NCBI GenBank assembly: GCA_951406725.2
Contig: OX597821.1
Location: 28,768,001-28,832,000, forward strand
Direction of reading: 5' to 3'
DNA: 64,000 bases
Source: Octopus vulgaris
Taxonomy: Eukaryota
Part shown: in pieces, positions 1 to 64,000 of the stretch
How the letters are laid out: each line of letters starts with the position of its first letter
How positions within the stretch are numbered: position 1 is the first letter of the stretch
Made by a program: the position numbers and the translations under genes
Notes under the pieces: model-generated
What the model saw: only the letters and a program-made list of their open reading frames with translations
The model's database searches: none
Told to the model about the DNA's origin: nothing

Positions 1-130
1 CATAGCTACTTGATCATATGGTGTGGATTGTTCGATTATTTTCCACTTCATCGTATATGGTGTTGCGTTCGATTTCAAACTCCATAGGTGGCTAACCAAA
101 CATATAGCTCTGCTTTTGTCCCTGTGTCGG
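1..130 (-). mobile_element. Penelope-like element GIY-YIG endonuclease C-terminal fragment (runs off the window edge)
   Basis: Minus-strand translation RHRDKSRAICLVSHLWSLKSNATPYTMKWKIIEQSTPYDQVA resembles the PLE GIY-YIG tail (FRH...LSxxIWxLK...YxIKWKII...PY). Confidence 0.6.
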
Positions 131-697
131 ACACAGATCTAAGAACTCTAACTCCGAAATTTTCAGCAGATGTAGCATGTGCCTATGTCCTTGTTGAAGA
201 AGTGGGAAACATCTCCTACATCGGATTAAATTACTGTATCATAGGCTCTAAGCGACTCTCATTTCTAAGGGAAATAAATCTTATTCCCCTTTGTTTCTTT
301 CTAATTATTTATTTTTTTCGTTTTTCCAACAATCTACTTTTTATATATACTTCTTACTCAGCTTTGCTCGCTTATTCTCTCATCGTATTGTTAGTTCATT
401 ATGTCCGGAGGGCAGTGTCTGATGATTGTGGCGGGACACATTTTATAAAAGCAATGTTTGGCATGTTGTCAGCACATGAATCTAATAGTAACACAAAAAA
501 TATATATCGTATTTATCAAATTATATATATATATATATATAGATAGATAGATAGATAGATAGATAGACAGATAGATAGATAGATATGCACACATACATAC
601 ATACACACAAACATATGTATATACATATATATATGGTGGGGGGTCATGTACGTGTACTAGAAAGTATTATACTCGCACACACGCGTATATATATGTA

Positions 698-739
<42 letters not shown>

Positions 740-842
740 TATATTTATATTCATATATATATATATACATGTGTATTTATATTCAAATACATACATACAT
801 CCCCTTTTGTATTTTATATATATGTATATATATATAGATATG

Positions 843-899
<57 letters not shown>

Positions 900-1280
900 C
901 TTTGAAAAGCATTGCCAGACGAATTCCTATATATTCTTTGTAGAGACCACGACAGATTTTTCACATAACCATATATTTTCTAAATGCTTTGCACACAGTC
1001 AGTATTGTAGTATTATTTTGATGAAAATGTAAAAGTAGATGTCGTATTAATATGGCTAAAGCTAAAACGGCACATCAATTCATCGCCATTTAGCCGCCAC
1101 TCATCAAAAGAGTTAAAAGACCTCATTTACATATTGCGTTCTGTTCTTGTCCGAACTTTCAATATCTGTTCAATCAAAAATAAGTATATAAATACGGCTG
1201 TATTAATACACACCCCTACGCATGCGCGAAATGCACACACAGAAATATACATACATAGATACATATGCGCCTAAATAAAT

Positions 1281-1487
<207 letters not shown>

Positions 1488-2076
1488 TATAGTTATGTAT
1501 GTATTTATGTATGGATGTATGTATATATATATATATCTTGAACAAAGCAAAATAACAACCAAACGTTAAAAAGAAACACGAAAGCAGTTCCACTAAAGAT
1601 ATAACAAAAAATAACTTGAAGATTATCAAAAAACTGTATTATACATTATAAGACTAGAGACTAAAGGAGAGGAGATGAATGTGAAACAGAGATAGAGAGA
1701 GAGAGAGAGAATAAAGAGAGAGAAACGAGAGAGAGGGAGAGAATATATTCAGAGACACTAATTGGCGAATAACACAAACTGTCATAGACCTATAATGTAG
1801 AAAGCATTTCTGCTATCAAAGTAACCAAAATACACATTCAACCACCATTAAAAGTAACAACAACAACAGCTGCAGCAGCAGAAGCAGCAACAACAGCAAC
1901 AATAACAATAAGAATATTTTATAGCGCTATCACATACGTAACCTTCCGCTTCGTTTTGATTATCATCGTCATCGTCGTCGTCAACTTCATCCTCATCATC
2001 CCTATAATTATCACTACTGCGGCTGCAGCTTCACCATTGTCGTTGTACTACTACTACTACTACTACTACTACTACA

Positions 2077-2138
<62 letters not shown>

Positions 2139-2361
2139 CAATAACAATAATAATAATAATAACTTTTTTTATTTAATTATTTATTTATTTATTTATTTTA
2201 TTTTAATTTTTAATTTTATTTTTATGTATTAGACATTCACTAGTACAACACCAAAAAAAACCCCAAATATATGGCACAGAACTTCCAACCTGTTGTCTCT
2301 TGAGGTCTCTGGGTGAGACTTGGAGCCAACTTGTACAGACATAAAGCAAAAGTCAAACATA

Positions 2362-2393
<32 letters not shown>

Positions 2394-2482
2394 GTAACAA
2401 TAATAATATTCATAACAATAACAACAACAACAACTACAACAACAACAACAGCGATGATAATAATGACTTCAAAAACTTGGAA

Positions 2483-2676
2483 CAAGGCCAGCATTTTTTT
2501 AGGGTGGAAGGGTTAAGTCGATTAAATCGATTCAGTTTTCAACTGGTGCTTGTTCTATTGCCCCACGAAACAATGAAAGGCAAATTCGTCGGAATTTTGA
2601 ACACAGAAAATAAATGAGAACGAAATGCCGCTAAGCTGTTCCCCCTGCGTGGGAACGATTCTACCAGCTCGCTGCC
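2483..2676 (-). mobile_element. Degenerate SINE, family C (GGCGGCGAGCTGGCAGAA head)
   Basis: The reverse complement aligns by eye to the younger copies at 36516 and 62674 (aatgaaaggcaaa...gattctaccagctcgctgcc). Confidence 0.75.
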
Positions 2677-2692
2677 TGAGTTGGATGCCTTC

Positions 2693-2998
<306 letters not shown>

Positions 2999-3490
2999 TT
3001 TCCAATTTTAGGTTCAAGCCCAGCAATTGTAAGGGAGAAGGCGAGCTTCCACTCCAGGGTCCAATGGTAGATATTTTATAATAACAGTGTCATAATCATT
3101 AGCATTGACGTTACCATCATAGACAACATTCTTTATTGTCGTTATGTCGTTGTCAATGTCACCATCATCATTATCATCATCGTCATCATTACAATCACCT
3201 ACCTCATCATGGTCTTCGTTATTGACATGCCCGTCCTTCTCACCTTACATCTTCAGATCGATCCCCGCTTCTCTCCTCATCGCTACCGTCATCATCTTCA
3301 CTCTCATTGCCCTCCGTGCATTCGACAATGATCTGGAACAACGACAATTTCTAAGCAATATTTCATTTCATAGGTTTTTCATTTTGTTTTATTATTTCTA
3401 TTAACATACACCAATGCTATTAAGCTTTATTAACTAATACTTCAACTAATATCTATTTTTCTTAACTAATATCTCTTATTGTGAACATAT

Positions 3491-3651
3491 GCGCAGGAGT
3501 GGCTGTGTGTTAAGTAGCTTGCTTATCAACCACTTCGTTTTGGGTTCAATCCCACTGCGTGGCACCTTGGGCAAGTACCTTATACTATAGCCTCGGGCCG
3601 ATCAAAACCTTGTGGGTAGATTTGATAAACGGAAACTGAAACAAGTCCGTC

Positions 3652-3696
<45 letters not shown>

Positions 3697-3865
3697 TACA
3701 TTTGTATGCCTGTGGTTGTCCCCACACCATCGCTCGACAACCAATGCTGGTGCGTTTACGTCCCCGTAACTTAGGCTTACAAAGAATAAGTCTTGGGGTC
3801 GATTTGTTCGACTAAAGGCGGTGCTCCAGCATGGCCACAGTCAAATAACTGAAATAAATAAGAGA
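3491..3865 (+). mobile_element. tRNA-derived SINE, family A (GCGCAGGAGTGGCTGTGTGGTAAG head, internal (TA)n)
   Basis: Pol III A-box-like TGGCTGTGTG and B-box GGTTCAATCC. Homologous to the copies at 16126, 16832, 33758, 40305 and 44924. Confidence 0.9.
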
Positions 3866-3889
3866 ATCAGAGAATAATCATTATTATGT

Positions 3890-4920
3890 TCTATATCATC
3901 ATTGTCGTCGTCATCATCATCATCATTATCATCATCAACAACAACACTTATTTAATTATCAATAACCCAACAATAGTGGCGAAAACAGAGCTGATGATGA
4001 TCGTGACGTGGGCAATGACGATAATTACTGTGATGGTGACCAGGACTTTCATAATGAGGAAAATATTGAAAATGAGGAACGTCGCAATCATGATGATAGA
4101 GATGATGATAATGATGCTCATGATGGTCATCGTACTCAAAATCCTGATCACGATAAGATAACGATAAAGGACAAGATGATAATGATGATGAAGATGATGA
4201 TGGTTTTGATGGTGGTGTTGGTTGTCATGTTCGTGGGCGTGGTCGTGTTCTTGGTGGCCGCGGTAGGGTAGTGATGGTAGCGGTGGTGGCGTAGGTTGTG
4301 GTGGTGGTTCTGATGGTGGCGGCGGCGGTGGAACTGATAATGATGATGATGATGATGATGATAGTTTGTGGTGGTGATAGTGATGGTGGTGGTGGTCGTC
4401 GTCATGTTCATGGTTGTGGTGGTAGTAGTGGTGGTGGTGGTCATAATCGTGGTGGTCGTAGTAGGTGTAGTAATGGTAGTGGTAGTGGCGTAGGTTGTAG
4501 TATTGGTGGTGATGGTCGCCTTCGTGGCGGTGGGACTGATTTTGATGAGGAAGATGATTAAGATAATGATGAACATGATGATGATGTTGATGATGGTGGT
4601 GGTGGTGGTGTGGGGTTGGTGGTTGTGGTGGTGGTAGTGGTGGTGCCGGCAGTGGCACTGCTGATAATAACGTTGATTATTTTGATGACGATGATGATGA
4701 TGATGATGCGGATAGCGACGAACATGTCCCTAACAGTAATGATATTTATGATGATGATGACACTCATGGTGACAAAAAACGGCGACAAAAACGGCGAAGA
4801 TGACGTTCATTTTGCAGATGGAAACGAAGTACAGAAGAAAGAAAAGGGGGAGGAGGCGGAGGAGAAGACAGAAGGAGGGGGGTCTTGATGACGATGATGG
4901 TGGTCGACGTCAATACTTCA
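3890..4920. repeat. Low-complexity ATG/GTG/CAT trinucleotide region
   Basis: Mixed degenerate triplet repeats that give poly-H, poly-M and poly-V ORFs in several frames. Confidence 0.9.
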
Positions 4921-5488
4921 ACAAGCAGACGACTGCCTCTACGACATCTCTTAGACGTCACCATCACCAAGACGAACTACTACCACCGCCAACAGCAGCA
5001 CTGTCTTTATTGCGTATTCTCAATAACAAACAGTAGTAACAACAAGACAATAACACAGAGAATATTTTCTTTTTCTATTTAAAGAAAAAAAAAAGCGACA
5101 TGGAGATTTCACACAGAATACTCATGAGGGGATAAAAAATATAACGAAACGAAAAAATACTAAATCACCATTTTGTTTTTACATATAAGTAAAAACGCAT
5201 ATATACATATATATATATATATATATTGTTTATCTATTTCCTGTTTTTCACCACTAACGTGCTAGGTAACTCAAGGGAAAAATGGCGCTTCCACTTTATC
5301 ATAGCAATTCTATTTTTTAATAACATTTCTGGGTTTTGTTTCTTATACGTTTTTTTCTCCTTAAATGGCTCGAAGTTTAAGATGTAAACATGATATGAGA
5401 TTTATTTTGTCAACATAAGTTTTATTACTTAGCTTGATATGTATGTTGCTGTTCTTTACACACACACATGTTGTGCATGTATGTGTAC

Positions 5489-5523
<35 letters not shown>

Positions 5524-5695
5524 TATTTATATATACAAATAATTATATAAGCTTGTGGGTATATATATGCATGTATGTATGTATATATATATGTATATGC
5601 GTTTGCATAAATATATTTATATATATACCTATACATACATAATTATATATACATATATATACATATTTATACGTATATATATATGCATATATAAG

Positions 5696-5735
<40 letters not shown>

Positions 5736-5749
5736 CATATATATGTGTG

Positions 5750-5783
<34 letters not shown>

Positions 5784-6386
5784 TAGAATGATAGATTTAT
5801 CTCTATCTTTATCATATATACAATTTTAAGAAATGTATATGTATAATATGACATACAGGCATGTGTACGATTATATTTCTGTTGCATACATCCATATGTA
5901 AATATATGTATGCATACATACACAGACACACATATATAAATACTCATACACACAAGTATGCATAAAAATATGTCTGTATATGTATGTATATCTAAGCATG
6001 TAAACAGATACAAGAATGTATGCAGTTTGTGCACCATCAAACACCATGTTACATATAATCACTCACAATCACTGTAACTAATGCCAATATATGTAGGAAT
6101 ATTACCTAAATACAGAAATATACGCTCTTAATACTTTTTACATTTAGTTTAGCTGCATTGTTTTTTCTTAATGGTTTATTTTTTACTAAGAATATTGCCT
6201 AAAAGAAAACCAAACAGAAAAGTACTGCGTAAGCATTTGAGAGGCACACAAAAAAGGCAGACACGTATTTCTGCTTGTAGACGTACACACAAACGTACGC
6301 ATGAGCTTATGTATGTATGTATGTATGCGTGTTTGTACATATATACGCAGATATACCCATTATCATACATGTATATATGTGTTTGC

Positions 6387-6419
<33 letters not shown>

Positions 6420-6454
6420 CGTAGATATATAAATATGCATGTAGGTATGTATGC

Positions 6455-6515
<61 letters not shown>

Positions 6516-8417
6516 AAGAAACAATATACACAGACAGATATTGCTGAACATAAGTATGTGCCTGCTGAGATACCGCGTAAAAAATTTATGATATATTAAT
6601 GTATATATTTCTTATATACATTATGTAAATGTGTTTTTATATATGAAATCACTAGACATAGATCAATGCATATATGTGTGTGGGGGGGTATGCTATGGCG
6701 GAGGGCATTTGTTCTTGTTATCTTGTTTTCACGTGTGATAACGTGTGTTCGATCACATAATGTTTATAATATCCTCCCGCCTCGCTGTCAAGCTATTTAT
6801 CATTTTCACACGTAAAACTAAAAGAATAACCAAAGGAGTAGTATTGCCAAAGATACTGGGATCATGAGATATCATCTATTGAACTCTCGTATAAACTGGC
6901 ATTGATCTACTCTAATCCTCATTCAACGACTCACAGAGTGTAAATTTTGACAATGGTTAAGAGGATAAAATCGTTTAAGTCACCATACAGCGAACAAATA
7001 TATACCATATATTGTGTAGTTTACCCCAAACAAGCAGATATTATCAGCGTCTAGAATCAAATGATATATGTGTATGCATGCACATGTGTTTATGTGTTAC
7101 GTATGCATGAAACGTATTTTCTAATATTTTTCAGGCTAAGTAGCGATTTTCAAAAGCGCTGCTTCTGATTGACTAAAGCTTGGGCTGTTTGAATTATTCC
7201 GGCCAGAACAGTAAGTTAGGCACTTTGCTAGTTCTCATATTAAATCTTTAATATTTTGACGTCTGTGTCAAAATGTAATGCTTTTTTTACTCACATTGTC
7301 TTGAATTGTTGATGCATTAGTTTGCAGCATTGAGATTTCAATGATGGGATTGTTTATTTCTAGAATAATATTGTACGCTAAGTGTGAGAGGCTAAATCTG
7401 GCTAGTCTGAAGATAAAGCGGGGAGAACCTTTTACCCGAGTGTAGCCAGTTGAAATGCTAATGGGATGTGAGATACAAAATAGCAAGTACTACATATTTG
7501 CATAGCCGATTGATGGAATGCCGCGGGCAACATACTGAGTTCGGTTCCTCTTCCCACCTTTTTCTATTATTATTCTCTCTCCTCTCTCTTCCCCCATCTC
7601 TCTAGTTATATCTGTCTTTCTATATTTCTCTCTTTATTGCAGCCGAGGTACAAGGTTTGTGGTTGGCCACTTACAGCCTAACTTTCTGCAGAATTTGGAA
7701 ATGTTTGGTTGACACTTTGGAAAAAAAGTATTCTCCTAAAACAAAATTACATTATAATGAAGCCAATCCAGGAAAAATCGACATGTGGTGCATCATGAAT
7801 AATATAACCATTCTTTTAAAAGGCCAAGAAGCTTTAAGCTAATCATTGCTTCATGTTTTACTGTTTCCTTAGTTTTATGTTAATTGGCATTTTTCACTGT
7901 TACTCATTTTTTGCTTTCTTAAACACGATGTTTTGAATTTGACATTGATCCCTTCCATGGGTCGAAGTGGAAAAGTAAAAGGAGATATTTGGATATAGAA
8001 TAAATCTCCGGCACATCATCCCAGTAGCTTACGTAACTGGAATTATATCGAAAAAAAAAGAGCTCAATATTTTATTGCAAAGACTCCCTACTACAAGAAA
8101 TACATTAAGGGATTAATACAGATTTTCATGAATATTGTATGATCAGATAGTTTAACCTCACACAGAGTTGTTCTTGCCGTTCACAGGTCAAAATATTTCT
8201 AAGCACGAATCGGTGTTTCCATAAAAACTGCCGATCCCTTTCCTTTCGGTTTCCTTTATTGTTACATTAATGGAGTCAGTCATCTATCAAACAATGTAAT
8301 CGTCAAAGGAAATCCAATATATATACGCGTGCATTTCCATTTATGTATTTACTTTGGGTATATATGTGCGCAGGTATAAACGTCCATATGTATATTGCAA
8401 TATACATATATATATAC

Positions 8418-8502
<85 letters not shown>

Positions 8503-8606
8503 CATACACATACATATATAAATATGTATTTATATATACACACATATGCATATAAGAATGTATATATGAATGTATAAAAAATTACATATACACATATATG
8601 CACGTG

Positions 8607-8678
<72 letters not shown>

Positions 8679-8683
8679 TATGC

Positions 8684-8749
<66 letters not shown>

Positions 8750-9383
8750 GTGTATCTGCATGCGTGTATGTGTATGAGTGTACAATTCTACCCGTATATA
8801 TGCGGTGTACATGTAAAGGATTCTACACATGGTAGAGTGTGTGTAGACACACGTATATGTACATAGATATATGTAATGCAAAATATGCGGCCTCATGTGT
8901 GAGTGGGTGTATGTATACAATTACGCATATATACACACATGTGAGAATGTATAAAGGTATGTGTGACATGTGCTTAAGTTTGCCAGCCTTTGCGGACTTC
9001 TTCCAGATGTAAGGAACAGCGGAGATTGATATGATATGTTACTTGTCTGAAATAGAAGAAATATGCATTAATATAATCTACAGAGAAAGTTGAACCCGCA
9101 TAAAAATATTTGACTCCAAACACCTATTTCAGCGCTTTTATTCTTGTTTATTTTTTAATGTTTATTTTGTTTTTGTTTATGGGACCATTTCAAATCTCTC
9201 AGAAGAGAAAGTTGAAGTTATAACAGTAGACATCGAGGTGATCATTCATATAAAACGTCAAACATGACTACACATACACACATACATAATACATACATAC
9301 GTGCATGCATACATGCATACATACATACATACATACATACATACATACATACACACATACATACATACATACATATATATACA

Positions 9384-9423
<40 letters not shown>

Positions 9424-9620
9424 TACCTATATATATATACATATATATATATATATGGCAAATGAAAAATAGAAGATGGAACGTATGAGAATTTATTATT
9501 CATCACGATTTATATGTATATATATATACACACATATTTATGTATGTATGTATACATAAATATGTGTCTGTGTGTATATATATATATATATATTTATATA
9601 ATTTATATATATATGTATTA

Positions 9621-9975
9621 TATAAAATTATAATTTAGGGTATCTAAGAGATACCACCACGCTGGAAATAGCAGTCAAAATTTGACTCTAAAACCACATT
9701 AAATGTTCGTACAGCACAAAGAGAGAAGACAATGAGACAAATAAACTAGTAATTTTTTTTTATGCTAGTTTATTTTGTCTCTTTGTCATCTTCCTGGTAC
9801 TGTATGAACATCTAATGTGGTTTCTGAGTCAAGTTTTGACTGCTATTTCCAGCGTGGTGGTTTCACTTAGATACCCTAAATTATAATTTGAAATAATTAT
9901 TACCTTTGAAAGGTTTTTATTCCCATTCTGGCCACCTAGATAAGATCGGTATTTAAATATCGATCTTATCCTTAT
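9621..9975 (-). repeat. Foldback element: about 125-bp inverted arms (9625-9749 / 9765-9889) plus a terminal hairpin module, set in (TA)n
   Basis: The arms are reverse complements with scattered mismatches. A short palindrome GATAAGATCG...CGATCTTATC lies at about 9939-9970. Confidence 0.85.
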
Positions 9976-10004
9976 TTATATAAATTTATATATATATAAG
10001 TATT

Positions 10005-10205
10005 CGTGCGTCTGTGTTTGTACCCCCACCATCGCTTGACACCAATTTTCGTGTGTTTACGTCATCGTAAATTAGTGGTTCGGCAAAAGGGACTGATAAA
10101 TTACTGGGATTAGAGAGAATACGTTCTAGGGTCGATTTGTTCAACTAAAAGCGGTGCTCCAGCAATATTGGCAGTCAAATGACTAAAACAAATACAAGAA
10201 TCAAA
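10005..10205 (+). mobile_element. SINE family A, 3' half
   Basis: ccatcgcttgac...gcggtgctccagca...cagtcaaatgactaaaaca matches the family A 3' half. Confidence 0.85.
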
Positions 10206-10636
10206 GAATAGTATTTATATATACATTTGTTCGTGATTAAGTGTACATACATGATTATGTGTATGTGTATACATATATGCGCGTGTGTATGTATATATAT
10301 ATATATGTTATATATATCTATGTATATATATAGGTGTGTATTTTTGTTTGTATATGAGTGTGTATGTATGTACGTATCTATGTATGAAGGCATGCGTATA
10401 TATGCACAAATCCGCATGTCTACAAGAGTGTGTCTGAGAGTTCCACTTGTATAGACAACATGCATATACATATGTATATATATGTGTGTGTCTTGTGTGT
10501 ATGCAAATATATTGCAGCATGAATTCTTGTATATCGCACACATACGCAACGATGTACATGCGCATACGCACTCATACACACATAAACGTGACGAACGCAT
10601 ACACACACAAACTCATGTACGTCCACGTATAATTTG

Positions 10637-10677
<41 letters not shown>

Positions 10678-10700
10678 ATCAATGTCTATCTATATATATG

Positions 10701-10762
<62 letters not shown>

Positions 10763-10789
10763 TATATAAACATAGATATATCTATATCA

Positions 10790-11240
10790 ATATCTATAAA
10801 GCTGAAATGCGAAAAAGTAGTTCGTCTCATTTTGGGATGGGAACTGTTTAAGGGCCTGTAGATCGGGTCGGATTGGCGCCAAAATTTACAGGAACATGTA
10901 AAAAGAAGCGACGAAACGGCTGAACTTGGTTAAAAAACCATATATCAAAAACTATGGTTACTAGGGCAACAATACCCAGACTTTGACAAGTGTTTGTCGT
11001 TTCTCACTTTCGGATATCACGCTGTCTTCCTCGATCTCTCTCTTTCCTTGCTTCTTTCCAATTTCTCTCTATAACGACGTTTGAAACCTTCCACTCTAAT
11101 TCCATCCCCGCCTTCACGTCTCTCTGTCACTCTTCCACCACCTCTCTCACTGTACGTCTGTCTCTATCTATAGAGAGAAAGCGTTGACAGCCGCAAAAAT
11201 TTAAATATTCCCGCCACAGGTCTTTTAGAACGGTGAATTA
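10790..11240 (+). mobile_element. Helitron-like non-autonomous element (copy 1)
   Basis: Starts TCTATAAAGCTGAAATGCG and shares about 110 bp of 5' end with 11355. No TIR or TSD. The TC...TATAAAGCTGAA start resembles invertebrate Helitron 5' ends (from recall). Confidence 0.45.
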
Positions 11241-11244
11241 TTAA

Positions 11245-11284
<40 letters not shown>

Positions 11285-11292
11285 GTGTGTAC

Positions 11293-11354
<62 letters not shown>

Positions 11355-11364
<10 letters not shown>

Positions 11365-12176
11365 CTGAAATGCGAAAAAGTTGTTTGATTTCTTGGTTAT
11401 TTGTCTCATTTTGGGACGGGAACCGTTTAAGGAGTGGCAGATGGGGTCGGATTGGCGCCAAAATTTACATTGAGGAGTAAATTGGGGTGGGCAAGGTGTG
11501 AGGAGGGCTGAAGTTGCTTGGGGCTACCGTTTGGTTACCATGGTGAAGAATATGGGAAAAATTGAGTTTTATGAGATAGACAGTTTGCGCTGTTTGAATA
11601 ATGGTGGGTTTTCCTGTTGCTTCAGGGGCTAGAGGCGGCTATCTTTAAATCTAATCTATGAAATGAATACAAATTGGATCTTTATGTAAAAAGATGTCTA
11701 AATGGGGCTGGAAGGGGTAACTTGAGGTGAGAAATTGATTGGAAGACGTTTTGGGGCACTAGAGTTGTTCGTTTGGTGTGAAAACGGGGATTTTATTGAT
11801 TTTGGGGGACACTTGGGGATGTAGATTGGATACATTTTGCCCGATTTCAATAAAATTTTCAACATGGAAATTGGAAGAGGATTTGTAATTTAAGCGCGGA
11901 AAATGGGTTCGACATTTTGAAAATTAAGGTAAGACTTTGAAAGTTAAGGTAAGTTGAAAGAAATTTCTCATTTTTACGTATGTTTGCCTTTTATTTTTCA
12001 TTGTTTACAGTTTTCATTTCTTCTGAAAGAAAGTTGCCGCTGCATGTAGCCCCCGTTTAGAGCTTTCATTTGCATGGTCAATCGTCGAAAAATTCCCATT
12101 TTTCCTTATTTTTAATCGCTCAAATAGTGGCGCGTACAAAAGGCAAGTGTGCTTTCCATTGTTACTGCCTAATATT
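11355..12176 (+). mobile_element. Helitron-like non-autonomous element (copy 2, different body)
   Basis: Same 5' segment (aaagctgaaatgcgaaaaag...ggattggcgccaaaatttaca), then diverges from copy 1. Confidence 0.45.
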
Positions 12177-12373
12177 TAAAGCTCCATGAGGCTCCGGCAG
12201 CGGGGTGGCGATCCCTGCTGTACTCTTTCACCGCAAGTTTCTCTCGTTTTTTTTTGTGTTAGCATCTTCGCTTACCCAGCGGGGTGGTGTCATCTGAAGG
12301 CTAAAACAATGCGAAGCGCATTGTGACCAGCGATGTGTAGCAACATCTGATAGCCTGGTCGATCACGTGTCCT

Positions 12374-12379
<6 letters not shown>
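12177..12379 (+). mobile_element. SINE family B2, 5'-truncated
   Basis: AAAGCTCC...GGCTCCGGCAG core plus the GCTAAAACAATGCGAAGCGCATTGTGACCAGCG tail, as in 30634-30944. Confidence 0.85.
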
Positions 12380-12415
<36 letters not shown>

Positions 12416-12706
12416 GCATAATTGCGTGTGAAAATGCATATTTGTGTGTTCCAAGCAAAAGTGCGAAAATAAGAATTAATGTGAAGAAATAAACTGATGT
12501 TATATACAGATATTTGTTTATATATTTAGTCCTATATATTATTATAGATACGTGTGGAAATATGCACGCATTTGTTTTTTATGGATGCAAGTATATAGAT
12601 AAATACCTACAAACACACATACATGTATACATACATACATACACATCACGCACATATATATTTTTCTATACATAAATATGGAAGTTTGTGTGTATAATTA
12701 TGTGTG

Positions 12707-12744
<38 letters not shown>

Positions 12745-12787
12745 AATATATAAATAGGTACATATATATATATATATATACCTTATA

Positions 12788-12818
<31 letters not shown>

Positions 12819-14087
12819 TCAAATATATAAATAGGTACATATATATATACCTTATATATATGTGTGTGTATATATATATATATATATATGGCATATAAAG
12901 GCCCCATTTTCATTAAAAAAGAGTGGTTCAAAGGAAACACCTTACCTTAATTATGGCTTTCATGCTGTCAGGCAAAAATTTAACATCGTTAACCTGAAAA
13001 GATTTATGAAAGAGGACATGAAAAACACAGTGCACGCGCACATACGCATGCACACATACGCACACACATTTATACACACACATTCGCACACACACACACA
13101 CGTACACATGAGGCCACACTCACACAGACTCACGCATACATGCGGACGTACATGTGAATACACAAAAATACTCATGGCATATTAGTGGCGCGGGATAGAC
13201 GTTCAAGAAGTGTCCAGTAAAGACATAACAGTCGATACAGTGTTTGAGAAACAAAGAGAGAAAGAGAGCGAGAGAGAGAGAGAGAGATAACCAAAATAGA
13301 GGATAGGACAAAGGAAGAAAGTGAGAGAGAGAGAGGAAAAGGAACAGAGCGATGAGTGTTACACAAATTGCAACATAGCAAGAGAAAAATTATTGCCAGG
13401 AATCCGCAGTGAAGCTCTTCATAGATCGGCCTGAGGGAGCAGGCACGTTACCACTCTCGTTGTTTGTTGCACTGTTTATTACTAATCGAAAAATGGCTAA
13501 CCTTCATCAAAACGTGATAAAAATTGAATTGTAAAATACACTGTTAGTTCGTATGCTAGATATTTGCCGCCACCGAACTTCCTTTGACCGGTCGGTCAAT
13601 CTAAGAAGTGTAATAGGAATCAACGAACATCGACTGGCTATAAATTTTCTTATAGTAGCCTTTAAAGGATATTTTTACGTTCGTCAATACTGCATTTAAC
13701 TGCCTTTAGGGTATAAAAACCTAGACGTTCTTTGAAGTATTTAGATTTTTATCCGAAACGACTGATTAAATCAATCGAATGTAGTTAGATGTAGTGATTG
13801 AATGAATGAGAAAGGGAATAGAAAGAGACTTACAGAGAAACACATACATACACACACACATACACACACACTCATGGGTGTGTGTGTGTGTGTGTGTGTG
13901 TGTATTTTTATACAAAGAGAGGAAGACAGAGAAGAAGGTTGAAGGAGAAAATTAATAGAAGAGTGAATGTGAAGGTAGAACGGATGAGTGCTTGAAAGAA
14001 TGAGTAATGTATAATTATATTGCCAAATATGTGAGTGTGTGTTGTATCTGTGTGTGTGTATGCGTGCGTGTAGTATGTACGTATATA

Positions 14088-14166
<79 letters not shown>

Positions 14167-14676
14167 CTATGTCTGTCCTGTCTGCGTTTATGTATGTGTA
14201 TGTATAAATACATACACATGTACGTGTATGTGTATATATACATACATACATATGTATGTATGTATGTATGTACCTATGGGTGTACGTTTGTATGTATGTA
14301 TGAATGTATGTATGCTTGTATGTGTATATGTGTGTTTGTGTGTATGTGTGTACATTTGTATATGCTGCATTGTAATATTGAAAATAAACTGAGTACACAA
14401 TAGGGGATGGAAGCGTTAGAGCAATTCAGTACGTTGAATTATACTCAGCTTCCCTTGAATTATCCTCATCTTCTGGGTTTTCTGGGAATCGAGCTCGTCA
14501 ACTGGAATTCTTCAGTTCCATGTTCCTTCAAGCATCTGCGTAACGCTCATAAATTTGCTCTTCTAGCATAGTACCCAGTTTTGGGATGCTGTAGTGCCAT
14601 CAATGTATAAAAAAAGAAACATGTATGCGTATGTATAGACATATATCCATATAGCTATATGCACGCACATACATAT

Positions 14677-15172
<496 letters not shown>

Positions 15173-16125
15173 ATATAAGATGTATATATATATATATGAA
15201 TAATTAAGGGTACTAACAGTCAGTACCGGCATGCTGGCATAACAGTCAAAATGGCCAAACCACAAGTTTCATTTAAAAACAAAGGTGGAAGCGAGTAAAT
15301 TAATAAAAATTCTAAGAACCCCGTACCGATTACGAAAATAAACGAAAATGGAAAAATCAGACATGCCCGTGTCACTATGATTTCGAACTCAGAGGAATGC
15401 CCTTAGTTACTCTTCAGCCAGTTTTACTGACACCCACGGTTGTAGAGTTTATTCATCACACCCAATGTGTGCAATGACCGTTTTTAATTCCGCAGAAAAT
15501 TTCCAAAGGTGATCGAAGTGAATAAAAATTTATTTAAATATATCAGGATACTATTGCTTATATATATATATATATATATACATATATATATGTATGTATA
15601 TATTGCTTCATTTGGTAGTATTAACACGTTATCTCCCGTATTACAATTCATATCATTATTACTATTACTGTATTTTTATTTACTATCACTATTATTAACA
15701 TGGCCTTTATTTTATTATCATTATAATATTGGGTGTTATAGTCATTTTCTTTTTTCATTTTCCTTTTGGTCTTGTTCTAACAATATTTATACTTCTATGT
15801 ATTTCTAATATTACATATTTCTATCATGCAGTATTTCTATGAACTGTAAGATAAAGGAAGTCAGGTATCATGCTTTGCATATAAAAGAGAGGAAACTCGA
15901 AAAAATCCGACAGCGTCCATTGGTATTCTTTCTGATGAAGCACCGACACACATTTGTTGCTGAATTATATTTGTTTATACAATTATTCTGCACAGTTTAC
16001 GAAATGATACCTGACGCGAATGTCAGCAGTTTATCGCTGATGTCAGGCGTTGAAACAAATATAAACTTTTATTAAAGCCGGTTTTTTCCATCTTCGTGTT
16101 ATATAAGTTTTTATATTAATCCTAA

Positions 16126-16512
16126 GCGCAGGAGTGGCTGTGTGGTAAGTAGCTTGCTTACCAGCCACATGGTTCCGAGTTCAGTACCACTGAGTGGCAC
16201 CTTCAATTGGTTTCTTTTCCTATAGCCTCGGGCCGACCAAACCCTTGTGAGTGGATTTTGTAGACGGAAACTCAAAGAAGCCCGTCGCATATATGTATAT
16301 CTGTGTGTATATATATATATATGTGTGTGTGTGTTGTGTGTTTGTGTGTATGTGTTTGTCCCCCCCCCCCAACATCGCTTGGAAACCGATGCTGGTTTGT
16401 TTACGTTCCCGTAACTTAGCGGTTCGGCACAAGAAACCGATAGAATAAGCTCTAGGCTTACAAAGAATAACCACTGTGGTCGATTTGCTCGAGTAAAGGC
16501 AGTGCTCCAGCA
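16126..16512 (+). mobile_element. SINE family A, 3' end truncated at the adjacent PLE
   Basis: Full head and body, ending abruptly after gtgctccagca. Confidence 0.9.
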
Positions 16513-16831
16513 CTAAATCCTACATTAAGAGAATACGAATTTATTATTCTTCAACAAGAATATTATTAACAGTGACTTCGAAGTTTCGGACAGTTATGCC
16601 ATCCTTGGATTGTGAATCACTGAAGTTAATCTAATGAGTAGAGTGGTAATTATGTTTTAGTATGGTTTCTTATGGAGTGGCATTTTGGAGAACTATTTGA
16701 ATAAATATGGACTTATTTTATTATCTAGAATTTATTCATGTTTGTAAAACTTAGCAAGCAAGTGTTAGTATATACGCGTGTTCCTTTTGGTTGAAAGTTT
16801 ACGTTATGTTATTATTATTAGATATGTTTTA

Positions 16832-17058
16832 TTTTACTCTTTTACTCTTTTACTCTTTTACTTGTTTCAGTCATTTGACTGTGGCTATGCTGGAGCACCA
16901 CCTTTGGTCGATCAAATCGACCCCAGGACTTATTCTTTGTAAGCCCAGTACTTATACTGTCGGTCTCTTTTGCCGACCGCTAAGTTACGGGGACGTAAAC
17001 ACACCAGCATCGGTTGTCAAGCAATGTTGAGAGAACAAACACAGACACACAAACACAT

Positions 17059-17089
<31 letters not shown>

Positions 17090-17260
17090 CATATATACGA
17101 TGGGCTTCTTTCAGTTTCCGTCTACCAAATCCACTCACAAGGCTTTGGTCGGCCCGAAGCTACAGTAAAAGACACCTGCCCAAGGTGCCACGTAGTGGGA
17201 CTGAACGCTGAACCATGTGGTTGGTAAGCAAACTACTTACCACTCAGCCAATCCTACGCC
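16832..17260 (-). mobile_element. SINE family A, full length, nested in the PLE
   Basis: Reverse-complement head at 17260 and (TTTTACTC)n tail at 16832-16860. Confidence 0.92.
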
Positions 17261-17786
17261 TATATTTTGTCAATATAAATTTCAAAGTTTCCAAAAATTC
17301 TGTCCTGTATTTAAAACTTAGTCATTGGGTTTGTCATATTTTGTATAATAGAATTCTTTAGTGGTTCACAAACAAATGTAAGTAAGTGATACGTTTTAGC
17401 TCGTCCGTTCCTTTACTTGTTTCTTTCTGGTGCATTTCGAAGGTGCGGTTTGTTAGACGGGCATCCATAGTGTTGCTACTATTAAAACCATGTTTATCAT
17501 ATGCTTAGATGTTCACAAGAGGATGTGGGTAGTTGGAAAGGTTGTTGGTCTACTGGTTTCTCTCTAGGTGTTCATTGTTGAATAAGTAATTTAGTTAACA
17601 TGAAGACATCTTAACTCTTGTGTGTCATAAGGTAGAGTTTGTGGGGTATGTTTTTATAAATATTCTTTCAGTTCTGTTCAAATGTGGCTATTTTATAATA
17701 TTTTTATTTTAGGCCTTGCTGTGCTTCACTTGTAAAGAAGAACATAGTGATACTCCAGAAAGGTTTATTATCTGTCCCTCAGACAG

Positions 17787-19265
17787 TGTATAACAAGAAC
17801 AGATAAAGTCAAAAGAAGGAAGACCCCTCTACCAGCTCTGCTTGTATAGAAATAAGTTATTACAACATTTAGAATGCTTTACAACTTTTCTTTCGATTCT
17901 ATTGAACAGATTCGCATGCCAGCAATTTCAATTGGACAAATCTAGACGCTAGCTATCTCCACATCTCCCCACCAAAACTGATGCTACACTAAAAGCGTCA
18001 ACAACAAAGTCTCTCTCTCTCTCTCTGGGCCCGGGTGTTTTCTTGTATCGTCTAGAGTTGCCCAGGCCATACTCTGGCACTGGCGGTTTGGTCATGTGTA
18101 GAAGTGGTCTGAGTTTGTGGCTATTCTTCCAGGATCTGCATTGGATGATCAGTCGGATGCTCAGAAATATTGTCCGTCTCTATTCCAGATTAACAGTCCT
18201 CCACAGAAGCGTAGTGCGGGCGTAGCTGTTTCCAGTGTCGTCTCCATACTGGACCATGAAGAAAGACCTTGACGTTGAAGCAGCATGAAGCTGCTTGAGA
18301 AGCGACCACAAGCATCTGCATTGCCATGATCCGCTGTTTTCCGGTACTCAATGATGTAGTCAAACTGTTTCAGCTACAGGGCCCATCGTACTGGTCGGTT
18401 GGCTGCGAAAAGTGGTGTCCCTTCTGGCCAAACAGTACCGTCAGTGGTTTATGATCAGTCACCCGTATGAAATTACGCCCGTACAAGATACTGGTTGAAT
18501 TTCTACAAGCCAGAAATAATCGCTAGGACTTCTTTGTGGATTTGGCTGTAGTTCCTTTCTCCAGACATGAGAATCTTGGACACATTGGCAATTGGACGCT
18601 CGCTTGCATCCGCATAAAGATGAAACAGGACTGCTCCAGTTCCCTGCTGGGCACATCACAAGTCAGTCCTCGAGGTTTGCCTTGCTAGAAATGTACAAGG
18701 ACTTGATCTGAGAATAATACGTTTCTTAATTGTTCAAACGCTGCTTGTTCTTCACCTCCCCACTTCCAGGAAGTTGCCTTCATGTTTAAACGGCAGTAGT
18801 AACCAAGATTGGGATGAACTCCCCGTAAAACTAAACCGAGCCCACGAAAGACTTTAAGGGTAAGAGTTCCGTGGGAGGTGGCATCTTCATGACTGCTTCG
18901 ACCTTGGATCCCTTCGCAATTCCTTCGGCCGATAAGGTATAGTCAAGGTATTCCACATGGCTTGTGCGAACAGGCACTCTCACGATGGCATCTCTATGCA
19001 TCTCCGTCCAAGAGCATTGTCCATACAGATTCCTAGTGTCTGGATAGCGTTTCCGCACAGCAAATTCATGTCAGGAATCTATGTGACTATGTAAGGAATT
19101 GAGCTTTGTTTACCGGTCATTGGATCCTCGGTTTGGCACATAAAAATTCCCAGCCCGGGCCAGTCGGGCTTGCTGGATGGCTCGTAGCGAAGTCTGATAT
19201 CATCCAGCTTCGGTTTTCCTTGTTGTTTCCCGACCAGCAAAGAAACAGAATTTCCAGTATTTGCA
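17787..19265 (-). mobile_element. Ty3/Gypsy LTR retrotransposon remnant (protease, RT C-terminus, RNase H, integrase tail, putative PPT and 3' LTR)
   Basis: VEYLDYTLSAEGIAKGSKVEAVMKMPPP..LKSFVGSV (RT); YGRNFIRVTDHKPLTVLFG...RWAL*LKQFDYIIEYRKTADHGNADA (RNase H); VWRRHWKQLRP (pol C-terminus). Purine run GGTGGGGAGA followed by TGTGG...TATACA (about 17963-17787). Confidence 0.85.
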
Positions 19266-20231
19266 GTAGTTTTCCAGTAGTTCTCTTTTAAATTTATTTG
19301 TTTTGGTGACTTGTAATTTCTTAGTAAGAGCAGACTATCGTCTCTATATAGATCGCCTGAAACAGATAGATATTTGCTTCGTAGCGTTGTCATATGTAAA
19401 GGCCAACGATGTTGCTTACTTCTGCCTAGTCTTGTAATCCCATGCTTATATCAAAATGGTTCTTTAGTGTTTTTTCTTAATCTAGAAAGCATTGCTGTGG
19501 AAGCGGAACAATTTCCTTGCTTGTTTCTATTTAAGTAACGCTTATTGTGGCTTGGGCTTTAGCCAAGTTCAAGCAGCTATAAGAATTGGTTTCGTTATTG
19601 ACCTATAATAAACTCATACGTGGGATCGGAAGAAATTGCATTCATATTTACTCGGGATCTTGTTGAACCAATGTATTATTTCGTGAAGTGTTACTTTAGA
19701 GGGGTAATGTCAATTTTACTTTGATTTTGGGTGAGAATCTGCCTATAATTTGTTTTATTAATGACACCTATGTCCGGTTTCGAAGGATTAATAACTCTGA
19801 CTGATGGATTGCAATTGAAGTTAGGTTTGAGGCCATTCATAGTTAGATATGGATATTTTGTTGCCTATTTTACCATCTACTTTACGGTTAGCAGTCATTT
19901 CTTTGGCTCTGGCGGTTATATCGTTTATACTTTGCTTTTTGTGTGTTTTAGATATTGTGTCAGAAAGAAAACGATTACAAGTGATTTTACTTCCGTGTTT
20001 GAGGGTGTTTGTTTGCTAGATTGTGCGACGAATTGAAGTTAATCAACTCCTCCTAAAATGTAATTACTACTCCACTGAAGCCCACATGTTCAAGGAAGGA
20101 AGATTTTAACTCAATAGAGACGAGAAACGGACAATATTATCTGCAATACGTCCCAATCCGACGATGGCTTAACTGGGCGAAACTTCAACATCACTGTCAG
20201 TGGCATTCTTGTTTAAGAATATATATATATA

Positions 20232-20299
<68 letters not shown>

Positions 20300-20303
<4 letters not shown>

Positions 20304-20417
20304 CCTGCTCGCTTAGCCAGCGGGGTGGCGTCATTTGAATGCTAAAACAATGCGAAGCGCATTGTGACCAGCGATATGTAACAACATCTGATAGCCTGGT
20401 CGGTCACGGTGATCACG

Positions 20418-20421
<4 letters not shown>
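20300..20421 (+). mobile_element. SINE family B2, 3' tail only, set in (TA)n
   Basis: Matches the B2 tail ending GTCACGGTGATCACGGTGA. Confidence 0.85.
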
Positions 20422-20463
<42 letters not shown>

Positions 20464-21033
20464 GAACCCGAGAGAAGCGGAGAGAGATACAGCGACAGAT
20501 AGATAATGATATGTATATATATGTATGTTCCAATACAGGTACATTTACATATATATAAATATGTATGTATATAGGTATTCAATATCATTACTTAGTTGGG
20601 GGTTTTTTCTGTATGAAATTTGCTCATGTTTTCGTATTTCCATTGGGAATAGTAGTGTTACTAAATTTTACATCTGTAGACACTTACATTTTATCCGCAG
20701 GATCTAAAACGACTCTGCCGTAGGTAAGTGCTACTTATGTATTACGCATATATGGCTTGTGTGAGATGTAACATCGTAGTTTGAAAAAACCGCCATCAGC
20801 CAGAGTTTAGTGTGTCTTTGACAATTCTGTTTTCTACATACTTGTTGTAACCTTTCTCAGTGTAATGTCCAATTTTAGCGAGCAATATTTGTTTTAAACT
20901 TCATTACACCAAACTGCTATTTTGGCCACACAAAACTATACTCACACGTATATTCAATAAGCATCTGCAACAGGAGGAGGCATTTTAAGTCACTACACAA
21001 TACACAAAGTAAAGCTACATGGACAGAATGGAT

Positions 21034-21415
21034 GGAAGCACTCCGTCGGTTACGACGACGAGGGTTCCAGTTGATCCGAATCAACGGAACAGCCTGCTCG
21101 TGAAATTAACGTGTAAGTGGCTGAGCACTCCACAGACACGTGTACCCTTAACGTAGTTCTCGGGGATATTCAGCGTGACACAGAGAGTGACAAGGCCGGC
21201 CCTTTGAAATACAGGTACAACAGAAACAGGAAGTAAGAGTGAGAGAAAGTTGTGGTGAAAGAGTACAGCAGGGATCACCACCATCCCCTGCCGGAGCCTC
21301 GTGGAGCTTTAGGTGTTTTCGCTCAATAAACACTCACAACGCCCGGTCTGGGAATCGAAACCGCGATCCTATGACCGCGAGTCCGCTGCCCTAACCACTG
21401 GGCCATTGCGCCTCC
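21034..21415 (-). mobile_element. tRNA-derived SINE, family B (GGAGGCGCAATGGCCCAGTGGTTAGGGCAGCGG head), full length
   Basis: A box TGGCCCAGTGG and B box GGTTTCGATTCC. Nearly identical to 62053-62435 and close to 44985-45379. Confidence 0.93.
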
Positions 21416-21866
21416 GTTATGGACATAATATCTATTCTATACTAACTTCCTCAGAAAATATATGAATTATTGATGGAAGGATTTAACGAAGCGCAATTAA
21501 GAAACAAAAGGAAAAAACTGAGACGTTACGAAACATTATTGGCTCATTAATGTTACAGACTGATTATAATTAAACATTAAGCTTTTGAGTTTACTTTTGT
21601 TTGTATGTATGGAACTTTGTGCCACTTCAAACATTTAACTGACGCTAATTGTATTGATTACAATTTTCAATAATGCGTCGAACGATTAAATATATTTAAT
21701 CATTACATATATAGGAACATGTATTTGTGCATAGGAGAACGTGTATTTGTGGCTTGTAAAAGAAGGTTAGCGAATAGCGCAGATGGAGCAAAGGCATTTC
21801 AAATCTCGAGTTGCACTCTAATATCGAAAATGTTGTTACAAAAGCATTCATATGTTAAATGATGTA

Positions 21867-22319
21867 GGATCTTTTTGGTTTGAACGGCAGTTTTTTCTAG
21901 CGGTGTCATATGAAATTATCCCCCATAATTATGACCCTAGTGTCGATCTATAGCATTTCGATCTATTTTAGGGTTAGGGTTGGTTAGGGTTAGTTAGGGT
22001 TAGTTAGGGCTAGTTAGAGTTAGGGTTAGGGGGAAGGGTATCTTTTTTTCTTCACAAATGTAAATAAACCCAATCTGTTTCTTAAACTAGGGACATATTC
22101 ATACTGAATGTTTTTTTTATCTCAATAGTGTCAGTGATTGATTGAAATTGCAGAAATTGAAGAAAAAAAACAACAAATATTTTACAAACTATAGAATTTT
22201 CTCAATAAAGCCAAGAGAAAAGGATGTTTTATAAACACATTCTACCAGTATACGAAGTTTAAAATTTTTTAGTTACCTAGAAATTATGTTAAAAACTGCC
22301 GTTCAAACCGAAAAGATCC
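21867..22319 (+). mobile_element. MITE with 29-bp TIRs, 8-bp TSD and internal TTAGGG repeats (Merlin-like)
   Basis: TIRs GGATCTTTTTGGTTTGAACGGCAGTTTTT / AAAAACTGCCGTTCAAACCGAAAAGATCC. Flanks ATGATGTA / ATAATGTA. Confidence 0.85.
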
Positions 22320-22421
22320 ATAATGTATAAGTATATGTACGTACGTACACACATTCACACAGATACACTCTTACACACACACACACATTAGTATACAGAT
22401 GAATTGTTATATACATGCATC

Positions 22422-22610
22422 TACAAGGGTTTGCTGAAACGTTCCTGATCTTAAGAGTATCGCGAAAGGCATGGATGAAGGTCCAAACTTCCGAATTCTT
22501 TTATAGGGCTTAGAAATACAGAAGGAGTGTTGCAATAAATGTGGAAATCCGAGACGGGAATTTGTTGAATAAAAACAAAATTACCTGATACTCCAGTATA
22601 TTCTTTTACG
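22422..22610 (+). mobile_element. Degenerate mariner-derived non-autonomous element
   Basis: TA followed by a CAAGGG..GCTGAAACGTTCC TIR-like start. Internal remnant GLEIQKECCNKCGNPRREFVE* resembles the mariner C-terminus (RWxKCVxxxGxYVE). Confidence 0.55.
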
Positions 22611-22771
22611 TTTGTAAACATACATATATGTGCGCGTGATAATGACTGTGTATGTACGCAAATACGTATTTATTTGTATATTTTGTATATGTTATTTATA
22701 TTTAAGTATATACGCATGCACTTTTATGTGTATGCATATATACATATGTGAACTCCATATTATATATATAT

Positions 22772-22893
<122 letters not shown>

Positions 22894-23274
22894 TAAAAGA
22901 CAGTTACCGTTTTCAGAGAATGCTTTGAATTACAACCGTAGCTGCAAAATGTGGGCAAATGTAAACACATTTTCTATATCTCTGGGGGCGTAAAAATAAT
23001 AATATTTTAAATAGTTTCGTTTCTACTTCTTCAGTAATCATTTATTCTCATTTTGTCTCCAAAGAGAAGATTTAGCTTATAGCTATACACACACTTATAA
23101 TTTGTATAACTGTGTATTCGTTTCCAGCTTAGTTAATTAATTAATTTCTAATCATGGCCTGCATATTGGAAAGACGGAATTTGTTTTTATGTAGGTATGC
23201 TACAATTGTTTCTATAGAACGTTACAACGTAAGATGATATAATTAACAGATTGCATAATCAGAGGTGTAAAATG

Positions 23275-23608
23275 TGTGTCTTCGGCTCAGTGGTTAGAGC
23301 GTCGAGCTTACGATCGTGAGGTTGTGAGCTCGAATCCCGGACCGGGCTGCGTGTTGTGTTCTTGAGCAATACACTTTATTTCACGTTGTTCCAGTTCACT
23401 CAGCTGTAGAAATGAGATGCAAGGTCACAGGTGCCAAGCTGTATCGGCCATTGCCTTTCTCTTGGATAACACTGGTGGCGTGGAGAGGGGAGGCTGGTAT
23501 GCATGGGCGACTGCTGGTCTTCCATAAATAGCCTTGCCCGGACTTGTGTCTGGGAGGGTAACCTTCTAGGTGTAATCCCATGGTCTGTGTCGTGACCGAA
23601 GGGGTCTC
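23275..23608 (+). mobile_element. tRNA-derived CORE-type SINE (family D)
   Basis: tRNA-like head GGCTCAGTGGTTAGAGC...TCGAATCC followed by TGTGTTCTTGAGCAATACACTTTATTTCAC...CAGTTCACTCAGCTGTAGAAATGAG, which resembles the CORE domain. Confidence 0.75.
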
Positions 23609-24096
23609 AGATATAAGAGTGAATACACAAAATGGTGTGCTATTTTCAGCAATTTGTAGATGAAGCTAAACCCATGCATAAAATAACAAAGTAAAACTAT
23701 AAATAAAACACATAATACAGAAACTAAGAAAAAACAAAAATGTCTCTCAGGTGAACTTAACTATAAATAACGATTCTGCCTTCATGGTCAGATTATTAGG
23801 AAGAAAAAAAAAATTAAGCGTTTACAGATGATAATGTGATAAAGTGCTAAAAACTGACCATTTTGGTTTTTATCAACTAAGATGAAAGAGATCCGCTACG
23901 TGTTTTAATAAAACACTTGGCTCTATCCTACACCAGAAGCTTTCACTACACAAAATTAATCTATGACTTTCTAGATTTTATCTACTTTTTTAAAAAGTGT
24001 ATTTAGAAAAATTAGTCGGTAAACTCTTCCCCGCATACTTACATATTTTTCATATATCCACATACATGGTAGTGTGTGTGTGAGGGGTGGTGGTGG

Positions 24097-24176
<80 letters not shown>

Positions 24177-24203
24177 GTATACATATATATATGTATGAAT
24201 ATG

Positions 24204-24238
<35 letters not shown>

Positions 24239-25219
24239 ATATATACATATATACATACATATAGAGATTGAGAGAGAGTTTATAAACAGATCTGACACTG
24301 TATAATACGATCGTTAAAAGCGTACTAGTTAAGGTACTGATACTGGAATAGTTAAACAAAATGTAGTATGGGTCTGTTTGGTCCATGTTTTATCCAAATT
24401 CTGTAATAGCTGTGGATAAAATAAATAAACATTAGATTGATCAAAACTAATTGAACAAAAAATTAAATTATACCATTAGTGCAGTTTCACTTTCGAATTT
24501 TAGGTTTAAAAAAAAATATTTCTTTGATATATGACTGCGAGTAAATTTTGTTAATTTCTCTCCTGCTTTCTATTAACATTAGATAGAGTTCGTATAACTA
24601 TATAAATAAAACATTGGTGTCTATGTTTATCAAGCTAGTTTCAAGTGCTATTAATCTGTACATAAAACCTAGACTTCAAAGACCAATTCAAAATGGTACT
24701 CGTCGTAGGAGGATGAATAACAGAAATGTTACATTAGTGGGCAAAATGGTTTATAGCAATTAATTTTTTCTTTCTTCTCAGAGTACAAATCTCACCGTAT
24801 TCGACTCTATCTGTTACTCTTTTAGATTTATTTAACCTACTATTTCCCTCTAATAATTCTGTTCCCTGCGTATTAAATCGTTATTTACTTTCACCGTGTT
24901 ATTTTGTTATATTCTGGTTTCAGATTCCATTTAACTGATTTTGCCCTTCAGAATCTAATGAGCGATTAAATACGTATCATACATGAACTATAGCCGATTC
25001 CGTCGCCTCTACGACGACTTGTTGTTCTTGTGCCAAAATTAAAAATCATTAGCATTGCGGATACATTTTTCATAAAGTTCAATTTAGTTCCAGTTTGTAT
25101 TATGTGCCACGAATACATCCGCTTTGTTGCTAACAAAGATAACTTACTTAACAATTTCTCAATATAGATTATAGAATCATATCCTGCAGCACTACCTGCT
25201 CTACCAACAACCGCAATGT

Positions 25220-25302
<83 letters not shown>

Positions 25303-26008
25303 TGATAATAATAATAGTATTCTAAGTAGCAGTAGTAGTTATTGTAGCAAAATAATTGGGCCCTGTGACCATGAGTGACGCTTAAAAGTTCGGAAGAGCA
25401 CGTTTATCTCAACAAGGTTTGATGAAATTAAAATCTAATGACAAGGACAAACAGAGAATTTTTTCCGGCTTCCAATCGATCAAATTAACTAATCGATAAT
25501 GTTTAGTGCGTTTTGGGGTCAATCTGAACACAATTAATTATTTTATCTTGCAAATATTGCAAGCAGCAATATCGATGGAAGTTAGGTCGCTCCGTATTAG
25601 GTTATGTTCCAATGATGTTCTTTCACACAGGAACACACACATAGCCACGATCACGTGCACATACGCATTCACGCGCATGTACACACTCTGTAGTGGTGGT
25701 ATTTGTGGAAGTACTTAGAATGTATCTCAATGTGTATAAGTGCATCTGAAAATATTACACAAAATATTACACATATAAATGTGCGTATATATATACACAT
25801 ATATATATATACACATATATATATACATACATATATATATATATATGTATGTATGTATGTTTATATAAGCATATATATATATGTATATATATATACATAT
25901 AATATATATACACACATATTGATGTATGTATATATATGTTTGCGTGTGTGTAAATCAAATATATACGTATATATGCGTATATAATGCACATATATATAGA
26001 GTATATAC

Positions 26009-26064
<56 letters not shown>

Positions 26065-26237
26065 ATATGCACAAAGACACACACGCACACACATATATGT
26101 TCATATACATATATGTGCGTGTATGGATGTATATATATATTTATGTACATATATACATGTATATACGTACACACACATTTATACATGTCTATGTATGTAT
26201 GTCAGTATGTATGTATGTATGTATGTATGTATGTATG

Positions 26238-26268
<31 letters not shown>

Positions 26269-29058
26269 CCACACATTTCTTCTGAACAAATTGTTTCGAG
26301 ACCGCTAGAATCATTATTGAACCGTAGTCGATTTCTGGCCGCCGGCCATCTGTTATATTATGGACTGGTATATATTTTCGTGTGGTCGGATAGCGTTTAT
26401 GTGCGTCAATCTATGTATATGCAAGGACGTGCGCTTACACGTAATAGTAAGTGAATATGTATTATTGTAGCAATATGGCAGTGTGTGTGTGTGTGTTTGC
26501 TCGTGTGTGTTTGCTCGTGTGTGTATGTTTACTTGTGTGTGTGTCTGTGTGTGTTTGTGTGCGTGCGTGTATGAATGTGTTATAGCAAACTTTGTTATAT
26601 TTACAAAACCTTTGTACACTTGAAAATGGTTGAATGACTATAGTGCCTACAGCTATCGGCTAAAGGAGCAGCCCGTAGTTCGTATTGCCAAGAATATATT
26701 ATCGCCATAAATAAGGTGCTCCTAGGATTAAACATCCTAACTATAGACAGATTCAATGTGGACGGCCAGGTACGTTTGAGCAATTGAAATAGTGAAGTTA
26801 CAGGCAACTGTTTTTCCGTTGCAGGCAAATATTTCTCCGCTAAAGTTCAGGAGTTGATTTCGCGTCTTAACATCGGCCTCGGGATGTTAGACTTCTCCAG
26901 TTCGCCAATCAATAATTTAACTACAAATCCGAGTCCTTGATCAGATTCCTTTTGCATTCGATTGAAGTTATATCTTATATATTTGATGGTAATCATTAAC
27001 TATTAATTCTATATTATTAAGCACCCATTGACGTGTGGCTATATTACTCATTATCAAGACGTATTTATCATTATATCTAAAACAAAAAAAAAAAGCTAGT
27101 TGTGCTTGTTTAAAATGGATCATCTCATTATAGCGGGATTTTCGCTGTTTTTCTAAAATGCCTGCCACAGTAAGAAGTGATGTGCGTGGATATGGTGTTT
27201 ACATAAATTAGTCTACACGCTAGTAATGGTGTTTTGAATTACAGAGGCTGTTCCATTTACAGCAGCTGGTTTACGGCTGAATGCATTACATATTTCGTAG
27301 TATTAGATCTTGACTCTTTGATGCCAGCTCTCAAAAGCATATTGGTGTTTCAGAAGTGTTCAGAACAGCAATTTCATTCGCATAGGTGATCTTGCTCACT
27401 ACTAAATTGTCTTACTTTTCCACGTAGGATACAGCACGTTTTTATCAGATTAAAGAATGAACCTATAACCATTCTAGAAGCAATATCTTGATCTCAATCA
27501 AATTTAGACACCTTCTTATATGTGCATTAGAAGGAACCTTTGTCCACAATATATTTGCCGGCATGATGTTGGAATGACGATTTCTACGATGAGCTAATGA
27601 AAGAATTTTGGTACAAGGAAGCAATAAGAAAAATACGACGCTCAAAACCAGGAGGGAAGTAATCTCAGATTGACTTCTATGAATGATACAGACTTTGAAA
27701 TCCATAACAATTTCATACTAATACTCGGACTATCTTAACTTAAACACAAGAAAACAACACCATTTGCCAAAAGTTCATACAAACCATAACAACACGCAAA
27801 ATGACAGAAACTAGAAGTACTTCATCACCTCCCTCCTCAAAGCAACACCTTCATAAGAAACCACATAGCAATATCTACTACATCACATACAAATATACAC
27901 CGTGCACATGATAGACAAAAGTGAAAACTTACTGCAAAGACGACAAAAGGTTTGCGGCACGGTTTTACGACATTTAACCTGTTCGCATTGCTACTTTACA
28001 TGAAATAACTTTGCTGTCACAACACTGGATGCCTCAATATTAAACTGCACTCTACTAAGATAGCATAGTACAATTGTGCATTTGGTAGATACCACTTGTA
28101 GACAGCAACCCGAAGAAATATGCCAACAAATAAGTAACAGAAAATTTCAAATTCATTGACAGCAAAAAGACATAAGTATACATTCCATGACGCCACGAAT
28201 TACTTCACCGCATGCATGCTCCAGCTACAAAATTTGTTGTATAACAGTCTCAAGTGAAACATTAATCAACACGGAAAAAAGGTGAGGTGACAAAATCTTT
28301 GGAACATCGGTAAAAGTAAAACCTTGCCTTATTTGTTCCGGCTCTTTACATTCTGTGTTCAATTACCCCATTTCGTTCTTTCGGGGTAAGTAAAATAAAG
28401 TACCGGCCAATACTGAGATCGGTGGTACTAACTAGACCTCTTCTGAAAATTTCTGGTCTTGAGCCTAAACCAGAAGCTGTCTTCAGGATGACATAAACAT
28501 CCTTGTACAATAATCATAGATAGTAAAATTATGAACACTATGATATCACAATGTAGGAAGTTTTACTTTTGAAATAAACCAAACTGATGCAATTTATCAT
28601 ATACCGCTACCTGTTCTACAAGTCGGGCCACAATCGCCAAGCAATTCCACAATTTTCCTCACAGCATACACACATTGAACAAATCAAAATGTCTTTTACA
28701 GACTTGAAAACTTTCAAGTCCAAAATAGGTTAAATATTTGCAAAATTTACTAGTTCCACAAGTGCATATATATGCAAATACATGTATTTATATATGTGTG
28801 TATATATGTCTGTATATATATATACGTATGTATATATATATATATATATGTGTGTGTAGATTGATAGAGAGAAAGAAAGAAATAGATACATACATACATA
28901 CATACATACATACATACATACATACATACATACATACACACACATATACACACACAAAGATTTTATATATATTGAAAGCATCATATCATGCAAGAAAATA
29001 AGCGCGGACTAAAACAGAAGCGATATAACCTCATATGCAATACTCCGATACAAATACC

Positions 29059-29315
29059 TATTTCTTTACTAGCCACAAGGGGCTAAACACAGAGAGGACA
29101 AGCAAGGACAGACAAATGGATTAAGTCGATTATATCGACCCCAGTGCGTAACTGGAAAAACAGTTGCCTGTAACTTCACTATTTCAATTGCTCAAACGTA
29201 CCAGTGCGAAAGGCAAAGTTGATGTCGGCGGAATTTGAACTCAGAACGTAACGGCAGACGAAATACCGCTAAGCATTTCGCCCGGTGTGCTAACGCTTCT
29301 GCCAGCTTACCACCT
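29059..29315 (-). mobile_element. SINE family C with 18-bp TSD, carrying a foreign 49-bp insert
   Basis: TSD TACTCC(G/A)ATACAAATACC at 29041-29058 and 29316-29333. Confidence 0.92.
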
Positions 29316-30130
29316 TACTCCAATACAAATACCACTTAGATAAAGGGAATCATCGAAAATATAAAACTAAAGTAAAACAACACAAGCAATTAGCAAACAT
29401 TTCTTATCTGACATAAACTACGGAAACTAATTTGAATCCCAAAGCAATTAGTGTGTCTGAGACTGATGGGAGCGGAAGTACAGTTGTCCCGATCCAGAAC
29501 TCTGGTCCAAATGCAAGCAATAGAGTTGGCTTAACTAAAGTTATCCAAGGTGCCAGATGTTGGAGTTAAACCGGATGACGTGTTAAGTCGATTACAAGAT
29601 AAGTGCAATCAGCAATATCTTGAATCGCAATAGCTGTAATAGCAATAAAAAAAATCATGAATCTGAACATTTTTCTTTTCGAAAATCAACCACTGTAAAC
29701 AACACGTAGAAGATAAAAGACACATGAAAAACCCGGGAAAATTTATTAAGCACGTCAACTTTTTATATAAAATCTTCCTCAATCTTCTGTGGATAGCATT
29801 GTAACAACCTTGAAAATCACGAGAATGTTAAAGATCAGCAAAAGCTTGAACTTAGCAGAGCAACAGCGATACATCACCATAATATTCATCACTTGAAATG
29901 TACCAAGAAAGAATCATTCCAAGTCAAACTGCCTGTTCATTGTTTTGTTTTTTTTTTTCTACTTTTAACTGAGAGTTACACTTTTACACCCCCAAAAGAT
30001 TCTTCTCATAGATCTTAAATAAAAATACATGATAACCTCAACAACACTGAAAATAATTTATAAATTTATAAAATTACTGGCGTTAGGAAAGCTTAGGATA
30101 ATATTCTATATTGCTTATGTATACAGAAAC

Positions 30131-30430
30131 GTGGAGGCACATGGCCTAGTAGTTAGAGCGGTTGAGGGATCGCGGGTTCGAATATCAGACCGGGTGATGT
30201 GTGTGTTTATGCGCGAAACACCTAAACTCCACGCGGCTCCGGCAGAAGGTAATGGCGAAACTTCTGCTGACTCTTTCGCCACAACTTTCGCTCACTCTTT
30301 CCTCCTGCATCTTGCAGCTCACCTGCGACGGGCCGGCGTCCCGTCCAGGTGGGGAACTTATACGCCAAGAAACCGGGAAGCCGACCCTTATGAGCCAGGC
30401 ATGGCTCGAGAAGGAACAAACAACAACAAA
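30131..30430 (+). mobile_element. SINE family B3 (B-type head and core, different tail, (CAA)n end)
   Basis: Head GTGGAGGCACATGGCCTAGT, core AAACTCCACGCGGCTCCGGCAG, tail CCTGCGACGGGCCGGCGTCCCGTCCAGG...GAAACCGGG. TATACAGAA is repeated on both flanks. Confidence 0.85.
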
Positions 30431-30633
30431 ATATATACAGAATACATTGAATATCTCATTCAGAAACAACATCAAAGGTTAATTGGTACACAGTCTGTCA
30501 CGTCGCTAAAACTCTGTAGTGTACAAAATTCAAGTCCTGAATTTGCAATTTGTAGTGGAGTACTAGCTATCTTAATTTCAATCAGTTTTTAACCAATAAC
30601 TTCACGAACCTTTTTTAAATCTATGAAGCATAT

Positions 30634-30944
30634 CACCGTGATCACCGTGACCGACCAGGCTATCAGATGTTGTTACACATCGCTGGTCAGAATGCGCTTC
30701 GCATTGTTTTAGCCTTCAAAATGACGCCACCCTGCTGGTTAAGCAAGAAGGCCAACAGGCGAAATAGCGAGAGAAAGTTATGGCGATAGACTACAGCAGG
30801 GATCGCCACCACCCCCTGCCGGAGCCTCGTGGAGCTTTTAGGTGTTTTCGCTCAATAAACACTCACAACGCCCGGTCTGGGAATCGAAACCATGATCCTA
30901 CGACCGCGAGTCCGCTGCCCTAACCACTGGACCATTGCGCCTCC
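30634..30944 (-). mobile_element. SINE family B2, full length, 11-bp TSD
   Basis: TSD ATGAAGCATAT at 30623-30633 and 30945-30955. Confidence 0.93.
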
Positions 30945-31305
30945 ATGAAGCATATACACCTCCTTAAACAGAAATAATATTACACACGCACCCCACCACC
31001 ACTGTATGTAGTAACATAATTATCCCTATGCTACAACACATCGTGAGGGATAGCTTGATTCCAGCTGGTTTAAAGTAATACCTCCCAAATTCACTGTAGC
31101 TTTTTCTTACCATCAACACTAGAAAACTCCAACTTGTCATTCCAGCAACCAATGTAAGCAAGCTAGATAGAAACAAAATGTTATACCTTAGATTCATTTC
31201 TACAACATTTAAATCATACAAAGAATACATGCGTATGAAAGCAAACGTAATGCACACGCATGGAAGTCACAGGTACAGATTTTACTAAAAGGAATATATA
31301 ACAAT

Positions 31306-31910
31306 TGCAGCGTGGAAGGTGTTTATAAGCCATTTAAGAAACACACAAAACTGTTAGATTCACTTCAACATTTAAATTTAAGCAGATAAGGCCGAAAATA
31401 TCGCTAGAACCTGGGATCACCAAGCCTGGATTGGCATATTTCGGTCATATTATGCGGAGAGAATCCCTGGAGAAGGACATCATTCTCGGAATGGTCAGTG
31501 GCAAGAGAGGAAGAGGCCGACCAAAAACCCGCTGGCTTGACACCATCAGAAATGATACCGGAATGGACATGGCCAGTCTGAAAGCAGCGACCCAGGATAG
31601 AACTGACTGGAGGACACTGATCCAACGAGTGACCGAGAGTCGACTTCGACTGAGCGGATAGAGAGAGAGATTTTCGTCGCTTTGAGACCGCGATCTGTTC
31701 ACTGACAAAGCTTCGTGCTGCATCTCTTTGTCAGTGAACAGATCGCGGTCTCAAAGCGACTAAAATATTTTGACAAATTAAATTTAAATGTTGAAGTGAA
31801 TCTAACGGTTTTGTGTGTTTCTTAAATGGCTTCCACGCTGCAATTGTTTTCGTTCCAGCACACGATCTCAGATCAAGTCACTCGCTATGCAAGTACAGCT
31901 CCGTAATTCC
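31306..31910. mobile_element. Foldback (palindromic) element with 14-bp TSD, probably PLE-derived
   Basis: Left arm (31301-31380 plus 31671-31710) mirrors 31726-31848. GAATATATAACAAT is duplicated at 31292-31305 and 31911-31924. Confidence 0.8.
31381..31670 (+). mobile_element. RTE-clade (BovB-like) LINE 3' end, nested in the foldback element
   Basis: LAYFGHIMRRESLEKDIILGMVSGKRGRGRPKTRWLDTI...WRTLIQRVTESRLRL* is a typical RTE C-terminus, followed by a (GA)n tail. Confidence 0.92.
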
Positions 31911-32147
31911 GAATATATAACAATGTCGGTGATAAGCCTGCATTATCAATAGTACTTTGTTCAACTGTCACCGACCATTCTCGAACATTTGCGGCAGTGA
32001 TTTTCAAACATTTAGTGTTTGAGACATAATTTATCATGTTACTGGTGCCTTTTCATGATTGCTTGCGTACTTAAAAGTTAAAGAGTGAGCTTGGTACATC
32101 CTGGCAACTGAGCGTGTGCTCGTAGTAGTTATATGTGTGCTTGTGTA

Positions 32148-32178
<31 letters not shown>

Positions 32179-32264
32179 CTCTGTATGTGTGCGTGTGTGT
32201 TTGCGTGAGTGTATGTTTATGTATGTATGAATGTATAATGGTTCTCTCATTCGTATGTGTATGT

Positions 32265-32347
<83 letters not shown>

Positions 32348-32494
32348 GTATATATATATCGGAATAATTAGGAGAAAATGTACTCACGAAAATGTAGAGT
32401 AAAATTATATTATCAGCCAATTTAGGTAGCAATCTCAGTCGCTAATCTGTTATATGCGTTTTTGCGTATGCAGTTATATATACGCGCGCAGGCG

Positions 32495-32574
<80 letters not shown>

Positions 32575-32590
32575 CATATATATATATATG

Positions 32591-32621
<31 letters not shown>

Positions 32622-33757
32622 ATATGTATATGTATATGTATATATATGCGTGTAATCATATATTTATATGCGTTGGGGCATATGCACAGACATGAGTAAA
32701 AGGATTTTATTTTATATTCCTGAAATCTGCAATTTACAGAAGTAGCTATTAATTTTAACCTTCAATGAGAAAGTATGAAGATATAAAAATCTTCATTTAG
32801 CACTCGTGCGTCTTTACCTTTAACTTGTGTAAATGTTCTAATCATTAATTTAAATTAGTTGATAACCCGGACTATCAAAGCAACTTCTCAGAGAAAATGT
32901 CAAGGGTCTCTTATTAATAAGTTTCTTTCAAGTCTTTCTTGTAATGTTCAGTAGAAATAAACGATTCATCTAGCGTGAGTTCCTCGAATTAGACAATTAG
33001 TTAAGAAAAGACTCTGAGATAAAATCTTCAAGTGCCTATTGTTTATGTTCCTCAAAATTAAAACAGAACAACGTCTTACATGTAGCGAACTTTTAGTTAT
33101 AAAAAGCCGTCAGAAGTGTGTCTCTTTCTGTTTAACTTTTGATAATTATTTACCAGAAGAATTGTAATTTCGTTGGCGAATTAACATTTAGTTTCATTGT
33201 TACTTTTCAGATTAGTAATTTCTAAACAATCCGAGTAAAGTAAGTCCATATATTCATGGTTCAAACCACTTTTATGACATCGATATATAAAACCATAGTA
33301 TATTAGGCACAACATATATCTGATTCCATTCTTAGTGTATCTGGTGTGAACAATCTCGTTAGAGCCCGTTTGTTCTTTAAGTTTTTGCTCTTGATTTTAG
33401 TCGAAGTTCACCCTGGGTGAAACAGAACTATGATTAAATTCATTGCCTCCGTGACCATCTCATTATTTTGTTATATTTTAATTGCTTTTTCTGGCTCTTT
33501 CATTTCGTTTCCATCGCTGTTGTAAAAAAAGGAACGAACTCTAGGTTAATGTTTTCTTTTACTCCAATTAGTATAATTACCAATAAATTTGATTAATCGT
33601 TTATTTTTAGAACAAATATATGAATACACTCATTTTGTTTACCTTACATTTTGCTTTTACATGCCGGAGAATTCTTTTTAAGTTTGGTTATTGTAGATTT
33701 GGTCGATCTCAGTTTAAATGTTGTAAGATTAATGTTCTGTCGTACTTGGGGGACTAC

Positions 33758-34149
33758 CTTTACTCTTTACTTGTTTCAGTCATTTCACTGCGGCGGTGCT
33801 GGAGCACCGCCTTTAGTCGAGCAAATCGACCCCAGGACTTATTCTTTGTAAGCCTAGTACTTATTCTATCGATCTATTTTGCCGAACTGCTAGGTTACGG
33901 GGACGTAAACACACCAGCATCGGTTATCAGGCGATGTTAGGGGGGGGGTGCAAATACAGACACACAAACACATACATATACATATATACGACGGGCTTCT
34001 TTCAGTTTCCGTCTACCAAAACCACTCACAAGGCTTTGGTCGGCCCGAGGCTATAGTAGAAGACACTTGTCCAAGGTGCCATGCGGCGGGACTGAACCCA
34101 GAACCATGGGGTTGGTAAGGAAGCTACTTACCACACAGCCACTTCTTGC
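33758..34149 (-). mobile_element. SINE family A, full length
   Basis: Reverse-complement match to family A along its whole length. Confidence 0.92.
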
Positions 34150-34430
34150 AGAAGGAAAATATATGCTTAGTAAATAATTAAACGGTGCTAGATGACAATG
34201 GTTTGATGTCTATGTGGGATGTCATTTTACATAATTATCGATCCTGGAGGGATGAAAGGCAAAGTTGACCTCGTTGGAATTGGAATTCAGAAAGTAAAGA
34301 GCAGGAAGAAATATTGAGGTACTATTTAACCAATGATCTTTCAGCACGCTACTTATCAAGTAAAATAACAACAATTCTTTCTACTTTCGGTATAAAGCCA
34401 GCAATTTTAGTGGGTGGATATTTGTAGATT

Positions 34431-34638
34431 CTTTTGTACTCTAGGTACAAGGCCCGAAATATTTGGGGAGGGAACCAGTCGATTAGATCGACCCCAGTAC
34501 GCAACTGGTTCTTGATTTTTCGACCTTGAAAGGATGAAAGGCAAAGTCGACCTCAGCGGAATTCCAACTCAGAACGTAAAGGCAGACGAAATACGGCTAA
34601 GCATTTCGCCCCGCGTGCTAACGTTTCTGCCAGCTCGC
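34431..34638 (-). mobile_element. SINE family C (tail type 2) within a cluster of older C-like fragments (about 34230-34785)
   Basis: aggatgaaaggcaaagtcgacctc...gtttctgccagctcgc. Confidence 0.88.
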
Positions 34639-35372
34639 GTTCAATTGGTGTTTAATTCATCAAATCCTAGGCAATAATAAGTAGTGTGACATCTGCATAA
34701 TTTCAACTCAGAACGTAAAAATAGGAAGAAATGTCGCTTGGCCTTTTCCCCAACGTGCTCACAATTTTAGCCAGCTCGCCACCTAGAAATTAATATTATT
34801 CAAACAATTAATTCATATTTAATTCAATAAAAAAAACTTCCTAGTAAATTTGAAAGCCAAAGTCGTATGTCACTTTTTTTTTTAACTTAGAGACGAAACG
34901 AAATTTTGCATCTGTTGTAATATTTCTACATTTCCAACCTCTAATAATTCAAATAAAAAAAAATTTTCCGCGTGGGAAAAAAAAAAATAACAATTCTCAT
35001 ATTAAACTTTTCTGAAAGATATCACTACACATAGAGAAAGATTGAATTGATAAAGGCAAAATTTACTCTGATTTTCATTCATAGAAACAATAGAAAGAGG
35101 TTAAAATTAATAAGAGTGAAACTTAAAACATTGTTAACATAAAAAAATAAGCGAGACTCTCATGATTCACTGTTCATACAGACATACAAAACTAGCAACC
35201 AGCTATCCTGTGGTTACAATTTGACACTACGTTCGCTATTGTTTCAAGATGGTTGTGTGATTGGGTGTTATTGGATGCGGTGGGGAGTGCATCAATTGTG
35301 AGGCGAAACAATTAAAAAACTATTAAAACTTCACTATTATTATTTGGCGGGGAAAGTTTCTCTGAATGCACA

Positions 35373-35448
35373 GATGATAATGATGATCATAATAATAATG
35401 ATAATGATAATAATGATTATTATTATTATGATAATAACAGCAACAGCA

Positions 35449-35506
<58 letters not shown>

Positions 35507-35720
35507 CGATGTTGATGCGGATGATGATGACGACGACGATGATGATGATGATGATGATGATGATGATCTTGATGTTGACGACGATGATGATGATGCGGAT
35601 GATGATGATGACGATGATGATCATAATGATAATAAAACAACACAATGATGTTGGTGACGGCAGTAGTGGTGGTTGTTGTTGTGGTAGCGGTGGTGTTGGT
35701 GGTGATGGTGGTGGTTGTGA
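35373..35720. repeat. (ATG)n/(ATA)n/(GTG)n low-complexity array
   Basis: Direct reading. Confidence 0.93.
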
Positions 35721-36515
35721 CGATTTTATTTCTAAAAATGAAACAAAACACACTTCTGTCTCTCTTTTTTTGTGTAACAATTGTAACCATATTGATTTGT
35801 TTTTGTATATTCAGTTGTTTTGCTTAGCAACTGTTATGGGGGTTGATGATGAACGATAACTTCTTTTAAATTACCAATCTATGATCTAAATTTACTAAAA
35901 TAGAACTCGTTGGACACGCTTTGTTTGTTTTTCTTTTTTTTGTTTGTTTTTCTGTTTCCTTTCTTTAAACAAAAAATGAGAAATAAACTATTGCCGAGTT
36001 GAATGAATCTGAAGAAAGAAAGAAATGTCTAAATAATGATTTTTTTTTTTTTCCTGTAGACGCAAGAATTTTTTTTTCTTTTTATAAAGGGAAAAAATAT
36101 ATTGTCGACCGAAACTATCTTTCTTTGTATTGCATTCACATTATCAACATCGGTGATATCAGATCGAGCTCTACAAAATTCTAAGCCAGAATAAAATTAT
36201 ACCCATGAGGCTTGCGATAACAAATTGACTATGTATATACACCGAGACAAGACGCTAATTATCACGCTCCGAGTAACACGTTTTCTAATTATCTCTTTTA
36301 CTTCGCAATGCTGAAGTCAGTGTCCATGTCTCTTTACAGGACATCCGAGCAGGGTGAGTGGGTGAGAGGAAAGTACCCACATACTGTTGATCTGGACTGA
36401 ATTCTTAGCACAGTGAACTACACTAGAGACACACAAGAATCTAGATTGTGCGGTTAAGCCTGATGTTAGATTAAGTCTTCCACTCAAGTAGGCAGTGGTC
36501 AGGTTTGAAATCAAA

Positions 36516-36748
36516 GGCGGCGAGCTGGCAGAAACGCTAGCACGCCGGGCAAAATGCGTAGCCGTATTTCGTCTGCCGTTACGTTCTGGGTTCAAATTCC
36601 GCCGAGGTCGACTTTGCCGTTCATCCTTTCGGGGTCGATTAAATAAGTACCAGTTACGCACTGGGGTCGATATAATCGACTTAATCCGTTTGTTGTCTGT
36701 CCTTGTTTGTTCCCTCTGTGTCTAGCCCCCTGTGGGTAGTAAAGAAAT
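36516..36748 (+). mobile_element. SINE family C, 15-bp TSD
   Basis: TSD AGGTTTGAA(A/C)TCAAA at 36501-36515 and 36749-36763. Central GCCGTTCATCCTTTCGGGGTCGAT...AGTACCAG domain. Confidence 0.93.
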
Positions 36749-37071
36749 AGGTTTGAACTCAAAACGTATAGCACCGGAAAAGATAATACCGGTCCGACGT
36801 TCTTACAGTGATTCCAAAACTGCGCGCTGGACAGATATTGTTTTCACCGACCCCAAAACATGAAGAAGCAAAGTGAACCATGATAGGAATTGAACTCACA
36901 GTATCTGAAAACCTTGCAAGAGATAATTTAGCCGATGATCCAACGATTCAAATGATTCAGCACTTAGCAACTGAGAATTTGCTTCTATTGACGCTTTCTA
37001 AACTTATACGGGCTTAGATATTTGTTCATCAAATTCTTGACCGAGAAACCAAAACTATTTTCCTCAGACCC

Positions 37072-37122
<51 letters not shown>

Positions 37123-38596
37123 ATGTTATTGCTGTTAATGATGTAGATGTATCCACCGTATCATCTTTCATTCTGTTGACGTATGATCAGATGCTTTTCA
37201 GTTTGTGTGTGTATCCATATATGTAAGTATGTATGTATGTATGCATATATTATGTATGTATGTATGCATGTATGTACGTATGCATGTATGTATGTCTATA
37301 TGTCTGTCTGTATGTATATATGTGCGTATGTATGTATGTATGTACCTATGTATGTATGTATGCATGTATGTATGTCTATATGTCTGTCTGTATGTATATA
37401 TGTATGTGTGTGTATTTATGTATGTATTTATGTATGTATGTATGTATGTATGTACGTATGTATGTATGTATGTACGTACGTACGTATGTTGATAATAATA
37501 CGTTGTCCAATGTATCGTTGTTCTATATATGACTATAGGATGTATCTGGTAGAATTTGGTTCATATTTCCAGCCGGAAAATTATCACCGAGAGATTCCTT
37601 CCATGTCATTTCGGAGTCCTACTGGTTTTCTTTGCTAAATATTCAATAGTGTTCAGTTTAATCTGCTACTGCTTGATCTACTCATATTTTGCTGTCATAA
37701 AAAAATGACTAAAATTCATGCTTTTTTTAAAATATTTTGCGTCTTTCAAAGCAATTCATAAAATATAAAATTCATTTCATTCATGATTATTTTATTGACC
37801 TAGAGGTTATGAATATTAATGTTGATTCTATCTGAATACGATCTCTGAAGAAAAAAAAATGTTATCTGGCACATAAAAATAACTGTCCTATAGATCTGTC
37901 TTTAACGTGTCTCAGTCATTAGACTGCGGCCATGCTGGGGCACCACCTTGAAGGAATATTAGTTTGAATGAATCGACATCAGTTCTGTTTTTAAGCCTGA
38001 TGCTTATTCTTTTGCTGAACCACTGAGTTGAGAGAAAATACAAAAAAAGGTTCTGAATATGAGCTTTTCCACTTATTTGGCCACCAAGAGAACACTATTT
38101 GGCCACTAATAGAACAAAAGTAAGGTTGAATATGTAAACTTATAAAGCGACAAAACAATATAATCGAAAAAACGCTAGTTTTACACTTCTTTCTTTCTTT
38201 TTTGTTTAATATATATCTATATATTAGAAGGATCAGTTATTTCGTCACTGACTTCTTCGTGCTTATTTCACCGATGTCGACTTTACGGGAAAGAAAACAT
38301 ATTTTTTCTTTCTTGTATTTATTAAAAGAGGGACTGTCACTTTTCTTTTAACAGCCAACAAAATCTCATTCAGTTGTGGAATCCATGGAATATGTCATCT
38401 TGTAAAGTCAATATGCATATGTGCATACGTTGCCAGCTTGTACCGAAATGAGGGTTTTAATTTTGCACTTCCAGGTGATGACCTATTAAAGGCAAGCATA
38501 TTTATTTCAGTACCTATGAATTTCAATATACATGTATGCATATATACATATATTTGTGTATGTATGTATATACATGCATGATGTATATACGTATGT

Positions 38597-38676
<80 letters not shown>

Positions 38677-38901
38677 GAAATATATCTCCAAACTTACAGG
38701 GAAAAATTCTATTTAGTATTAAATCAAATTTCACAAAATAAATAGATAATATATAGATAAATTAGAAAAAAACTACTATTATGTAACTCAAACAATAATA
38801 GACAGAAAACATATCATATAGAAAAAATAAAATATATTATAAAACACATATCTAGATCACGAAAAGTACATAATTATGAATAAACATTATATAAATAATA
38901 A

Positions 38902-39003
38902 GACTACGTACGTTTCGTGGCTATAACTTCAATTCGAATTGCAATTAAATTCAAATTTAATCCCCAAACAATTCAATTTAAAAGTATAGTCACTCCTCAG
39001 GTC
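38902..39003 (-). ncRNA. Minimal type I hammerhead ribozyme (PLE type)
   Basis: Minus strand reads GAC-CUGAGGA-GUGACUAUA...UAUAGCCAC-GAA-ACGUACGU-A-GUC: stem I GAC/GUC, intact core, 9-bp stem II with one mismatch, palindromic stem III and a GUA cleavage triplet. Confidence 0.75.
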
Positions 39004-39429
39004 AACAATAATAACAATAATAGTTAAATAAATACATATTTTAATAAGTAATCAAATATAATTAAACACTATTTCTCAAAGAAATAAAAACATGATTTCT
39101 CTCATAGAAGAAACTCCATTATCTAAATTTAAAGCTTAAAAAGTAGGACCAGGTGTCTATAATACATTTATCATGTTAAAAACCTAAGGTAAAAAGATAG
39201 TGTAAATAGACAGAAATATGTATTTTATCTGTGAAGATATATTTTAGCTTTGAGAATAATTTTAATAAACTATAATATATCTTTACTGGAAAAATATAAG
39301 ATTCCAATTAAATTAAAATAAAAATAAATAAAAAATAAATAGCTCTTGACAGGATTTTTACTGCAATGACCATTGGAGTGATGTCACGTTTATTCCTATA
39401 TTAACTTATATTCCCTAGATTTTAATGCT

Positions 39430-39978
39430 TTATTTTTGCTGAGGCCTCCTCAACCCAAAAAGGGAAAAATGCGGGCAACAATAGTAGGACCCTAAGGCTT
39501 CGGAAGTTGGGTGAGAGACTCCGGACAAAGCGGAAGATCTCCACTCTCCCGAAGTCAGGAAGAAAAGAAAAAAAACAAAGAAGAAGAACGGGTTATCGCA
39601 AGGAGGAGATGATGTGCCGTCTGCATGTCCCGACGTTGTGCCACCCACGGTTGAAGAAACGACCCCAACCTTAAAGATGATGAATTAATCATCTTTTTCT
39701 ACAAAGGCGGGGAGGTGGAAAAAATAGTAGAAGAATATAACGAGACAGTAGATATGCCCTTTACACAGGATCCCGAATGGCTTCCGCAGATAGCTGTGGA
39801 GGTCATAAGGTTTCCCTTGTGGGAAAGGTTTAAAGGATTTGGTGAGGAGTGTCGCATATGGACGGGTGGCACTTACACGACTTACATGTCCTACATGAGT
39901 GAGGCATGGGAAATGGCGGGATACAGGAACTCAAGCGGCATTGAAGTTAATGATGAATATATCGATGGATATATCTAA
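39430..39978 (+). other. Unidentified coding-like remnant (frameshifted), probably retroelement-derived
   Basis: GC-richer island encoding ...KKRKKTKKKNGLSQGGDDVPSACPDVVPPTVEE.../ELIIFFYKGGEVEKIVEEYNETVDMPFTQDPEWLPQIAVEVIRFPLWERFKGFGEECRIWTGG...DGYI*. An AATAAA lies at about 40301. Confidence 0.35.
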
Positions 39979-40304
39979 GTGTAGGAGGTGAAAGACCCTC
40001 GTTATAGGATTTGAAACCTCATCTTATTGTATTAATTGTAGTGGTTTATAACCTTCGTTGTGTGTTTTAAAAAAAACAACATGTTAAGTAAGAGGTTTTC
40101 GTGCCAACTTCTTGTAAGAGATTTGAAGCCTCATATTGATTTATAAAGAAAGGAAAATATGTTTTCGAGAAAAATCTAAACGGCGGGTGTTGGGTTTCGT
40201 CTCTCATTTATTCATTTTATTTCATTTTCATTCGTTAATGTGTATGTCCAGCCTGCAAAGCTACACAATCTTTGTTCTGTCTATATGACAAATTTTATGA
40301 AATA

Positions 40305-40738
40305 AAGTAGCTTGCTTACGAAACACATGGTTCCGTGTCCAGTCCCACTGCGTGGCACCTTGGGCAAGTATCTTCTACTATAGCCTCGGGCCGACCAAAA
40401 CCTTGTGAGTGGATTTGGTAGACGGAAACCGAAATAAGGCCGTCGTATGCATGTATAATTATATATATATGTGTGTGTGTGTATGTGTGTGTGTATATGC
40501 GTGTGTGTGCGCGCGTGCGTGTGTGTGTTTGTGTGTCTGTGTTTGTCCCTCCAACATCGCTTGGCAACCGATGCTGGTGTGTTTATATGCCCGTAACTTA
40601 GCAGTTCAGCAAAGGGGGCCGATAGAATAGATACTAGGCTTACAAAGAATAAGTCCTGGGGTCGATTTGCTCGACTAAAGGCGGTGCTTCAGCATGGCCA
40701 CCGTCAAATGACTGAAACAAGTAAAAGAGTAAAACAGT
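40305..40738 (+). mobile_element. SINE family A lacking its first 20 or so bases
   Basis: Begins aagtagcttgcttac, has internal (TG)n and a GTAAAAGAGTAAAA tail. Confidence 0.92.
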
Positions 40739-41047
40739 ATATAACTATGTGCACGTGCGTCTGTGCATGTGATTGTGTGTGTGCGCGTAATTGTTCCTGT
40801 GTACATGCGTGTATGTATATACGTGAAGACGTGGCTTGTTAGGTTAAGATATCAAATCTGGACGGACGGTTTTGATGCCACATTATTGAAGTAGTCAGCA
40901 TGCTTATAAGATTTACAAATGGCACACATTTCGATTCTTGTTAGAGATATCAATTCTTTCATTTATCTTCATATATATGTATATATGTATGTATATATAT
41001 TTGTATATATATATATATATATGTGTGTGTGTCTATGTATGTATGTT

Positions 41048-41081
<34 letters not shown>

Positions 41082-41297
41082 AATTTAATCCAAACATGAA
41101 AACGCAAGGAGAAAACACAGCGCGAGGACGTAGAACAAGTATAGTATTATTGGACGCTCAGGAAAGAAAAGAAAGAAGGAAGATTTAACGGAGCTCTTCG
41201 TCAGAAACATAGGAAAAGGAAAGATCCAAGGAAGGGAAGACGAACGAAAAAAAATCGCCAACGGTACACACGGTATCACATTTTGAATATATATATA

Positions 41298-41354
<57 letters not shown>

Positions 41355-41397
41355 GTCCATCTTCCTTACCTTGGGTCTCTCCTTTTCCTATGTTTCT
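41082..41397. repeat. PLE terminal-repeat-like element with a partial inverted copy around (TA)n
   Basis: 41202-41248 (cagaaacataggaaaaggaaagatccaagg...) mirrors 41352-41398. A CTGACGA hammerhead half-core lies on the minus strand at about 41198-41204. Confidence 0.55.
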
Positions 41398-41621
41398 GGC
41401 GGCGAGCTGGCAGAAACGTTAGCACGCCGGGCGAAATGCGTAGCCGTATTTCGTCTGCCGTTACGTTCTCAGTTCAAATTCCGCCGAGGTCGACTTTGCC
41501 TTTCATCCTTTCTGGGTCGATAAATTAAGTACCAGTTTCGCACTGGGTTCGATGTAATCGACTTAATCCCTTTGATTGTCCTTGTTTGCCCCCTCTATGT
41601 TAGGCCCCTTCTGGGTAATAA
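41398..41621 (+). mobile_element. SINE family C
   Basis: Full GGCGGCGAGCTGGCAGAAACG head and body. Confidence 0.92.
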
Positions 41622-41848
41622 TATATATATATATATATATACAGTGCCACGATCATTTTCTAATTAAACCATTAAAAAATTTTTGAAACCTTTCACACAT
41701 GGTTTGTTTTGTCTATCGACATCCACACCACTGGACAAAATAGATGTTCTTATTTGACCACACAAAATGCAGGCGTAGCTTTTGGGTCGAGTCGCAATTT
41801 TGATGTCTGCCATGGGTACCATTTACCCTAGTTACGCATTTGTATATT

Positions 41849-41930
<82 letters not shown>

Positions 41931-42353
41931 CAGAGAGACAGACGGGTTTGCAAATAAGTATGCATGCTTATGTATTGTGACCTGCAAACTGTCCATGCTT
42001 AAAATTTGTCGGACCTCATGACTAAGCTTAAAATAGCTTAGGAAAAGTTTTTTAGGAACAAAAAAAGTAAAATATATCATATCACCAGAATAAATTATTC
42101 TCATTGTAAAAGAATAGTAATGAACAATTGAAAGGAAACTCATAAAATAATCTTACAGAAATATTCCACAGAAGAGCATCACGGAAGCATTCACAAAAGA
42201 ATCTTGCGTAGTTCTAACAACAGCATACACACAAATACATAATGCATGCTTACATACATAAATGCATGTGTGTGTGTACTTGTATGCATATATATATTTA
42301 TATATGTGTAAGCATATGTATGTATATATACATGCATATATTTTTCGTTTTTG

Positions 42354-42425
<72 letters not shown>

Positions 42426-43162
42426 CTATGTATGTATATGAATGACACAGGGCGCGTGTATGTGTGTCAGAAAAATATTTTGTAAAAGAAAGCCGCAGAA
42501 GAAGCTTACGCGAAACATTTTGTATAAACTCTTAGAAAAATCTTCCAACACTAGAAAATTCTCTGAAGAAAGGGGAAAAAACAAAATTTCAAGAAAGAAA
42601 TCTCAAAGAAAAGCATCAGTGAACATTCTCTTAGAAAGATATCAAAGAAAAATGACTTGGAAAGATTTCGTCAAAAACTATGAAGAAGTTCAAAGGAAGC
42701 AAATTACAAGGAATATTTCATAAACTAAAACGTAGAGCGTCAGAAAAAGTATGATGAGAATACGTCAAAAATAATATTAAAAAAATATCAAGTTATCAGC
42801 CACGAAAACGAATCTTCATCAAGTTTTTACTCTTATTTACGAACAGACAGGATTTTGCCGAGAGGCATGTACTTTCAGTACTAATTGATGTCGCTATCTT
42901 GAAGAAGAATAACAAGCAACGTTTAGCGTTTCTTTTGCCTTCTAACACGCCGTGTAGTCAGAGAGTTTACGCCATTCATCTGATATAAAATGATGCGTTT
43001 AAAGTATTCATACATATTTGTGAAGCAGTGTTAGATTTGCTTATGTGGAAATCTAGGTGGGAATGATTTGCCACTAATTTACAAAATAATTCTGAAGATT
43101 ATGTGTATACACATCCCTAACAGAGAAACTGTTTTCTTTAGATGGAGTAGAGACATAAAAAT

Positions 43163-43716
43163 GGCGGCGAGCTGGCAGAATCGTTAGCACGCCGGGCGAA
43201 ATGTTTAGCAGTATTTAGTCGTTACGTTCTGAGTTCAATTTCTGCCTTACGGGGTCGATTAAATAAGTACCAGTTACGAACTGTCGTCGATATAATCGAC
43301 TTAATCCGGTTGTCTGTACTTGTTTGTCCCCTCTCTGTGTAGCCCCTCGTAGGCAGTAAAGAAATAGGTATTTCATCTGCCGCTACGTTCTGAGTTCAAA
43401 TTCCGCCGAGGTCGACTTTGCCTTTCATCCTTTCGGGGTCGATTAAATAAGTACCAGTTACGCACTGGGGTCGATATAATCGACTTAATCCGTTTGTCTG
43501 TCCTTGTTTATCCTCTCTGTGTTTAGCCCCTTGTGGGTAGTAAAGAAATAGGTATTTCGTCTGTTTTTACGTTCTAAGTACAAATTTCGCCAAAGTCGAC
43601 TTTGTCTTTCATACTTTGGGGGTCGATAAATTAAGTACCAGTTTCGTACTGTGGTTTATCTAATCGACTGTCCCCCTTCCCCAAATATTTCGGTCCTTGT
43701 GACTAGAATAGAAAAG
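43163..43716 (+). mobile_element. SINE family C tandem trimer (one head, three bodies)
   Basis: The body restarts at GGTATTTC(A/G)TCTG at about 43367 and 43551. The last unit carries tail type 2. Confidence 0.88.
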
Positions 43717-44100
43717 GCTTAAGGACATGAAACATTCAAATGGGTCTTATTTTTCGCTAGGTAAAACGAAAAATTTAATGTTTGACTAGGAAAACTTTGG
43801 TGCAAGTCACAGTTCAATACAATCTTTTGACTCTCAGAATCTATGTATACTTTTGTGAGATGATTCAAATATATGAAACGAAATTTATATGTAAATGTGT
43901 GAGTATGTGTGTGTCCGTGCGTGTACGTGCGTGTGTGTTTGATTTACTCCGGCTCGCACACATTTACGCACTCAAACTCACGTGTGTAGATATATATATG
44001 TACACTAAATCATATCGAAGGGAAATGGAAATTGATTAAAATTTTTATTTCTAGTCGCCTAACATGTAAATATTTAGTCCAAAGACAATGTTTTAGTCAG

Positions 44101-44524
44101 AAAATACAGTGTACATTTAAACACGAGGGATCTACTCGTGGGATTCAACACGCTAGAAAGAACAGCTAGGTTCTATAACCACAAAATTGGGGATAAAATT
44201 CGACAGGAACGCAATGAAGAAATAAAAGCATTTTACCATCTAGTATCCTGGACCAATTGGTTTCTGATTTTAGTTTAGCAAGTAAATAACATTTACAGGC
44301 TAGGTGAGGACGATTTCACCTACCCTTTAAATGTTATTTACTTGCTAAACTAAAATCAGAAACCAATTGGTCCAGGATACTAGATGGTAAAATGCTTTTA
44401 TTTCTTCATTGCGTTCCTGTCGAATTTTATCCCCAATTTTGTGGTTATAGAACCTAGCTGTGCTTACTAGCGTATTGAATCCCACGAGTGGATTCCTCAT
44501 GTGTTTAAATGTACACTGTATTTT
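44101..44524. repeat. 424-bp palindrome (arms of about 207 bp, 8-nt loop)
   Basis: 44163-44295 is the exact reverse complement of 44328-44460. The centre reads TAGGTGA-ggacgatt-TCACCTA. Confidence 0.95.
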
Positions 44525-44923
44525 ATGTATAATCAAATATTAATTATAATAAAAAGGTAAAATCAATAATAATTTTACCAGGTGGTCAGTGCGGAAATAA
44601 ATGCCTCATAGGTAGATTTTGTAAAATATTTTATAATTATATACATAATTATGTCAATGGATCGCATTGCAAAAATTAGACGCTAAATCCCTTATTATTC
44701 TCGGAGATTTTAAGGGGCTTTAAAATTTTTATAGGGGCTTCAGCGTCTATTTCTTGCAGTGAGTAGTGAGGCGTAAATTATGTATATAATTATAAAATAT
44801 TTCATATATTTATACACACATACAGACACAATATATACGCATGTGCATATCCCAAAATGTCTCTTTCACTCTTCTCTCTCACTATATGTATATATATATA
44901 CCTATGTGGGTGCGTGCGCTTGT

Positions 44924-45517
44924 CTTTTATTCTTTTATTCTTCTATTTGTTTCAGTCATTTGACTGGTGCCATCGACCAAATCGGTGGAGGCGCAATGGC
45001 CCAGTGGTTAGGGCAGCGGACTCGCGGTCGGAGGATCGCGGTTTTGATTCCCAGACCGGGCATTGTGAGTGTTTATTGGGCGAAAACACCTGAAGCTCCA
45101 CGAGGCTCCGGCAGGGGGTGGTGGTGAACCCTGCTGTACTCTTTCACCACAACTTTCTCTCGCTCTTTCTTCCTGTTTCTCTTGTACCTGTATTTCAAAG
45201 GGCCAGCCTTGTCACATTCTGTGTGTCACGCTGAATCTTCCTGAGAACTACGTTAAGGGTACACGTGTCTGTGGAGTGCTCAGCCACTTACACGTTAATT
45301 TCACGAGCAGGCTGTTCCGTTGATCGTATCAGCTGGGACCATCATCGTCGCAACCGACGGAGTGCTCCTATCTATATATATCGACCAAATCGACCCTAGG
45401 ACTTTGTAAGCCTTCTACTTATTCCGTGGGTCTCTAAACACACCAACATCGGTTGTCAAGCGATGGTGGGTGACATACACAGACAGACAAACATACACAC
45501 GCGCATACATGTATACA

Positions 45518-45570
<53 letters not shown>

Positions 45571-45635
45571 CTGACGGGCTTCTTTCAGTTTCCGTGGTTG
45601 GTAAGCAAGCTACTTACCACACAACCACTCCTGCA

Positions 45636-45637
<2 letters not shown>
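44924..45637 (-). mobile_element. SINE family A (internally deleted), split by a family B insertion
   Basis: Tail at 44924-44971, remainder at 45393-45637. Confidence 0.85.
44985..45379 (+). mobile_element. SINE family B, 13-bp TSD
   Basis: TSD ATCGACCAAATCG at 44972-44984 and 45380-45392. Confidence 0.94.
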
Positions 45638-45694
<57 letters not shown>

Positions 45695-45788
45695 ACATAA
45701 ATATATATATACATATACATACATATATGTATTATATACGTATTATGTTATATATAAGTACATATTATATATATCATATATATATATG

Positions 45789-45821
<33 letters not shown>

Positions 45822-47936
45822 GCTTACGCATGTATGCATATATACCTATGTACATATATATATGCACATATATATATATATAGCTATATCTATACACTCA
45901 CATACGCATGTTTAGATAAATAGATAGATGCAGAGAGAGGGAGAGAGAGTGTGTGATTGAGAGAGAGAAAGAGATATGGATAGATATAATGAATGGTTTA
46001 GCATACCAATAAATTTTTAAAATTAACGCATAATTTTATTGCAAAATCCCGAGAAAAGGAATATAAAACATACATATATAAATAACAGCGCTTAAATATT
46101 TAAACTGATAATCCATGTGTTTGAACTCTCATTTCATTATCAAGATATGATATAATTATATAATAAAAATTATACATAAAATAATATATAAACGCTAAGG
46201 ATTTTAATCATTAGACGTGAAAGAAAATTCTAAAACACTGTACGCTCATATTGTATTTTATTTTCATCCGATTGGCTGGAAATGATTAAGCATCAAAAGT
46301 CTCTAAATCACATTGTAGTTTGTTTTTTTTTTGTTCTATTTTATTCCTTTTTCTTTTTTTTTTTTTTGTATTGGGAACTGAAAAACATGTTCTTGATTTA
46401 ATAACAAGCCACATTTTCTAATTAATATTCAATTTCAGCTGTGATGTTTCTTCAACAAATGCTGTTGTGTGTGAATTCAAATTTTGAACTTCATAATACG
46501 GAGGATTTAAATAATTTAACTTTTTCTCCGATAATGAAGGCATGCCATTACATATATTTATAATGCTTTATTTTTGTTTTGATTGTTTTATTTTGACTAA
46601 GTAAAGAGGATTTGGTATTTAAAAATACAAATAAATTAAAACGTTTACTGTAATGTTCCTCCATTTTCCAAGGTCATGAACTACAAAAAAATGTTTTTTG
46701 TTCAGTATTTGAAACAGCGATACTGTCTTGGTTTTTCGGAAGTTCAAATCTCCAACGAAGCTACTCTCCACTGTCTCCCGACTGGCTAGAAGTATCAGTT
46801 AGTTCTCCACCATTTCAAACTCCATCGACCCTTTTGCATTTAGACCAGCAATATCCAGCTCAAATATTCTCTCTATTTTTTTCTCCAAAACAGCCAGATC
46901 CAACATCTCACACTTATCCTACAATCTCTTTCTAAAAAGAATCACATAATCGACATCTTGAAGCTATGAAATAATGTAGGATTAATTTTTAAAACATTGA
47001 CTACTTACGCAATTAGATTTGACTGGATAAAACTGAAAATGAAAGAGTTAAGCAATGAGGATATATTGGGTTAAAATAATCCTAAATTATTTTCGCATCG
47101 ATGAGATCGTCTTGGTTAAAATACATTTAGCCATTGTTTCGCTCGACCAGTAATAATCTAGAGCTAAACAACTAGGGAACTTCAAATCTCCTTATTTCTC
47201 TTTCCATCTCTCACTCTCTCTCTCCCACTCTGCATCTCTCTTTCCCTCTTTCCCTCTCTGTACGCCATTAGATTCTACTCAATGTAAAGCGGCCAATATG
47301 CTTGTAGTTTTGATTCGCTCCACATTGAATGTACGTTTTCATTAGCCCCACAATATAACATCGATACATATCTTATCGATCTATAAGTAAAATAAAATAG
47401 TGAATCAATTCTCGGATGGCTTGAAATAAATCAAAACAACACAAAGAAACAAAGTGGTGCAGTATAAAGCCTCTTCGACAATGTTCTGGCGTTTCTGTTA
47501 TCACTAATGGTATTAGTATCTCAGGGAGTCATGACAGCTCGCATCAGGAGCTAATTTGAAACATTTCTATCACCAATCAATGCTTTTATTTATGTTTTTT
47601 TCTTCTTTTCACACACTAATAATGTATCAGTATCACTTATACCACAGACGATTCGTAACCAATTCTCTCGCCCGACAAATTTGCGCCAACATGACAGAAA
47701 CATCCACAATTTTATGGAAAACATTAATGGCGCCCTGTGAGATCTATCCATGCTCTGTTGGAATATGTTACTTTATGCCTTTTTATTTTTTTTTATTTTA
47801 CTGTTCTCTTTTTCTCTGTTACTTTGTTGTTTCACAGTGACTGGCATCTTACAAATAAAATGAGAATCGACAAAAATATTGCTATTATTTATTTATCTAT
47901 TTACCTATTTATTTATTTATTTATTTATGTATTTAT

Positions 47937-47974
<38 letters not shown>

Positions 47975-49189
47975 GCAAAATCAATTTTTTATGTCTGTTG
48001 AAGAAACAATACCCTAACGAATCGGTCATCTCCAACTTTCTCTTGCAATATATATTTAATCTCAGTTCAATATATTGAATTTGTCTGGTCTGGCAAATGG
48101 ATTTACGTTCACTACATTACAGTGAATTGGCCTTTCAGATGTATTAGAAGCATTTACAATGCAGCAATAGTCATTCAGTAGTTTTTGTACGTGAGGATCT
48201 GTATGATGTTTCCAAAATTCTCCATATGAACAAATAGATTTGACGTATATATATCGATGTATGTGTATATATGACAACATTTATATTTGAAAAGAATTAC
48301 TTGCTACTTTCTAAATTCCATCAAGACTTGTCAGTTAGTTTTAGCTTTTTATGGTTTTTTGTTTTTCTTTCTTTCAATAAAAATTGTCTTCTGTAGCAAA
48401 CAAAACATCTAAATCAGTATGTGTGTGTGTGTGTGTGTCCATGTGTCCGTGTGTGTCCGTGTGTGACCGTGTGTGTGTGTGAATGTATCTGTCTGTGCGT
48501 GTGTGTTTGTATGTGTGTGTGTGAGTGTGTATGTGTGCGTGCGTGCGTGTAATCTAGCAAAATATGCACATGAGAAAATAATCAGCTTTCTGGGAGTAGG
48601 TGGTAATATTTCTGAATATATAACATTGAAACAGTGTATGAAAAAATGTCAGTGAATGAGAGAAAAACAGAGAAAGAATGTTTCTTCTAGATAGAAAGAT
48701 ATATATGGTGACATCATTTGATTACATTAACTACGGAAAGGGATTGAGAGACAGCCGGCCTGGGGCTTGCCAAATTTCTGTGTTTTCGGACGTCTGTATT
48801 GCCGGCTCCTGTTTCATGTCACACGAATAACTGGATTATTATTTTGAAGATCATACATCATATTAAGCACTGAAAATCTGAATGACAATCATGGGTGGGG
48901 GCCCCTCTTGGAGGATCTTCTCGTCCTCTTGTCTTTTTAATGTTTGTTGACCGGCAGTTCCAAACAACTGGCTATCTTTTTATAGTTTTCTTTTAATACT
49001 CAATGCCACTCAAGAGGAGAGAATTGTGTTGCTGAGAGCGAAGGGGATTACTCAGCATTGAGATCAATTTCAGGTGGGATGCCTTTTAGGATCGACAACA
49101 AGATGGCGGCGGCGGCGGTGGTGGTGGCGGTGGTGGTGGCGGTGGTGGTGGTGGTGGTGGTGATGGTGGTGGTGACGACGATGATGATT

Positions 49190-51126
49190 GCTTTCAGAAA
49201 GCATTTACAAGGATCTTGACAACCAGAAGTTGCAGGAGAAGGCTAGTGGAACGCATGATCTATCATATAAGGACAAATTAGTTCTAAATGAAGTAAACGC
49301 TAGAAAGAATTCTTTTTAAGTAGCATAGATAGATTATAGAAAAGCCTATGATATGATCCCATACTCATGGATAAGTGAATGTTTGAGTATATTCAGTATA
49401 GCAGACAACATAAGAGAATTAATTACTTTAGCATGAAGAAATGGAAAGTGGATCTATAATCAAGTGACACATTGTTATGGAAAGTTAATATCAAAAGAAG
49501 AACTTTCCAGTGGGACTCATTGTCCCCTTTAATATTTGTTTTATGTTTGATTCCCTTCAGTTTAGTATTAAGGAAGACAAAGAAATAGTAATGGGAAAAT
49601 TAATCATTTGCTCTAAATGGAACGCCTGAAACATTTTAATAAGAATGAAAAAGAGGTAGCTTCTTTAATACAGACTGTAAGACTCTTCAGCAAAGATATA
49701 GGCATGGAATTTGGCATAGATAAGTGTGAAATATTAGTCATGAGAAAGGGACAGGTAGTCAACACCGACGAGAAGGCCAGGAATTAAAATCATTGCAAGG
49801 AGGAGAGAGTTATAAGTATCTAGGAGTGTTAGAATCTGACAAAGTACTATCCACAGAGATGAAAACAAAAATTGAGAAAGCGTACATCAGAATGGGGAGG
49901 ACACTACTGAAATCAGAGCAAAATGATCCTAATCAAGTGAAGGTGGTAAATACTTGGGCAGTACTACTACTTAGATACTCAGCAGCTTTTGTAGATTGGA
50001 CAAAAACGGAATTAGCAAAGCTAGACAGATCAACTAGGAAGGAATTCAATATGAATTGAAGATTCCAACCAAGAGCAGGAGTAGCAAGATTATACCTACC
50101 TATAGGAAGGAAGGTGGAATACTGCGTGGAGATAGCTAGAGTAGATATAGACTCCTATGTAGGTAATAGTAAAGACAGTTCGTTAAAAGCTGCTAGAGTC
50201 ACCACATGACATAGGGAAAACAAAACATCAAACGAACTTAAAAAGCAGAAAAATGAACAGAAATGATCTGACTCTCAGGAGAAGACGTTTTATAGTAGAT
50301 TCCCAAAGATAGTTTCAGCAAATAACAGTAGTGAGACGTGGCTGTGGCTGTGGCTACAGAAGTGGAAGTTGAAGAGACAGAGAGTTTGTTTGTAGCAGCA
50401 CAAGATTAAGCATTAAGGACTAATTGGATAAAAGCCAGAATAGACAAAAACCAAGTAGATTCCCAATGTAGATTATGTAAATCAAAAGAGGAAATCGTTA
50501 CCCATAGAGGAAGAGAATGTAGCATGCTGGCACAGAAAGGATACAAGAAAAAACATGACAATATAGGGAGAGTCTTGTGGAAAGCTAAAATTTGAACATA
50601 CTTATAAAGAGTATGAACATGAACCTAGTAAAGTACTAGAAAGTAAGAAGTACAAGATGCTGTGGGACTTTAACATTCAGACTGACAGAGTAATAGAAGC
50701 TAGAAGGCTTGATTTGGTACTAGTAGATAAAGAGATTAGAAAGTGGCAGATAATTGACTTTACAGTCCCAAATGATGAAAGTATTAATTATGAGAAGTAT
50801 AGAAGAAATAGCTAAATATCAGGACCTAGATATTGAATTACTGAGACTATGGAAACTGCGGGTAAAATGTATCTTAGCAGTTATACCTTTAACTACTTGG
50901 AACTACCTCTAAAGATCTGAACAGATGGATAGGGCAAATAGGGATAAAACACAGTTTAGTACAGCTGCAGTAAACAATGTTATTAGGGACAGCTAGTATA
51001 CTTAGGAGGGTCCTTGACATCTAACGTTACTTGCTGTAACCCTATAGGTAGGTTCTTGGCATCTAAGGCAACTTGTTATAGTTCGATGTTAATATCTTTT
51101 TCAACAGTCTAACCTGTTGAGTGTAT

Positions 51127-51127
<1 letters not shown>
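49190..51127 (+). mobile_element. R4/Dong-clade non-LTR retrotransposon, 5'-truncated and decayed (RT, CCHC, restriction-like endonuclease)
   Basis: IDYRKAYDMIPYSWI; FQWDSLSPLIFVLCLIP; YKYLGVLESD; CRLCKSKEEIVTH; HDNIGR; LWDFNIQTDRVIEARRLDLVLVDK...IIDFTVP; KYQDL; ILRRVLDI*. Followed by (TAA)n. Confidence 0.9.
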
Positions 51128-51181
<54 letters not shown>

Positions 51182-51196
51182 TTGATGATAATAATG

Positions 51197-51250
<54 letters not shown>

Positions 51251-51261
51251 TAATAATAATA
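51128..51261. repeat. (TAA)n array (R4/Dong tail or target)
   Basis: Direct reading. Confidence 0.95.
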
Positions 51262-51398
51262 ACAAGAATTCTTCGCAGGGTTCTTGAAGCCTGACCAGTA
51301 AACAAGCGTCACCTTAGTCTGCTGTCTGTGTACAGTTGACACTTTCCATCATACGCAGCAAAATAAACTGTGAGTTTTCATATAATAATAACAATAAT
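51262..51398 (+). mobile_element. Second R4/Dong-like extreme 3' end within the TAA array
   Basis: RILRRVLEA* parallels ILRRVLDI* of the upstream element, followed by a short UTR and TAATAATA. Confidence 0.65.
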
Positions 51399-51579
51399 AC
51401 TCCAACCTAGCTACGCCAAAGAAAATAAGTTGAACATTTTTCTCCCTCTATTCTATTTTTTTTATCTTCAAATATTCCTACCTAGCTACTGTAATGAAAA
51501 GACAGCTTTACCATGAGGCCGATGCGCCCAACCCCACTACTTCTTCCCGGTATCCAAACTGGGAGCGAGGCAATTATTC

Positions 51580-51635
<56 letters not shown>

Positions 51636-51636
51636 T

Positions 51637-51672
<36 letters not shown>

Positions 51673-51713
51673 TCTCGCTCTCTCTCTCTCTGCCTTTTTT
51701 CTCTCCCCTTTTT

Positions 51714-52584
51714 TAGGGTCGGGACGTTGGCGACTAAACCGGCAGCCCCACAGAACTAACTCTGTAAGGAGGGTGTATGATTCTTGCTATTTTGAGACCC
51801 TACAAGGAAGAAAAATAAGACCGATATAAAAGCTAATGAACTCTTACGAGGCACCAAAATAGTATATGTTGGCAACGGCCACCAAAATAGTATATACCTA
51901 AGAGGCAGAAGCAATCATAACGCTTGAACATCCCTTGTAGTAGACGGAAACTCCAAAACGTAAACTAGGATTACAGGAATCCTATATCCTAGGGTGGAGA
52001 TCCTGTCAGTGATGGTGTCACGCGAAAAAAGTGCTGGTGGTTGTGCAGCCTAAGATACAGTAAGCCTCGTCATGAGCGCTGGAATGTCAAATAAGAATAG
52101 AAATAAAAACGACGTGAAAGAGGCTGGAACAACTTGTGAAGGTCTCTCGCCAAGCAGGTGCCCTACGGGTGAGGAGCAAGGGACCAGTCGTCATCAAGTA
52201 ACTGCTAAAAGGTGAACGAAAGAAATCACTGTGGCAATAATGGAGTGCTACTTTCTAGGTAATCTGAGAAATAATAATGAAGTATCCAATAGTGGGTATA
52301 GGAAAAGAATGCACAGGGTATGGAGCGACAGAGGCCTACTTGAATTAAGTGTATAAAATTTGTGTGACCAAGCTAGGGCCATCAGAAAGAATGAACGGTT
52401 ATCTCCAGTTGAATAAGAAAGCAATAAGAGACGGGTGCTTAGGGATAGTAAGACCAGTGGTGAACGGAAGGATGAGGAAGACAATGCAGAGTGTAACACT
52501 ATTGCAGTAGAGTTGAAGGAAGGAAACGAACATGAGGCTGAGATTTTTGATGAGGAAAGCGATGGGCGAACCGAGGAACAGATA
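51714..52584 (+). mobile_element. 5' UTR and N-terminal ORF remnant of an R4/Dong-like element
   Basis: AIMECYFL...GYRKRMHRVWSDRGL...LCDQARAIRKNERLSPVE matches the R4/Dong N-terminal region as I recall it. ATG at about 52084. Confidence 0.7.
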
Positions 52585-52947
52585 CCCAATCATTCTTCAT
52601 GACAATGCATAACAATACGTCCCTAATGACGCTCCAGAAGTTGAAGGAACTTGAGTACGAAGTTCTTCCTCGCCCAGCTTATTCCCCACACTTTTCTCCT
52701 AAGGACTACCACGTTTTCAAGTGCCTTCATGGTTTCCTGTGAGAGAAGGAGTTCAAAACCAAACTGATGCTGAAAGTGCGTTCAAAGAGTTCATCAGCTC
52801 CAGAACCTCAGAATTTTATGTTACCGGAATAAACAAACTTGTAACTCGATGGCAAAAATGTGTTGAATGTTATTGTACTTACTTTGATGAATAAAATTTC
52901 CGCATTTCATGTTTTAAAATGTCGATTACTTTTTACTCAGCCTGATA
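52585..52947 (+). mobile_element. Mariner transposase 3' fragment with right TIR
   Basis: ILHDNA...LQKLKELEYEVLPRPAYSPHFSPKDYHVF...FYVTGINKLVTRWQKCVEC..YFD; TIR-like ATTACTTTTTACTCAGCCTGA followed by TA. Confidence 0.92.
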
Positions 52948-54823
52948 GAACGCAACAGTAAAATCAATCGAAGCCTCAACACAAACTTTTACTTTGTAAG
53001 ACAAAAGTGAAGAAGAAGAAGAAGAGAGGAGGATAAAGAAAATGGGATGAGGATAAAGAAGGGTGGAGGAAGGTAAAGAAAAAGGGAGGAGGACGAGAAG
53101 GAGGGGGACTGGCTGAAGGGGAGATAGAGAAATGGGGAGGTGGAGGAGGATAAAGAAAAGGGGAGGAGGACGAGAAGGAGAGGGACTGGCTGATGGGGAG
53201 ATAGAGAAATGGGGAGGTGGAGGAGGATAAAGAAAAGGGGAAGGGAGAAGAAAGAGGAGGGGAGCAGGAGGAGAGATGCAGGAGAGGCAGAGAAGAGGAA
53301 AACGAAAGAAGAAGAAGAAGAAGAAGAAGAAGAAGAAGAAGAAGAAGAAGAAAAGAAGAAGAAGAAGAAAGAGATGATTATTACGATGATGATAGTGAGG
53401 AGAAAGAGGAGAAGTAAATTTTAGAAGATAAAGAAAAAGAAGAAAGGCATAAATAAGAAAGAACAAATACACAAAGGAAAAGATGAAAAAGAAGAAGAAG
53501 AAGAAGAAGAAGAAGAAGAAGAAGAAGAAGAAGAAGATAATGATGATGATGATGATGATGATGAATATCCGCTCCTTTAATTTGTTTTGTGTCGTTTACT
53601 TCCATAACATGATTTTGTTTGGAGCTAAATCTGCCAATTGCATGTAGATCATGCAAAACAACGTTTATAACAGTCTTTGCTCTTGTCTATTTTGATATGT
53701 GTTTTTCCCCTTCTTCTAACATTATTTATTGTTTAGCTCAGGTCAGAACAGTTTAGGTCATATCAGGTCGGCCCAGGTCAGTGCAAGCCTATTATCATAT
53801 CGCTGCTAGGTACGACCATCCTCTTGTAATGTGTATCCCGGGCTATATGCTACAATGGGTTCATTTATATGGCTATGTGGCTTAGTTTGGTTGTTTATTT
53901 GTTGCAGGATGACTTGTCACGTTGCTCTGCATTTATTTTAATTATAATTTTGGCATCGTTTATGTTCGTACCATCAATAAAATTTCTAATTGTTGTTGGT
54001 GTTCCCCGCGCAGTTCAGTTTTTGTAGAGTGTCTGTTGCAACTAAGCGACGAAATAAACTACTTGTTCTAGCACCGAGTAAGTGTTATTCTGGTTTTCAT
54101 TTTAGTTCTAGGCGCTCTTCGTTCAACTATCACCGAAGCCAGATTGACTTTCTTATCCCTCTGCCGTCGATAAAATAAGTACTAGTTGAGCACTGGAGTC
54201 GATGTAACCGACTAGCCCTTCAGCCCTAAAACTACTGGTATTGTGCCAAAATTTGTAACCCTCATTAAAAGCAGGGAGCTGAGAGAATCAGTAGAGCGTC
54301 GAACAAGATACCGAACGGCGTTTCTCACGAATCCTTTAGTTCACCGTTCAAGTTTTGCCGAGACTAATTTTGCCCTTCCTCCTTTCGGGAGTGGACAAAA
54401 TAAGTACTGAGTAACCGATTGCAATCCGCCCCTCAAATTGCTGGCTTTGTGTCAAAATTACAATTATTAACTTATTTTTCCTCTCTCCCTATTTTCCTCT
54501 CTCCCTATTTTCCTCTCTCCTTATTTCCCCCTCTCTTTCTTTCCCCTCCCTTCCACCACCTTTCAGTTGTATTTGTAATTTAAAGATTCAGCTCTCTAGC
54601 AATGCGTCACGCTCATTCTTCTGGAGAATTTATGTTAAGGATAAACGTTCTTATCATATACTCAGTCATTTACTCATTAATTTCACGAGTTACAATTCAG
54701 TTGGTCGAACAACCGAATACTCATAATCAAAACCGACGGGGTTTTGACTATGACTCAATAACATCAGGGGAATTGCTTTCTTTACTGCAATCATATACAA
54801 GCTGGCCATCTGCAAAACAAAGA

Positions 54824-55249
54824 GGATCTTTTTGGTTTGAACGGCAGTTTTTAACATAATTTCTAGGTAACTGAAAAATTATAAACTTCGCATACTAGTA
54901 GAATGAGTTTATAAAACATCTTTTTCTCTTGTCTTTATTAAGAAAATGCTATAGTTTGTAAGATATTTGTTGTTTTTTTTCTTCATTTTCTACAATTTCA
55001 ACCAATCACTGACGTCTATTGAGGTAAAAAAAACAAACATTCTGTGCCGTATGAATATGTCCCTCGTTTAAGAAACAGATTGGGTTTATTTACATTTGTG
55101 ATGAAAAAAGATACTCTTCTCCCCACCCCTAACCCTAACTAACCCTAAAACAGATTGAAATGCAATAGATCGATACTGGGTTCATAATTATGGGTGACAA
55201 TTTCATATGACACCGTTAGAAAAAACTGTCGTTCAAACCGAAAGGAACC
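54824..55249 (-). mobile_element. Second copy of the TTAGGG-containing MITE, 8-bp TSD
   Basis: Same TIRs and reverse-complement body as 21867-22319. Flanks AACAAAGA / AAGAAAGA. Confidence 0.88.
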
Positions 55250-55580
55250 AAGAAAGATTTTGATGGCCATATCGGCACAACACAAATATAGTTAAAATAA
55301 TCTAACCCTACAAGTGAGATATTCCATGTATAATACTTCTATTTGAGTCTCTTTATGTTGCATACATATGAAGGTATTTGTATTTATAAAGAATAAATAT
55401 TGAACAACTCTATTATATGTCAACAACTGTAACAGAAAATAAAATTTTGGTATATCCACACTTTTTAATTATGGTATAGATTATTCTTCAAAATACTTAC
55501 ATACTGGTTTTATCAATAAGATACCCGAAGTACCTGTACCATGAACTAGTGTTATTTTTACAATATTATTACAATATGAG

Positions 55581-55821
55581 AACGTAAACAGCCAGGCTTA
55601 ATCGGAGATGAAACGGCAAAATCTGATATTTTCTTATTCTACAAGCCAACTAAAAGGTGAAAATAACTGAATGGATTCCACTACATTTATTGTGAGGTCA
55701 CGTGGTGTTATGAAATCTGGCAGCAGTTTAAGTCTATCACCCCCAAAACCTGAAGGATCTTTACAATGGGCTTCCACAGACTTTGCCGTTTCATCTCCGA
55801 TTAAGCCTGGCTGTTTACGTT
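55581..55821. repeat. 45-bp inverted repeat (55581-55625 / 55777-55821)
   Basis: AACGTAAACAGCCAGGCTTAATCGGAGATGAAACGGCAAAATCTG versus its reverse complement with one mismatch. Confidence 0.9.
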
Positions 55822-56807
55822 TTGTTCCAGGAAAGAAACTAGAGCCCATGAGCTTTTGCAGAACCTCCGAAGTTGGTGGAAGGGAGGAAAGTATCCTTAA
55901 AGCTAATTACAACGAAGAGAACACCATTAAAGAGGCACAAAACTGTACAAAGGATTAAGTTCAAGAAGATCATGACGGGATTTGAAACCAGAACGCCAAA
56001 AGCCGGAAATAATTCCGTAAATCATTCAGACTAATGTTCTAACGATTTTTCCGTTAAACTAAGCAAGACTGTTATGTTTATCAATCCCAAATGGTTGAAA
56101 GGTAAGATTGCCTTTGGCGTCATTCGAAATCAGGATGCAGAGCTTCGGAACTAATATCGGTCAAAATTCATGGGTTGAACAGAATCTACGATACAATAAT
56201 AATGGCCGGATGAATGGAATTAAACTCGAAACCACGTAGCAACGACGTAAATTCGTTAACCAGACAAGCATGCTTTCGCCTAATATTTTTACAAGAACAC
56301 CAAAAGAAGAGACGTGACTAAGCAAGGTTTATTAAATAAATGGTAAATATAACACTAGCAAAGTGTGTAACAATGTATGCTCTTCCAACACGCCAGTTCA
56401 GATAAAATCTTTTAACGAAATATATATGTATACCAGGAAATGTTATGTAGCAGTGATATGGTAGGTTGTTTATTATGCACGACTTATTTTACTTCTTGTA
56501 AACTATATCAGGTGAAATTGAATGGACAGAAAATTATCGATCGGATATTCAGTTTAGGAAATAACGTTTGCAAGTTATTGATTTTCTAGTTTACAAGTTT
56601 TAAAAATTAATTCTTATTTCATCACACCAATTCATCATGTCAGTAAAATAATTAGTTATATAAATACCTTGGACGAACATGCAACACAGTAATTCGTTTG
56701 CAGCTGGATTGATGGGAATTCAACACCAATCACACATAGTGCTATTGGCATTTTATCTCACATCCGAGGTTGAAAAGGAAAAAAAAATAGTATATATATA
56801 TATGTGC

Positions 56808-56845
<38 letters not shown>

Positions 56846-57052
56846 GCACACACACACACACACACAATATATATATATATATATACGCTTCAGTAACAGT
56901 GTATACATACATATATACAAACACACATATATGTGTGTGTGTTTATATGTATATACATATATATATATATGCCTGAGTATCAGTGTATACAACATATATA
57001 TATATATATATACACACGTAGACATATGTGTGTGTTTATATGTATATATACA

Positions 57053-57098
<46 letters not shown>

Positions 57099-57652
57099 CT
57101 CGTACACTTCTACACGTTTTTAGAAATATTTATACACACACACACACACTTATGTATATGTATACGCATACACACACATACACCTATGCATGTTTGTTTG
57201 TATAAATATGGTAGTGTGCGTATGTGCACACCCGTATACGTGTATGTGTGTGTATACATGTATGTATATATATATTTGTATGTAAGTATATATATATGTA
57301 TATATATATTCATTTATTCATTTCTACGTATATATGGGCGCGCACGTATGTGCGTCGTTGCGTGTGTGGGAGTGTGCGTGTGTAGATACGTTTGTACGTC
57401 TTACAAAATTTCTCAAACGTCTAGCATGTTTTCGTCGATTGGACGAGGAGTAGCGACAATTTTAAGTGGAAGACTTGATGGTATAATGCAAAGTGTATGT
57501 ATTTATTTAAAGAGAAAATGACACTTGAATGGAAATTTTGAAAAAGGAATTTGGAAAGGTCTCTTGAGAGAAAGAAATAGTTCTGTTTGAAAATTGAAAT
57601 AAATGTAGCTTTGAAAAGTGTCATACGTATATATACACACACACACACACAC

Positions 57653-57966
<314 letters not shown>

Positions 57967-58479
57967 GTCAGGTCGCTCTTGAGTGCTACTTCTAACATAT
58001 AATCCAGTAAAAACTGTCGCATGGTCGGGTCGTTGGCGACTAAACTGGCAATACCATCAGGCTTGCTTGGGGAGGAGGGTGTTGCTGGCCACCCTGCGGG
58101 ATGAAAAATAAAACCCGTCAAAGGGCGGAGGAACTATTGATCAGTGAACTGCCATCCAACAAAATTTGTAAATATAGATATATTTTTTCAATGTATGAAT
58201 GTATGTATATTTTTACTTTTACATATATATATATCTTATTCATATTTCTTATTGAATTCTTATTCATACTTCGTATATATATATATATATGTGTGTGTAT
58301 ATTTTTACTTTTATATACACATCCCACTTTATTTATATTTTTAAATTACATATCATTTACTTGTTTATATTTAAATATATTATTTATATTTAATTCTTAT
58401 TTACATTTGCAAAGCTCATATTGTACTTACCTTCTCTTTTTTTTATGTATGAATGAGCTACTCTGCGCCGGTTACCGGA

Positions 58480-60755
58480 GTGATATTTTGATCACTTTAT
58501 AGAGTGTTTGAGTGTCGGTTTGGTGTCTGGAATGAGGTAAATTACGTCATGGGCAGGTAGAAGCTCTTTAATTTTGGTTGTTAATCTACCTAGGAGAAGG
58601 AAATCTCCGAAATAAAACCTGAGGCCTTGGAAGTACCTGGTTTTGTCAGTTTTCATGTCACACCGGTGAAAGCCTTCTTGAGCCAATAGATGGGGGTTGT
58701 GCAGTGCAAACTACAATCACTGAAAATTATTCACCTCAAGAGATACTTCCTGTACACCAAATCTTAGTAAAATAATTGAATTGGTTGCTTGGCAAAAACC
58801 TAAAAATGCACTTGTAACTTATTGTAAAATGTCTGAGACAGATTCAGTAAATGGCGATAAAGGCTTGAGAACGTCGAGAGAACAGGTCTGGTTCGACATG
58901 TGCCCCAGTGTATCACAGGCTGGGCCCGGTCGGCATCTTGCCACTGTTGTCAAACAATCTTCAAGAAAAAGTAAAAATAAATATCCTTTGAATTTTGGCT
59001 GTTGGAATGTCCGCACACTTCTTGATGATAATTTCAACAAGAAGCCAGAAATACGTACTTCACTTATTGCATGTGAGCTTAAAAAATATTCCCTTGATAT
59101 AGTTGCGCTCTCTGAAACTCGTCTCTCTGGTGAGGGTCAAGTAAATATACTATATGAATATACTATCCTTTAGAGAGGCCTACCTAAGGGTCAGCGTAGA
59201 GGACCTGGTGTTGGGTTTACCCTCAAGAATACATTAGCATCCCCCATTGCATAGCTCCCATGTGGTATATCTGAACAGACCATGTCATGTCGTATTAAAC
59301 TGACAAGAGGTAGGTTTCTTACCGTTGTCCATATTTATGCACCAACAATGTCCTATTCTGATGAAATTGTAAAACAGTTTTATAATGATCTAGCACTATG
59401 ATTCAGGAAAATAACAATTTCTGACGAGCTGGTCATGTTGGGAGATTTCGGTGCAAGAGTTGGAAAGGACTACGTTTCATGGCCTGTTTAGGGCGACATG
59501 GAATTGGAAAATCTAATAAAAATGGGGTAGCTCTTTTGGCGTTTTGTACCGAGAATAACCTGGTTATCATCAACACTGTTTCAGCAGAAGAATAAATATC
59601 AAACCATCTTGATGCACGCAAGATCTAAGCACTGGCATCTCATAAACTATATTCTGATCAGAAAACGTGATATAAACGACGTTGCTAGCGCTCGGGCCAT
59701 GAGAGGAGCAGAGAGCTGGACTGACCACCGTCTAGTGCGTAGAAAAAATAAAAGAAACAGATTTTTTGATAATGCCTAAAACTCGATAAGCTGGTCCTAA
59801 GGTACCCAAAAAATTAAATGTTACAAACCTAAAATTATCAAGCAACTTGCAAAGATTACAAGATGCTACAGAAAGTATCACTCTTGAGCCAAACAATATA
59901 TGGGAAGATTTCAAAACAAAAGTATTTCAAGTTCGTCAGTGGGATTTAAATCACGTAAGTCCTCCAGTGAGTGGTTCCCAGATAGAGCAGCAGAAATTCA
60001 TTATCTACTTTTGGAAAAACAAAACTTGGGCAAAACCCTTTTTTCTCAGTCCTTGAACCCCAACTCAAAAGCTAAAAGGGAAAGTGCAGACTGTTCTAAG
60101 GAAAGTTAAACAGGAATGGTGAAATGATAGAGCAAAAGGGGCACAAGAAGCAGACTTCTAGTCACAAAAGCGATGGCATTTGAACCAACTCTAAATGGTA
60201 TTTACTTTCGCTGTGAATAAGCTGAATAACAATAAGTGTCCAGGGTTTGATGGAATCTGTGCAGAAGTCTTGAAATGAAAACTGAGAAAGTGCTTCAAGA
60301 CTGGACTGATGCCATTTAAGTCTCCTTGTATAAATCGGCGCCAAAGTATCTGTGTGGTAATTTTCGTGGGATTTCGTTTTTGTCTGTGATTGGAAAGGCA
60401 CTTCCCACATTTTATTAGAAAGTTTAAATACGTTCATAGCTCCAATTATAGTGTCTGAGTCTCAGTATGGTTTTCGTTCCTCCAGGAGCTATCGTTTCTC
60501 CACAGCTATCAGAAAATTACAAGAAAATTGCATTGAGCAGAATCTTGCTCTATAACATTGCTTTGTTGATTTGAGCAAAGCATTCGATAGTGTTAATCGA
60601 AATGTTCTGTGGCTAATTCTAAGGAAAATAGGTTGCCCAGAAAATTTTTAAACATGATCAGGGCTTAGCATCAAGATATGAAAGTTGGAGTTAACTTTGG
60701 TGCTAGGCTCTCTGAATCTTTTGCCATAGAAAATGGAATAAATCGAGGAGACTGA
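58480..60755 (+). mobile_element. RTE-clade LINE 5' part (APE endonuclease and start of RT), decayed
   Basis: FGCWNVRTLLD...ELKKYSLDIVALSETRLSGEG; IYAPT; LGDFGARVG; SWTDHRLV; PGFDGI; SESQYGFR; FVDLSKAFDSVNR. Many stops and frameshifts. Confidence 0.92.
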
Positions 60756-60829
60756 TACATACATACATACATACATACATACATACATACATACATACAT
60801 ACATACATACACATATAAACATGTATGTG

Positions 60830-61350
60830 AAATCGCATGTTGGACCATAAAATAATCACCGGTCCAGTTGCTGGACCATTAACAAGACCGGTTCGCAGAG
60901 CTAACGCTACTATCGACAACAGAATCTCCTGATTCCTCTCTATGATCATACGCACCATGATAAAGATGTCCCTGGATGTGTGTGACTTCCTCGGTAAAAA
61001 TCACCGAATGGAACTGCACCAGCCACCTGATAGAATGCGTAATGGGCAGTATGAATGTGATGTCCCTATATCCATCCATCGACGTTGATTTTGCTGTGGA
61101 GAAATGCCTCCGCTTCCTGGTGATCAAAAACTGATGTGGAGTTCCGTGGTGTTGGCATATAGGAACTGGGCCTCCTCCTCCTTAGACTTATACGCGACAG
61201 GGTGTAGTTAGACAGACCCGACTCCAGCTGCTTCTGCCCCAGTAGACCAGTAAGGTTTATAACCTCAATCGACAAGGAGACGCCATAAAGAGAGATGGAA
61301 CGAGTGAACCATAGCCTTAAGGAGTCCCGAAAACTAAGATTAGGTGAGAA
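60830..61350 (+). mobile_element. Penelope-like RT fragment
   Basis: TRPVRRANATIDNRIS*FLSMII then VMGSMNVMSLYPSIDVDFAVEKC (RT motif A, SxDVxSLYPSI). Confidence 0.6.
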
Positions 61351-61376
61351 AAAAGGTCACACATAAATAAAATACA

Positions 61377-61611
61377 TATTTCTTTACTGCCCACACGGGG
61401 CTAAACACAGAGAGGACAACAATAACAGACAAACAGATTAAGTCGATTATATCGATCCCAGTACGTAACTGGTACTTATTTCATCGACCCCGAAAGGATG
61501 AAAGGCAAAGTCGACCTCGGCGGAATTCGGAATTAGCTCAGAACGTAGCGGCAGACGAAATACTGTGAAGCATTTCGCACAGCGTGCTAACGTTTCTGCC
61601 AGCTCGCCTCC
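61377..61611 (-). mobile_element. SINE family C
   Basis: Full-length reverse-complement match. TSD-like ATAAATA(A/T)AATACA at 61363-61376 and 61614-61627. Confidence 0.9.
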
Positions 61612-61946
61612 TAATAAATATAATACAAACAATGTAATATACAAACCCATATTCACGCACACAAGACATATACTAAACAAATAGATACACACACACACAC
61701 ACACACACTGATACAGATGTAAGCGCATGCGCAGAAACGGATACATACTACAAGAAGACAAAATGAAATAGTCAGGACAAGACCAGAGATAAGGTGGAGG
61801 AACGACTCCGACGAAAGAACTCTGGAAAACAAACTAATAACTATAAAGCTACAGTGAAGATTAAATAATCATTGCTAGTATTTATTGGCAAAAGATGACC
61901 ATCCATAAATATAACAATGCATATACACACACACAGATACACACAC

Positions 61947-61978
<32 letters not shown>

Positions 61979-62052
61979 TATGACTTAATTTATCCTCTCA
62001 CACCGTTTTCCTCATCTACGATGAAAGGATATTATCAATTAATAATCTAGAA

Positions 62053-62435
62053 GGAAGCACTCCGTCGGTTATGACGACGAGGGTTCTGGTTGATCCGATC
62101 AACGGAACAACCTGCTCGTGAAATTAACGTGTAAGTGGTTGAGCACTCCACAGACACGTGTACCCTTAACGTAGTTCTCGGGGATATTCAGCGTGACACA
62201 GAGAGTGACAAGGCCGGCCCTTTGAAATACAGGTACAACAGAAACAGGAAGTAAGAGTTAGAGAAAGTTGTGGTGAAAGAGTACAGAAGGGATCACCACC
62301 ATCCCCTGCCGGAGCCTCGTGGAGCTTTAGGTGTTTTCGCTCAATAAACACTCACAACGCCCGGTCTGGGAATCGAAACCGCGATCCTACGACCGCGAGT
62401 CCACTGCCCTAACCACTGGGCCATTGCGTCTCCAC
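62053..62435 (-). mobile_element. SINE family B, 12-bp TSD
   Basis: TSD AATAATCTAGAA at 62041-62052 and 62436-62447. Confidence 0.94.
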
Positions 62436-62673
62436 AATAATCTAGAAACAGCTGTAAGACCTTCTATGTATAAATGCTCTAATATCTATACAGCCTTGGT
62501 TTTTTATCTCATTACGCAAAAATTCGTATATATATATATATATATATGCATACACCAGCACAAATAAAAATACATATATGCACACATAGACTTACATCGC
62601 GCATGCGTGCGTGCACACACCCACAAACTAATACACTCATGCACAAGCATATTCATACATATATGTACGCATA

Positions 62674-62907
62674 CATGTTTCTTTATTACCCACAAGGGGC
62701 TAAACATAGAGGGGACAAACAAGGACGGACAAACGGATTAAGTCCATTACATCGCCCCCAGTGCGTTACTGGTACTTAATTTATCGACCCCGAAAGGATG
62801 AAAGGCAAAGTCGACCTCGGTGGAATTTGAACTCAGAACGTAACGGCAGGCGAAATACGGCTACGCATTTCGCCCGGTGTGCTAACGTTTCTGCCAGCTC
62901 GCCGCCT
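62674..62907 (-). mobile_element. SINE family C, 14-bp TSD
   Basis: TSD TATATGTACGCATA at 62660-62673 and 62908-62921. Confidence 0.94.
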
Positions 62908-62976
62908 TATATGTACGCATATAACTGTGTGTGTATGAATGTGCAAATGTCATAAATGAGTGCCTTCGTGATTGTT

Positions 62977-63039
<63 letters not shown>

Positions 63040-63334
63040 TTCTATGCGTTTTAACACATTATGTTTAATGTATATGCGATTTTAATGCACGTTTTTTTTC
63101 TTTTTTCGTTTGTGTTTTTCGGTGTGTGTAATGTATACACTGAAACATAAATACGTCGCAAAGAAACGTATCCATATGAAACGATATCTTCAAGGAAAGG
63201 AACACATGAGGGAAGAACAGACGGTAGTACAAAGAAGAAATAAAGAAAGAAAAGGACGAGACTATTAAATTCTCCATTACATATGTTTTATCACATACAG
63301 CTCGCCAATCCTACGATGATGATCATCATCATCA

Positions 63335-63409
<75 letters not shown>

Positions 63410-64000
63410 TAATAATAACATAACCTTCTCGTCTACATTTATGACGATATTAAGTTACGCATGGCGTTACCCAATCGCCTTGATTTCGTTTAAGCTGACA
63501 GCGTGTTAATGTGTCTTTCAAACCATATGTACCAGATGTTATTTCGTATAAAGTATTTCGTTTGGTAACTTTAGACTCGATACACATGGAAAGAACCAAA
63601 GGGTTTGCGTGAGTCGGTAAATATAGTAAAGAACCCGGCTAGATGTTTCGAGGCAAGGGTGGAGACTATTTTAATACTAGTGGTATATTACAAATATATA
63701 AGAACCTGCAGGAATATATATCAATGATGAGAAAAATCATGAATCCTTTATCTTATTTTTAAAACTTGTATTGTTTATTCTTAAGGAGACTGGAGCTGGT
63801 TTATTTCATTCATTTCTTTACATTTATATTTTCTTGGATGTGTATTTAATAAAATGCTGTATTTGAACAAGGAACCGTAGCTTTTTTATAGTCATAAAGA
63901 AAACGACTCACAATATTATATTTGAAACACTAATGTAACACTGATGTGAAAATCCGTTATCTATTTTAATATACATACATATATATATATATATATATAT

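Follow-up and report, generated by a model that had tools for sequence, protein, structure and literature searches.

Truncated units with a type I hammerhead motif and a conserved 3' tail in (TA)n sequence of Octopus vulgaris: five families of probable non-LTR retrozymes

Metazoan non-LTR retrozymes are described as short tandem units in which a type I hammerhead occurs (Cervera and de la Pena 2020, PMC7229834); the same kind of element is treated in PMC4209133, and it has been argued that retrozymes derive from Penelope-like elements and are non-autonomous (Li, Clavereau and Pollet 2026, bioRxiv 10.64898/2026.07.22.740005). In published Penelope insertions a 5'-truncated copy lies inverted, and one of the two ends bears a tail (PMC8557442). 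In the anole Poseidon element PAc, the tail is the stretch between two internal start sites of reverse transcription, and the target, AT-rich DNA, is cut on both strands (Frangieh et al. 2024, PMC11167929).

The loci described here resemble PAc in that two predicted internal starts bracket the tail and in the apparent cutting of both strands at AT-rich DNA, whereas PAc is autonomous and has a tail of 30-40 bp inside the start of its ORF and an AC-rich stem-loop as start site; an in-trans test on a non-coding unit was not found in the accessible text of PMC11167929. With the EN+ Penelope-like elements of the Hydra clade (Craig et al. 2021, PMC8557442) they share a canonical hammerhead near the 3' end, the (TA)n target, the tail at one end and the inverted 5'-truncated partner, but their units have no ORF and the sequence of the tail differs. 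Naiad elements, which are reported in Octopus, are alike in the (TA)n target and the inverted tailed insertions, but lack canonical hammerheads and have an N-terminal EN (PMC8557442).

Five families of short non-coding units

The window, by which the whole analysed stretch of 64,000 nucleotides of Octopus vulgaris contig OX597821.1 is meant, is rich in (TA)n and belongs to a genome of 2.8 Gb. A sequence-only reading of the window had described three dispersed copies of a single non-coding mobile family, each beginning with a terminal hairpin and continuing through a TGGYCAG word and, in two of the three, a small stem to a long inverted repeat. The hairpin, the word and the small stem are all present where they had been placed, and the three copies are members of three different families. 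When each copy, and each of two additional sites with the arm motif, is used in a genome search, a separate family of many copies comes up in every case: F1 (copy 1), F2 (copy 2), F3 (copy 3), F4 (44008-44527) and F5 (15199-15537). Further genomic copies with the originally described order of modules were found for every family. The first-look candidates number 2428, 2172, 263, 1607 and 195 for F1 to F5, of which the best 40 were scored in each family; the totals are distinct from copy numbers. Among the ten pairs of families, compared by blastn with one reference unit each, there is a lone match of 21 nt. The arm motif had been reported to recur at 9658, about 15230 and about 44150, and it is present at all three positions, of which the second belongs to F5 and the third to F4. 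The parts of the window are as follows.

9618..9752 (approximate start), minus strand: F1 inverted 5'-truncated arm of copy 1, with a short (tail-less) end in (TA)n and the arm motif at 9658
9762..9889, plus strand: F1 5'-truncated arm of copy 1, hammerhead lost through truncation, arm motif at about 9835-9856, short-end site at 9889
9890..9987, plus strand: F1 tail of copy 1, with small stem 9902-9914, YTRRCCAYY motif 9928-9937, hairpin 9939-9970 and a long end in (TA)n
14862..15061, minus strand: F2 arm of copy 2, with a short end in a long (TA)n
15061..15179, plus strand: F2 inverted partner of copy 2, a 54-nt piece (the 45-bp arm of the earlier reading) joined to a tail with decayed small stem, motif 15134-15142 and hairpin 15143-15170
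15199..15537, minus strand: F5 near-complete unit, head to short end, with hammerhead motif at about 15372-15421 and arm motif at about 15230
44008..44307, minus strand: F4 tailed arm, with decayed tail 44011-44101 (stem 44077-44086, motif 44052-44062, hairpin from 44021) and arm motif at about 44150
44305..44527, plus strand: F4 inverted arm, stopping at the short end, with hammerhead remnant 44305-44377
44534..44660, minus strand: F3 tailed arm of copy 3, with stem 44604-44612, motif 44580-44589 and hairpin 44556-44579
44665..44790 (approximate limits), plus strand: F3 inverted arm of copy 3 with a short end, previously read as an imperfect hairpin

The arms of copy 1 are 85% identical over the self-inverted alignment. 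Internal deletion of the stem II region breaks the hammerhead of the F2 arm (by eye against intact copies), the cleavage triplet of the F5 motif is altered (also by eye), and the F4 remnant lacks the 5' strand of stem I. Copy 3 adjoins the F4 element, whose tail had been overlooked, and not a clean (TA)n run. The window also holds a short TTAGGG-like array (21968-22031) and a tandem repeat of 2.3 copies of 184 nt (43245-43669).

Successive tails are spaced 406-561 nt apart, which corresponds to units of approximately 410-560 nt. The sequence past the tail enters the head of the same unit in 15 of 25 F1 loci, and head-to-tail junctions of this type are also present in F2 (5), F4 (7) and F5 (10), 22 in total, and at a single F3 locus (L058). 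In one unit per family, the GC content is 0.30-0.32 and the longest ORF beginning with methionine has 29-81 aa; the ORF with RT and GIY-YIG that is a feature of autonomous Penelope-like elements is absent from the units. Among the sampled copies there are truncated and inverted ones and partial tandems, and no long multimer array is apparent among the fetched loci. Read on the hammerhead strand, a unit consists of head, hammerhead, a stretch of about 130-180 nt containing the arm motif (conserved as sequence across families) and CCCT, the short end, the tail and the long end. Circular folding gives z values of -4.9 for F1, -2.7 for F2, -2.5 for part of the F4 unit and +0.29 for F5, whose fold is thus no better than shuffles (40 shuffles each). 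No run recorded as RNA was among those listed for expression, and the F2 unit is covered by contigs from 4 of 24 runs whose RNA nature is guessed, a result that shows neither transcription nor circles.

The hammerhead motif was detected with a descriptor comprising stem I, CTGANGA, stem II, GAAA, a palindromic stem III and UH (type I). It was found in the longer copies of all five families, on the strand opposite to that of the first reading, and because of this orientation the hairpin, which had been taken for a 5' terminal module, is a 3' tail. The motif is present at 15 of 24 F2 loci, 8 of 24 F4 loci (a second F4 scan gave 9, which includes two matches from neighbouring elements and misses one locus), 5 of 24 F5 loci, 1 of 25 F3 loci and 1 of 35 F1 loci; F1 and F3 copies are mostly truncated before the hammerhead, and 13 of 25 F1 loci have it when loci are chosen by the head. 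The descriptor matches none of 2640 shuffled loci. Rfam gives no match at the gathering score in the window, no hammerhead included, and on 8 loci it gives no hammerhead and only sub-threshold matches, mostly of miRNA models on microsatellites; the hammerhead call therefore depends on the descriptor used here. Readings as an HDV-like ribozyme or a SECIS element, as these are usually defined, were dropped by eye, since the pairings or motifs that they need are absent.

Short tandem units that lack an ORF and contain a type I hammerhead motif are the basis for identifying the families as retrozymes, so that the elements, for which no name had been known, have one among described classes (PMC7229834). 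As far as the published descriptions extend, they agree with metazoan non-LTR retrozymes in being short, low-GC (30-32%) and non-coding, in having one type I hammerhead motif and head-to-tail joining, and in their occurrence in a genome with autonomous Penelope-like elements. The differences are that the F units are 406-561 nt long and the published ones approximately 170-450 nt, that the F copies are truncated, inverted or partial tandems while long arrays are described for the others, and that circles and cleavage have been shown for the latter, whereas the F families are known from sequence alone.

Two fixed 3' ends and the tail between them

The ends were mapped at 132 loci (137 fetched, less 5 duplicates), aligned to one unit per family; the loci were picked by likeness to the window copies, a choice which favours copies reaching these ends. 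Of 255 segment 3' ends, 93 lie at a short site, 119 at a long site and 43 elsewhere, which places 212 of the 255 within windows that make up 10-13% of the unit length. The two sites flank the tail, the long site being 77-95 nt beyond the short one (30-40 bp is the tail length in the papers). A TA flank is present at 149 of the 212 ends, a figure inflated by the AT-rich short end itself, and target duplications are unreadable within (TA)n. Among 84 back-to-back pairs, the combination of a long with a short end is the most frequent (53), followed by long with other (15), long-long (7), short with other (6), short-short (2) and other-other (1); three convergent pairs were found beyond these.

A less biased sample of 29 F1 loci was selected by the tail alone, with the window copy excluded (three overlap earlier loci and one is the reference). 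It contains 21 inverted, 6 single and 2 tandem loci, and 16 of the 21 inverted loci combine a long with a short end (read from the output). The 5' end of the tailed arm ranges from position 65 to 371 of the 489-nt unit; there is no fixed arm length, and 8 of the 29 loci have no inverted arm. Since both the arm ends and the pairing are variable in this sample, the palindrome is a scar and not a module. The long inverted repeat, whose arms differ between copies, accordingly loses its place as a fixed module, and its inclusion in a recognised fold is unsupported as it was written. The description of the copies as non-coding and mobile, inserting at AT-rich sites with Penelope-type signatures, is borne out by the mapped ends, the inverted pairs and the tail-selected F1 sample: the inverted pairs with one long and one short end, together with the truncated 5' ends, match the published pattern of Penelope insertions.

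At L461, L464, L470 and L472, and in the window at 44305-44307, the arms of the inverted pair start at nearly the same unit position, a fold-back-like arrangement; in other inverted pairs the arm starts are 50-140 nt apart. The idea that 5' ends mark hammerhead cuts was rejected for F1, where there is no clustering at the predicted cleavage site; in F3 there is a weak excess of starts near the cut (9 of 44 in the next 25 nt).

The tail, on the hammerhead strand, consists of the small stem, a U-rich linker, YTRRCCAYY, a hairpin starting with G, and CT, and the distances of the short and the long end to the two stems are the same from family to family. A family-independent descriptor (stem, linker, YTRRCCAYY, hairpin, CT) detects 51 distinct tails in F1-F5 loci, 29 of them with the small stem, and one in an unrelated locus; 200 shuffled windows contain 3 matches, none with the small stem. 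Copy 2 alone among the window copies satisfies the strict descriptor, the rest being decayed. In an alignment of 34 tails, 88.5% of the cells are paired, compared with 79.2% when shuffled and 31-58% when slid. Double changes are seen in 38 cells, against 8.7 in shuffles, and 11 of the 38 come from 6 misaligned F4 rows. The covariation is thin: the alignment represents five lineages only, and the 6 pairs that show double changes do not exceed shuffles in number (219/500). In the family-anchored comparison, pair 2 of the hairpin is A-U in F1, F2 and F5 and G-C in F3 and F4, pair 6 is G-C, A-U or U-A, and pair 7 is G-C in F4, pairs 1-4 being partly fixed by the search patterns. Single intact tails fold with z of -1.35 to -3.3. 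The earlier proposal that fold rather than sequence is recognised thus stands to the extent that the stems covary between families, and falls for YTRRCCAYY and the arm motif, which are kept as sequence.

Beyond the loci used to train it, a model of the tail located tails with variant motifs in 4 loci, one of which is a distant relative of F4. Tailed elements with variant motifs found with the model lie at L290:6037-6139, L292:7803-7899, L293:7724-7818 and L295:3819-3907. In F1, F2 and F5 heads (L426, L035 and L240), TTCACT is seen by eye 20-30 nt past the long end, and in the F1 head TATATAAA about 33 nt upstream of it; we take these to be a possible initiator and TATA respectively.

No paper title or abstract was found that describes the tail or the families; Repbase and Dfam were outside the comparison, so that an existing name is possible. 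A conserved tail with two fixed ends is absent from the accessible text of PMC7229834, the word "tail" has 0 occurrences in that of Li et al., and the five F1-F5 tail motifs have 0 exact matches in the available PMC8557442 supplement, searched on one strand, where line breaks may hide some. Relative to these sources, what is new here is a long conserved tail fold with two fixed ends, common to five families and to further ones.

Penelope-like elements of the same genome

The window contains a decayed Hydra-type RT fragment at 19384-19858 on the minus strand (by eye, about 19300-20200), which adjoins a decayed pol fragment at about 17300-19300 that we take from its motifs to be Ty3/Gypsy-like, and there is a short match to the endonuclease end of a Hydra-type protein at 16-132 on the minus strand (E 2e-5). 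From the Hydra-type fragment, young Hydra-type families were reached whose open frames span 500-700 aa, and intact Hydra- and Neptune-type elements are present in the genome. A protein search with the decayed 151-aa piece found nothing, and Pfam assigned no significant family to 5 intact Hydra-type ORFs.

An intact Hydra family has 16 hammerhead positions: after 7 of them comes a short end, after 6 a long end that lies about 72 nt further on, and after 2 the ORF, while the remaining one is cut off. The two ends thus lie about 72 nt apart around two hairpins, falling (by eye) before the first and after the second, in the same geometry as in F1-F5. At metagenome Hydra-type loci (L327-L403) a hairpin RCTC...GAGYRC is found 38-55 nt after the hammerhead cleavage site in 18 of the 25 with enough flank, it occurs twice, repeated before the start codon, in 9 loci, and the genomic Hydra family bears a variant of it; it is likely to be the Hydra clade's own start signal. 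RCCAYT follows this hairpin in 1 of the 18 loci. A word like YTRRCCAYY ends the published Hydra-2_Amil consensus (noticed after the fact) and lies ahead of the second hairpin in L329 and L343, but it is not clade-wide. F1-F5 differ from the Hydra clade in having about 130-180 nt between hammerhead and short end and a different first stem, and the likeness in two-hairpin, two-end geometry is accompanied by no sequence or model match at the 3' end. The tail model has one match (E 3.1) among 77 metagenome Hydra-type loci, and in 89 genomic loci no Hydra- or Neptune-type copy has a match at its true end.

A second group of candidates is a family with a 781-aa protein and many open copies (L282-L286, L290), presumably Neptune-type by its motifs. 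Its 3' UTR repeats hold CCAAT, TGACGTCA and YTRRCCACCT together with a degenerate hammerhead, and we take CCAAT and TGACGTCA to be boxes. A flank in L288 matches the terminal part of the published Naiad_Obim consensus (judged by eye).

Copies joined to an RT ORF as its own end were not found. The 10-kb stretches next to two one-armed F1 copies hold no ORF, and 40 Hydra-type and 20 GIY-YIG stretches contain only independent F insertions and no ORF-linked tail. In the old Hydra-type family to which the window fragment belongs, the end is formed by a remnant of a hammerhead some 130 nt ahead of (TA)n, and the motif is missing there. An F1 piece behind a Hydra ORF (L202) was rejected as that element's end, since none of 24 other copies share it (by eye). 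An F-type inverted pair is fixed in the 3' UTR of a young intact Hydra-type element (L187:6255-6490, plus strand). This passenger, composed of the arm motif and a decayed tail, occupies the same place in L188-L190, L195-L197, L206 and L226, gives 8 tail-model matches, and is 98-100% identical in 40 of the 40 scored genomic matches (1104 candidates); it is a captured retrozyme scar that has spread along with its host, and not a case of mobilisation.

Because no autonomous element ending in an F tail was found, the helper partner is unproven. A member of the Hydra clade is on balance the favoured helper, since target, hammerhead style and geometry agree, as distinct from homology; Neptune or Naiad elements are the alternatives.

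Competing explanations and a possible copying route

What is observed directly consists of the units, their junctions, the hammerhead motif, the two 3' ends, the ragged 5' ends, the inverted pairs and the (TA)n flanks. These observations are very probably explained by truncated copies of non-LTR retrozymes of five families, likely copied by Penelope machinery into (TA)n, with the 3' tail as the likely start signal. The conserved tail is itself probably a signal for reverse transcription. By the features tested, the F elements are non-LTR retrozymes and not autonomous Penelope elements, and their sequence suggests that they work like a Penelope 3' end.

If the copies were instead solo 3' ends (pseudo-LTRs) of unsampled autonomous Penelope-like elements and not independent units, then inverted and tailed scars of the same kind would be expected, because truncated Penelope copies leave them in the published account (PMC8557442), and an element of this type could have escaped the genome searches, which covered the best-scoring candidates, with Naiad and Nematis ends unsampled. 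However, what follows the long end is the head of the same unit at the F1, F2, F4 and F5 junctions counted above, and no ORF in the units exceeds 81 aa; F3, with its one junction, contributes little here. This makes the solo-end explanation quite improbable. A fixed terminal or subterminal inverted repeat is a feature of MITEs and HINEs, and the layout of a single inverted repeat with an extra terminal hairpin at one end does resemble that of a HINE, which would suggest non-autonomous DNA transposons (MITE-like or Helentron/HINE-like) with a preference for (TA)n. Such an origin is largely refuted, and its probability is very small: arm length is variable, the inverted arm is missing from 8 of 29 tail-selected F1 loci, long-long and short-short pairs occur, 5' ends are ragged while 3' ends are fixed, and the hammerhead motif and head-to-tail units are present.

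It is also conceivable, though unlikely, that the elements are retrozymes in which YTRRCCAYY and part of the tail act as a DNA promoter for the next tandem unit while AT-rich sequence sets the ends, a role that is not exclusive with one in RNA. This would fit the occurrence of YTRRCCACCT beside the presumed boxes of the Neptune-type repeats, the TTCACT past the long end in three families with its upstream TATATAAA in F1, and the fact that inverted repeats covary alike as RNA or DNA. The equality of the end-to-stem distances in all five families is evidence against it, as are the Hydra-type ends, which also flank two hairpins, and the Neptune repeats, in which the motif has no following hairpin.

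For truncated retrozyme copies made by Penelope machinery, the following course may be proposed. Partial tandems would be transcribed, and the hammerheads would cut the transcripts to monomers, which may circularise (a putative step, after the accessible account in PMC7229834). An autonomous Penelope-like element would supply the RT and the GIY-YIG endonuclease for copying; its protein would probably bind the final 150-250 nt of the unit (arm motif and tail) and would cut both strands of AT-rich DNA. Reverse transcription would have two alternative internal starts in the RNA, one preceding the small stem and the other following the big hairpin. One cDNA per cut strand, or a fold-back of the first, would be linked 5' to 5', giving a palindrome in which one end has the tail and the other lacks it, and read-through of a unit junction would leave partial tandems.

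A more tentative extension is that the last 150-250 nt (arm motif, stem, YTRRCCAYY and hairpin) might form a parasite-specific RNA landing pad, kept across a whole radiation of retrozyme families, which recruits the Penelope protein in trans without sequence homology to autonomous elements and sets both RT start sites; this is doubtful at present, and if it were true, another RNA to which the pad was attached would become a template that is inserted into (TA)n by the two-strand route.

In the literature as far as accessible, the use of Penelope machinery by retrozymes has been argued from co-occurrence and pseudo-LTR phylogeny, whereas in the F insertions the Penelope signature of tail and inversion can be read directly. 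Comparing the families reduces the likely cis signal to a short RNA that can be mutated and for which two start sites are predicted. Since the genome also has a candidate helper that is young and intact, what a Penelope RT recognises and how tails and inverted copies form become testable in the published in vitro assay. For annotation of the octopus genome, the consequence would be that thousands of unexplained palindromes are insertion scars, and neither MITEs nor structured RNA genes.
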